Assembly (NCBI GenBank): GCA_020632195.1
Contig: JACKGA010000005.1
Span: 1 to 45,433 of the forward strand
DNA from: Candidatus Nomurabacteria bacterium
GTDB taxonomy: Bacteria > Patescibacteriota > Minisyncoccia > Phycocordibacterales > UBA1006
Reading direction: 5' to 3'
DNA length: 45,433 bases
In this document: in pieces, positions 1 through 45,433 of the stretch
How positions within the stretch are numbered: the first letter of the stretch is position 1
Layout: every line of letters begins with the position of its first letter
The notes under the pieces: model-generated
What the model was told of the DNA's origin: nothing
Database searches by the model: none
What the model saw: the letters and a program-made list of their open reading frames with translations, nothing else
Translations under genes and position numbers: made by a program

Positions 1-42
1 GTCACTTTCGCCAGTATAGACATTTTGCCTACTTAGGCAAGC

Positions 43-708
43 CTATTCTTCATCACGTTTCTCAATTCCCCAAAAACTCTTTTTTTTCTCTTGAGCAGTG
101 CGAATCCATTTGAGAAAATTTCGGTGAATGAGTATGATCGCAATAATAACCAAAAGAATTAAAATTCCCACCATAATACTATTCCCGACGGTCTGAATGC
201 CTTTGGCAATATGCTCTACACGATCACCGAGATGTTTCCCGATCCAGAGCATAATAGGTACATACACAGCAAGTGCGACGGCATTCCAGAAAGTGAATTT
301 TTTCCATGGCATCTTTACGGTACCCGCGAGAAAAGGACCGAGGAAACGTACCTGAAAGACAAAGCGTGAAAGTACCACAATTTTCGTAATATGACGCTCG
401 ATAAAGTCCATCCGGCTTTCCATGCTATTGCCAAAGATTTTTTCTTTAAATTTGATGAGTCCTCTTTTCAAAAAACCACTTCCCCCTCGCACAAACCAGT
501 ACAACAATTGGTCCATACTCATCAAAACGACGTACAAGATAATAAAGGCAAACCAAAAAGGAAATGCTCCAGCGCCAACAATTGAGCCCATCAGGAGGAT
601 AAAGAGCTCCTCAGGAATACCAGGAAAAAGATTGGCTACCAATGTTGCTCCAGCAATCGCCAAAACAGAACCTGTGCTTAATTGTGTTACGAGCGAAGAA
701 ATCTCCAT
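43..708 (-). CDS. DedA family membrane protein
   Basis: 221 aa hydrophobic ORF with GIPEE, re-entrant helix region and SRFVFQVRFLGPFLAG..KMPWKKFTFWN DedA motif. Confidence 0.85.
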   Translation of the reverse strand: MEISSLVTQLSTGSVLAIAGATLVANLFPGIPEELFILLMGSIVGAGAFPFWFAFIILYVVLMSMDQLLYWFVRGGSGFLKRGLIKFKEKIFGNSMESRMDFIERHITKIVVLSRFVFQVRFLGPFLAGTVKMPWKKFTFWNAVALAVYVPIMLWIGKHLGDRVEHIAKGIQTVGNSIMVGILILLVIIAIILIHRNFLKWIRTAQEKKKSFWGIEKRDEE

Positions 709-742
709 AGATAGATCACTAAAAACTATCGTATATCATAGC

Positions 743-768
743 ATAAAACCCCGCTGTCGGGGTTTTAT
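743..768 (-). terminator. Bidirectional-type hairpin downstream of rpsT
   Basis: ATAAAACCCC-gctgtc-GGGGTTTTAT, 10-bp stem with A/T tails. Confidence 0.7.
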
Positions 769-777
769 GGGGATATC

Positions 778-1041
778 TTATCCAAGATTTTTGAGAGTCT
801 TTACCAGGCGTGATTTTTTGCGTGCAGCTGAGTTTTTTTTGATAACTCCGGCTTTGGCAGCCTTATCGATGGATTGATAAAGCTTATTAACAAGCTCTTG
901 TGCGCCTTTGGTGTCTTTGGCTACAATCAATTTTTTGAAAGCCTTGACCTGTTCGCGCATAGCACGACGACGCTTGTCATTTGTTGTACGACGACGCGCA
1001 TCACGAGTCATGGCTTTTTTTCCTGCTTTGAGAATTGGCAT
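778..1041 (-). CDS. rpsT: 30S ribosomal protein S20
   Basis: 87 aa basic protein MPILKAGKKAM...IDKAAKAGVIKKNSAARKKSRL. Confidence 0.97.
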   Translation of the reverse strand: MPILKAGKKAMTRDARRRTTNDKRRRAMREQVKAFKKLIVAKDTKGAQELVNKLYQSIDKAAKAGVIKKNSAARKKSRLVKTLKNLG

Positions 1042-1192
1042 AGATAAATAAAATGTGTGTTAATTATATAATGTATGTACTGAGATATTATTATACCCTC
1101 AGTACGGACATCTGAGACAGCGAGATAATAGCGTATAGGTTGGATTTTAGCAAGAGACCGCTCTTGAGCTTCATTTCTGCTATACTATGACC

Positions 1193-1759
1193 ATGATCAA
1201 TTATATTACTGGAACGATTATCCATATCGATATCAATGCATTGGTGATTGAAGCTCACGGTATTGGGTATCGTGTTTTTGTCCCACAGCATGTGGTTGGA
1301 CAAGCTTGCGCCCACGAAACGATCTCGCTTTGGACGAGTTTCGTCGTGCGTGAACAATCGCAAGACCTCTACGGATTCCCGACACGTGACGAATATCAAC
1401 TTTTTGAAAAAGTCATTACCGTTTCTGGGATAGGTCCGAAAACTGCCCTTGGTCTTTTCGATACGCTTCCTCTCGAGTCATTGGTTCAAGCATTGGTGAA
1501 TCGTGATGCCGCAGCTCTTGCGCGTACTCCCGGAATTGGAAAGAAGGGTGCAGAAAAAATCGTTCTTGAACTCGCTGACAAAGTCGAAGGATTTCTTTCA
1601 TCGGGGAGTACGGCTCCGTATAGCTCCCACACTGATCTGGCAGATGCGCTGGCAAGTCTTGGATATTCGACAGGTCAGATTAGAAATGTTTTGTCATCTA
1701 TTGATACCACGCTTGGGCTCGAGGAGCAGTTACGCGTGGCACTGAGAGAATTGCAGTAA
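1193..1759 (+). CDS. ruvA: Holliday junction branch migration protein RuvA
   Basis: MINYITG, HGIGY, VREQSQDLYGF, VSGIGPKTAL, PGIGKKGAEKIVLEL, LASLGY; start moved to ATG 1193, 6 nt after TGcTATACT. Confidence 0.95.
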   Translation: MINYITGTIIHIDINALVIEAHGIGYRVFVPQHVVGQACAHETISLWTSFVVREQSQDLYGFPTRDEYQLFEKVITVSGIGPKTALGLFDTLPLESLVQALVNRDAAALARTPGIGKKGAEKIVLELADKVEGFLSSGSTAPYSSHTDLADALASLGYSTGQIRNVLSSIDTTLGLEEQLRVALRELQ

Positions 1760-1763
1760 TCAA

Positions 1764-1799
1764 AGAGAAAACCAGCGTTGGCATGCGCTGGTTTTCTCT
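1764..1799. terminator. Bidirectional terminator between convergent genes
   Basis: AGAGAAAACCAGCG-8 nt-CGCTGGTTTTCTCT, 14-bp perfect stem. Confidence 0.8.
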
Positions 1800-1813
1800 C
1801 TAGAGTAGTTCTT

Positions 1814-2002
1814 TTAAAAGTGATCAAGCGTAAAGACGCTATTGAGCATATCTTCCCAAGGTTTATGTAAAAATGACATGATAATCATTGATGGCACGAC
1901 AAAAACAGACAAAAGGACAAATAATCCAATTTTTAAAATAGTGAGAATAAGTGCACCAATTGTCCCAAAAATACTTTCTAACATAGTGTTGCTATACATC
2001 AT
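1814..2002 (-). CDS. Small membrane protein
   Basis: 62 aa hydrophobic ORF after a GGAGGG SD; overlaps the dksA stop; start could also be 1984. Confidence 0.55.
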   Translation of the reverse strand: MMYSNTMLESIFGTIGALILTILKIGLFVLLSVFVVPSMIIMSFLHKPWEDMLNSVFTLDHF

Positions 2003-2378
2003 TTCCCTCCTTCTCCATTTCGCTGATGGTTGTGGTTGCCGCAGGATTTGCAAGAAGGCGCTCCACTTCGATAGGTTCTTGCGACTTTTCAGAGAGTCCA
2101 TAAGTCCCTTTGTCCATACGTGACAAAGCTTCTTTGACCTGCCCCAGGCGTGCCTCAAGTTCGCTTACGGCTGCTCCACGAGTGAAAAATTCCTCCATAC
2201 GATCTGCTTGAACAGTGTAGTCTTCCTCGCTTTCATCAGGTTTTGGCGGGACAGCTGCCCAGTCGCCATCTGTGGCAATCACGCGGCCATTATCGCTTAA
2301 AGCTTCTTCTAATTGTTGTTGCTCATCCAAGAGCATGGTTTTGAGCTTTTCAAATGTTTCAGATTGAATGTGTTGCAT
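1992..2378 (-). CDS. TraR/DksA family protein, cysteine-free
   Basis: Coiled coil plus ALSRMDKGTYGLSEKSQEPIEVERLLANPAATT; Zn-ligand positions are Ser/Thr/Glu. Confidence 0.85.
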   Translation of the reverse strand: MQHIQSETFEKLKTMLLDEQQQLEEALSDNGRVIATDGDWAAVPPKPDESEEDYTVQADRMEEFFTRGAAVSELEARLGQVKEALSRMDKGTYGLSEKSQEPIEVERLLANPAATTTISEMEKEGNDV

Positions 2379-2434
2379 ATATCTTTATTATAGCACTCAA
2401 AAACTTTTCACGGAAACAAGAATCCGCTGAAGTG

Positions 2435-4369
2435 CTATTGTGAGTGTCCCGCCTCTCCTAATCGCTCGATAATAGCGTCAATGACATCCACGTGCGTCGT
2501 TATGACAATATACTGATTTCCGAGGAACGCCCAGTAGAGGACGGGTACCAGAGGGCCTTCGATATAGGTAGTAATTTCTTCTTCCGTCTGAGCATATTTT
2601 ACCAGCTCCCCATTCTCATCAGGCTTGAGTATAAGGGTAGCTCCCTCGGGGACGTCTGCTGAAAGTTCTCGTAAACTTACATCATGCGTCATAATGGTAA
2701 ATGAGTCATTGGTAAGGACAAAATCATCAATCATACGAATAAAGGCAGCACTTAATGCATTGGAACGATTGGTAATAACATCGCCAACAGATAAATCCTT
2801 GAGGAAGGCATCAGGCTGGGCAAAGATGATCTCAGTGTCAGTAATTGTGGTAATAGCAGCAAGCGTGCTATCCGGAAGTGGGTGACGTGGGATTTCTTCA
2901 ATGGGTTTTTCTACGATACGCGTATCCATCTGACGTGTCACGGTTGGTGCACGCAAGACACGCATCGGAGTATTCAAAAGAAGAGTGTCTGCAAATGGTT
3001 GATCATATAGGCTCGGTTGGCGCACCGTATCGGTAATGCGTAGGACATCTTGGAGATCTTCAACCATACTGGTCTCCCACTGAGACATGCCCACAAAAGC
3101 TCCATCGATAGAAGTAATATCCAGCATCAAGAATGCATGCTCTTCGGTAGGGAGTCCGTAGAGACCATAGGTAAAGCTCTTATCAATCGAACGATCAAGA
3201 CCTTTTGGAAGCACCACCTCAAATGATTGTAAAAAAGTCTGGATTGATGCTGGGCGTTCAATACCTGCAATGCGAATAGTTGGGAAGATGTGTAGCAGTG
3301 TTTTATTGGAGACGCGGTGTTGCCCCATAAGTTCTTTTAACCCATCGCGAGCCTGAAAGATGGAAGCAAAAGGAGTAAGATCAAAAGAAACCGACTCATT
3401 GACACGAAAAGGCGTCACTCCGAGAGTTGTTTTGGTATTAATGACGACCGCTTCTGGCTCATAGGTGCGACCTTTGCGAATCAATACTACTCCGAGGACA
3501 ATCAAGAGAAGCGTGAGTATCCCAAAGACTATGTTCATCTGTGTCTTCTTCTTCTTTTCTTTTTTTCTTTGCTCGCGCAAGCGTTCTTCATGAAGCATAT
3601 CAGCCATAGCTTTGGCGCTTGAAGTATTGATCGTATCAGCAATGTCCTTATACATAGTTTCCATGCCGCTATCGTCTTCTTTGATCTCATAGGCTTCATC
3701 TCGATTGGGAATCGATTCGTCCCCAGTAGGATTCACGGACATGTCGATGCCTGCATATTTCAGTTCTTCATTGAGATCATGAAATGTTTGTTCCTCCGTA
3801 CTGGGTACGGGGGTAGTGATCTCTTCAAGAGTTTGGAGGACAAAGGGGGCTTCGTGCACGCCATCTGCATCAGTGAAATGACCATGCTGTGCCAGGGGTA
3901 TGAGTTGCACCCCGAGGAGTTCAGCAACTTTTTCACTATGGAGTGGGGCAACAAAAGGATCATCAGATGAGGCGATAACAGCAGCTCGTCCCATATGCTG
4001 GTGAATGGCATGCCAATTGAAAGCTTTGGTAAGAAATGTTGCATTGACCAAGTTCAGACCCTCGTGTTCGATAGCTTCGGTAAAGGGAGCTACAAAGATA
4101 CAACCAGCAATCGTGAGATCAGTATTCTCAAGTTCACGTAGAATAAAAGCACACCCGATGCTATGTCCAATGAAAACAGTTTCCGCATTGACATGGTGAC
4201 GATAGGGTTCAAATGCTTCCTGCCAACTCGTCAGTGATTGGTGTTCGGGTGTAGGGAACCGTGGTACAAAAACCTCGTACCCTTGTTCTTCGAGTTTTTG
4301 TTTGAGCCACGGATACCAATTGGCGTCAGGACTCATATAGGAACCATGTATGATAAAGGCATTTTTCAT
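2435..4369 (-). CDS. RBBP9/YdeN alpha/beta hydrolase fused to a TM helix and a CPR-type extracellular domain
   Basis: MKNAFIIHG, NWYPWLK, GHSIG nucleophile elbow, SSDDPFV, GHF; TM helix IVFGILTLLLIVLGVVLI; 644 aa from ATG 4369. Confidence 0.75.
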   Translation of the reverse strand: MKNAFIIHGSYMSPDANWYPWLKQKLEEQGYEVFVPRFPTPEHQSLTSWQEAFEPYRHHVNAETVFIGHSIGCAFILRELENTDLTIAGCIFVAPFTEAIEHEGLNLVNATFLTKAFNWHAIHQHMGRAAVIASSDDPFVAPLHSEKVAELLGVQLIPLAQHGHFTDADGVHEAPFVLQTLEEITTPVPSTEEQTFHDLNEELKYAGIDMSVNPTGDESIPNRDEAYEIKEDDSGMETMYKDIADTINTSSAKAMADMLHEERLREQRKKEKKKKTQMNIVFGILTLLLIVLGVVLIRKGRTYEPEAVVINTKTTLGVTPFRVNESVSFDLTPFASIFQARDGLKELMGQHRVSNKTLLHIFPTIRIAGIERPASIQTFLQSFEVVLPKGLDRSIDKSFTYGLYGLPTEEHAFLMLDITSIDGAFVGMSQWETSMVEDLQDVLRITDTVRQPSLYDQPFADTLLLNTPMRVLRAPTVTRQMDTRIVEKPIEEIPRHPLPDSTLAAITTITDTEIIFAQPDAFLKDLSVGDVITNRSNALSAAFIRMIDDFVLTNDSFTIMTHDVSLRELSADVPEGATLILKPDENGELVKYAQTEEEITTYIEGPLVPVLYWAFLGNQYIVITTHVDVIDAIIERLGEAGHSQ

Positions 4370-4441
4370 GTACATACAGTATAGCAAATATATGAGAGCA
4401 CTCACTTGCAAGTTTCCACTTTCCGCTCTACACTTAATCAT

Positions 4442-4993
4442 ATGTCTATTATCAAACATTCGGAACAACGTGTCGGTGTCTTCATCGATGCTCAGAACCT
4501 CTATCACTCGGCGCGACATTTATTTAATAAGCGTGTGAATTTCGATGCAGTGCTTAAAGATGCTGTAGCGGGACGTAAACTCATTCGTGCGCTTGCATAT
4601 GTCATTACCTCAGAAACTGGCGATGAACAGACCTTTTTTGAAGCGCTGACTAAACAAGGAATTGAGACCAAAACAAAAGATTTGCAAATTTTCGCAGATG
4701 GATCCAAAAAAGCTGATTGGGATGTGGGTCTTGCCGTTGATGCGATTAAGCTTGCCCCCCGATTGGATGCTATTATCATTATTTCAGGTGATGGTGACTT
4801 TGTCCCGCTGGTACAATATCTTCAGCATGCCGTGGGAGCACAGGTAGAGGTAGTTTCTTTCAGATCTTCTTCTTCTATGAATCTTATTGAAGCTGCTGAT
4901 GATTTTCTCGATCTCGCTGAAGACCCCAAAAAATATCTGCTCGGGTCGAAGCGCGCACGTTCACGACGCCGTACGTCAACAAAGAGGAAGTAA
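4442..4993 (+). CDS. NYN domain protein (LabA/DUF88, PIN-like)
   Basis: VFIDAQN, KADWDVGLAVD, ISGDGDFVPL; basic C-terminal tail. Confidence 0.9.
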   Translation: MSIIKHSEQRVGVFIDAQNLYHSARHLFNKRVNFDAVLKDAVAGRKLIRALAYVITSETGDEQTFFEALTKQGIETKTKDLQIFADGSKKADWDVGLAVDAIKLAPRLDAIIIISGDGDFVPLVQYLQHAVGAQVEVVSFRSSSSMNLIEAADDFLDLAEDPKKYLLGSKRARSRRRTSTKRK

Positions 4994-5121
4994 GTTGCTC
5001 TGTCTTCCTTATTCTTTTTTACAAAGAGGACAATGCAAAACATATAAAAGTATAAAAATTGTTCATATCTTTTTTACATAACCATTTGTACTTTTTGGTG
5101 TGGGTAATTTATAATTACACT

Positions 5122-7257
5122 ATGAAACAGCCTGATCAAAATTCTTTTAATAATCAATCTTTTAGGGAAGATCTTCGTTCTGAAATTCCAGAAAATGTTA
5201 GGAATATACTCGATTACTATGCTTCCCAAAAAAAGAAAGAGGAAGGACTTCAAGATAACAACATTGAAGCACGTGAAAATCTTTATCCAGAATTAGCATA
5301 TGATCCTTATAAAAACCCTTTGGATCTTTTTTATGAAATCATGAGTTCGGGAGTAGATGATGCATCGACAGACATTCTTTATGCACTTAAAGATATGCCA
5401 GAGAATTTCTCTCAACTTAGCTCTCAAGAACTGGAAGAAAAGCTACAAACCGCAAGGGGCATACAAGAAAGAAAACTCAATGAGGCATATACGATTTTAG
5501 AAACAAGGATTGTAAGTGGAAACCCCCAAGAGCAATATAATGCTTTTCACGACCTCTTGAGTATGGAGTTTGGTAAATTTGAAAAGCTTTTAGAAAATCC
5601 TAACCTTACTGGATTAAAAGATTTCTTTGAGAACCTCGACACTACTCAGGGGGCCTATTATTACCAACGTTATTTTGAGACATATCAGCATGAGGGTAAA
5701 TTGAAGTATAAAGAGAAAGTAGCATTATCAAACGGTGGCGAGCTCCAGAGCTGGTCAAGCTATCCTTCTACAATAAAGATATATACAAATCCACAAGAGA
5801 AAAGGAAACAATACGAGCTCCGTGAGCGTTATGATGAACTTACTCACAACGCTCATGATAAGAGTCACTCGAGCCCAGCTTTAGAAAAAATAATACGTGC
5901 ACAATGGAATTTGAAATCAAAAATAAAAGATACCCCTATCACATCACAGCGGCTAGGCCTTGTTACAGAAGTGGACCAACAAGATATCAAAGATTATGTT
6001 GAAATCTTACTTTCGCGTATAGGCAATGATATTGAGTCTGACTTTAATTTTAAGCTTAATGAGCTCCCTCTTGATCTTGGTATTCAATTTATTAATTTCA
6101 TTAAACATGCAACTAAAGAAAAAGTTGATCGTACCCAAGTCCTTTCTCAACAACATGGTAAGTATTTTATTCATACCTTCCTCTCCCTCGCCCACGGTGG
6201 TCCTGAAATGGGAGAAAAAATCCTCGAACTCGGCGAACAACTACCACCGGAAACCGCACAAAAAATATTCAATAAATACGCAGAGCTGGTCGATCGTGTT
6301 AATGAGGTATTGGAATTCACCAAAAATGGATTCAAACAGGAGCTCCAGACACAACCAGAGATGATCAATGATATCCAACAGACCCTCTATAAACGTGGCG
6401 TTGCATTACTCGATAACTTCTATCAGGACATACAATCCAGTCAGGATATTGAATCGTTAGCCACCGAGATCGAACAACAACTGGATCGCATTAATGCTGA
6501 CACCGTAACCACATTGGCAGTTTTTAAACATGCTCTACGCGAAGGTCACCAGTTACCTCTGGAGGATATCAAGGGTGCAACATTCGAATCCCACCATCCA
6601 TCAGATTTTACCCCAGAACAGATTGCAGAAATGCGTGATATCTATGAAACCAATTGGGAGCATTATTCAGATAAAGCATTTGTGCAGCATATTCTTAAAT
6701 ATTTTGATACGGCTTTTGATACATCAAACACATTACAGAACACCCTGTACACCTTTGAAAAAGATAACCATATCCAAGCTTTTATTCGATTCGAGGAAAA
6801 AGAGCCTGGTACACGATATGCTAGCGCACTGAATGTAGATGAAAATATGCAAGGACTTGCGCTGGGGGAAGCTATGATGGATGAGGCACTCAAAAAAGAA
6901 GCCACATCCTCAGTGCTCAAAGCTGTCTGTGATCCAACGAGCCGCTCAAATATGCGTTACTTTGAAATGGGATTTATAGCAACAGGATTTACGGATGATA
7001 ACCCACCAGTCTTCAAGATTGAATGGGATAATGAAAAGAATACACACTATCGTACCAAAGCTATGCCCATAAACGAGATTTTGCATCTCTCTCCCTCAGA
7101 AAAAACTATCGAAGTACACTCATCTGCGAGCCTACAAGAGCTTCATCAAGGATTTCCTGAGAATAAAGTACTCACCCGATGCTTCCAGGATCCTGTGGGG
7201 AGAGGAGATTGGTATGCTGTCTATGAAGATGCGGTCACACGTTCAGAAGATTCATAG
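5122..7257 (+). CDS. Large hypothetical protein with C-terminal GNAT-like domain
   Basis: 711 aa; IQAFIRFE...SALNVDENMQGLALGEAMM resembles GNAT motif A, followed by YFEMGF. Confidence 0.65.
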   Translation: MKQPDQNSFNNQSFREDLRSEIPENVRNILDYYASQKKKEEGLQDNNIEARENLYPELAYDPYKNPLDLFYEIMSSGVDDASTDILYALKDMPENFSQLSSQELEEKLQTARGIQERKLNEAYTILETRIVSGNPQEQYNAFHDLLSMEFGKFEKLLENPNLTGLKDFFENLDTTQGAYYYQRYFETYQHEGKLKYKEKVALSNGGELQSWSSYPSTIKIYTNPQEKRKQYELRERYDELTHNAHDKSHSSPALEKIIRAQWNLKSKIKDTPITSQRLGLVTEVDQQDIKDYVEILLSRIGNDIESDFNFKLNELPLDLGIQFINFIKHATKEKVDRTQVLSQQHGKYFIHTFLSLAHGGPEMGEKILELGEQLPPETAQKIFNKYAELVDRVNEVLEFTKNGFKQELQTQPEMINDIQQTLYKRGVALLDNFYQDIQSSQDIESLATEIEQQLDRINADTVTTLAVFKHALREGHQLPLEDIKGATFESHHPSDFTPEQIAEMRDIYETNWEHYSDKAFVQHILKYFDTAFDTSNTLQNTLYTFEKDNHIQAFIRFEEKEPGTRYASALNVDENMQGLALGEAMMDEALKKEATSSVLKAVCDPTSRSNMRYFEMGFIATGFTDDNPPVFKIEWDNEKNTHYRTKAMPINEILHLSPSEKTIEVHSSASLQELHQGFPENKVLTRCFQDPVGRGDWYAVYEDAVTRSEDS

Positions 7258-8048
7258 AGTGCGTAAAACATACTTTTGAAGAGATCGCTAATACGTTTAT
7301 CCTCAATAATAACCCCAATAAGATTTTCATCTGAAACGGTGATAATACCGACCTTATTATCATAAATCTGTAGAGCCGCCTCAACGGTGTTGAGAGGACT
7401 TTTTGAATATCTGAAGTCGGTTACTTTCAGATACTGTGGGTCGCGACGAGAGCGCTCATCAAACCAGGTGCGTGCATAGATATTTTCAAGGATAAGAATC
7501 TTTTTCTTGATCCCAATAATCTCTCGATCGCGCACATAGCGATCATTGATATCTTTGAAGTGTTTTTCTACCACCTCAATATCAAGATAGGTGAGCACCT
7601 CTTCTTTGGTTTTCAGGGTGTCTTTCAGTACTTCCCAGATTCCCTCTTTTCCTTCAAAGAATCGTACATTAGGCTTTCCTGTTGCAAGATTGAAATCTGA
7701 TGCCATATTTCCTAGATCTCGTTCTATTTCCAACTCTGCCTTTGCGAGTTTTTGTTTTTGCTTTTCGAGTACCTTGGTGAGATAGGAGGGATGTTTTGCT
7801 TCAAAATATGCTGGCGAACCCTCTTCATCTATTTTTTCAATAACCCCCTTTTCTAGGAGCTTATCCAGCCCACGATAGGTAAGTACTCGTGAAATACCCG
7901 TTCCTATGCCAATTTCAGAGGCTTTTTTACTATGATTTTTTAATACATATTCATAGATTTTTACTTCATCTATACCAAATCCTAAATCTAATAATGTTTC
8001 AGAATACGATAATTCTTGTTTTTTTGATGTGTTTTGACTATTTTTCAT
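7221..8048 (-). CDS. TrmB family transcriptional regulator
   Basis: N-terminal wHTH (LLDLGFGIDEVKIY...ISRVLTYRGLDKLLEKG) and C-terminal PLD-like effector domain (VRFFEGKEGI, IYDNKV). Confidence 0.85.
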   Translation of the reverse strand: MKNSQNTSKKQELSYSETLLDLGFGIDEVKIYEYVLKNHSKKASEIGIGTGISRVLTYRGLDKLLEKGVIEKIDEEGSPAYFEAKHPSYLTKVLEKQKQKLAKAELEIERDLGNMASDFNLATGKPNVRFFEGKEGIWEVLKDTLKTKEEVLTYLDIEVVEKHFKDINDRYVRDREIIGIKKKILILENIYARTWFDERSRRDPQYLKVTDFRYSKSPLNTVEAALQIYDNKVGIITVSDENLIGVIIEDKRISDLFKSMFYALYESSERVTASS

Positions 8049-8056
8049 ATATTTAT

Positions 8057-8075
8057 TGTAACAAAAGTAGTTACA
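8057..8075. promoter_or_regulatory. Palindromic operator candidate over the trmB promoter
   Basis: TGTAAC-N7-GTTACA overlapping the minus-strand TGtTACAAT -10 element. Confidence 0.5.
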
Positions 8076-8147
8076 TAATGCAACTATATACACATAATAA
8101 CTATATAATACAACACTTCTTTGTAATATTAGTATGTTATTTAAAGC

Positions 8148-8175
8148 TTTACAAAAGATTTTAAAATGTTATAAT
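8148..8175 (+). promoter_or_regulatory. Sigma70 promoter facing the island
   Basis: TTTACA (8148-8153), 16-nt spacer, extended TGnTATAAT (8167-8175); predicted TSS about 8182. Confidence 0.75.
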
Positions 8176-8181
8176 TACATC

Positions 8182-8915
8182 AAGAAAAGTTAAGGAAGTC
8201 AAAAGACAGATTTAACAGAGAGAGGTTCATTACAACAAATCAATCGACATCCCCTGTTGGGAGATGAAGGTTCCGCTTCTCGCGATATCATATACCGATT
8301 GGAACCCGGTCACTAGATATGTCGAGCACCTATCGAGCCTGTTGGCGTTCGAGATAGGCAGAAGAAGCCTAACGGTTCTGAAGAGATCCGCTGAGTATCA
8401 GGACTAACCCCCCTGATAACCAGAAATCTCTTCATAACCCCGGACCACGTTCGGGACAAACTGAGAGAGGAGAAACACATGTAAATATAGACACATGAAA
8501 AATACTTACCGAAAGAATAGTGGAGAGATAGGTAATAGAGAACAAACTTATACTTTGAAGTCCCTGTAGATGTATTACCCCCACTGTTCTCTCGGGAAGA
8601 GAGAGATTCAAAAAAGTTCACTGTTAATTAAAAAACATCAGATTCATATCTTTGTTGAGGTCAGAAAGTGACGTTAGAGGATATGAAGAAGCTGAATACC
8701 ATATGCGTGATGATCATCACAATACTTCTGGAGAGAGGTTTGGTTGTGATGGTCACCGCATACCCAGACATATATCATGATGGTACACATGAGACTCTTT
8801 GACTTAGATCCTGAAATATATTCAGGACAAGAGAGCCTCTTTGCTATCAATAACGTGATACAGAGAGGCTCATAGTCCCCGCCTACGCGAGGATAAACAG
8901 TGAACCTCTCTCAAT
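8182..8915 (+). ncRNA. Candidate large structured non-coding RNA, about 730 nt
   Basis: No + strand ORF of 60 aa or more; closing stem 8218-8229/8901-8912 (12 bp perfect); at least 11 internal helices with G-U pairs; upstream promoter. Confidence 0.7.
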
Positions 8916-8977
8916 ACACTCTTATTTAATAAGTGAAAGCGTTTTGTTTGTTTTATCAATGTGTCTGGGTATGCGGT
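8755..8977. repeat. Perfect 16-bp inverted repeat, 191-nt spacer
   Basis: ACCGCATACCCAGACA (8755-8770) vs TGTCTGGGTATGCGGT (8962-8977). Confidence 0.9.
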
Positions 8978-8990
8978 AGCAATATCGCAT

Positions 8991-9045
8991 GTTGCATTCA
9001 TATCATTGATATTTCACAAAGAGATATTAGTGATATGAATGCAAC
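8991..9045 (+). promoter_or_regulatory. 25-bp hairpin containing the ATG at 9035
   Basis: 8991-9005/9031-9045 15 bp perfect, plus 10 bp with G-U pairs, loop ACAAA. Confidence 0.75.
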
Positions 9046-9193
9046 TTCACTAAAAACCGTTACGCTTCCGGGCGTAACGGTAGTTGGTAAGATTGATCTT
9101 TCTAAATTTACCACTAAAGGTGGTAAGAGAAGAAAGAGAAGCTTCAGAATTCGACCAGCCACAAATGTGCTGGGAGATTTCTTGAAGAAGTAA
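9035..9193 (+). CDS. Small basic peptide (52 aa)
   Basis: MNATSLKTVTLPGVTVVGKIDLSKFTTKGGKRRKRSFRIRPATNVLGDFLKK; the ORF-track GTG extension runs through structured RNA and looks non-coding. Confidence 0.55.
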   Translation: MNATSLKTVTLPGVTVVGKIDLSKFTTKGGKRRKRSFRIRPATNVLGDFLKK

Positions 9194-9237
9194 TCTTACC
9201 AAAATCGGCTCCCGCATCCTCGGGAGGATAATGATGT

Positions 9238-9459
9238 GTGATCCTGAACAATAGTAAGGAAACACACATAATGGGTCTGGTGTGCCTCTTCGCCAGCTGC
9301 AGGGTTGCAGAAAAAGAAGAGGCAGGGTATCGGTATCTGATCAATGGTTATGATCGAGATACCACTCTTATTCACTTCATCAGTCATGGTGGGGTGATTG
9401 GGGTTTTCCCAATGTATGTCCCTGTAGACATTAAATGGCAGCGCAAAAAAGTAATCTGA
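9238..9459 (+). CDS. Small hypothetical protein
   Basis: 73 aa ORF after GGGAGG held in a CTCCC/GGGAG hairpin; start uncertain. Confidence 0.35.
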   Translation: MILNNSKETHIMGLVCLFASCRVAEKEEAGYRYLINGYDRDTTLIHFISHGGVIGVFPMYVPVDIKWQRKKVI

Positions 9460-9533
9460 AGCGAGATACAGATTGCAGGTTTTTAACTGGCGAGCGTATC
9501 ATGATTCTCTTGGAATGAATGATGTGATCAATA

Positions 9534-9863
9534 GTGGCACAATTACCTGAAAATATTGTGTTTCAAATCCTTAAATTTAAGGAGATGAAAGCAGAAAAAA
9601 TTTTACTTTGGGCGCAAATGCAAAGCACCGGAGTTGATTTTTCTGTAAACGGGATAACCTTCCAAATCTCTTACCTTGGTAAGGGATTCTGGAAGAGGTA
9701 TTTCCACAAGGGTTCACACCCTACTCGTGGAAATGTTTCTCAAACAGAAATGCAGGACGCTTTGGATAAAGCGACTACATTTACTCTGTATGAGGGGCAA
9801 AAACCTCATGAGGTTTCCCGTCAGGAATTCGAGCAGATGGTGGCATCTGTTTTTAATTTCTGA
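9534..9863 (+). CDS. Hypothetical protein
   Basis: 109 aa, natural composition, co-oriented with the island; start uncertain. Confidence 0.55.
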   Translation: MAQLPENIVFQILKFKEMKAEKILLWAQMQSTGVDFSVNGITFQISYLGKGFWKRYFHKGSHPTRGNVSQTEMQDALDKATTFTLYEGQKPHEVSRQEFEQMVASVFNF

Positions 9864-9906
9864 TACAGAAAAATCTGAATAAGATTCGGAGTGGAGGTGA
9901 GAAATA

Positions 9907-10119
9907 TTCTTATCAAGAGCTTGGCAACAGAACTCTCTAGCCAGTACTGAAAGGGGCTTGATACCGAGTAAGAAAACAAAAACAAACCGAGCAGGCGTAA
10001 GTTTGCTCGTGGTGATCCGCACCAACAAGATAGCGGGGTGGCGCAAGTGTCGAAATTCCAACAATCGGAATGGAGAACAGCTCAAGTCACAGCTTAAAAG
10101 CACCTTAAGCAAGTGCTTT
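9907..10119 (+). promoter_or_regulatory. Structured 5' leader of the AAA+ gene
   Basis: Several stems including CGAGCAGGC-GTAA-GTTTGCTCG (9988-10009) and AAAGCAC/GTGCTTT (10097-10119). Confidence 0.55.
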
Positions 10120-10126
10120 CAAGAAA

Positions 10127-11200
10127 ATGGACGTAACAAAAATCCCGTCCATCCTTGAGGAAGGATTCGTATTCACCGACGAGGTGAGCAGAATTCTTTC
10201 GCTCGGAATGGGCGGACGGAAAAACGTCATCATTTTCGGACCTGGCGGTCATGCCAAGTCCGAGATGGTGCAGGCCATTGTCCGCGGCCTCGGACTTGAG
10301 TCCGAAACCTTCTTCCAATTTTTTGGAGAAGGAATGGACGAGTCCAGACTGTTCGGAGGTCTGGATTTCAAAAAACTGGAGGAAGAAAAAGTACTCCAGT
10401 ACTTTCCCGAAAAAAGTTTCTTGAACAGCCGCGTTGCGGTGTTCGAGGAGCTCTTTGATGCGCCAGCTTCCGTGTTGTTGGCGCTCAAAGATTGTTTGAC
10501 AGCACGGGAACTGCGCAATGGGGCTCAACGCTTCCCCATGCGCACGGAGGTGATAATATGCTTGACCAACAAGCAGCCCTCCGAAATTTCAGAGCTTGGG
10601 CCTGCTGCCCATGCGCTGATCGAGCGTTTTCCATTGCAGTATAATCTGCAGTGGAAGGATTATTCCGCAAAGAGCTATACTCAGCTCTTTGAAAAGGTTG
10701 CGCCTCGCTTGGGCGGACCGATCCTAAACGGATTTAAAGCAGTTTTGGCCGAAATCCTGGCCAAAGCTACGGCAGAAGGTAATTTTGTCTCACCGAGGAC
10801 TGCGGTCCACGCATATCAGGTGTGTCAAACATCTGCGAAACTGCGTGATGCAGACCATGTGGGACAAGAAGATCTGGTAGATCTCCGCTATCTGCCAGGT
10901 TTGGAAGGGTTGGCTTCAACCATTGAAGCTGACCTGAAAGCCGCCATGGAACGGGCGGCAGCGGAAAAAAACCTTCATACAGCGCAGGAGGAATTTGATG
11001 TGCTGAAAAACGAGGTCGAAAGGGAGACCTCGCCTATCAAGATTCTTCAGGCGGTAAAACGTCTGAGCGGCTTGCAGGATAAACTCGCAGAAGTGCGAGT
11101 TCCTGATGGCTTGACTGATAAGCGCAATAAAATGCGCGATGCGGTTTCTGGTCTGATAACCTCAGGCCAGCAGAGAGCCATCGACAGCACGCGCATTTAG
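10127..11200 (+). CDS. MoxR-family AAA+ ATPase, RavA-like
   Basis: Walker A GPGGHAKS (RavA-type AKS), Walker B VAVFEE, sensor ICLTN, ALIERFPL; C-terminal coiled coil. Confidence 0.85.
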   Translation: MDVTKIPSILEEGFVFTDEVSRILSLGMGGRKNVIIFGPGGHAKSEMVQAIVRGLGLESETFFQFFGEGMDESRLFGGLDFKKLEEEKVLQYFPEKSFLNSRVAVFEELFDAPASVLLALKDCLTARELRNGAQRFPMRTEVIICLTNKQPSEISELGPAAHALIERFPLQYNLQWKDYSAKSYTQLFEKVAPRLGGPILNGFKAVLAEILAKATAEGNFVSPRTAVHAYQVCQTSAKLRDADHVGQEDLVDLRYLPGLEGLASTIEADLKAAMERAAAEKNLHTAQEEFDVLKNEVERETSPIKILQAVKRLSGLQDKLAEVRVPDGLTDKRNKMRDAVSGLITSGQQRAIDSTRI

Positions 11201-11520
11201 CCGTGCTTGTCCAATGTGAGTTTATTTCTTCTCATTCTCTGCTTTGCGAAGCATGACGCAGAACAAAAGAAATTATTTGTCCCCGTATGCTCCACACAAA
11301 ATGGGTTTGTTGTGAGAATAATGGAGAGCCACGAACAGAGCAGACTGTTCATAAGGGGTTTAGGGTTAAAAACTAATTTTGCCGAGTAGAAATATTCGGC
11401 ATCCTTATTCAGATTTTCAAAATTTCTATTAGAGAGATTGAAAGTTTGATAGGGAGCAACGAAACTGCCCAAGCAATTTTGCAAAAGAAGTTTCAACATC
11501 GGCCAAGGAGGGCCGTCGAT
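11201..11520 (+). promoter_or_regulatory. Structured 320-nt spacer between AAA+ and VWA genes
   Basis: TGCCGAGTA-GAAA-TATTCGGCA hairpin, GAACAG/CTGTTC stem, SD AAGGAG in the loop of a GGCC/GGCC stem. Confidence 0.5.
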
Positions 11521-12870
11521 ATGTCGCAAACATTTCGAACCGCTCCTCCCGCGCATTATATATCTCCCTCGAAAGAGGAGATGCGGGAGGTAGCAGAAAA
11601 AATCGGCCTATCCAAGTTCTCACCTGACTTGGCGGCCGATTTGGCAAATATTGCAGCTGGTGGAAAAATACTTCCGCCATCTGCATATAAAGAGCAGGTG
11701 AAAAAAGTTGTCGAGGAGAAGCTCCCAGCTCCCGACAGTTCTGGTTACTGGGAGCTGGCGAACGGCAGTTATACTAACTCTAAAAGCAAAAAGCTTGCGG
11801 ATGCGGTAGAACAAGCCGTTCGCTACCACCAAAACGTTTGCGATTTTTTGCAGACGGTAGAGGTGGAAAATTTGCCTGGTTCGACTCCGCTCGAACAGGC
11901 GATGAATTGTCTGAAACTACTCAGTAAAATGAGTGGTGGTTCAGGCGAAGGTAGTGGAGAATCCCTGCCCATATTCGCCGAGAAGGCGGAGCAGGCAGGG
12001 CAAAAAGTTAATCAAGTTTTGGATCAGGTTGAAAGCCTGACTCAGGATGAGAAAGACCTTTTGGATCCGGATCAGGACGCTGGTTCGGGTGCAAGCGAGG
12101 GTGCTGATGACGATCAGCAAAAAATGTCCCTTGCCGAGGACATGCTGAATGGAAAGGATATTATGCTTTCCATAAGCAGAAATCTCGACAAGCTCACGCG
12201 GATGCAAGTTCGCAAGAGCAAAAAGCAGGAAGCGGATCCTGCTGGGGACGATATCCGCAAGCGCCCAATCCGTCACTTGGGCGAACTCAACAGGATTGAA
12301 AAGTCCTATTGGGGAATTCGCCAGCAGTCAAAGAGTTACTTTGACTATCTGGCCGTTACCGGAGGCATCCCCGTCCGGGAACGAGTGACGACCATTGAAA
12401 AAAAGCAGTTGTTGTATATCATTATCGACTGCTCCGGATCAATGGGTGAGGGGAAAAGAATCTTTAAAGCCGGGGGGATTCTGATGAACCGCTTAAAAGC
12501 GGTAATTGCCGGCGAGGCGGAGCTGTACGTCCGCCTATTTGATACCGAGCTGAAGCAGGAGTACCATGCCTGTACACCAGCAGAAGCAAAAGAGCTAATC
12601 AAGCACTTTACCGAGAAAAACTATTCGGGCGGAAGCACGGATATCTCGGGCTGTGCGAGAGCAGCTCAGAAGCGTATCGAAGAAATTATTGCCAACGGAG
12701 CCACCTATCGTCCGGAACTGGTGGTCATTACCGATGGCGATGACAGTATAAAACTTACAACAAAGGATTTTCCGGGCACGAAGATGCATGCCTTTGTTGT
12801 CGACACAGCCAATAACGCGCTTTGCGAGATTGCGAAAGCAACTGGTGGCGTTGGCGTGAACCAGATGTAA
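11521..12870 (+). CDS. VWA domain protein (ViaA/CoxE-like partner of MoxR)
   Basis: Complete MIDAS: IIIDCSGSM, GGSTDIS, VVITDG; start at ATG 11521 after AAGGAGG. Confidence 0.85.
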   Translation: MSQTFRTAPPAHYISPSKEEMREVAEKIGLSKFSPDLAADLANIAAGGKILPPSAYKEQVKKVVEEKLPAPDSSGYWELANGSYTNSKSKKLADAVEQAVRYHQNVCDFLQTVEVENLPGSTPLEQAMNCLKLLSKMSGGSGEGSGESLPIFAEKAEQAGQKVNQVLDQVESLTQDEKDLLDPDQDAGSGASEGADDDQQKMSLAEDMLNGKDIMLSISRNLDKLTRMQVRKSKKQEADPAGDDIRKRPIRHLGELNRIEKSYWGIRQQSKSYFDYLAVTGGIPVRERVTTIEKKQLLYIIIDCSGSMGEGKRIFKAGGILMNRLKAVIAGEAELYVRLFDTELKQEYHACTPAEAKELIKHFTEKNYSGGSTDISGCARAAQKRIEEIIANGATYRPELVVITDGDDSIKLTTKDFPGTKMHAFVVDTANNALCEIAKATGGVGVNQM

Positions 12871-13074
12871 TAATCTAGTGAGTGTATCTGAGGGAAAATG
12901 TTGTATGCCCTATCATATTGATAAAAGAAGAACGATTAAAACAGGAGGTTTTATGAGAGATCCACCTCTTTTAATTTGCCGAGGATGGGCGGCTGAGACC
13001 CATAAAAGCATTTCTATTAGTGTCCAATAACAACCTGCAAACAACTTTACGGAATAGAACGTGTTAAGTAGTTG

Positions 13075-13250
13075 TCTCCCTCCTGAGATTGGGGCGCTTT
13101 TGAAGCGAAATTCAAAAACCGGAAACCTCGCCGGCAATACAATGAGGGAGTTAAAGGGTTTTAACGATAGGGGGTTATTTAGGCAAACTAAAATATAGTT
13201 TGCCTTCCTTATTCCCTTCATCATGAGAGAGTGGTGAGGGGATTGGGAAA
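13075..13250 (+). promoter_or_regulatory. Structured leader of ORF 13269
   Basis: CTCCCTC/GAGGGAG, TTTTGAA/TTCAAAA, AGGCAAACTA/TAGTTTGCCT and a ~19-bp imperfect hairpin. Confidence 0.45.
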
Positions 13251-13268
13251 ATTTAAAATTAAATAGAA

Positions 13269-13937
13269 ATGAAAACAAAAGAAAAGAAAAAAGATTCAAT
13301 ACGGATCATGTGGTATTCAGCGCATCAGCCACACCGACTGGAAATTACTGAACTGAAAAAAATATTTGGTGTCGATGTTGTGATTGACATACATGGCTCA
13401 GGGCATACAAAACGTAACTACCTGTCTGCCAAAAGTATTGTTCAAACATTCAAAGATGGCAATTATGATGAAATACTTATGATTGCACCTCTATCAGTTA
13501 TTCAAGCAGTCCTTGACTTAGGTGTTCAACCACTCAAGGCTCGGGTGGAACAATTATCTGGCCCAGGAAAACACGACTTCGAATACATGGGAAGATATTT
13601 TAAATTTTTGACTCCTATGTTCGAGCGTGTACAGGAAATACAAATTATTGCAGAGCCTATCTATGAATTCCAAATAATTAGTCTTGATAATATCTTTATC
13701 TTACCAGAAGTTTTTTATAATTGGAAACAAAAAAGTTTAGACTTTGTTTTGACTATCAAGGATGATTGTGAAAGGTTAGGTATTAGTTTACAGAAGTCTG
13801 TAGATAGTGAAGAGACTCTGATACTATACCCAGACGGGAAAGCAGCCATTGCAATTATCATGCCATATAGTGTTGATGGGGAAAAACGCATATTTAAAAT
13901 GCCTCTTCAAGAACATCAGTGGTCTTGGAAGGAATAA
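13269..13937 (+). CDS. Hypothetical two-domain protein, N-terminal small Rossmann-like domain
   Basis: 222 aa; IMWYSAH...YDEILMIAPLSVIQ pattern. Confidence 0.7.
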   Translation: MKTKEKKKDSIRIMWYSAHQPHRLEITELKKIFGVDVVIDIHGSGHTKRNYLSAKSIVQTFKDGNYDEILMIAPLSVIQAVLDLGVQPLKARVEQLSGPGKHDFEYMGRYFKFLTPMFERVQEIQIIAEPIYEFQIISLDNIFILPEVFYNWKQKSLDFVLTIKDDCERLGISLQKSVDSEETLILYPDGKAAIAIIMPYSVDGEKRIFKMPLQEHQWSWKE

Positions 13938-14096
13938 ACTAAGTTTTTAATAATGGCCGGGGAAGATTCCCTGGTCATTTGATATATTAATGTTCTTTTT
14001 TAGATAATCTTTTCATATCAAAATATTTGACGAACAATGATTTTTCATATTTACTGAAAGGGAAACATCTTTGTTAATCTTTTAAATCTAAAGACA

Positions 14097-14690
14097 ATGA
14101 AACAATCACATAGCTCTCAAAAAACAGACAATGAACTTATTCAAGATTTCTTGGAACAGGACAGCACACTTGCTGTCGAGGCTTTGATCAATAGATACTA
14201 TAAGAAATTATTGAATGCGATTCTTTTTCTTACCAAGAACCAAGCACAAGCAGAAGATCTGTCTCAAGATATCTGGATCAAGATCTTGGACAAACTTCGT
14301 GCTGGAAAATACACAGAAGGTAATTTTCCTGGATGGGCACAACGCATTGCTTATACTACCTGTATTGATTTTTTGCGTAAACAGAAACGACAAAAAACCT
14401 TTGCAACGCCACCAGGCCATGACCACCTACGAGGATCTTTTGCTCATGAGGATAATCAGCCAGACCAGCTTCTTATAAAAGACGAAACCAGGTACCGCGT
14501 ACGCGCCTTCGTTGATGCATTGCCTTTGGAGCAAAAAGAAATTGTCTTGCTACGGCATTATGCTGATCTCAAATTTTCTGAAATTGCTCAACTTTTGGAC
14601 ATAAGTATCAATACCGCATTAGGACGTATGCGCTATGCACTTATAAATATGAGAAAAATGATTGATCAGCAAAAAAATGGACTCATGTAA
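14097..14690 (+). CDS. ECF sigma-70 factor, Bacteroidota-type
   Basis: Region 2 AEDLSQDIWIKI...FPGWAQRIAYTTCIDFLRK; region 4 LPLEQKEIVLLRHYADLKFSEIAQLLDISINTALGRMRYAL. Confidence 0.92.
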   Translation: MKQSHSSQKTDNELIQDFLEQDSTLAVEALINRYYKKLLNAILFLTKNQAQAEDLSQDIWIKILDKLRAGKYTEGNFPGWAQRIAYTTCIDFLRKQKRQKTFATPPGHDHLRGSFAHEDNQPDQLLIKDETRYRVRAFVDALPLEQKEIVLLRHYADLKFSEIAQLLDISINTALGRMRYALINMRKMIDQQKNGLM

Positions 14691-14719
14691 AAAATCCCCC
14701 ATAGAGTATCGGGGATTTT
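14691..14719 (+). terminator. Terminator after the ECF sigma gene
   Basis: AAAATCCCC...GGGGATTTT stem with T tail. Confidence 0.65.
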
Positions 14720-14822
14720 TAGTTAGATATTTGATTTCTCAGGTCGAAATCATTCAGGTGCTTTGTGGAAGGCACACACCTATCATCGGATGATGAGTAT
14801 AGAGTTATAATCTAACATTATA

Positions 14823-15755
14823 TTATTTTAACAGCGCAAGAATAATCTTCTGTGCGCTTCGTCTTTCTTTTTTTGTGAACGTTGCTTCTTTGAGTTTGAT
14901 AACTTCATTGTATGTCCCAAGCGCCATATCTTGGGTTGTAGCGTTATAGATGACTACTACCTGTTGTTCTTTTTTGCTAGTTTCCTGAGGAAATACAGCA
15001 TAATGATATTCCCCATCTCTTCCGTTGAAGACCAGATTGGTTTCTTGGATGCGTGGGATGATCGCCTCTGTGAATTTTTGAGCTGTGGCTCCATCACAGA
15101 TTCGTATGATATTCTTTCGTATATTGTTTGGTATGGTGAGGGGTCGCAGATTCTCATCTTCTCGTTTTTCCTCTACTTCAATAGGTGACGTCACCTCCTG
15201 GTGTTTTAAAAAATGAGCCACCTCTTCTTCTTTTTCTTCTTGTGGTTCTTCAACTTTGGTAGTGATCTTTTTTTCTCTCACCTCATCTTCCGCCTGAAGC
15301 GTGTAGAGAGATTCTTTTTTCTTGATAAGAAAATCTAATCCTAGATCTTCTATTTCGACACCGGTTTCAGCGGTAAAGTCAGCCAGGTTGTGTCGAGATT
15401 TTTCGATCTGTGTCGCGCTTATTTCTCCCGCTTTGTTTTTATTGTTTTTGAAGTAAGCGTGCTCCACAACATAGGCATAATAAGGCTCTTGGTTGGTTTC
15501 ATTATTGCGATGGAATACAATCTCTCCATCCTCATAAGAAAAATAATCTCCCGGATATAGAAGTACCGAGAATTTTTTTGCAGGGTCGTACAGACCCATT
15601 TCTTCCGCCACCATGTAGCAGTTGATGTTCAATCCTTCTTGGATTTCGAGTCGCGCAAGGGCATCAATAGCGCCTTTGCTATTCACCAATACGTTACCAG
15701 CAGACACAAGTCCGAAACTCATAAGTAAAGCAAACAAAAATAATATCTTTTTCAT
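14823..15755 (-). CDS. Secreted hypothetical protein
   Basis: Signal peptide MKKILFLFALLMSFGLVSA; 310 aa. Confidence 0.75.
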   Translation of the reverse strand: MKKILFLFALLMSFGLVSAGNVLVNSKGAIDALARLEIQEGLNINCYMVAEEMGLYDPAKKFSVLLYPGDYFSYEDGEIVFHRNNETNQEPYYAYVVEHAYFKNNKNKAGEISATQIEKSRHNLADFTAETGVEIEDLGLDFLIKKKESLYTLQAEDEVREKKITTKVEEPQEEKEEEVAHFLKHQEVTSPIEVEEKREDENLRPLTIPNNIRKNIIRICDGATAQKFTEAIIPRIQETNLVFNGRDGEYHYAVFPQETSKKEQQVVVIYNATTQDMALGTYNEVIKLKEATFTKKERRSAQKIILALLK

Positions 15756-15782
15756 ATTTTCTTTTTTTAATGTTTTGCAGGT

Positions 15783-15846
15783 ATCATACATATATTGGTA
15801 TTTTCGTCAACAATTATATTGACATTCTGTCAAATATATATAGTAT
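15783..15846. promoter_or_regulatory. Divergent sigma70 promoters
   Basis: Plus strand TTGACA (15819-24)-16-TAGTAT; minus strand TTGACG (15810-05)-16-TATGAT; palindrome TTGACA-ttc-TGTCAA. Confidence 0.65.
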
Positions 15847-15881
15847 GACGTACAAACTTTTTCAAATTAAAAACTAAAATC

Positions 15882-16952
15882 ATGAAAAAAATTATAATAT
15901 GTATTATCTGTAGCATTTCTTTTGCTACTACTTTTGCTTTAGCAGCAACTGACCAACGAATTCTTACCCTGAATTCAGATTATTCCGAGATGTTCAACGA
16001 ACTGGGAGTGAGTCCGACAAACAGACTCACTTGGAAACTCATGCCGGAATACCGAGCAGAAGAATCTTCAAAATTCAATGTGACCTGTACGGTTCAAGAG
16101 GAAACAGTATCCTTTTCACAAAGCCGTGATACGGTAAAAATAGTGTACTCTGTATCAGGTGAATTGTCTGGAAACATTGAAGTCTCACAGATCAAGCTTA
16201 CAGAATTTGACCAGCTTTGGTCAGCGGCTGATATAGATCCAGAAAAACCCTGGGAGCACCATACATCATTTTTTTCTGCTCAGACGAAGTCATCCATGAT
16301 ATTCATATCATACAATGGAAAGCGTATTATTCTTGACGAGGTAGTAGACCAGTTAAATACATTTTCTATTACGGATGATATTCTTGAAAGAGATGTGTCT
16401 CTTGATCTTCAAAAAGGTCTTTTGAGGATTTATCCCAAGAGTCACTTTTTTGGGCTAACAACTCCGGGAGCTTGGAACGTGTACATTTCTCCGCCAGTTA
16501 TTGAAAAAAAAGATTTGTCTTTGGCTGATGTTGAACAAGTAGAGGTGGAGATGTTTTTCACGGGGTTACGAGGGAATAGAACAATTACGTTTTATCCCGA
16601 CTCAATTGTTTTTTCCAGCGCGAACAATCAAGTCAAAATGATTGGATATAAAAAAAGTGCTGAATTAGCTATGGATATTATGTTTATTTTGTCTTTTGAG
16701 AGAAAGGATAAGAGAGCATATTTTGTTGATTTTTGGGATCGAGAGCAAACCCAATACAGTGAACAGAAGTATGTCCTTTTTTCAGTTTCGATAAAGGAAC
16801 AAGGAGGAGAGATTCAGTCCAAGCGTCTTTCGGGATCTCACCTACCAACGTATGGGACCTATCCTGATGCCGACCTTGCAAAAAAGGGGAGCGAAAAAAC
16901 GGCCCCCTATGCTAACCAATTTGCAGAAATGTTATTAGGTTGGCAAAAATAA
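15882..16952 (+). CDS. Secreted hypothetical protein
   Basis: Signal peptide MKKIIICIICSISFATTFALA; 356 aa, beta-rich. Confidence 0.75.
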   Translation: MKKIIICIICSISFATTFALAATDQRILTLNSDYSEMFNELGVSPTNRLTWKLMPEYRAEESSKFNVTCTVQEETVSFSQSRDTVKIVYSVSGELSGNIEVSQIKLTEFDQLWSAADIDPEKPWEHHTSFFSAQTKSSMIFISYNGKRIILDEVVDQLNTFSITDDILERDVSLDLQKGLLRIYPKSHFFGLTTPGAWNVYISPPVIEKKDLSLADVEQVEVEMFFTGLRGNRTITFYPDSIVFSSANNQVKMIGYKKSAELAMDIMFILSFERKDKRAYFVDFWDREQTQYSEQKYVLFSVSIKEQGGEIQSKRLSGSHLPTYGTYPDADLAKKGSEKTAPYANQFAEMLLGWQK

Positions 16953-16987
16953 CAAAAAAATTTCTTAACCAAAAAAATAAAGACATC

Positions 16988-17386
16988 ATGAAAACACTCG
17001 TAGTAATCGTATGCTTCATTATTACTTTTTCTGCCAAAGCAACAATGCCAGCAGGAAAAGAATTTTCTATTTCTAAAAACTATAAAATTATCATGCAAGA
17101 TGATGGAAAGGTTTTTTTAGTAGGCAAAGAAGCTTTTGAAGAGATTATTCCTCCTTCTAAAGAAGATTGGGATACTTTTGCCCAAAGCTTAACCGTAGAA
17201 ACTATCAGCATTCCAGAAAAACAAAAAATTTTTAATATTCTGAATGACCATAGAGTTAAGGTTAAATACAAAGGAGAAGCGATAAAAGTTATTTTCCGTA
17301 ACGAAAATTATGGAAAGATAATGTTAACCTATACAGCACGTGGTGAGTGTTGTATGGAAATTTTAAAAGACTTGAGACTTTACTGA
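16988..17386 (+). CDS. Secreted hypothetical protein
   Basis: Signal peptide MKTLVVIVCFIITFSAKA; 132 aa. Confidence 0.7.
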   Translation: MKTLVVIVCFIITFSAKATMPAGKEFSISKNYKIIMQDDGKVFLVGKEAFEEIIPPSKEDWDTFAQSLTVETISIPEKQKIFNILNDHRVKVKYKGEAIKVIFRNENYGKIMLTYTARGECCMEILKDLRLY

Positions 17387-17407
17387 AGTCTCAGATCACA
17401 CCATGAA

Positions 17408-17445
17408 GGCCCGCGACTATTGTCCGGGCTTTTATTCTTTCTTCT
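17408..17445 (+). terminator. Intrinsic terminator at the island right end
   Basis: GCCCG...CGGGC stem followed by TTTTATTCTTTC. Confidence 0.6.
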
Positions 17446-17548
17446 TTTCCCCTATACTTTCTTTATACTCACTTTAATATCGTTATCATCAGACGCAGAG
17501 TTTTGAACATCTTCAATACTTCCGTCTGGCGAGAACGAACCAAGGCTT

Positions 17549-19711
17549 ATGAAAAAACAAGAATTTGTAACGAATGTTGCTGGTAAAGAATGGAAAGCAA
17601 TGTTTACTGACATTGCTGATCAGGCAAATGGATCGGTAATTTTGTCATGTGACGATACGGTAGTAATGGCTACAGCAGTCATGTCGAAAGATGGGCGCGA
17701 TAATCGCGGCTGGTTCAATCTCACGGTTGAATATATGGAAAAGTACTATGCCACTGGAGAAATCCTTGGCGGGCCCTATTCTCGTCGTGAAGGACGCCCG
17801 ACAACTCAGGCGACGCTCGGATCACGTATTATTGATCGCACACTGCGCCCTCTCTTCCCTCATTATATTCAAAATGCAATTCAGGTAATCGTATCTGTTC
17901 TGGCGGTAGGAGATGCAGACCCTATTGTATTGGGGACGAATGCGGCATCGCTTGCTCTGGCAACCTCAGATATTCCATGGGCGGGTCCAGTAGGATGTAT
18001 CCGCTTAGGGGTTTTGAAAGACTCAGAATCACTTGAGATAAATCCCTATGCACCGATCAAAAAGTCAGGAGGTACCACTGAAACAAATTTTTCTTTTGAT
18101 CTTCTTGTGTGTGGTGCCAATAGTACACTCAATATGATCGAGGCGGCGACGTTCGAAGCGAGCGAAGAAGAGCTCGGTGCTGCTCTAGAAAAAGCACAGA
18201 CAGAAATTAGCGCGCTTGAACAATGGCAAAAAGACATTGTTGCCAAGATTGGAGTACAAAAAAAAGCCTTTGAAGAGCCAGAAACTCCTGCAAACGTGCT
18301 TGAGCTTTTTGATACTCATATGCGCGCCACGATGATCGAAGGGCTTTTTGGGCTCGACAGTAAGGCACGTATTAGTGAATTTGAAGAACAATGGCATGAA
18401 CTTCTGGCCGAAAAATATCCTGAGGATGTATCATTAGGAAAAGAAATATTTGATGCTCATAGTCATGCGCGATCGCGTGGCATGTATCATTTTCACCATA
18501 CCGTTGATGAAATGTATCACGATGCTGCTTTGCAAGAGGGTAAACGCGCTGACTTGCGCGCCATGAATGAAGTGCGTGATCTGTATGCACAGGCTGGAGG
18601 TTTTTCACAGCGCTTGCACGGATCAGGATTGTTCTATCGTGGTGGGACACACGTCTTTTCAGCGCTTGCTCTTGCGGGTCCAGATACACGCCTCGAACAT
18701 GATGAAATGGAAGTTAAAAATGCTGAACGATTTATCCATCACTACAATTTTCCGCCATTTTCTGCCGGTGAGACAGGGCGTGTTGGTGGATTTAATCGTC
18801 GCCAAATCGGGCACGGAGCACTCGTACAAAAGGCATTTTATGGAGTACTTCCTTCTGTCGAAGAATTCCCCTATACCATGCGCGTGGTGTCAGAATCAGT
18901 TGCATCCAATGGCTCAACTTCTCAGGCTTCGATCTGTGCAACCACATTGGCATTGATGGATGGTGGCGTACCGATTACCCGCCCTGTTGCTGGTATTGCT
19001 ATGGGATTGATGATGAATAAGGCGGGTGATTATAAAATTCTTACTGATATTCAGGGACCCGAAGACCATCATGGCGATATGGATTTCAAGGTAGCCGGGA
19101 CGCGCGCAGGAGTAACAGCCATTCAATTAGATATTAAAGTAGATGGTGTCCCGGTGAAAATTCTCAAAGAGGCACTTATAGATGCCAAAGCAGCTCGCGA
19201 AACTATTCTCGACACCATCGAGTCAGAGATTGCCCAGCCACGTGCTGAGATGAGTCAATATGCTCCCAAAATTGTCTCGACGAAGATTGACGAAGACGAT
19301 ATTGGAAAAGTGATTGGTTCGGGTGGTAAGACGATTCAAAAAATCCAAGAAGATACCGCAACCACAGTGACAATCGAAGAGGACGGAACCGTCTTCATCA
19401 CGGGTCTTGCTGACGGTCCATTGCGCGCCAAAAATATGATCGAACAAATCGTCAAAAAATGGCAGGTGGGTGAAGTGACTAGCGGACGCGTCATTAAGAT
19501 CCTTGATATTGGTGCGATTGTACAGATCTCACCCATGCATGATGGATTGGTGCACGTATCAGAGATTGCCCCATTCCGCGTAGCGAATGTTGCGGATGTT
19601 TTGAAAGAAGGCATGGATGTACCGGTGAAAGTAGTATCAGTAGATGCTGCGAAAGGGCGCATCGGTCTGAGTATCGAAAAAGCCGAACCAGGGTTTATTA
19701 AGCAATCATAA
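17549..19711 (+). CDS. pnp: Polyribonucleotide nucleotidyltransferase (PNPase)
   Basis: RREGRP, SRIIDRTLRPLF, HYNFPPFS, SNGSTSQAS, GDMDFKVAG, KH (IGKVIGSGGKTI) and S1 (GLVHVSEI) domains. Confidence 0.97.
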   Translation: MKKQEFVTNVAGKEWKAMFTDIADQANGSVILSCDDTVVMATAVMSKDGRDNRGWFNLTVEYMEKYYATGEILGGPYSRREGRPTTQATLGSRIIDRTLRPLFPHYIQNAIQVIVSVLAVGDADPIVLGTNAASLALATSDIPWAGPVGCIRLGVLKDSESLEINPYAPIKKSGGTTETNFSFDLLVCGANSTLNMIEAATFEASEEELGAALEKAQTEISALEQWQKDIVAKIGVQKKAFEEPETPANVLELFDTHMRATMIEGLFGLDSKARISEFEEQWHELLAEKYPEDVSLGKEIFDAHSHARSRGMYHFHHTVDEMYHDAALQEGKRADLRAMNEVRDLYAQAGGFSQRLHGSGLFYRGGTHVFSALALAGPDTRLEHDEMEVKNAERFIHHYNFPPFSAGETGRVGGFNRRQIGHGALVQKAFYGVLPSVEEFPYTMRVVSESVASNGSTSQASICATTLALMDGGVPITRPVAGIAMGLMMNKAGDYKILTDIQGPEDHHGDMDFKVAGTRAGVTAIQLDIKVDGVPVKILKEALIDAKAARETILDTIESEIAQPRAEMSQYAPKIVSTKIDEDDIGKVIGSGGKTIQKIQEDTATTVTIEEDGTVFITGLADGPLRAKNMIEQIVKKWQVGEVTSGRVIKILDIGAIVQISPMHDGLVHVSEIAPFRVANVADVLKEGMDVPVKVVSVDAAKGRIGLSIEKAEPGFIKQS

Positions 19712-19732
19712 ATAAAGTTAAGGATATTGCGT

Positions 19733-21028
19733 ATGATAGAAAGAATACATTTTCCACACAATGAAGATGATCCCAAAGTGGTAGATCTAATAAAAGAACA
19801 TCGTGAAAAGCTCAATTGGCATTCCTTTGATCATATTGGGTCTACAAGAAATGGTGGCTTTGATCATGAATGGACAATTAAAGATTTTGAAAAACAAATT
19901 GCTTATTTACGCAAATGTGACCCCATACATGCCATGTTCTTTTTTCGAGTTATTACTCGTGATGAGAATTTTCTGAAAAAAATTATGACAGAAATATCAT
20001 TTGATCCTCGTGTCGTGTGGGAACAAGACAAAGATTCTCAGCGGGAATATCATAATTCTTATGAGGATTTCTATCATGATTATGTATATAAAATCGTTTC
20101 TGTTGAGATGTCGATGGATTATAATTATCCTGATGGTTTTTTTGCAAACCGTTCTGATGACGATATTCTCGAGATGCTCAAAATTTATAATCAGGAGATT
20201 GAGGATGTGCGCTTGATCGCACAAGAAAATATAGAACGTATCTCAAAAAAATTTAAAGATCGATTAAAAAGATTCTCTCAAAAATATGATATCACTATTG
20301 ATGAGTCTCTCTTGGATCATAAACTTCAGATGGTTGAATATGATGTTTTTGACAACTATGTAGGAGATCAGCCTTACAGTAATATTCCTGGTAAAAAAGG
20401 GGGAGATTATGATAAAAGTGAACATCGTGTGCGTATAAAAATGGATTCATTTGGTAATGTAGACGAAGATGTAGTTCAGCACGAGAATCTCCATGTTGTT
20501 GCAGGTCGAGAAATGAACGTTTCTCTTATAGATCTAGGATTTTCAAAGACAGAACCTATTATTGAGGGCTACTCAATACCGCGACAAGGACTTGGTTTTG
20601 ACAGGCGCATCAATCGAAGGGGCAACGAATTTACCTGGCTAGATGAGGCGATTACCGAGCGTATCAATGAGATCATTATGCATGATAATATTGGTACTAA
20701 TGACAATGGACGTTCTTATACCTCAATGTCATACCCTGATGAGCGTGATCTTTTTGATCTGATTCTTACCTCTGGTACAGTTGATATTGATCAAAAATAT
20801 TTCTTCCAAGCATATTTTGAGACGACGCCAGAAGATCAAAAGCATCTTCCTCTGCGCACAGAATTATATCAAAAGATCTCAGAAGCATATGGGAGCCCTA
20901 TATTCCTGATGCGTATCGATGATCTTGTGGGCGAATTTGGCATTAGGGAAGTAAAGGATCTTTTTAAAGAGGGAGGAAAAGAAGCGATTGAACAGCGATG
21001 GTATGATACGTATACTACGACTGGATAA
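19733..21028 (+). CDS. Hypothetical zincin-like metalloprotease
   Basis: HENLH (HExxH) followed by WLDEAITE as a candidate third ligand. Confidence 0.55.
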   Translation: MIERIHFPHNEDDPKVVDLIKEHREKLNWHSFDHIGSTRNGGFDHEWTIKDFEKQIAYLRKCDPIHAMFFFRVITRDENFLKKIMTEISFDPRVVWEQDKDSQREYHNSYEDFYHDYVYKIVSVEMSMDYNYPDGFFANRSDDDILEMLKIYNQEIEDVRLIAQENIERISKKFKDRLKRFSQKYDITIDESLLDHKLQMVEYDVFDNYVGDQPYSNIPGKKGGDYDKSEHRVRIKMDSFGNVDEDVVQHENLHVVAGREMNVSLIDLGFSKTEPIIEGYSIPRQGLGFDRRINRRGNEFTWLDEAITERINEIIMHDNIGTNDNGRSYTSMSYPDERDLFDLILTSGTVDIDQKYFFQAYFETTPEDQKHLPLRTELYQKISEAYGSPIFLMRIDDLVGEFGIREVKDLFKEGGKEAIEQRWYDTYTTTG

Positions 21029-21066
21029 AACTAAAAATCAGCACCTTGAGGTGTTGGTTTTTAGTT
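21029..21066. terminator. Bidirectional-type terminator
   Basis: AACTAAAAATCAGCACC-ttga-GGTGTTGGTTTTTAGTT. Confidence 0.75.
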
Positions 21067-21102
21067 GAGTCATAAGTTGCCCAATTCTGCTATACTATTC
21101 AT

Positions 21103-21804
21103 ATGTCAGATACCTCAGAAAATTCAGCAAAGCCTCATGTCCCGGTTTATACTATTGCGATGACGATGGTATTTGCTTTTTTTGTTACGGCGCTCGGTTT
21201 TTTGATTCTTGGATCCGGGTTTGGGAGAGTTCTCGGGATCATCATTGTGCTGGTGATTGTGGTGAGTGTTGCTATCACACTTGTCCTTTTTCATAAAAAG
21301 AAGAGCCTCGATCGCATACAAGAGGAGGAAAAAATTCGAGCACATCGCGAGCGTATGCAAAAAATCTCAAAAGAAATCATTGCTGCCGGGACACTTATGC
21401 CATTACAAGAATTAGACCAGCGGACGCTCAATCATTTTGTTGCTTTTGTTTTAAGTCAGTGGGGTTATCGTGCTGATGTGCCAACTCAGATCCCCAATCA
21501 GCCACCATTGCCACACGTATGGCTCTATCAAGGAGCACAACAATTCGCCACCTATATTGATACTGATAGCAAGCCTATTTCAGAATTTGCATTACAAAAT
21601 TTTGCTTCTCGCTATCTCGGGCGTTCGTCTATCCGTGGTGTCTACATTACTCTCGGGAGTTTCAGTTCTGAAGCACAGGCATGGGCAACACAGTTTCAAC
21701 CAGTATTGTGGCTCATTGATGCACAAGAACTTCTTTCGATTATCCAGCGTACTGATCGCAAAATTGTTGACTGGAATGCGGGACCCTATACTCCTCTGGC
21801 ATAA
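21103..21804 (+). CDS. Membrane-anchored Mrr-like restriction endonuclease domain, probably inactive
   Basis: Two TM helices; FVAFVLSQWGY...GVYITLGSFSSEAQAWA...LIDAQEL Mrr_cat pattern lacking the D and QxK residues. Confidence 0.65.
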   Translation: MSDTSENSAKPHVPVYTIAMTMVFAFFVTALGFLILGSGFGRVLGIIIVLVIVVSVAITLVLFHKKKSLDRIQEEEKIRAHRERMQKISKEIIAAGTLMPLQELDQRTLNHFVAFVLSQWGYRADVPTQIPNQPPLPHVWLYQGAQQFATYIDTDSKPISEFALQNFASRYLGRSSIRGVYITLGSFSSEAQAWATQFQPVLWLIDAQELLSIIQRTDRKIVDWNAGPYTPLA

Positions 21805-21863
21805 TGTTTCTTTTCATAGTACTCTAAAATAAATTTATTCTTAACCTTTTAAAATAGTTTTTT

Positions 21864-22115
21864 ATGGAACAAAGAAATAGGGGAGGCGGGATGCTTAGTT
21901 TGTTATGTGTGGTAGTTATTTTTGTACTTACCTTAGCTCAAGGGAGCAGTGGTAGCTACTCCAAGCCGTGGCAACCTTTTGATTCGGTCGAGGGGATGCT
22001 TGCCATTGTAGCACTTATTGCTACTGGTACTATTGGTGGGATTGTCTTGATTACAAAGAAAGTAAACAAGACAGAAGAAATGCCAGATGATGGTGATGGA
22101 GTAAGCCAAGAATAA
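21864..22115 (+). CDS. Small membrane protein
   Basis: 83 aa, two hydrophobic segments. Confidence 0.6.
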   Translation: MEQRNRGGGMLSLLCVVVIFVLTLAQGSSGSYSKPWQPFDSVEGMLAIVALIATGTIGGIVLITKKVNKTEEMPDDGDGVSQE

Positions 22116-22147
22116 ACTATTGGCAAAAATCAAACCTGAGTTTCGAC

Positions 22148-22249
22148 AAAAGCTTCGATATCGTATCGAAGCTTTTTTTTGTTAGTGAAACTATGTATGG
22201 GAAGCGCGGCGGCGTGCCTTATTTCAAAAAAAGAAGAACGCCGCCGCGC
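22148..22249. terminator. Tandem hairpins between convergent genes
   Basis: 13-bp AAAAGCTTCGATA/TATCGAAGCTTTT (22148-22176) and 12-bp GCGCGGCGGCGT/ACGCCGCCGCGC (22204-22249). Confidence 0.65.
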
Positions 22250-22260
22250 CCTCCACCCAC

Positions 22261-23178
22261 TTACTTTTTATGAAATTTCTTATGTACATCACGCAGGTGT
22301 TTGTCGGTGACATGCGTATATACCTGTGTGGTGGCAATATTTGCATGCCCCAGCATCATCTGCACCGAACGCAAATCTGCTCCATTCTCGAGCAGATTTG
22401 TCGCAAAAGAGTGGCGTAAAACGTGTGGTGTTACATTTTTGGTTACCCCAGCTTTGGTCGCATAGTGTTTGACGATGCGCTCGACAGATCGAGTTGTCAG
22501 GCGACTCCCTTCATCATCGCCATTATTATGTGAAAGTGAAACAAACAATGCTTCGTCCATATCGCCACGCGCATCGAGATATATTTTTACTCTCCGTTTT
22601 GCATCTTCCGACAGGAAGACCACGCGTACTTTGTCACCCTTTCCACGAATCGACATTTCATCTTTTGAGAGGTCAATATCACGGTTCAGTGAGCATAATT
22701 CTGAGACACGCAGTCCTGTCGAAAACAGCAATTCAAGAATCGCACGATCGCGCAGTGATTTGAGATCCGTACCATCAGCTACCTCAATAATCCGTAAGAG
22801 TTCGGCAACCGAGAGATGGTCAATATCACGGTCACCGACTTTAGCGAGTTCAATAGCATCGGGGGATAATGACGAAATGTTTCGTTTCATCAAAAACTTC
22901 AGAAACATACGAATTGCAATCATATAATAATTCTGTGTTCTTTTTTTCATTGTCCCAGCCGATTGTCCACGTATCTTTCGCCCAGGAGCACGATTGATAT
23001 CAAGGCGAAACCGCCTGACGACTTCATCGGTAATATCAGACGGTTTTTGAAATTTCCCAAACTCAAAAAAACGCGTCAAATAGCGGTCGTAGTTTTGCAC
23101 AGTTTTGAGACTACGTCCGCGTTCAATCTCAATATATTCAAGAAATTGTTGTTTCAGGTCAGACATCGTGTACGACAT
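22261..23178 (-). CDS. XerC/XerD-like tyrosine recombinase
   Basis: STGLRVSEL (R), RGKGDK (K), HVLRH, LGH, TQVY; N-terminal SAM-like domain; start at ATG 23178. Confidence 0.92.
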   Translation of the reverse strand: MSYTMSDLKQQFLEYIEIERGRSLKTVQNYDRYLTRFFEFGKFQKPSDITDEVVRRFRLDINRAPGRKIRGQSAGTMKKRTQNYYMIAIRMFLKFLMKRNISSLSPDAIELAKVGDRDIDHLSVAELLRIIEVADGTDLKSLRDRAILELLFSTGLRVSELCSLNRDIDLSKDEMSIRGKGDKVRVVFLSEDAKRRVKIYLDARGDMDEALFVSLSHNNGDDEGSRLTTRSVERIVKHYATKAGVTKNVTPHVLRHSFATNLLENGADLRSVQMMLGHANIATTQVYTHVTDKHLRDVHKKFHKK

Positions 23179-23322
23179 ATGAACAGTATAACAAGAATTC
23201 AATCTGTTTGAGAAAAAAGTTTTTTGAAAGAAATATAAGATCTGTGCGTAGTAATGTGTGTAGAGATAGATATCGCTCTACGCAATACTATTTTTTTCAT
23301 TATTGACTTAACTTTTATATTT

Positions 23323-24120
23323 ATGAAATCAACAACACTTACTCCTATGAAAGCCATTTATCTTTTTCTGCTCGTCCTTGCGATTGGATTCTTTGCTACA
23401 GCTTTTACGGCACTTGCTGCAGAACGTAATGGCGATGGTGCACAGAAAGCTTTTCGTGCAAACTTAAGCGAAGAACAACTCGAGATTCTTGATGAGGCAC
23501 GCAAGCTTCGCGACTCAGGTGATTTCGAAGAAGCACAGACTCTTGTAGAGGAAGCAGGTATTGAAATGCCGGTGCGCGGCGAACATGATAAAGATCGACC
23601 AGAACTGACTGATGAACAAAAAGATATTCTCGATCAGGCACATGGGCTGATGAATAATGGCGATACCGAAGCCGCGAAAAAACTTCTCGCTGATAACGAT
23701 ATCGATATGCCTATGCGCGGTATGCATAAAGATAATGAGGAACACGAAGCAGTAAAAGCTGCAATCGAGGCAGGCGATTACACCGCATTCAAAGAAGCAA
23801 CGGCGGATGCACCTGTAGAAATGGATCTTAATGAAGAGCAATTTCAAGGCATGGTAGAAGCGCACAAGTTGCGTGAATCAGGAGACTTTGAAGCTGCACG
23901 TGCACTTATGGATGAGCTCGATCTGCCACAACCTGGCAAGCGTGCGCACAAGCATTTTGTACAGAACTTATCAGACGAAGATAAAGCAACTATCCAAGAA
24001 GCACATCAGCTTGCCAAAGATGGTGATATTGATGCTGCGCAAGAGCTCCTTGAAGACAACGGCATTGCATTGCCAGAAAAAGAAGGATTCTTTAAAAGAA
24101 TTTTCGGGAAGAAATCCTAG
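23323..24120 (+). CDS. Secreted helical-repeat protein
   Basis: Signal peptide; four ~36-aa repeats L[ST]xEQxxxxxEAxxLxxxGDxEAAxxLxxxxxIxxP. Confidence 0.75.
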   Translation: MKSTTLTPMKAIYLFLLVLAIGFFATAFTALAAERNGDGAQKAFRANLSEEQLEILDEARKLRDSGDFEEAQTLVEEAGIEMPVRGEHDKDRPELTDEQKDILDQAHGLMNNGDTEAAKKLLADNDIDMPMRGMHKDNEEHEAVKAAIEAGDYTAFKEATADAPVEMDLNEEQFQGMVEAHKLRESGDFEAARALMDELDLPQPGKRAHKHFVQNLSDEDKATIQEAHQLAKDGDIDAAQELLEDNGIALPEKEGFFKRIFGKKS

Positions 24121-24257
24121 GCAAAAAATTGAATGACTGTAGTTAAAACCATGTTTTCTTGGTGTACACAAGGACGTGGTTTTTTCTTGAACTTATTTTG
24201 TGAAGGAGGTACTCTTTTTGAAAGAATATTTTTTAACTTAAAATACAGGGAGGAAAA

Positions 24258-24491
24258 ATGGACAATGGATTTAACAAGTCACATCCAGAAAGAAAAGACG
24301 ATGAGGTATTTGTAGGCAATGCAAACGAATATGGATTCCAAAACATTGGGTGGGAGACTAAAAGGAAAGGAAAACAAGCATATTATTCAACAGGAGACAT
24401 GTATCCTGATAAGAGCTACTTTCCGGTATTTGCTTCGGCAAGTGAAATAGAATCTGAAAATAGAGAAATCTATAATCGATTGAAGCCATAA
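24258..24491 (+). CDS. Small hypothetical protein
   Basis: 77 aa with GGGAGG SD; followed by a hairpin at about 24505-24538. Confidence 0.6.
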   Translation: MDNGFNKSHPERKDDEVFVGNANEYGFQNIGWETKRKGKQAYYSTGDMYPDKSYFPVFASASEIESENREIYNRLKP

Positions 24492-24560
24492 GAAAAGATC
24501 AACTTTAAAACGCGTACAAGTTTGTATGCGTTTTAAATATTTCTGATATACTCAAATCAT

Positions 24561-25097
24561 ATGAAAAAATATCTTTTACCTTTTGTTTTGATTATTCTTC
24601 TCATCATCGCTGCTGTAGCATTGGGCGCAGTGAAGGAAATTATGACTAGAAATGTTTCTTCTGATTCAAATATGTCCATATCAGAAGAAACGCCTGTTGT
24701 TGTCGAAGATAAATCAAGTGAAGTATCTGATAGCATGAACGAAAATAAAATGAATACGGATCCAAAATTACTTGGGAAAACATGGATGTGGGTTCGCTCT
24801 TATAAAGAAGGGAGCTCAGAATCATTTATCGAACCAATACAAGAAACAGCTTTCACTATAACCTTTAATGAAGATGGTTCTGTTGGTGGGACAACTGACT
24901 GTAATAATTTTTCAGGAACCTATACTCTATCGGGAAATAGAATTTCATTCGGACCCATGATGCAGACGCTGATGTATTGTGAAAACTCACAAGAGTCCGC
25001 GTTTCTTTCTCAACTTCAAGATATTGAAGAGTATTCATTTTATTCAGATGACCAATTAGTTTTGGGTACACAAGATATGGGAATGGAATTTAAATAA
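24561..25097 (+). CDS. META/HslJ domain protein
   Basis: N-terminal TM/signal; LLGKTW, GGTTDCNNFSGTY, TLMYC...ESAFLSQL. Confidence 0.88.
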   Translation: MKKYLLPFVLIILLIIAAVALGAVKEIMTRNVSSDSNMSISEETPVVVEDKSSEVSDSMNENKMNTDPKLLGKTWMWVRSYKEGSSESFIEPIQETAFTITFNEDGSVGGTTDCNNFSGTYTLSGNRISFGPMMQTLMYCENSQESAFLSQLQDIEEYSFYSDDQLVLGTQDMGMEFK

Positions 25098-25098
25098 T

Positions 25099-25518
25099 AT
25101 GCGCTACCTCGGTATTGATTATGGTACAAAGAAAACAGGGTTGGCTTTTTCTGATGATTCGGGTTCGATGGCTTTTCCGTACAAAATCGTACCGAGTGAA
25201 AGTCTTGTAGATACGCTCGTCAGTCTAAGAAGTCAAGAACATTTTGATGAAATCGTTATGGGGCATTCAAAGGCGGGCACGGGTGCGGATAATCCTGTGA
25301 TGAAAGAGGTCTATGTTCTCAAAAAAGATCTCGAACAATTATTTTCAATACCAGTGCATTTTGAGAACGAATTTGGTACCTCGGCGCAGATTCATCGCAT
25401 GCATGATATGCTAGCAGGTATTCGACCTGATACGGAGAGGAAAGTAAAAAAAGATACACGCCCTGTCGACGATCGAGCCGCAGCGCTGATTTTACAAAGA
25501 TTTCTTGATAAGATGTAA
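25099..25518 (+). CDS. ruvX: Holliday junction resolvase-like RuvX/YqgF
   Basis: LGIDYGTKKTGLA, FENEFGTS, VDDRAAALILQRFLD. Confidence 0.92.
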   Translation: MRYLGIDYGTKKTGLAFSDDSGSMAFPYKIVPSESLVDTLVSLRSQEHFDEIVMGHSKAGTGADNPVMKEVYVLKKDLEQLFSIPVHFENEFGTSAQIHRMHDMLAGIRPDTERKVKKDTRPVDDRAAALILQRFLDKM

Positions 25519-25522
25519 ACCT

Positions 25523-25975
25523 ATGAATGAAAATACTAGAGAAGTAACAAATGAAAACATGGAAGAAGAGGTAGTAACAGAAGAAGTTGTACCAGAACCA
25601 ACATATGTCGATTATGAAACTTTTCGTTCTATGGATATGCGCATGGGAACGATTCGTTTTGTCGAGCCCGTCGAAGGTGCTGATAAGCTTTTGCGCTTCC
25701 TGATCGATTTTGGACCAGCCGTAGCAACGATGGAATATACCGATGACGCAACAGGTACGACGTACCCTGTTCGCCAGATTGTGTCCGGTATCCGCGAATA
25801 TTATCCTGACAATTATACGGAACTCGTTGGCAAGACGTTGCTGTATATTATCAACCTCGAACCGCGCATGATTCGTGGCGTGGAAAGTCAGGGAATGTTG
25901 ATGGCGGTAGGCGAAGGTGCGCCAGTATTCGTCGTTCCAGAGACAGAAGTAGAAAGTGGAAGTGCGATACGATAG
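25523..25975 (+). CDS. Stand-alone tRNA-binding OB-fold (MetRS C-terminal/CsaA-like)
   Basis: VEGADKLL, RQIVSGIREYY, NLEPRMIRGVESQGML. Confidence 0.88.
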   Translation: MNENTREVTNENMEEEVVTEEVVPEPTYVDYETFRSMDMRMGTIRFVEPVEGADKLLRFLIDFGPAVATMEYTDDATGTTYPVRQIVSGIREYYPDNYTELVGKTLLYIINLEPRMIRGVESQGMLMAVGEGAPVFVVPETEVESGSAIR

Positions 25976-25978
25976 AAT

Positions 25979-26137
25979 TTGACTTTTTTATTTTTTATAC
26001 TAACTTTTTGTTTCGTTATTTCCTTTGTATATGTATCTGCTCCGGAGGCACCGAAAGAGTCAATAATTTTGCCGGTTTTGTTTGGAGTAACAGCAATAAT
26101 TGCCGCATATTCCTACCGAAAAGAATTGGTAAAATAA
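25979..26137 (+). CDS. Possible small membrane protein (52 aa), not in the ORF track
   Basis: TTG start, two hydrophobic segments, followed by an AAAAGCGTG/CACGCTTTT hairpin. Confidence 0.35.
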   Translation: MTFLFFILTFCFVISFVYVSAPEAPKESIILPVLFGVTAIIAAYSYRKELVK

Positions 26138-26208
26138 AAAAGAAATCAATAAAAGCGTGGAATTTTTTCACGCTTTTATTTTGCTTAAATTTCAAAACTT
26201 TTTACCTT

Positions 26209-26346
26209 GTCATCCCCGCGTTCTTTTGTGTCATCCCCGCGCAGGCGGGGATCCATCTTCCAAATAGCATGCTATGGGTCTCCGCTTGCGCGTGGATGAC
26301 ACATAGAAAGAAGTACTGAGATGACATAAAAATACCCAGAGATGAC
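26209..26346. repeat. REP/dRS3-like palindromic repeat cluster
   Basis: GTCATCCCCGCG (26209-20), GTCATCCCCGCGCAGGCGGGGATCCA (26230-55), inverse TGGGTCTCCGCTTGCGCGTGGATGAC (26275-300), extra GAGATGAC copies at 26318 and 26339. Confidence 0.75.
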
Positions 26347-26449
26347 ACGAGGATAAACATAGGGACGAACCTAAAGGGGTAGATACAGTATAGCAAGAAA
26401 TTTTCCACACAGACCTATGACTTGCACGAAAAATGCTACAATATTCTGC

Positions 26450-27034
26450 ATGATTAAAAAGTGGTTTTTCAAACTCAAATCCTGGGTTGCATCGCTGGCA
26501 CGCCATCGTTTTGCTGAGCCTATTCTTTTCTTTATTTCATTTGCTGAATCTTCATTCTTCCCAATCCCGCCAGATGTGATGTTGATCCCGATGGTCGCCG
26601 CCAATCGAAAAAAATGGTTTCGTCTTGCACTGATTACGACGATTGGTTCTGTGGTAGGAGCAATAGCTGGATATATGATCGGAATGTTCCTCTATGATGC
26701 GGTAGCTTTACCTCTTATTCAGACGTATCACTTGGAAACACAAATGATAGCTGTTGGGGCTTATTTTGATCAAGGAGCATTTTTAGCTATGTTGATATCT
26801 GCTTTTACTCCTATTCCATTTAAGATTTTTACTATTGCTGGTGGGCTCTTTCGGGTTGCCTTTCTTCCTTTTGTTATTGCGAGTATCATTGGTCGAGGAG
26901 CACGATTTTTCTTTGAAGCATTTATTGTCCATAAAGCAGGAGGTTATGTATCGCTCGAAAAAAATCCATACTGGTATATGATTTTGGGTCTTTTAATAGT
27001 GATTGCGATAGTAGTGTATTTTGTGGTGAAGTAA
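26450..27034 (+). CDS. YqaA/DedA family membrane protein
   Basis: SFAESSFFPIPPD, AFTPIPFKIFTIAGG, IGRGARFF. Confidence 0.92.
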   Translation: MIKKWFFKLKSWVASLARHRFAEPILFFISFAESSFFPIPPDVMLIPMVAANRKKWFRLALITTIGSVVGAIAGYMIGMFLYDAVALPLIQTYHLETQMIAVGAYFDQGAFLAMLISAFTPIPFKIFTIAGGLFRVAFLPFVIASIIGRGARFFFEAFIVHKAGGYVSLEKNPYWYMILGLLIVIAIVVYFVVK

Positions 27035-27078
27035 CATCACTTTCATCGCTTCTTTTATTTAGATGCTATAATTGATAT

Positions 27079-28122
27079 ATGCATTTCCCGTCACTTTTTA
27101 AAAAGAAATCAACATCTGTGCTCGGTATCGAAATTATCGGGCGCTCGATTCGCTGGGCTGAGGTTTATTCTACTAATAATGGTTTTGAGGTGCTTACCCA
27201 TGGCATGCTTGATACGGCGCATCAGCTGTGGAATACATCACTGGATATTGAAGATGGTCTTGTCGATAGTCTCGCTCCCTTGGCAGCATACCGGCATCTT
27301 CCTCTTGCATGTGTCTTGCCAGCCACTATGACCCAGACGGCATACCTTTCTATTCCTCTCGAGGAAAGAGCCAAGAGCCCTATCGAACATGTGATCAAGA
27401 CACATGTAGAATCGTATATTGTCGAACACGATACTTTGGTTACGAGTGATACCGTGTGTCTGTATGATGTACTTTCTCACACCAAACAGCGCGTAGAAAT
27501 TGCAGCGACGTTTTATAGGCTGTCAAAAGTACAACATCTGACCGATATATTGCATGCGCTGGGATTCAAAGATATTCAATATATTCCTTTTCATGACACA
27601 CTTCATGCGCTTCATATGGACCATGATCCATCACTGATTATATCAATGGCCGACCAGACGACCTCACTCTTCCAACTCCATGAGGGGACTCTGCGAGGGT
27701 TTGGGTCTGTTGCGCTAGGAGCATCAGATATTTTTGGCTTAATTCATGATACCGTAGGAGAAGATTTGGCGCCACGTGTGTATGCCCGCTACGGTATCAA
27801 GTCCAACCATCGTGATCCTAAGCTCTATAAAGCTCTGGTAGAAAAAACTCAAACCATCACCGACTTAGCACAACATATGATTACCGAATCCAACAAAGAT
27901 CACCATCTCATTATTGCTGGAGATCACGCTATGTTGCCCGGGCTCGATACTTTTTTTGCTACACAATTGCGTCGCACACCTCGGATACTAGAAGTGTGGC
28001 AACGTTTTATTGATCCCAACCAACAATTGCCGGTGATTGACGCGCATGATATGTTGCGTTTTGCCCCTGCGCTAGGTGCAGCAGTTGATTACCTAGACCG
28101 TCAGGGACAGTCAGGACGCTAG
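27079..28122 (+). CDS. pilM: Type IV pilus assembly protein PilM, divergent
   Basis: LGIEIIGRSIRWAE, actin-like fold, IAGDHAMLPGL, FAPALGAA. Confidence 0.7.
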   Translation: MHFPSLFKKKSTSVLGIEIIGRSIRWAEVYSTNNGFEVLTHGMLDTAHQLWNTSLDIEDGLVDSLAPLAAYRHLPLACVLPATMTQTAYLSIPLEERAKSPIEHVIKTHVESYIVEHDTLVTSDTVCLYDVLSHTKQRVEIAATFYRLSKVQHLTDILHALGFKDIQYIPFHDTLHALHMDHDPSLIISMADQTTSLFQLHEGTLRGFGSVALGASDIFGLIHDTVGEDLAPRVYARYGIKSNHRDPKLYKALVEKTQTITDLAQHMITESNKDHHLIIAGDHAMLPGLDTFFATQLRRTPRILEVWQRFIDPNQQLPVIDAHDMLRFAPALGAAVDYLDRQGQSGR

Positions 28123-28155
28123 TTCGTTATCTCCTATATCCTGTGCCAATCATTT

Positions 28156-28227
28156 GCCCCTGTAGTTTAATGGATAGAACAAGGGACTTCTAAGCCTTTA
28201 ATGGAGGTTCGATTCCTCCCGGGGGCA
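28156..28227 (+). tRNA. tRNA-Arg(TCT)
   Basis: GCCCCTG acceptor, loop CTTCTAA, GGTTCGATTCC T arm; CCA not encoded. Confidence 0.92.
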
Positions 28228-28294
28228 CATGATTGCACGGGATAGGTCATAGGGCGCTTATGCTTTCGTATTTTTATTTTGCTATACTTTCTCT

Positions 28295-28771
28295 ATGAAA
28301 AATCTTATCCCTAAACAACCTATTGTATTAGTCATTGCTCTTGCGATAGTGGCTACTATTATTCTTGTCCTGACTCAGATCAAGCTCATTCAAAAAGCGC
28401 CACTTGCCGACTCTCAAGATATTGTACAGGTCTTGCAAGAAAAATTTCCCTATTCAACGATCCACGAAGATATCCTTGATCCTGGCGTTATTGTCTTGGT
28501 GTATAATGGGCAGAGTGAACAGTGTAAGCGGGCGATTCGCTTTGTAGAAAGTCTAGGCAAAAAATATCCCGAATACCGCACCACAATCTATGTTATTGAC
28601 GGCAATGACTATCTGCATGAATTAAGCAAAGAAGAAACATGTTGGGTCAATACAGAATTGACCGAGCAATGGCTCATCTATCCAACAATTTTCTTCGAGG
28701 ATCAGGTCTTTGTGGGCTATGGTCCAGGAACTAAGTGGGAAATCAAAAAGATGTTGAGAGAAAAGATATAA
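28295..28771 (+). CDS. Membrane-anchored glutaredoxin/thioredoxin-like protein
   Basis: TM helix; SEQC (degenerate CxxC), second Cys, YPTIFF...FVGY cis-Pro motif. Confidence 0.6.
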   Translation: MKNLIPKQPIVLVIALAIVATIILVLTQIKLIQKAPLADSQDIVQVLQEKFPYSTIHEDILDPGVIVLVYNGQSEQCKRAIRFVESLGKKYPEYRTTIYVIDGNDYLHELSKEETCWVNTELTEQWLIYPTIFFEDQVFVGYGPGTKWEIKKMLREKI

Positions 28772-28860
28772 ATAGCCAAAGCATGGGGAGCGGACAACCA
28801 TGAGATGTATCGAGTTATATTTTCATATACGTCTTTTAAATATGGTAATATGTGGAATAT

Positions 28861-30207
28861 ATGCATGAAAAAATTCCCTCACCCAACAAGCAAGACACAC
28901 TCGCTGGAACATCTCAGAATCGCGAGCCTATAAAAATAAATCAGGAAGCTTTGCGTTATTTCTCTGGGACTGCAGATTCTATTGATTATCTTGCGGCGAA
29001 AAAGATTTTTGAAAAAAATATTGTTACAGGGAAATTTGATGCTGAGCTCATCAATACCCCAGAAACCATAGAAGCTTTAAAAATATTCATCCAAGGACAA
29101 AAAAATCATCCTCGGAGTACGGTTGAGGGAATTCTGGGAGAATTGAAAGCATCAGGAATGTTGGCTCAGCCAGTGAAAGAAAAAAAGAATAAAGTCATTG
29201 AAGAAGATCTGTATTCAGGGAGAGTTTCTCTCGAGCTTGTTGAGGCGCAACTCGACGAGTCAGCTCAGGAACTCCTTGCTGCCAATCTGCTCTTACGAGA
29301 AATTGAAAAGGCAAATATTTTTAGAAATAAAGCAGCGCTGTATGAATTGTACGAAAGGACTGCGTATTTAGAAAATAATCAAGATACTCATGAATTTCCT
29401 TATTATGCAGAATTTGCAAAATCAGGCTTTTTGCGCAATGGCGAAGAAGAAGCACAAAAAGATTTTACGGAGCTTCAAGAAGTCAAAAAACTTTTTGCTC
29501 AGCATGGTAGTCATATTACCACTCATGATCGAGAAAAAATAGAAGACACAAAAAAAATTGCAACCCTCACCGAGCGAGGTCTCGCTTTTGGGGTGTCTCA
29601 AGTGGGGTGGTACGGTGAACAGGTTAAAATGATTCCGACTTCAGAATTCGATGATGTAAAAAGAGGGGTTGATGGGGTTCTAGAAATTATAAAAGAAGAC
29701 ACAGAGAGTGATTTTATTGGGTTGGGTATTGATGTTACGTTTCGAGGACTTCAGAGCGAAGAATTCAAAAGTAAGTTTTTCAGGATGCTCGATTCTTTAA
29801 CTCATGGGCATCAGACACGTATCAAATATGGAACCGATCATACCGGTGCTCCTATGAAAGAATTTGCTGTGCCTAAAATTCTTATCCACTTTGATATTGG
29901 TGATGTTAAAGATATTGTCCATATGTTGCAACAGGCTGATTCCCCTACCTTGCAAAAAGATTTTGTTAACAGCCCTCAAAAATTTATGGTCATGAAGCAG
30001 ATTGTCCATCAATGCCTGATGCTCTCAGGATTTGCAGAAGAAGTAAAAAATCCTATTTTCCGTAGATATAATGCCATCATTAGTTCTTTGAAAGAGCTCT
30101 CATGGAAAAGCCCGCTCATTAGCGATATGCTTGAATCAATCGAGTATGACGAGGTTTCTGATCGGCTCAATCAACTCATTTCTGAATTTAAGAATATGAA
30201 TCGCTAA
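28861..30207 (+). CDS. Hypothetical protein (CPR-type, possible PD-(D/E)xK-like fold)
   Basis: 448 aa; TSEFDDVKRGVDGVLE...GIDVT. Confidence 0.7.
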   Translation: MHEKIPSPNKQDTLAGTSQNREPIKINQEALRYFSGTADSIDYLAAKKIFEKNIVTGKFDAELINTPETIEALKIFIQGQKNHPRSTVEGILGELKASGMLAQPVKEKKNKVIEEDLYSGRVSLELVEAQLDESAQELLAANLLLREIEKANIFRNKAALYELYERTAYLENNQDTHEFPYYAEFAKSGFLRNGEEEAQKDFTELQEVKKLFAQHGSHITTHDREKIEDTKKIATLTERGLAFGVSQVGWYGEQVKMIPTSEFDDVKRGVDGVLEIIKEDTESDFIGLGIDVTFRGLQSEEFKSKFFRMLDSLTHGHQTRIKYGTDHTGAPMKEFAVPKILIHFDIGDVKDIVHMLQQADSPTLQKDFVNSPQKFMVMKQIVHQCLMLSGFAEEVKNPIFRRYNAIISSLKELSWKSPLISDMLESIEYDEVSDRLNQLISEFKNMNR

Positions 30208-30261
30208 TACAGGGAAAATCTGCACGAAGAGAGGAACCTCAGGATTTGCAGAAGAAGTAAA
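30024..30261 (+). repeat. 24-nt direct repeat
   Basis: CTCAGGATTTGCAGAAGAAGTAAA at 30024-30047 and 30238-30261. Confidence 0.9.
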
Positions 30262-30754
30262 TATAGAAATTTTAGAAGATGGAAAAAGATAGTTTGTAGT
30301 ATTTTTAAAAACCAGAAAACAACGGAGATTGAAATTCGATTTATCAGAACTTACAATTGCGCCAGCAATTGGTCTTATGATTATTGTAAGTTATCTTACA
30401 TGCATAGACACAAGTGATATTGAAAAGAAAAGTGATAATGACAGCATAGGAGAAAAGCTCCTAAAGCAGTCATCAAAACTGCCTTACAATCAGCATTTGT
30501 ATTGTTGTTCAATTCATGTAGTCAAAAAACTGCAAAAAACACCGCATTCAGTATCGCTGGGTAGCGGCTTTTTTGTACTCGTTTTTTTGCTACTCAACTA
30601 CCTCGCACTTTGAACCATATCCTCAATTGCGAGGGGTTAGGCTACTTAATTGTCGTTGTTAATTATACGTGAATTATTGATCGATGAAAATGAAGTAACA
30701 AAAAAGAACCCAAAATCATAATGATTCTGGGTTCGTTAGGATATTGTTCGGATT

Positions 30755-30958
30755 TCATAATCCATTTTTCGTATCTTGATATTCACTATTACCAATGAAC
30801 ATACCGCCAATAGAGAATACTCCGCTTATAACTAATGCGGCACTTAAATCAACACGATTTGCTGAGACGATAAAAGACAAAAAACCAAATAATAAACCAT
30901 AAAACACAATCCAAGAAAATCTTTTCATTTTTAATACATTTTGATTTAACTCCATCAT
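30755..30958 (-). CDS. Small membrane protein
   Basis: Two TM helices, AT-rich, followed by a GAACCCA/TGGGTTC hairpin. Confidence 0.55.
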   Translation of the reverse strand: MMELNQNVLKMKRFSWIVFYGLLFGFLSFIVSANRVDLSAALVISGVFSIGGMFIGNSEYQDTKNGL

Positions 30959-31079
30959 ACCCAAATCATTGACGTAGTCAATATCGCGTAGTATTTTCAA
31001 ATCAAATTGATAAAAATAATATCAAAATGGATAGAGATCAATTATTAGTATTCACTAACTTAGTGAGACACTTCAGTAA

Positions 31080-31373
31080 AAATTTACAGAAGGTAAAATC
31101 GACGAACTCCATCAGCATATTACCGATCTCGAAGAGGAAATTATCAGCTCAAAGTCAACAATTAAGACTTATGAGGATTTCCACGAACTTTGGTCTAAAA
31201 TGGCTAAAAATATACGTTCTATGGACAATATGGAGCAACTCAACGAATTCCTCCTAAAAGTCTTCACGAACTTTGTAGTAAGTCGAAAAAACGTTATTTC
31301 ACATACGTTAAATGCCCCTTTCGAGGCATTAGAACGTGCAAATGATGCAATTGTTTCGGACGGTGGGAGATAA
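31080..31373 (+). pseudogene. C-terminal remnant of a probable serine recombinase ending in tRNA-Val
   Basis: ~97-codon open frame without a start (KFTEGKIDELHQ...VFTNFVVSRKNVISHTLNAPFEAL...VSDGGR*); stop lies in the tRNA 3' end on the antisense strand. Confidence 0.6.
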
Positions 31374-31437
31374 GGGACTCGAACCCCTGACCTTTTCGGT
31401 GTAAACGAACTGCTCTAGCCAACTGAGCTAATCTCCC
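31364..31437 (-). tRNA. tRNA-Val(TAC)
   Basis: GGGAGATTAGCTCAGTTGG...TTTACAC...GGTTCGAGTCCC TTATCTCCCA. Confidence 0.95.
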
Positions 31438-31543
31438 ATTTACCGTAGGGTACTATATATGAAAAAAAATATTTTTCAATAGTCTCAATTATTGAAAATA
31501 AAGAAAACAATAAAGTGCCCATATGGGCACTTTATTGTTTTCT

Positions 31544-31753
31544 TTATCCTTCGTTGTTATTTTCGTGGTAGCTTTCCATTGCTTCTCGTCGCTCTGCGGG
31601 AGACATATTAGTTACATCCATAAGAGTACCGTCAGGCATAGTCATAAATTCAATCTCTTGAGAGGTCTCAGGGGTAGTATCATTAGACATCTCAGCATTT
31701 TCAGTAGTATCTGCTTCATTATTGTTTGTAAAATTTGGTGTTTCAAATGACAT
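31544..31753 (-). CDS. Small acidic hypothetical protein
   Basis: 69 aa after a TTGACA...TATGAT-type promoter region. Confidence 0.55.
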   Translation of the reverse strand: MSFETPNFTNNNEADTTENAEMSNDTTPETSQEIEFMTMPDGTLMDVTNMSPAERREAMESYHENNNEG

Positions 31754-31866
31754 ATAAATAAAAATGTGTATAAACACTTGACTAATACATAATGAATTGT
31801 ATCATTATAGTAAATTTTTGTCAAGGCGCAGAGCGCCCTTTTTTAACTAAAAAAATAAAATAAAAA

Positions 31867-32340
31867 ATGGAAACATTCTATTTAACTGAGAAAGTCAGCA
31901 TACCTTTGGCAGATAGGTTTTCTCATTTTTGTGAAGAGCTATCTCCTGATGTAGAGAGTATACTCATCATTGTAGACAGCCACGGAGGAGATGCCAATGC
32001 AGCCTTTCGGATGGCTGGAAAGATTAAAGAAATCAAAGATAGGGGGGTGAAGGTAACAATGTTTGCTCTCAACAATCTGTCTTCAGCTGCTCTCTTTATC
32101 TTTTTGCGAGGGTCTAGGCGCTTGATCATTCCATCTGTGCAGGCGATATTACATCTACCAGAGAACCCAAGTTTTTCTAACGATGATCCAGAGATGCAAA
32201 AAGGACGCCTCCTTGTTGCAGGCTACATCGCTAGTCACACGGGTCAGACGGTACAATGGGTGCAGGAGAATGATAAAAAAATACTATCAGCAACCCAGCT
32301 TATCTCTCTTGGTTTTGCAGATGAGATAGTATGTGTATGA
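31867..32340 (+). CDS. ClpP/crotonase-like protease subunit
   Basis: DSHGGD, LSSAA (Ser), ILHLP (His), ENDKILSATQLISLGFADEI. Confidence 0.75.
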   Translation: METFYLTEKVSIPLADRFSHFCEELSPDVESILIIVDSHGGDANAAFRMAGKIKEIKDRGVKVTMFALNNLSSAALFIFLRGSRRLIIPSVQAILHLPENPSFSNDDPEMQKGRLLVAGYIASHTGQTVQWVQENDKKILSATQLISLGFADEIVCV

Positions 32341-32381
32341 GACACAGATACCCAGCATATGATATGCTGGGTATTATTTTT

Positions 32382-33122
32382 ATGGAAATTCTATTCCAAA
32401 ACAACCACTACCTCATTATTTCAAAGCCTGCGGGATTAGTGGTGCATAGCGATGGGCGCACGGATGAGCCGACTGTTGTAGATTGGATTCTTGCTACATA
32501 CCCAGAGATTGCTGGGGTGGGGGAAGATTGGGAAAACGACCAGGGCGCAATGATTCTGCGTTCAGGGATTGTACATCGCCTCGATCGCGATACATCAGGA
32601 GTGATGGTCATTGCTCGTACTCAGGAAATGTTTGATCATCTGAAACAACAATTCAAAGATCGTCGTATTCAGAAAGAATACCTTGCCTATGTGTATGGAT
32701 GGGTAAGGGAAGGCATGGGGGTCATCAATGCTCCTCTTGGTAAAAGCCGTAGGGACTTTCGTCGCTGGTCAGCCTCACGTGGGGCACGGGGCACTTTGCG
32801 TGAAGCTATTACCGAATACGAAGTTCTCAAACGATTTACTGATCAAAAAGGAAATCAGTTTTCCTATGTAATATTTCGTCCTAAGACGGGACGCACTCAT
32901 CAGATTCGTGTCCATGCGCAGTATCTCAATCATCCATTGGTTGCCGATACGCTCTATGCAGGGAAGAATATTAAAAAAGGGACACTTGGGTTCGATCGCC
33001 ATGCGCTGCACGCCCATAGAATCACATTCCATGACCTTGATAATACAGAAGTTTCATATGAAGCTTCTCTTCCTCCCGACTTCACTTCTGCACAGCAAGT
33101 GAGTATAATAGAAGAAAGGTAG
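32382..33122 (+). CDS. RluA family pseudouridine synthase
   Basis: KPAGLVVH, HRLDRDTSG, TGRTHQIRVH, ALHAHRI. Confidence 0.95.
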   Translation: MEILFQNNHYLIISKPAGLVVHSDGRTDEPTVVDWILATYPEIAGVGEDWENDQGAMILRSGIVHRLDRDTSGVMVIARTQEMFDHLKQQFKDRRIQKEYLAYVYGWVREGMGVINAPLGKSRRDFRRWSASRGARGTLREAITEYEVLKRFTDQKGNQFSYVIFRPKTGRTHQIRVHAQYLNHPLVADTLYAGKNIKKGTLGFDRHALHAHRITFHDLDNTEVSYEASLPPDFTSAQQVSIIEER

Positions 33123-33434
33123 GTAGCATGTACATTTCCTTATAGTAGCGTGTCTGTTGGGCGATAACTGGGTGCCCAGACGCCAGACATAGTAGTAGCT
33201 TTTGGTACATATTTTTTCATTAAACAAAAGGAGATAGGGTGCAAAGGATAAAAGCAATCCCCCGATCAGTCAAAAGTTCTTTTCGATTTTTCGTTAAAAG
33301 GACACCAGACGGCAAGGTGTGAAGACAATTTTTTTAATAACAAGCAGGGTCCTGTAAAAATTGACAGGGCCCTTGCATTTTATCCAGTTTTTTGTAGTAT
33401 AGCCCCTGTTTAAAGAAATAACTTCAATATATAT

Positions 33435-33974
33435 ATGACAGCAACAGCAGAACAATTTTTATCTCCAGCAATGCGCGTCCGCAAAGATCTTGATGTGCGC
33501 CCAGGTGACGTGGTACGTGTACATGTAAAAATTACCGAAAAAGGTAAGACACGTATTCAGATTTTTGAAGGACTTGTCCTCGCTCGCAAGCACGGTACTG
33601 AAAATGGTGGAACGATTACCGTTCGCAAAGTATCGGGTGGTATTGGCGTAGAGCGTGTGTTTCCACTGTATGCTCCAATGATTGATAAAATCGAAGTCGT
33701 AAAGCGTTCACGTGTTCGCCGTTCGAAATTATACTACTTGCGTGACAAGGTAGCTCGCGAAGTACGTCGTAAGATGCGTAATTTTGTATCATTCTTTGCG
33801 TCATCATCTGACCTAGAGATCCCAGCAGAAGAAATGATGGACGAAACTCCGGAAGAAGAGACAGAAGTAGCGGAAGTAGAAACAACAACCGATGAATCAC
33901 TAGCAGAAGAAAAGGATGCTCACGAAGATACTTCGGCTGAAGAATCAGAAACCACAGAAGAAAAAGAAGGATAA
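33435..33974 (+). CDS. rplS: 50S ribosomal protein L19 with acidic C-terminal extension
   Basis: [33 protein letters not shown]. Confidence 0.97.
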
Positions 33975-34213
33975 GTATAAAGACGACATCCAAACACCGT
34001 CATCCCCATGAAAATGGGGATTTCGTTGTATATGGGTAATAGAGTTTTGGAAACCTTGGGGGCAACTCTTTTCTCGTCTTTTTTGGATAGTATAAAAAAG
34101 AGCCAAAATCTTTCGGAATCCGAGGTGAATTGTTGGTAGTGAAGAATAGGGGTTGGTTGGAGAAGGAGTAATTTTGTTTATATATTCTCTGAGATTTTAT
34201 ATAATAGAGATAT

Positions 34214-35605
34214 ATGGAAAACTTTCCAAAACCTGTAAATAAACAAGAGCAAAAAGAAGAAATCAAAAATCTTGAAGGTATTGATTTTGTATTTGAACAA
34301 TATCCTGAAATTAAACAAATAGCCCAAGAATCCCTTGAACCCTCTTTTGAAGATAAAAAACGTATATTTGAGATGTTACGGTCAAACCTTATTGATTCAG
34401 TACGTGATGTCGAAGACTATGAAAAATATAATGGTAATACTCTTGCAGTTAAAGATTTTTCTGAAGATTCTTATAAATTACTCTTGCAAGGATTGGAAGA
34501 AAAGAACATTGATGTACAACCAAGGTTAAATAAATTGAAGAAGGATCTTGAAGAGATTAATCTTACAAACGTAATGCCAGAAGGTGCTGATGTGATGGAT
34601 TATTTTAATCCTGCTACAGGTGAATTTTCAGTCTATAATTCTAAGGAAGAAAAAGATTCATTTTTAAAAAATACCGAACACGATATTGAGCTTTTAAAAT
34701 ATTTAGAGAACAAAGACGAGAAAGCTAAAGAAATATACGAAAAATATTTAGAAACTATTTTCCTCCAAAGTCAGATTAAGGATATTGTATATCACGGTGG
34801 TCCAGAAGGTATTGAGAAGTTTGACAAGAATGCAAAATCTTGTGACAACATAGAAAATAAAAGTAAGGGAAGATTTTTTACAGGAATATATAATCTAGCA
34901 AAAGTTTATGCAGAGAAAGCTCAAATAATACACGGACATTCACAGATTTACCCAGTGATAGTCAATATTACAAACCCAATTACCGTTACTGATAAGTTAA
35001 AGCTAGATGAAGAATTGTATCCAAACAATGATTCTATAATTCATGAATCTAGTCTTCAAACAGACAAATTTGAGGAGCTTGTTGTTTTTGAAACCGATCA
35101 GATCCATATTCTTGGCTCAAAAAAAGACCAAGAAATGTTTAAAGAGTTTTTGAATAAAAACGAAGGCGAATTATCAAAGCTAGAACTACCACCTATTTCA
35201 ATAGTTGAAAACCCAACAGAACTTCAAAAGAAAATAAAAGGTTCAATGTCTAGTATGGATTTTAATATAGAATCTGGTAATGATGAGATTGGTACATTTA
35301 CTTTGAATGTTATGGGTAGACCAGGTGAAGAAGGTTATGGATATTTTAATACCATTAAACTAGAAGAAGAATTTCGAGGAAAAGATTATGGTAAATCAGT
35401 ATACCTTCAAGTAATTAAAAAACTCAAAGAAGACAATAAAAAATTATCGACAGAATGGACATTAACAAAAGGAGCAGATGCTGTCTGGCAATGGCTTGTT
35501 GAGAATGGCTATGCTCGCGTTAAACAAGAAGGAGAACGTAATGAGGAAAATAAAGGTGCGGGATATAGTACGTATCAATATGAATCTTTAATCGAAGCAA
35601 AATAA
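34214..35605 (+). CDS. ART-like (ART-PolyVal) plus GNAT multidomain protein
   Basis: IVYHG...FFT...AKVYA...IYPVIVNITNP...EELVVF; C-terminal EEFRGKDYGKSVY GNAT motif A. Confidence 0.65.
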   Translation: MENFPKPVNKQEQKEEIKNLEGIDFVFEQYPEIKQIAQESLEPSFEDKKRIFEMLRSNLIDSVRDVEDYEKYNGNTLAVKDFSEDSYKLLLQGLEEKNIDVQPRLNKLKKDLEEINLTNVMPEGADVMDYFNPATGEFSVYNSKEEKDSFLKNTEHDIELLKYLENKDEKAKEIYEKYLETIFLQSQIKDIVYHGGPEGIEKFDKNAKSCDNIENKSKGRFFTGIYNLAKVYAEKAQIIHGHSQIYPVIVNITNPITVTDKLKLDEELYPNNDSIIHESSLQTDKFEELVVFETDQIHILGSKKDQEMFKEFLNKNEGELSKLELPPISIVENPTELQKKIKGSMSSMDFNIESGNDEIGTFTLNVMGRPGEEGYGYFNTIKLEEEFRGKDYGKSVYLQVIKKLKEDNKKLSTEWTLTKGADAVWQWLVENGYARVKQEGERNEENKGAGYSTYQYESLIEAK

Positions 35606-35668
35606 AAAACCTTATTTAAGGTTTTTTATTTTGCTTCGAACCAATTCACTCGTGCTAGCTCTCGTGTG

Positions 35669-35750
35669 TGCCCAAGGCGGGACTCGAACCCGCATGCCAA
35701 AAAGGCCATGGCCCTCAACCATGTGTGTATACCAGTTCCACCACCTGGGC
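35669..35750 (-). tRNA. tRNA-Leu(GAG)
   Basis: GCCCAGG acceptor, CATGG-TTGAGGG-CCATG, variable arm, GGTTCGAGTCC. Confidence 0.95.
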
Positions 35751-35824
35751 ATTGAGGACGAAGCACATTATGCACTTTTTGATATGTTTTTCAATAGAAA
35801 ACTTTCTGGTATACTGTGAGCAAT

Positions 35825-36505
35825 ATGCAATACAGTACCCCAGAACTTCTTTCATATATCCGCGAACAACTTGCCGCTGGCTTTACGCGTCCAGTTCTTC
35901 ATTCGACACTTGAACAAGCAGGCTGGTCGCAAGCTGCGATCGATGAGGCTTTTATGATCATCGTTGCCGAGGAAAAGAATCCCGTAGTATCAGTACAAAC
36001 ACAAATCCCGGATAATATCCCTCCTCTCGTTGAGACGGCTCAATCACAGGCGCAACAACCTGCTACTACGGCTGGCGTGCTCGATAGCATGTTGGATATT
36101 CCAGTATCTCAAGATTCAGGAGTATCTCATACTTTTCTTCCTGCTGATAATCAGACATCCCTGCAATCACCAACCATCTCTGAATATCAACAGCCTACCA
36201 CACCTTCACTTGATCATTCGTTCCAGATGTCGGGAGCAGAAATAAATACATCATCAGAAGGGTCTCTTCAGGAGACATTACCTCGTGATTCTTTGGAGCA
36301 TATGAACAATCTCGCAAAGCCATATATCCAAAAACATGTTTACCATTGGTGGCAGTTCGTAATTCTGGGCATTTTGGTTATTGTGATTCTTTTTCTGATG
36401 CTCCTTATCCTTAAAGCTCTCAATGTATATGATGTGATTTCAATTAATACGCCAGCTTGGATAGATGCATCTTCTCGGTGGGTACAAGTGCTTTTTTCAA
36501 AATAA
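35825..36505 (+). CDS. Membrane protein with CPR-type N-terminal helical domain
   Basis: LLSYIREQLAAG...AGWSQAAIDEAF, low-complexity linker, C-terminal TM helix. Confidence 0.7.
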   Translation: MQYSTPELLSYIREQLAAGFTRPVLHSTLEQAGWSQAAIDEAFMIIVAEEKNPVVSVQTQIPDNIPPLVETAQSQAQQPATTAGVLDSMLDIPVSQDSGVSHTFLPADNQTSLQSPTISEYQQPTTPSLDHSFQMSGAEINTSSEGSLQETLPRDSLEHMNNLAKPYIQKHVYHWWQFVILGILVIVILFLMLLILKALNVYDVISINTPAWIDASSRWVQVLFSK

Positions 36506-36566
36506 CCTAGCTTTTTCTTTTGTTTTTTGATATTCTCGTTGGCGTATTCGATGAGAATGCATTTAT

Positions 36567-36643
36567 GGTGACTATCGTATAACGGTTTATTACTCCGGTT
36601 TGTGGTACCGGCAATTCGGGTTCGATTCCCGATAGTCACCCCA
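36567..36643 (+). tRNA. tRNA-His(GTG) with encoded G-1 and CCA; integration site
   Basis: G-GTGACTA...CCGGT-TTGTGGT-ACCGG...GGTTCGATTCC...TAGTCAC-C-CCA. Confidence 0.95.
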
Positions 36644-38242
36644 ATTGAGAATGAGTGAGGCGAAAGCCTCGCTTTTCTCTTTATTTCCAAGGGTTTTATC
36701 AAGTTCCAACCGATTATATTCAGCTTCTAGTTCTGGATAGGCTTTTTCTATTGGAACCAGCCAATCAACCTTATTTACCTTGAGTTCTTTGTCTTTGAGT
36801 GAAAAGTTCAAACCTAGTGCATTTACTATCTCTCTATTCTTCTTTATATCCTTCTTCATAAACTCTGCTCTGGCATAACACGCAAAGTGAAAGGTCTTTT
36901 CCGTGAGTTCCAACCATTTCTCGGCTCTGCTTTCAGTACTACGAAGTGATTCTTTGAGTTTCTCAATCTTTGACTTCAAACCATCTCGTTCTTTGATGTA
37001 GGTGTCGTCATCAATCAATTCTCGGTATCTCATCTTGGTAAGGTTATCTAACTCTTTTTGAGTTTGTACCAGTGCTTTATGTTGCTGGTCGTATATCTTG
37101 GTTCTATCTTGTATTTCTTGGTCATTCTGACGATTCAAGATTTCCAGTGCCCATTCTTTGAATTGTGGGATGATGGTATGTTTTTCAAGTTCTGCTTCGA
37201 TTTGACCTTCAAGCTTATCAAGCGTGATAGGTTTCTGCTTACACTTTGGTCCGTGTGGTTTCTTTCTCTTGGTACAGTTGTAGTAACAGTATGATTTTAG
37301 CTCACCAGTAGTTTTCACTATTTTATCTTTTTGAGTTCCCGTAATCATAGAACCACATTCACCACATTCGATAATGCCCGTGTATGCAAACTCTCGATTC
37401 TTTGAGCGTGGTTTTCCTTTACGTCCCAGAATCACTTGTACACGGTCAAACTCTTCAAGAGTAATCATTTGAGGGTGCTTGCCCGTATCATAAAGGTCGC
37501 CCGACCAGTAAAAGTATTTACCCGTATAAAAGATGTTTGAAAACATTCGATAAATACCACCCAATGAAAGAGGTACACCACCACTTCGTTTTTTCTTGGG
37601 TGTTCTGAATCCCCATTCATTGTTTGCTATTTCAAGTATTTGCCGTGGGGTGTAGTTACCCGTGAGCATCATATCCCACATTTTTCGGACCATATCAAAA
37701 CGGTCTGGGTCTTTTACAATGATTTGTTCTAGTTTGTCATTGAGGTATCCCAAAGGAGCACCAGAAGGCATCCAGCCCTTTTGTGCTTTACTTTTGGTTC
37801 CTCGCATACTGTTTTTACGTAAATCAATGATGAATTGATTTGCCACTCCCGTTTCAATGTTGAACAGAAGTACGTTGTCATCGGGAAGGTATTCTCGGTC
37901 TATGGTTTGGATAGATTGCAAAACTCCTCGCTGGAGCATCCACCCGAGCTTCCCAGAATCAACGGGGTTACGAGTGAGACGATTGATTTGCCAGCACAAG
38001 ATACCATTTGCTTCGCCATCTTCGATGCGTTGTAGCATACTGGAAAATATTGGACGATAGTCTGGTTTCTTCGCTGATTTTGATTCGGTGAATACCTCTT
38101 TGATATTCAACCCAAGACGATTTGCAAGTTCTTTGAGACGGTCAATCTGGTCATCAATAGATTGAACTTGTCGGTCCTCGCTCTCGGACGATTTCCGAGC
38201 ATAGAGAAAGTACGTCTTATTCTTTTGTTCTTGTGTAATCAT
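36590..38242 (-). CDS. Large serine recombinase (integrase)
   Basis: YARKSSE catalytic motif, RLTRN, recombinase domain, Zn ribbon CGECG...C...C, coiled coil; 550 aa from ATG 38242. Confidence 0.93.
   Translation of the reverse strand: MITQEQKNKTYFLYARKSSESEDRQVQSIDDQIDRLKELANRLGLNIKEVFTESKSAKKPDYRPIFSSMLQRIEDGEANGILCWQINRLTRNPVDSGKLGWMLQRGVLQSIQTIDREYLPDDNVLLFNIETGVANQFIIDLRKNSMRGTKSKAQKGWMPSGAPLGYLNDKLEQIIVKDPDRFDMVRKMWDMMLTGNYTPRQILEIANNEWGFRTPKKKRSGGVPLSLGGIYRMFSNIFYTGKYFYWSGDLYDTGKHPQMITLEEFDRVQVILGRKGKPRSKNREFAYTGIIECGECGSMITGTQKDKIVKTTGELKSYCYYNCTKRKKPHGPKCKQKPITLDKLEGQIEAELEKHTIIPQFKEWALEILNRQNDQEIQDRTKIYDQQHKALVQTQKELDNLTKMRYRELIDDDTYIKERDGLKSKIEKLKESLRSTESRAEKWLELTEKTFHFACYARAEFMKKDIKKNREIVNALGLNFSLKDKELKVNKVDWLVPIEKAYPELEAEYNRLELDKTLGNKEKSEAFASLILNWGDYRESNPNCRYHKPE
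36653..36682 (+). terminator. tRNA-His terminator encoded within the recombinase CDS (antisense)
   Basis: GAGTGAGGC-GAAA-GCCTCGCTT then a T-rich tail. Confidence 0.7.
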
Positions 38243-38383
38243 ATATATAAAAACCCGAAAGGGATGTTCTGGTTCACCCAACTACTCACGAACTTGCATT
38301 CAGAAATAGATGGCAAAACACCCCTCTCGGGTTCCATTTCAGCATACAAGTATATTTATCTGGTAATTGGGTGAACATAGTCA

Positions 38384-38992
38384 TTATAACAAAATATCGT
38401 TCTCAAGACGACGCATCATTTCGTAGTTACTGTTTTGCATTGCGTATAGCTTCAAAAGCTTCTTATACTTTTTTGTCGGTTTTCCATTGTAGTATCGGAC
38501 CGTGATTTCATTCTCCAGCTCCTCAATACGCTCGCTCAAATCAAGTACATTGAATACTGGGAAGTAGCTGTTTCTTCGATTCTGGTTACGTGATTTATAG
38601 GTCAATTCATAACAGTGCCGACACGCAAAGTAATCACCTCCTTTGTATAGGGTGCCAACACGATTGCCACAGTACACGCCATTTTTGTACCAAGGGCATA
38701 TGAACCAGTAACGTTTGCCACCAAAGTTGCACGGTGTGGTTGTGAGGGGAATCTTGTATTCAAAGTCTTTCTTTTCTTCACTCCAGTTATCGGTTTGTGT
38801 ATAGGTTATTTTGAGATACCTATCATCCTCATCGGTTACCGATACTGATATGCTTACCGAGTTTTTTGACTCTCCCCACATACCACTTCGAGTCCACGTA
38901 ATCGTGCCAGAACGCCACCCGCAAAAGTAATCGTGCTTATTGAGAAAAGCAATTGATATGCTCTTTAGGTTGTCTGCTTCTTGCTTGCTCAT
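38384..38992 (-). CDS. Uncharacterised Zn-finger protein
   Basis: TPCNFGGKRYWFICP...C...LY...FACRHCYELTY; 4-nt overlap with the primase stop. Confidence 0.8.
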   Translation of the reverse strand: MSKQEADNLKSISIAFLNKHDYFCGWRSGTITWTRSGMWGESKNSVSISVSVTDEDDRYLKITYTQTDNWSEEKKDFEYKIPLTTTPCNFGGKRYWFICPWYKNGVYCGNRVGTLYKGGDYFACRHCYELTYKSRNQNRRNSYFPVFNVLDLSERIEELENEITVRYYNGKPTKKYKKLLKLYAMQNSNYEMMRRLENDILL

Positions 38993-41169
38993 ACGCTGTT
39001 TTTGCCGAAATCATTAGACTTCTCGGACATTTTTTCTCCACCATTTTCAACCATATTTTCTACCTCACCCTCATTTTCACTATTCTTTTTTCGGTATTCA
39101 GCTGGGAAAATAAGGCGTTTACGCTTGTCGTAGTTACTACTTTCTTGAACAATCAATCCAGCAGTTTCAAGCATTGGAAGTATTTGTTGTCGTAGTTGAT
39201 GGCTATCAAGCATTCGGTTGTATACCTCATAATGTTTTTGTAAAAGTTCTTGTCGAGCAATGCCGAAATACGCTCTAGAAGCCCCAGATTTGCCCGCACG
39301 GGCTTGTTTCTCTTGCCATAGGGGAACAATAACCTTTTTGTATAAACCATAGATATATGGCGGTAAGTTATACTCTTGGCTTTGTGAAATACGGTCCCAC
39401 AAAGCAATCGCATTTTGAATATCTTCTTCATTTGCAGTAATGCTTGAACCTTCTCGCTTTCGCCACCAGAGATTCAACAATGCAAAGGATTTTATAATTG
39501 AGAGTAGTCGTTTTATATCTCGCTGGTGCCGTGGCTGGACCTTTTTTGAGCCAGTATCACCCAAGAAATACCCCAAGATACTTTCTTCATTTTCAATTTT
39601 TATCTCCTCGATTTTTTCTTGCTTGATGGCTTGAATACGAAGCTTCAAAGACATTCGGTCGGGGTTACTTTCAAGCCACTTGGTATATCCATCATTATCA
39701 ACTTCTTTTTGGACTGTGTTTGAAATACCAGCACGGATTTTGTCTTGATTGATTTCTGGTGAAAGAAGAATGAACCGTGTCATCTCTTGTTCATCCATTC
39801 GCAACCCAGCTGAACAAAACACAACCGATGGATACCCAATCAGTGCAACTGTTTTTGTTCTATTTCCACCTTTACTTCCTTTATCAGTAATCTTGGATAG
39901 TGTTATTTTGTCATCGTGTGAGAGAAATGAACGTAACTCTTCAAGAAGTCCCGTGTGAGGCATATCAGTAAATATCAGAATCTTGCGAGAAAAGTCGATG
40001 ATGATTTGATTGTTTTCTTTGTCGTATTTTCCTTGTTCGTGAAAGAAAGCGGTCCGAGAACATCGACCAAGCTTGATGACATCAGTGTTCGGAAAGAGTT
40101 TTGCCACCTCAAGAGCAATATAGCTTTTACCCGTTGAAGAAGGGCTGTTGAAGGAGAGGTTGAATTGAGCGTTTTCTGTATATGCAGAAAGAAGACACAA
40201 GAACGTTACGATTTTGTTTTCTCGGTCCTTCTTGATAGTAAGGTCAAGTACGCTTGCAAGGTCATCGGGTGAAAAAGGTTGAAATTGAGAACTATCAATT
40301 CGTTCTGGATAGCGTTCTGCGTACGTTGTAAGTAAGTCATCAATCTCAAAGCCAAGCTTGGTGAGATAATCAGTAATATCGCCACCATCACCAACTTCTT
40401 CGGGGAGAGTTACACGATACAGTGGGTCAATACGATTATCATCAAGTATTTTCAAAACCTTGTTGCTTCCGTTGCGACCAGCCTCATCATTGTCAAAACA
40501 TACAAAGACACGTCCAGCATTTTGTATATCGTTATCAACCCATTCTTCTTTGAACGTTCCCGCCCCGTGTGTTGAGGTGAGAGCAAAGTAGCCTTGCGTA
40601 ATCAAAGCAAGTGCATCCAGTTCGCCTTCGCACAGTATCAAGTCTTCGCCTTCTGGGGCATACATACCGTAAAGCTGTGACTGCTTACCAGATGGATACG
40701 TTATTTTGTCGTTCCCGTCTTGAGGGTCTTGGCGAAGTTTGAAAAAGTGGTATCCGTCTTCGTCCCATACGGGTATTGTGATGAAGTTTTTTCCATAAAA
40801 AGTCCCATATCCTAGTTTGTAGGCATTGATAATATCATCGTTGATACCTCGCTTGTTGAGGTAGGTTCGTATACGTTCGGGTAGTTGATTGTGGCATTTG
40901 TGTACCAGTTCGACACTGAATCGGCTATTTCTATAGCTCTTTTTCGGTGTATCACCAAAGTGTTTTTTGAGTGTTGCAAGGTTTCCTTGTGCGTCACATT
41001 TCTTGCAGTGATACTGGCTGGTTTCAGCACTAAAATACAAATGTGCTTCATTTGGACGACTGTCGCTGTCGCAGTCATTGAAGATGCACTTGGTAATCAG
41101 TTCACCGTTTGCTTCTTTGAACTCAACTCCTTTTTGAGTGAGGTAGTCTTTGATAGTTACTGTTTTCAT
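38989..41169 (-). CDS. DNA primase-helicase (Zn finger, TOPRIM, P-loop ATPase)
   Basis: C..C...HCKKC Zn domain, LCEGELDAL, CFDNDEAG, SPSSTGKS Walker A. Confidence 0.88.
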   Translation of the reverse strand: MKTVTIKDYLTQKGVEFKEANGELITKCIFNDCDSDSRPNEAHLYFSAETSQYHCKKCDAQGNLATLKKHFGDTPKKSYRNSRFSVELVHKCHNQLPERIRTYLNKRGINDDIINAYKLGYGTFYGKNFITIPVWDEDGYHFFKLRQDPQDGNDKITYPSGKQSQLYGMYAPEGEDLILCEGELDALALITQGYFALTSTHGAGTFKEEWVDNDIQNAGRVFVCFDNDEAGRNGSNKVLKILDDNRIDPLYRVTLPEEVGDGGDITDYLTKLGFEIDDLLTTYAERYPERIDSSQFQPFSPDDLASVLDLTIKKDRENKIVTFLCLLSAYTENAQFNLSFNSPSSTGKSYIALEVAKLFPNTDVIKLGRCSRTAFFHEQGKYDKENNQIIIDFSRKILIFTDMPHTGLLEELRSFLSHDDKITLSKITDKGSKGGNRTKTVALIGYPSVVFCSAGLRMDEQEMTRFILLSPEINQDKIRAGISNTVQKEVDNDGYTKWLESNPDRMSLKLRIQAIKQEKIEEIKIENEESILGYFLGDTGSKKVQPRHQRDIKRLLSIIKSFALLNLWWRKREGSSITANEEDIQNAIALWDRISQSQEYNLPPYIYGLYKKVIVPLWQEKQARAGKSGASRAYFGIARQELLQKHYEVYNRMLDSHQLRQQILPMLETAGLIVQESSNYDKRKRLIFPAEYRKKNSENEGEVENMVENGGEKMSEKSNDFGKNSV

Positions 41170-41184
41170 ATAGTGTAATCATAG

Positions 41185-41388
41185 TTAGCGTTGTAATAAA
41201 TGAGCCGTAGCTCGGCGGTATTCTTGAACACGTTCCATTTCTTCGTGTGTCATAGGCTTGTGAATGATTTTCATCAATGTCAAAAGCTTGATGCCTTGTT
41301 CGTAGGCATCTTCTTCTGAAATATCAGTTCCAAACTGGTCCAGATAGATAGCTTGAAACTTCTTGATGTCATCACTCGTCAAAACCAT
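41185..41388 (-). CDS. Small conserved protein of CPR integrative elements
   Basis: LTSDDIKKFQAIY..QFG.DISEEDAYEQGIKLLTLM. Confidence 0.75.
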   Translation of the reverse strand: MVLTSDDIKKFQAIYLDQFGTDISEEDAYEQGIKLLTLMKIIHKPMTHEEMERVQEYRRATAHLLQR

Positions 41389-41390
41389 AC

Positions 41391-41690
41391 TTACTTTGAA
41401 TGGAGCATATTCTTGAGTGCTTTGAGATGGTCAAAGTACGACCGAGCTTTGACTTCGAGACGGTTTGCAAAGTAATCGTCGGCGACAGATTCAATACCGT
41501 CTGCTTTTTCAAACACAAACAAACCCTTTTTTGAGTTTTGTTTATCAATGGTGATAAGGGAAAATCCCGCACATAGAAATGCGGTTGCCACCCCCATATC
41601 GTAGGTGGTAAAAGTTATTGAAGGGTCATCTACTGGTACATATTCGTACCCATCTTCGGACCCAAGGTGATTCAATGAGTTGTTTTTCAT
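41391..41690 (-). CDS. DUF5659-like small protein
   Basis: FTTYDMGVATAFLCAGF...FVF...SYFDHLKALKNML. Confidence 0.7.
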   Translation of the reverse strand: MKNNSLNHLGSEDGYEYVPVDDPSITFTTYDMGVATAFLCAGFSLITIDKQNSKKGLFVFEKADGIESVADDYFANRLEVKARSYFDHLKALKNMLHSK

Positions 41691-41804
41691 AGTAATCTTG
41701 TTAGTTATTTTTGTAATAGGTGGCTTTTCTGGAAAACAAAAAAGCACGCATCTAGCGTACTTTTGCGGGGTGTGAGCGAATGACGACTCACGTGACTCAC
41801 ATAT

Positions 41805-43850
41805 TTAGTAGTTTCTCTGTGCGGTCTTTTGTCCCCATTTTATGAGTTCACATTCAGTATTTACTACCTCTTGAACTCGTTTATTTACAGCACGAACAGC
41901 ATCTTTTACAGAACGTTTTTGAGCTTCTATTTCTTTTTTATTCAATGTATCTGATTTATTTCCAGCCATTGATTCGTAGATATTCTGCCAGTCAACGGCT
42001 TCACCTTTTGCTCTTGAAAATAAGACTCGGACAACATAGTGTTGATTTGTATAAGCTGGAAATTGAACTGTTTTATAATCACCAATTTTTAAAGTCTGCA
42101 CCTCGTCATCGTAGGAAATCTCAAAATCAGATAGTTTTACTGGTTCCGACTGTGTTATTTCTTGAGTACCAAATATATTCAAATCAACGGGAGATTCTTG
42201 GATATTGTTTTCAAACCTAACACTATGGGTGTGTTCGTGTCGTACTGACTCTTTGCTATCTTTGTCGAATCCCATATTTACTCTTATTTTTTCAGCAGTT
42301 TTCTTCATCTGCTCGTCATAGACGATATTCTGTTTCCTCAACAACTCTTTGAGTTTATTTGTTTCGTCTCCTACTACTTTCAAAAAATTGAAAATAGGGA
42401 CGGGTACTTTATGAATCTCTGATTCATTATCAAATAAATCTAGGTCTGCAATATCTTCTCTTATGTTTAGTAGAGATGGTCGAACAGAGTCTTCCCATAT
42501 AACATCTAGAAACTCCGTACTTGAGTATAGACCAGAAACAGTCTCAAAAACTGATTGGTAATACCCACTACTGGTAAGCTCCTCAAATCTGTTATCAGAT
42601 GCAAGAACTTTTTCAATTTTTCTCTTGAGTACTTTGAAGTAGTCATTTAGGTCATCGATACCAGATGAGACAAAAAACATACCACTTCCATAGTAGGTCC
42701 GAAGAATTGTCTCAAAATATGAATAAAGAACTTTCACAAAATAGATTTTTTCATTGAGTGAGAGATTTGATATATCGTATTTATTGAACTCACGTATAAG
42801 TTTTGCCTTATCTAGGAGAGCATCAACCTCTTCCTTGTTTTCTTGTTGGAGCCCCTCGATAATCGGATAGTTTTCTTTACCCGTTGAATCAATGATAGTT
42901 GTAACGCCAGCCTCCCATTCTTCTTTTGTGGGACCAAGAAAAGCTTTGTAGTTTTGAAAAACAACATTGTCATATTTCAAATAACTACTGTACAGCTCTT
43001 GTTGAGTAGATGCTTGATTTTCATCACCTTCGAAAGAGAGCGGATGGATAAACTTCTCAAGTATCTTTAGGAATACGCCTCTCTTCTCGTCTTCAACTGA
43101 ATTGGCATAGAAAGATAAAATATAAAAAACAGCACGCCATTTTGTATCTTGAATAAACATACTTTCTGGCACACCAATATCGTTGAACATATCAACAATT
43201 TTGGAAAGACTAAATCGTTCACCAATATCTCGAGCTACAAGCTCAAGAGCGTCTTTGCGTATCCTTCCGTTTCTTCCTTTGATGCGGTCGACAATACCAG
43301 AGATAAGGGTTCCGTTGCATTTGAACTCAATGATTCGGTTTCCTACTTGTCGATGGGTTTGATTTTCAATATCGTTCCAGTCGTACTCAACAACACCTAA
43401 ATTGATAAGGAGTTGAACAATATCGTCATCTTTCTCATAAGTAGATGAGCCGTAAATACTGCCAGCTTTCATACTGCTTACTTCGCCAAGCATCTTCAAT
43501 GCTCTTTCAGTGAGTTCCCGATTCTCTAAAAGGTCGTCAATGCTTTGAATATGTCGATATAGGTTGCTTCTGACTTTTCGCTCTTCGTTCTTTATCTCTG
43601 TGTACTTTTCACCTTTCTCTATGAAAAACCTTCTTTTTTCTTCGGAGTCTTGTTTGAGGTTCTTGATATAACCATCTTCTTCTAGTTTCTTTAGGATATT
43701 TTTTTGTTCACCCGCACTCAAGATGGTCCATTCTTCGTTGTCGGGGTGAGTGACAGTGTATGTATAATACATAACTTCACCAGATGGGTTCGTAAAGAAC
43801 AGCTCATCTATTCTTTTTATTACATAATCGAGTTTTTCTTGTGCTTCCAT
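41805..43850 (-). CDS. Large hypothetical protein with C-terminal winged HTH
   Basis: 681 aa; central TKWR...ILEKFIHP helical module, C-terminal OmpR-like wHTH pattern. Confidence 0.7.
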   Translation of the reverse strand: MEAQEKLDYVIKRIDELFFTNPSGEVMYYTYTVTHPDNEEWTILSAGEQKNILKKLEEDGYIKNLKQDSEEKRRFFIEKGEKYTEIKNEERKVRSNLYRHIQSIDDLLENRELTERALKMLGEVSSMKAGSIYGSSTYEKDDDIVQLLINLGVVEYDWNDIENQTHRQVGNRIIEFKCNGTLISGIVDRIKGRNGRIRKDALELVARDIGERFSLSKIVDMFNDIGVPESMFIQDTKWRAVFYILSFYANSVEDEKRGVFLKILEKFIHPLSFEGDENQASTQQELYSSYLKYDNVVFQNYKAFLGPTKEEWEAGVTTIIDSTGKENYPIIEGLQQENKEEVDALLDKAKLIREFNKYDISNLSLNEKIYFVKVLYSYFETILRTYYGSGMFFVSSGIDDLNDYFKVLKRKIEKVLASDNRFEELTSSGYYQSVFETVSGLYSSTEFLDVIWEDSVRPSLLNIREDIADLDLFDNESEIHKVPVPIFNFLKVVGDETNKLKELLRKQNIVYDEQMKKTAEKIRVNMGFDKDSKESVRHEHTHSVRFENNIQESPVDLNIFGTQEITQSEPVKLSDFEISYDDEVQTLKIGDYKTVQFPAYTNQHYVVRVLFSRAKGEAVDWQNIYESMAGNKSDTLNKKEIEAQKRSVKDAVRAVNKRVQEVVNTECELIKWGQKTAQRNY

Positions 43851-43966
43851 AGAGTAATTGTTGTGTAATCGTAATCTTGTTTATCAAGAGGATATTTTGC
43901 AAACAACCTTTTGATGATGTATAGTAATGGTATCAAATGTTAGGTTATAAATCAACGTTATTTTTT

Positions 43967-44173
43967 ATGCAAAATCAAGAAAACACCGAGCAAAACAAGG
44001 GGAATATAGAGCTTCTGACCTTACAAGAAGCGTGCGATATGCTCAAGGTCCACCCGAATACATTACGCCAATGGGATAAGAATGGAACGCTCCCAGCAAT
44101 TCGTATTGGGACCAAGCGAATTCGCCGATACAAAAAGCAAGACATTATCAACTTCCTAGAAAGCAATTCGTAG
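43967..44173 (+). CDS. Excisionase-like HTH (MerR/HTH_17)
   Basis: LLTLQEACDMLKVHPNTLRQWDKNGTLPAIRIG...RRY. Confidence 0.9.
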   Translation: MQNQENTEQNKGNIELLTLQEACDMLKVHPNTLRQWDKNGTLPAIRIGTKRIRRYKKQDIINFLESNS

Positions 44174-44205
44174 GAATCCTCAACACTAACTAGATTACAA
44201 TTACT

Positions 44206-45433
44206 ATGAGCAACGAACAAAAAGCACAAAAAACAATCATCGAGCTACTTCCAAAAGTGGTTCAGGAAGGTCGGCGTGAAGCAGACCGTATTTTAGAAGG
44301 ACTCGCAAACAACTCACGGGTAACCTTGCAAACAAATGAACTGGTAATACCTAGTAAAGATTCAAACTACCAAGACCTCTTTACTCAATTCGAAAACGAA
44401 CGGGTGCACAATGCACGTGATGCAAAAATCAATGATGGTTCGTGGAGGAATCGTCTGGTCTATGGAGACAATCTGTTGACTATGCAGGCACTGCTCGCTG
44501 GTGACCCAGAATCAGGACTGCCGAGTATGCGAGGGAAAATTGACCTCATATATATCGACCCTCCATTTGATAGTAAGGCTGATTATCGTACCAAGGTGGA
44601 ATTGCCAGGGGTGAATGTAGAGAGTAAACCGACCGTTATCGAACAATTTGCCTATGCTGATACCTGGTCCACCACACTCGGTGGCGAGGAGGTCAAAGGA
44701 ACCTTGGCGTATCTGCGGTATATGTATCCACGATTGGTATTGATGCGAGAATTGCTATCAGAACAAGGAAGTATCTATGTGCATATTGATTGGCACGTAG
44801 GGCATTATATGAAGATTTTGCTTGATGATGTGTTTGGGAAAGATGGCTTCATCAATGAAATTGTTTGGCACTACGAAAAATGGTCAGCACGAAGTAGCTC
44901 CTTACAAAAGAATCACGACGTTTTGTTTTTATACTCAAGAAATAAAGATAAAAAGGTGTTCAACGAACAAAAAATAGTAACTAAAAACCTCAAGGAAAAA
45001 TATGAAAAAGGTTATCTCATTGGCGGAGGTTATGGCTCAAACGGTTTAGTTGTTTACAACAAAGAGTTGCCGAAGGTAAAAGAGATGATTGCTTCTGGGA
45101 AATACCAAGTTGTTTATTCTGAAATGGAAGGAAAGCCGATGAGTGATGTTTGGAAAATACCTTTTATAAACCCAGTAGCAAAAGAAAGGGTGAATTATGG
45201 TACGCAAAAACCAGAATCACTTATCGAGAGAGTAATAAAGATTTCTTCCAATGAAGATTCAATTGTTGCCGATTTTTTCACTGGCTCTGGAACCACTGCA
45301 TCGGTGGCTGAAAAACTTGGTCGTAAATGGATTGTATCTGATATTGGAAAACCAGCCTGTATGGTGACTCGCAAGCGTATGGTGGATAATGATGCCAAGC
45401 CTTTCTTGTACCATTCTATTGGTGATTATCAAA
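44206..45433 (+). CDS. Adenine DNA methyltransferase, type III Mod-like (beta class), truncated by the window end
   Basis: Open frame translated by hand: [11 protein letters not shown] (motif IV), [14 protein letters not shown] (motif I); absent from the ORF track because it has no stop. Confidence 0.92.

Follow-up and report, generated by a model that had tools for sequence, protein, structure and literature searches.

What is encoded in the DNA between positions 8182 and 8915, where a strong promoter faces a region with no evident gene, is the question raised by this locus of a Candidatus Nomurabacteria bacterium. The whole stretch analysed, hereafter the window, spans 45,433 nt of a genome of 576 kb that is 74% complete. 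Within it, ~1.4 kb without a long ORF separates the start of a TrmB-type gene on the minus strand from the first credible gene on the plus strand. The initial annotation had placed here a near-consensus promoter followed by a large non-coding RNA. The promoter was found as described (TTTACA-16-TGtTATAAT, 8148-8175, plus strand), scoring 11/12 with an extended -10, and the claim that no reading frame follows it also held, as no credible frame was present across the ~750 nt that it faces. No plus-strand ORF of ≥60 aa was found in 8182-8932 with translation table 11. Coding under an alternative code was rejected, because table 25 yielded plus-strand frames of just 61 aa and 70 aa, both reading through TGA. 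Furthermore, the indels that separate the window from a related locus in genome G032 (locus L016) are not multiples of three. The region 8182-8915 is very probably a real, heavily folded non-coding RNA gene of ~0.75 kb.

Fold, strand and ends of the RNA

The minimum free energy (MFE) of 8182-8915 on the plus strand was found by RNAfold to be -249.8 kcal/mol, as compared with -174 ± 8.5 kcal/mol in dinucleotide shuffles (z = -8.95), and none of the 20 shuffles matched it; the comparison with shuffled controls that had been proposed as a check was thus passed by a wide margin. A multi-branched structure was predicted. A stable fold was likewise obtained for the minus strand (z = -8.0), as is expected of helix-rich DNA, and so energy alone cannot choose the strand. 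The plus strand was favoured by the direction of the promoter, by the scores of model R1 of the family hairpin H (88 bits on the plus strand vs 32 bits on the minus strand) and by G-U pairs, of which at least eight occur within the helices listed in the initial annotation, in keeping with its statement that many stems use them. All 13 of those helices (13/13) could be formed with standard or G-U pairs, and the CUGUUG loops (8254-59 and 8339-44) and three ACACAUG copies that it had pointed out are present in the sequence. The features of the RNA, all on the plus strand, are as follows.

8148-8175, plus: sigma-70 promoter TTTACA-16-TGtTATAAT, extended -10
8181-8215, plus: putative RNA 5' end with the conserved leader CAAGAAAAGUUAAGGAAG and a 5' hairpin (8189-8215) present in the MFE fold
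8218-8229, plus: 5' strand of the closing helix P1, GAGAGAGGUUCA, 12 bp with 8901-8912
8248-8266, plus: hairpin CAUCCCC-UGUU-GGGAGAUG, a window-specific tip missing from G032
8269-8306, plus: helix GGUUCC/GGAACC around a 26-nt loop, kept in G032 with the outer pair changed from G-C to C-G
8329-8358, plus: helix CCUAUC/GAUAGG with the inner CUGUUG loop region; in G032 three pairs change on both sides and still pair
8379-8434, plus: hairpin H, the family hallmark, loop ACUAACCCC; model matches 8370-8443 (R1, 88.2 bits)
8439-8455, plus: hairpin CCCGGA-CCACG-UUCGGG, a window-specific insertion by fold and G032 comparison
8587-8605, plus: hairpin UUCUCUC-GGGAA-GAGAGAG, inside a window-specific insertion by fold and G032 comparison
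8644-8686, plus: helix UCAUAUCUUU/GAGGAUAUGA around the conserved GGUCAGRAAGUGACGUUAG; pairing is kept in G032 with five pairs changed
8712-8754, plus: long hairpin GAUCAUCACAAU.../...GUUGUGAUGGUC with inner stem 8724-29/8734-39, shortened in G032 and without covariation support
8789-8873, plus: three-way junction closed by AUGAG/CUCAU (8789-93/8869-73), closing pairs invariant in G032
Within 8789-8873, plus: junction arms 8809-15/8821-27 and 8830-43/8861-71 (GAGCCUCUUUG/CAGAGAGGCUC), from the fold
8901-8912, plus: 3' strand of P1, UGAACCUCUCUC, pairing with 8218-8229
8917-8954, plus: probable 3' end, made up of a weak hairpin rich in A and U (8917-8935), 6 nt of spacer and the U-rich tract UUUUGUUUGUUUU (8942-8954)

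The 5' end of the RNA would lie at ~8181, as judged from the position of the leader after the -10. Across the family, the promoter TTGACA-N17-TGCTATACT is almost invariant and was found in ~30 of 38 loci at 37-620 nt upstream of hairpin H; a leader CAAGAG(A)GUUAAGGAAG follows the extended -10 by 5-6 nt. In the largest group of related loci, hereafter the main subfamily, the transcripts begin CAAGAGUUAAGGAAG, 5-6 nt past the -10, and in the window the promoter is followed by tacat-CAAGAAAAGUUAAGGAAG. For the 3' end, the main subfamily suggested a position near 8955, as its RNA ends in the same layout of a hairpin, a 4-7-nt spacer and GUUUUUCAUUUUU. A terminator scan of the window called no canonical intrinsic terminator, the 8917-8954 element included. 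The downstream region 8913-9440 is also strongly structured. With structure continuing to ~9440, no canonical terminator and a co-oriented first ORF in 28 of 33 loci, the window RNA may front a longer transcript. Taken together, it seems rather likely that 8182-8915 is the P1-closed body of a structured RNA that would run in full from ~8181 to ~8955, about 775 nt.

A BLAST search of 55 genomes of the same family gave collinear matches in G032 and G017, both of them syntenic with homologues of the upstream genes. The whole window RNA could be aligned to that of G032. Compensatory changes between the two retain the helices 8269-74/8301-06, 8329-34/8353-58 and 8644-53/8677-86 and the inner stem 8396-8402/8412-18. 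Thus, as the initial annotation had asked of homologues, the pairings and not a reading frame are conserved, and the covariation, for which the family-wide data are given below, was strong. P1 retains 11 of its 12 pairs without change in G032 and, being invariant, is uninformative for covariation within this subfamily; in G017 it reads AGUUCU/AGAACU, with both end pairs changed in a compensatory manner. The hairpins 8248-66, 8439-55, 8587-8605 and 8809-27 are private to the window, as insertions relative to G032, and the G032 alignment gave no confirmation of 8712-54, 8724-39 and 8836-68. The GAGCCUC/GAGGCUC junction arm was seen by eye in G032 as well, and its last three bases compete with the closing helix of the junction. 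The window subfamily has two members, and most of its helices rest on these two sequences together with thermodynamics.

Hairpin H and the RNA family

Hairpin H, the best conserved hairpin of the RNA, was found on the same strand, once per genome, in >55 loci of Paceibacterota and related lineages. It consists of an outer stem, a 3x2 internal loop with GAAAU on the 3' side, a 3-bp middle stem, a 7-bp inner stem and a YUNAACC loop. Over 39 distinct sequences, 92.8% of the cells were paired and double changes occurred in 15 of the 19 pairs. In all, 126 cells were doubly changed, where shuffles gave 36.8 and sliding of the partner column no more than 17; as this alignment was fitted to its own model, the pairing is inflated, and the shuffle counts are not P values. 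Two further results are free of this bias. The model R2, built from 31 sequences that left out the window and its three nearest relatives, L016, L030 and L017, independently recovered positions 8370-8443 of the window on the plus strand (48.9 bits, E = 2e-9). In addition, a structure-blind MAFFT alignment of 16 main-subfamily members, folded with RNAalifold, gave a 5' domain of 73 pairs in 14 helices with 92.6% of cells paired, where double changes were seen in 35 of the 73 pairs (14.1 in shuffles, no more than 12 after sliding). Additional covarying hairpins occur in the 3' module of the main subfamily, and one of them carries the invariant 14-nt loop AGGAGAGAGRCYUG. The family is under selection at the level of RNA.

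The distribution was mapped in two ways. Loci were first collected through the upstream 711-aa protein, 15 from genomes and 39 from metagenomes, and R1 matched the plus strand at the expected site in 11 of the 15 and 22 of the 39, respectively, most of the misses being contigs that end short of the site. RNA-only searches with R1 found the hairpin in 19 of 401 genomes of the order (19 genera, one copy each) and 7 of 401 genomes of the class, of which 18 and 6, respectively, were additional genomes, and R2 found it in 3 of 401 genomes of the phylum. The prevalence in the order of the window is at least ~5% of genomes, a lower bound because the best 12 candidates per genome were scored under strict filters.

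Members of the family are roughly 400-900 nt long, the RNA of locus L021 being ~400 nt. They have in common the extended -10 promoter, the leader ending in GUUAAGGAAG, a GUUC/GAAC closing helix, hairpin H and a strand-specific excess of GAGAG. This pentamer occurs at 9.75 per kb inside the RNAs vs 1.22 per kb in the flanks, and CUCUC remains at 0.71 per kb; four of the 44 GAGAGAG heptamers of the window's genome fall in 8182-8915. The closing helix follows the leader, and its 3' strand is found either immediately behind H or, the window being an example, some hundreds of nucleotides further downstream. The 3' partner is UGAACUUUGAAAA or GAAGGAACU in other members, the family covariation of this helix being judged by eye, and the window carries the GUUC/GAAC core within 8218-29/8901-12. 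The periphery differs from lineage to lineage, with domains exchanged, inserted or lost.

The sequence blocks of the 5'-domain helices of the main subfamily, among them the CCUAG/CUAGG hairpin and the GUUUGC/GCAAAC helix, are missing in the window and G032. As the window has no more in common with the main subfamily than the leader, the P1 core and H, it was taken with G032 as a divergent subfamily, for which further members, searched by BLAST in the 55 family genomes and 16 order-level loci, were only G032 and, in part, G017. The two subfamilies are tied together by hairpin H, the motif at the 5' end and the core of P1, and homology over the remaining ~600 nt is putative. The window hairpin 8248-8266 seems to correspond in topology to helix 6 of the main subfamily, the covarying CACCUCU/AGAGAGUG.

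Two long-range partners of the H loop were considered and rejected. A pseudoknot between the loop (CUUAACC) and a 3' GGUUAAG showed no covariation, and the 3' segment pairs elsewhere. The loop is complementary to the universal 16S segment GGGUUAAG in many members, and this is lost in distant ones, which have UGAACC loops; the 16S pairing may be kept as a weak lead. The 16S gene is missing from the assembly of the window.

Gene neighbourhood and possible modes of action

The RNA is usually divergent from a TrmB-type regulator gene and beside a gene for a protein with a helical region and a GNAT domain. The neighbouring features in the window are as follows.

5122-7257, convergent: gene of the helical+GNAT protein (711 aa), GNAT domain at the C-terminus
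7221-8048, minus: TrmB-type regulator gene (PF01978, E = 4.7e-10)
8057-8075, no strand: operator-like palindrome TGTAAC-N7-GTTACA, read in the sequence

The palindrome lies 9 nt upstream of the start codon of the trmB-like gene and ~75 nt upstream of the -35 of the RNA promoter, and its position is held by TTGTCAYGCAAATATGACAA in most related loci; it may serve as the TrmB operator. GNAT-fusion proteins of the family loci are 650-1000 aa long. In the AlphaFold model of the convergent GNAT protein (pLDDT 69), an extended helical region is joined to a GNAT fold at the C-terminus; a Foldseek search of the PDB matched only small GNAT acetyltransferases, to the C-terminal domain, and Pfam and NCBIfam searches added nothing for the helical region. 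The layout of divergent TrmB gene, palindrome and convergent GNAT gene seen in the window is frequent and not obligatory in the family. Hairpin H was present in 33 of ~41 GNAT-protein loci with enough flank. Among 22 RNA-anchored loci, 12 had the TrmB gene and ~9 more (~40%) had neither neighbour within 5 kb, and in two loci without these neighbours the RNA sits after groES-groEL. From these counts, the GNAT protein is rarely found without the RNA, and the RNA can stand alone.

The genes downstream have no family in common across the loci. In 28 of 33 loci the first ORF downstream has the orientation of the RNA, and the five exceptions resemble spurious frames; in several loci the next ORF is >1 kb away. 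The idea that the RNA heads an accessory island was thus borne out in one part, as it starts a co-oriented block of locus-variable genes, and has to be amended in the other, as conserved partners (the TrmB-type regulator and the GNAT-fusion protein) lie upstream. Counterparts of the window's MoxR gene are present in three loci with 70-91% identity, far above the ~22-26% identity of the GNAT proteins there to that of the window, and values of 86-91% for MoxR were seen between loci with GNAT proteins so divergent, which suggested that the MoxR region is a horizontally moved cassette. In one relative, a CRISPR array is inserted in the 3' flank. That junction hairpins form an integron-like array downstream of the RNA was considered and rejected, because only one long hairpin (8991-9045) occurs between 8 and 18 kb in the window.

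From sequence evidence we favour, with about an even chance of being right, a stable RNA or RNA-protein particle (RNP) acting in trans over a leader acting in cis. The RNA would be transcribed from the strong promoter at 8148-8175 and accumulate as a stable molecule, its abundance being inferred from the strength of this promoter, and would act in trans as RNA or RNP. The divergent TrmB-type regulator would set its expression by binding the palindrome and tuning the divergent promoters. The neighbouring helical+GNAT protein would be the most likely protein partner and is the best candidate that the loci offer. The heterogeneous cargo, the occurrence of the RNA away from TrmB and GNAT genes, and the conserved 3' hairpin and U-rich element of the main subfamily all speak for a trans-acting RNA.

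Possible, and to be regarded as doubtful, is that the RNA is a giant cis-acting leader, forming the 5' portion of a long transcript under TrmB control. It would act on that transcript in a manner generic for any cargo, with processive antitermination, regulated read-through and stabilisation as examples. A divergent regulator with its target promoter is a classical operon layout, and the co-oriented first ORF in 28 of 33 loci, the lack of a canonical terminator in the window and the strong structure of 8913-9440 all agree with a leader; the cargo, however, is heterogeneous without a common family, the next ORF is >1 kb off in several loci, the RNA persists without TrmB and GNAT genes, and a conserved hairpin and U-rich element closes the main-subfamily RNA. 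The known elements of this kind, EAR, put of phage HK022 and boxA of rRNA leaders, are ~70-120 nt long and tied to particular operon types. They resemble the RNA described here in lying directly behind a strong promoter and heading a co-oriented gene block, and differ from it in that the family RNA has 400-900 nt and at least 14 covarying helices, far exceeding the needs of known leaders and antiterminators, and stands ahead of unrelated cargo.

A more specific form of the trans-acting RNA is unlikely as it stands: as a new class of large ornate RNA particular to ultra-small Patescibacteria, the RNA would form an RNP with the adjacent helical+GNAT protein, being the scaffold or guide of an acetyltransferase or its substrate. 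The RNP would be switched by a TrmB-type sensor and sit at a slot where horizontally acquired cassettes collect, the RNA marking or serving their exchange. Those seen at the slot are MoxR-vWA, the CRISPR array and orphan genes. The link to GNAT, if true, would make this a new RNA-protein acetyltransferase system.

Comparison with catalogued RNAs

Large, intricately folded RNAs are rare in bacteria, and RNase P, group I and II introns, OLE, ROOL, GOLLD and raiA have each exposed new biochemistry or RNA architecture. The genomes of Patescibacteria have 0.5-1 Mb and very little spare DNA. An RNA of 0.4-0.9 kb kept in such tiny genomes, with at least 14 covarying helices and a strong promoter (in the window ranked among the strongest of the genome), is likely to be important to its hosts.

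The cmscan of the whole window against Rfam 15 at gathering thresholds gave tRNAs only, and a sensitive Rfam scan of 8000-9600 (E ≤ 10) found no GOLLD, ROOL, OLE, HEARO, raiA or other relevant model. None of GOLLD, ROOL, OLE, HEARO and raiA was found at gathering in 11 related loci, and the RNA of L043, representing the main subfamily, had no match in Rfam at E ≤ 1. The family is new, Rfam 15 having no match to it, in agreement with the failure of the initial annotation to place the RNA in any known class, and no description of the window RNA was found in the full-text literature and preprints searched. The absence of an Rfam match, the paired homologues and a fold that beats its shuffles together support the earlier proposal of an undescribed or divergent large RNA of CPR bacteria, and the window RNA is very probably one member of a large-RNA family of CPR/Patescibacteria without counterpart among catalogued RNA families. 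The family now comprises >55 sequences and has a seed model of its hairpin as well as a defined genomic setting.

That the RNA is instead a divergent copy of RNase P, 6S, tmRNA, OLE, ROOL, GOLLD, HEARO or a group I/II intron has been largely refuted and is very improbable. Its size class would suit OLE, ROOL and GOLLD, and the niche of 6S RNA is formally open, as RF00013 had no match in four RNA-bearing genomes or in the window; against this stand the scans at E ≤ 10 for the window and at E ≤ 1 for the main-subfamily representative, both without a relevant model. RNase P RNA (RF00010) is unmatched in the window and lies elsewhere in all four genomes tested, at G000:C6:20736-21090 (120.9 bits) and at separate loci in G017, G032 and G175, by which this identity was rejected. 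The identity with 6S was likewise rejected, the fold being multi-branched and not the 6S rod, and there being no RF00013 match. As it occurs in only about 5% of the order, the family is not a housekeeping RNA.

A role as a sponge of the CsrB/RsmZ type or for Hfq was excluded, because the proteins to be titrated are not encoded: CsrA (PF02599) gave nothing above the cut-off and Hfq (PF17209) was absent in eight of eight RNA-bearing genomes, with the positive controls matched for both. The GA-rich and (AG)n tracts are accordingly not sponge sites for either protein. An origin in phages or plasmids was rejected as well, since blastn against phage records gave no match to the window RNA and none of the 17 viral-contig matches of a 17-mer of H fits the hairpin model, for which reason they were taken as chance. 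Very improbable, too, is that no RNA gene exists here and that the palindromes act as DNA in a decayed gene, a mobile-element remnant or the scar of an integration hot-spot, since the variable 3' flank with its horizontally moved cassettes (MoxR) and the CRISPR array of one relative, which would suit such a scar, are set against a single copy per genome, the lack of any repeat family or recurring junction hairpins in the window, the lack of matches in phage records or viral contigs, and the compensatory, G-U-tolerant, strand-specific covariation with a conserved promoter, which are signatures of RNA.

Of the known RNAs compared, raiA, found in Firmicutes and Actinobacteria, is only ~200 nt long; the window RNA is three to four times larger and does not match its model. 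The raiA motif RNA is described as an abundant, structured, free-standing bacterial non-coding RNA of unknown function (PMC12968392). ROOL (RF03087) and GOLLD (RF01998) are similar to the window RNA in size class, ornate branched fold, sporadic distribution and unknown function, and both were found by cryo-EM to form RNA-only homo-oligomers (PMC12286853), the kind of assembly that the initial annotation had considered possible for the window RNA. The window RNA differs from them in matching neither model, in being absent from phage records and viral contigs, and in not lying beside tRNAs. OLE RNA (RF01071, with OapA/B/C) is likewise a large multi-helix bacterial RNA (~600 nt) of restricted range and single copy, retained beside particular protein genes and presumed to function as an RNP. 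It has no sequence or structure match to the window RNA and belongs to a different phylum, and its partners are in the same operon, whereas the TrmB-type and GNAT-fusion genes neighbour the window RNA across a divergent promoter; the periphery of the family described here is much more variable than that of OLE.

Loop and tract sequences within the RNA

The hallmark hairpin of the RNA family (window 8379–8434, + strand) carries a loop at 8401–8409 that reads CUUAACCCA in many family members and GACUAACCC in the window. This loop shows complementarity to UGGGUUAAG(UC), a universal segment of 16S; the window's assembly itself contains no 16S gene. The complementarity is gone in the distant members having UGAACC loops. 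Furthermore, GAGAG was enriched about 8-fold inside the family RNAs, that of the window (8182–8915, + strand) included, and outnumbered CUCUC by about 14 to 1; many of the GAGAG tracts therefore have no perfectly complementary partner for a Watson-Crick helix.

Elements downstream of the RNA

The region 3′ of the RNA in the window contains the following features.

8991–9045, 25-bp hairpin enclosing the ATG of the 52-aa ORF
9035–9193, ORF for a basic 52-aa peptide containing LPGVTVVGKIDLSKF followed by KRRKRSF
~9209–9425, second structured element
10127–11200, MoxR-type AAA+ gene
11446–12870, vWA gene

The 52-aa ORF was found in four loci only, all of the window's own family, and is kept in G032, the window's one close relative, and in G017. 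Because its VGKIDL codons differ at synonymous third positions only, the peptide is probably translated. In locus L017, a CRISPR array (5637–6340; 37-nt repeat GTCTCAATGCTGACTGTTCTGCAATGGTTTTTCTGAT) starts immediately 3′ of the GKIDL codons, and the peptide ORF behind the RNA is thereby truncated.

The second structured element showed a folding z of −4.8, and when it was compared by eye with G032, at least four helices kept their pairing through compensatory changes. The Rfam search returned no match for it, and an overlapping 73-aa ORF is probably spurious. The element may be a portion of the RNA's own transcript or a separate RNA.

The MoxR genes of L022, L055 and L018 were 91%, 86% and 70% identical, respectively, to that of the window, and the flanking GNAT proteins of the same loci showed only about 22–26% identity to the window's. 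Judged from these sequence identities, the MoxR-vWA cassette appears to be mobile between lineages, inserting behind the RNA.

Upstream signals and other genomic settings

At about −97 from the RNA start, eight loci (L017, L019, L022, L032, L040, L044, L060 and L072) carry TGTGGATAA, a perfect DnaA box whose reverse complement is TTATCCACA. In all of them the box adjoins, at a fixed distance, the putative operator palindrome of the divergent TrmB-type regulator gene. The window lacks this box.

A conserved element, AAUCCGAAAAA … GCCAG … CGGAUAGGUAAGA, lies 5′ of a 410–454-aa ORF in three loci, as follows.

L016 ~8080–8130, conserved GCCAG-containing element
L023 ~7170–7215, the same element
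L041 ~2780–2830, the same element

It had no Rfam match at the gathering threshold and could be a further leader or riboswitch-like RNA.

In L096 (genome G319) and L098 (genome G525), the RNA is located directly 3′ of groES-groEL, with rpsP lying between them in L096, and the TrmB and GNAT neighbours are absent from both loci.

Follow-up and report, generated by a model that had tools for sequence, protein, structure and literature searches.

A conserved long-range RNA helix that probably forms a pseudoknot in a large structured RNA of CPR bacteria

The locus and its conserved elements

The window, by which we mean the whole 45,433-nucleotide stretch of DNA that was analysed, is contig C5 of a 576-kb, seven-contig assembly, and the inverted repeat considered here lies within an ORF-poor gap at 8094-10126. 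Upstream of this gap are genes for a GNAT-domain protein and a divergently oriented TrmB-type regulator, and downstream of it is a MoxR-VWA pair. We identified a strong sigma-70-type promoter on the + strand at 8148-8175 (TTTACA-16-TATAAT with an extended -10 TG, 11 of 12 matches), and an equivalent box, TTGACAAAA...TGCTATACT, stands at the same place in all ten homologues. Transcription of the region from the + strand is predicted from this conserved promoter. Between the TrmB start and the RNA promoter there is also a palindrome (TTGTAAC-N7-GTTACAA or TTGTCA-N8-TGACAA), which is degenerate in the window (8094-8147) and holds the same position in L017, L018, L024 and L040-L042, the homologues that were read there. 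The palindrome is probably a TrmB operator, through which TrmB may regulate its own gene as well as the large RNA.

The transcript predicted to start at this promoter contains a series of structured elements on the + strand. The core hairpin of the RNA family, with the loop CUAACC, lies at 8373-8440 and was captured in a covariance model, R1. A second hairpin, P-x (8711-8755; arms 8711-8722 and 8744-8755, loop motif GGAGAGAGG), directly abuts the long pairing that we call helix B and shows both-sided changes at columns 594-600 with 620-630. The apical part of the 3' domain includes a hairpin at 8833-8871 (GAGCCUC.../...GAGGCUC), the stem of which does not vary among four sequences. At 8973-8988 a small hairpin (GCGGUA-GCAA-UAUCGC) overlaps the base of helix B by the five nucleotides GCGGU; four sequences can form its stem, with loops of 4-5 nt, but show no covariation in it. 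Pairing within the window sequence further predicts a 25-bp hairpin at 8991-9045 that buries the start codon of a small ORF, and equivalents of this hairpin are readable in G9, G1 and L024.

The small ORF (9035-9193, + strand) encodes a basic micro-protein of 52 amino acids with the motif LPGVTVVGKIDL. Differences within its conserved block are distributed over the three codon positions as 131:43:296, which indicates that the ORF is coding. While a search with the single peptide gave no matches and Pfam held no match for it, a profile search recovered 17 further family members at E < 1e-6. These micro-proteins are conserved, basic and 50-57 amino acids long, and they are encoded 3' of the RNA in two clades. 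One of them, P0026 at L039 (ERZ27301260 k141_315733), is a mosaic with an L025-like N-terminus and a G9-like middle, which suggests recombination between clade-1 variants within one sample.

Downstream of the ORF, a further conserved structured RNA with compensatory changes in its stems was found at 9196-9405 on the + strand. It comprises a hairpin, CUCCCG/CGGGAG, after which come GGAGGAUAAUGAUG and a mini-ORF of 7 codons (MMCDPEQ; MMFCAEQ in relatives). The reading frame shifts between its conserved blocks, and the stretch is thus mostly non-coding RNA. Near the 3' end of the conserved region, GGGGTT (9399-9404) is complementary to the AACCCC of the core-hairpin loop (8407-8412), and these segments may make a second long-range contact; in G9 the loop reads AACCUU, which would leave two G-U pairs against GGGGUU. 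A 7-nt match between 8282-8288 and 8982-8988 was dropped as it is not conserved in G9.

Purine motifs resembling Shine-Dalgarno sequences (GAGAGAGG or GAGGAGAG) are found some five times in each RNA, in every clade, and they often sit in hairpin loops. In the window they occur at 8217-8229, 8459-8470, 8598-8610, 8731-8740 and 8860-8872, with only one or two CCUCUC partners. They could be protein-binding sites, ribosome-binding sites or alternative partners of A', the 3' strand of the closing stem described below.

A new RNA family in CPR bacteria

Homologous loci were collected along three routes. DNA and pattern searches led to syntenic copies in G009 (JAJOIF01), in G001 (CAZDPR01) and on one metagenome contig; homologues of the TrmB protein led to L025/L026 (TrmB 79% identical), to four strain-level G9-type contigs and to L036; and the micro-protein profile led to L037/L038, to L039 (right arm of the repeat only) and to L040, L041 and L042. 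A related-locus search seeded with the TrmB protein gave no matches, viral contigs searched with two patterns gave none, and a further contig scan with the clade-1 pattern returned G9 only. The promoter box, the core hairpin and the micro-protein ORF are common to all ten distinct loci, which fall into two main clades, and the inverted repeat belongs to clade 1 (the window, L025, G9 and L037).

The TrmB-homologue loci P0004, P0012 and P0013 (L031-L035) are without the RNA. In two of these RNA-less relatives a GIY-YIG gene of 83 amino acids lies immediately upstream of TrmB (L031, 2737-2988; L032, 1082-1333), in the place held by the RNA in the window.

Covariance model R1 matched 19 of 401 sampled genomes of the order (~5%), in 18 of 224 genera. 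There was one locus per genome, and the window hairpin was also weakly scored on the opposite strand. The order-level loci L046-L062 share the layout GAGAUCGGCUG - stem - CUAACC - stem - CAGAAAUCUC. A divergent TrmB gene adjoins the RNA in the window and in seven close homologues, and at least 10 of the 17 new R1 loci have a divergent TrmB homologue 370-730 nt upstream. No micro-protein was detected within 1.5 kb of these 17 loci, and the RNA family is therefore broader than a module of RNA plus peptide.

At gathering thresholds, Rfam 15 assigned three tRNAs to the window and no family to the RNA, and at E values up to 10 it added only chance miRNA and snoRNA matches, with GOLLD, ROOL, OLE, raiA and HEARO among the families searched. 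Our literature searches turned up no earlier description of a large RNA from CPR bacteria. The large structured RNA is thus new, being absent from Rfam and not found in the literature, and so far it occurs only in CPR bacteria.

An inverted repeat that extends into a long helix

The left arm of the repeat, ACCGCATACCCAGACA at 8755-8770, is the exact reverse complement of 8962-8977, giving 16 perfect base pairs. The pairing continues to 19 nt between 8755-8773 (5' strand, B) and 8959-8977 (3' strand, B'), both on the + strand and identified by pairing and homologue alignment, with a single T:G at 8771/8961 that would be a G-U pair in RNA. The two 19-nt arms are separated by 185 nt. The first-pass annotation of this DNA had described a 16-bp exact repeat extending to 19 bp with one G-U, and the sequence bears this out.

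Beyond a 5-nt/1-nt internal loop, the pairing resumes as an extension between 8779-8795 and 8941-8957 on the + strand, in which 15 of 17 positions are paired, including two G-U pairs that are invariant in four sequences. Arms and extension together make an irregular helix of ~38 bp that closes a 3' domain of 223 nt (8755-8977). The + strand of 8750-8982 folds into one rod with an apical multiloop at -98.1 kcal/mol (z -10.4), with the minimum-energy structure identical to the centroid, and the extension is present in the + strand fold and absent from that of the - strand.

The repeat did not arise by chance. Among 300 dinucleotide shuffles of 8094-10126, none contained a perfect inverted repeat longer than 15 bp (mode 10-11), whereas the repeat itself has 16, and by our estimate ~0.13 perfect 16-mer inverted repeats with arms within 1 kb would be expected in the whole genome (576 kb x 1000 / 4^16). 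The size of the 223-bp unit and its terminal inverted repeats do resemble a miniature inverted-repeat transposable element (MITE) inserted in the RNA gene. However, the arm sequence occurs once in the 576-kb assembly, and no target-site duplication was found at the flanks. The same position is, moreover, occupied in all clade-1 homologues, with covarying arms, and none of the 300 shuffles reached 16 bp. That the repeat is a MITE's termini or a chance occurrence is scarcely credible on these observations.

Conservation of the helix in homologues

Helix B was compared across four distinct sequences, which are its only carriers apart from one contig (L039) with the right arm alone. Since MAFFT misplaced the right arm of L025, which carries an insertion of ~100 nt, an anchored alignment of concatenated stem segments was used instead, and the pair counts refer to these excerpted segments rather than to the contiguous RNA. 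The helix measures 19 bp in the window and in L025, 20 bp in G9/L029 and 21 bp in L037 (with one C.A). Both sides have changed in 6 of 21 pairs, one position passing through three states (G-C, A-U and C-G), and four further pairs have changed on one side, to G-U; overall, 97.5% of cells in the anchored alignment of four sequences are paired. Additional both-sided changes are found in the extension. Shifting the 3' partner strand by 1-3 columns makes the pairing collapse, and the arms still pair although their spacing varies from 126 to 261 nt among homologues, the insertion in L025 included.

The covariation score of the whole tested structure (closing stem, helix B and extension) was reached by none of 500 shuffles, a figure inflated by shared ancestry and, with four sequences, not a formal significance test. 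As read from the four-sequence alignment, the covariation pattern of helix B is the classic one. The covariation check that the first-pass annotation had put forward for the repeat was thus carried out, with compensatory changes in four distinct homologues, and other stems of the same RNA contribute 24 pairs with both-sided changes.

The mismatches also discriminate between the strands. Of the five independent events in helix B that depart from Watson-Crick pairing, four give U.G on the + strand, and the two G-U pairs of the extension (columns 74:123 and 76:121), invariant in all four sequences, would read as C.A on the opposite strand. These events, the invariant G-U pairs, the + strand promoter and the other covarying stems together lead us to conclude that the repeat acts in RNA. 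That the arms pair in RNA, within a pseudoknot or in alternative folds, had been one of the readings first offered for the repeat, and the compensatory changes and the G-U pairs that fit the + strand only speak for it. In our view the repeat is very probably a helix in RNA and not a DNA element.

An equivalent of helix B was sought in the other clades (G1, L024, L036, L040, L041 and L042), and none was obvious. Helix B is therefore an addition specific to clade 1, built on the variable 3' half of the wider TrmB-linked RNA family.

The inverted repeat as a DNA element

Another reading offered at the outset was that of an inverton, in which a site-specific recombinase would flip 8774-8958 and thereby disable the closing stem. 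In its geometry, an inverted repeat of 16-19 bp around ~190 bp, the site is like phase-variable invertons such as fimS and the Bacteroides capsule promoters, and the genome does encode recombinases. The population of homologues tells against it, as one and the same orientation was found in ten contigs from at least four lineages (the window, L025-L030 and L037-L039), counting assembled contigs that cover the site or just its right half. Of the 19 arm positions, 6 differ between the window and G9, yet the two arms change together, while the flanks (GGTCACCG..., ...ATGCGGTAG) are conserved. Covarying arms between conserved flanks are the opposite of what is expected of a fixed recombinase site. 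Moreover, all four arm pairs are imperfect as DNA, with mismatches that are mostly compatible with RNA and of the G-U type.

The remaining hallmarks of known invertons are likewise missing. The sole promoter-like match near the segment is weak (9 of 12, 8750-8778) and overlaps the left arm, so that no convincing promoter lies inside, and no invertase is linked to the site. In three genomes checked, the ORFs for serine recombinases are large (431-563 amino acids) and of the integrase type, and Xer/integrase-type tyrosine recombinases number one or two per genome; the recombinases lie 13-29 kb from the repeat in the window and on other contigs in G009. With one orientation in ten contigs, covarying arms and neither promoter nor invertase at hand, the inverton proposal fared poorly, and we regard it as very improbable.

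A different inverted repeat was noted on contig C1 of the same genome as the window (G000), where three copies (30723-31124, 34640-35041 and 126490-126891) each carry a perfect inverted repeat of 29-30 bp around 343 bp. This cassette encodes a GIY-YIG protein of ~100 amino acids; two of the copies run in one direction and the remaining one in the other. In contrast to this cassette, which within its genome is present in several copies and in both orientations, the repeat studied here has none of these properties.

Two crossing helices and their likely order of folding

The large RNA is closed by a second long-range stem, formed on the + strand by strand A (GAGAGAGGTTCATT, 8218-8231) and strand A' (8899-8912), the latter inside the loop closed by helix B. 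Pairing between 8218-8229 and 8901-8912 is perfect over 12 bp and reaches 14 bp with one G-U. The strand order is A (8218), B (8755), A' (8901) and B' (8959), so the two helices cross, as the first-pass annotation had stated for the repeat and the 8218/8912 closing stem. Both are present in all four sequences, A-A' with 12-14 bp and B-B' with 19-21 bp. Strand A is invariant save for position 12, which is A-U, U-A or, in G9, U.U; with a single compensatory position, the support for A-A' comes mainly from conservation and energy. Calculated duplex energies are about -21 to -23 kcal/mol for A-A' and -27 to -35 kcal/mol for B-B'.

Two crossing helices, both conserved, could in principle be mutually exclusive states of a conformational switch, with the choice between A-A' and B-B' controlling the micro-protein or the activity of the large RNA and perhaps being set co-transcriptionally or by a ligand or protein. 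Nested minimum-energy folds of the full RNA favour B over A by only 2-8 kcal/mol, and since nested programs are forced to choose one helix and prefer B, this result also fits a switch. There are, in addition, short alternatives at both ends of helix B, namely the pairing of 8703-8707 with 8757-8761 and the hairpin at 8973-8988. Against these points, A' is left free in the B fold and exclusivity is not forced, and the competing local stems amount to 3-6 bp compared with 19-21 bp for helix B. The local competitor of the left arm, ATGCG (8703-8707, + strand) with CGCAT (8757-8761), extends the well-supported hairpin at 8711-8755 and could be a transient co-transcriptional intermediate. It had been described as competing with the repeat, and while the stem is present in the window, it is weak (3-5 bp) in homologues.

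Nor is there a visible expression platform, as B' overlaps neither the start-codon hairpin at 8991-9045 nor a terminator. B' ends 13 nt before that hairpin, no terminator was found after B', and nothing conserved emerged when either arm was compared with the start-codon hairpin or the ribosome-binding region for complementarity. The proposal that a co-transcriptional switch couples the large RNA to the downstream hairpin and peptide gained no support from the right arm; in truncated transcripts, moreover, the closing stem folds first, and the later helix needs no displacement of it. We regard a switch as unlikely.

The folding results are more simply accommodated by coexistence. In transcripts cut before B', A-A' folds fully (11 of 11 pairs) in all four homologues, and with helix B enforced, A' is left with 1-3 of its 11 nt paired, again in all four. 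A' is thus almost unpaired within the B-closed domain in 4 of 4 homologues, and a pseudoknot with strand A is the simplest reading. From these folding models, coexistence as a pseudoknot seems somewhat more probable than a switch. Taken as a whole, the explanation that we favour, at a probability of roughly 65%, takes the repeat to be a conserved long-range helix of a large RNA, crossing its closing stem and coexisting with it as a pseudoknot.

In such a pseudoknot, A-A' would form first, once A' has been transcribed. B' would emerge 46 nt after A' and capture B, displacing just the weak local stem of 3-5 bp and not A-A'. Within the resulting 3' domain, A' would stay free of local pairing in the apical part and pair with the distant 5' strand A. 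A-A' and B-B' would then coexist and hold the body of the RNA to its 5' end and its 3' domain, and the start-codon hairpin of the micro-protein would follow 13 nt downstream of this locked junction.

Possible roles in processing and assembly

The length of helix B invites a further hypothesis, in which an RNase III would cut the ~20-bp duplex and so free the micro-protein mRNA from the large RNA or excise the 3' domain. A duplex of ~20 bp, or about two helical turns, is the size that RNase III needs. The uninterrupted duplex is held at 19-21 bp in all homologues, which is unusually long for a structural helix, it lies exactly between the RNA body and the ORF, and the genome encodes an RNase III domain (134.6 bits). 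In these respects helix B is like the RNase III stems that flank rRNAs and those of excised intervening sequences, where a ~20-bp duplex joins segments ~200 nt apart at a functional boundary. It differs from them in enclosing the 3' domain only and not the whole mature RNA, and cleavage here is a candidate event. Processing does not exclude the favoured explanation, with which it is compatible; as the main account of the repeat we think it doubtful, while as a secondary hypothesis it is reasonable to place a processing site where the RNA body meets the micro-protein mRNA.

Two copies of the RNA might instead be joined into a dimer or a larger assembly by pairing of the arms, or of A with A', between molecules, an intermolecular contact having been among the readings first offered. 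The large bacterial RNAs ROOL, GOLLD and OLE form homo-oligomers (PMC12286853), and strand swapping of this kind would relieve the crossing topology. Yet 8750-8982 folded in cis gives a very stable, well-defined structure, and we judge intermolecular pairing to be quite improbable.

Relation to known RNAs and implications

A covarying long-range helix that crosses a conserved helix is also seen in P6 of RNase P, in the pseudoknots of tmRNA, in tertiary pairings of group I and group II introns and in ROOL, GOLLD and OLE. With the large, ornate bacterial RNAs, this RNA shares a size of 600-1400 nt, many covarying stems and a promoter of its own, which is predicted here. It is set apart from the known large RNAs by the lack of a match in Rfam 15, by a helix that is unusually long and uninterrupted (19-21 bp), by a micro-protein ORF predicted to lie on the same transcript, by the divergent TrmB gene beside it, and by its restriction, so far, to CPR bacteria.

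The arrangement of the 3' part is also reminiscent of hok-type mRNAs, in which fold-back inhibition between the 5' and 3' ends and metastable hairpins control a peptide of ~50 amino acids. Common to both are a long-range pairing upstream of a small ORF, a start codon buried in a hairpin and plausible co-transcriptional intermediates. In contrast to hok, the peptide encoded here is basic and hydrophilic and not a membrane toxin, the upstream RNA is ~800 nt long, no antisense RNA was seen, and helix B lies clear of the start region.

We conclude that the repeat is among the best-supported tertiary-level features of the large RNA and not a phase-variation switch. Helix B gives a concrete three-dimensional constraint for modelling or cryo-EM, and it sets a natural boundary for the RNA, which extends to at least 8977 and not to 8915. 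It also offers a mutational handle, by disruption and restoration of the pairing, on the function of the RNA and the micro-protein in organisms for which almost no regulatory RNA biology is known. More speculatively, and on balance against our expectation, helix B and the crossing closing stem might constitute a working device, whether as an RNase III stem, a conformational gate that frees or licenses the micro-protein mRNA from the large RNA, or a strand-swap contact that builds the RNA into a multimer like those of ROOL, GOLLD and OLE. If that were true, it would open a first way into the mechanism of a new class, restricted to CPR bacteria, that unites a large RNA with a micro-protein.
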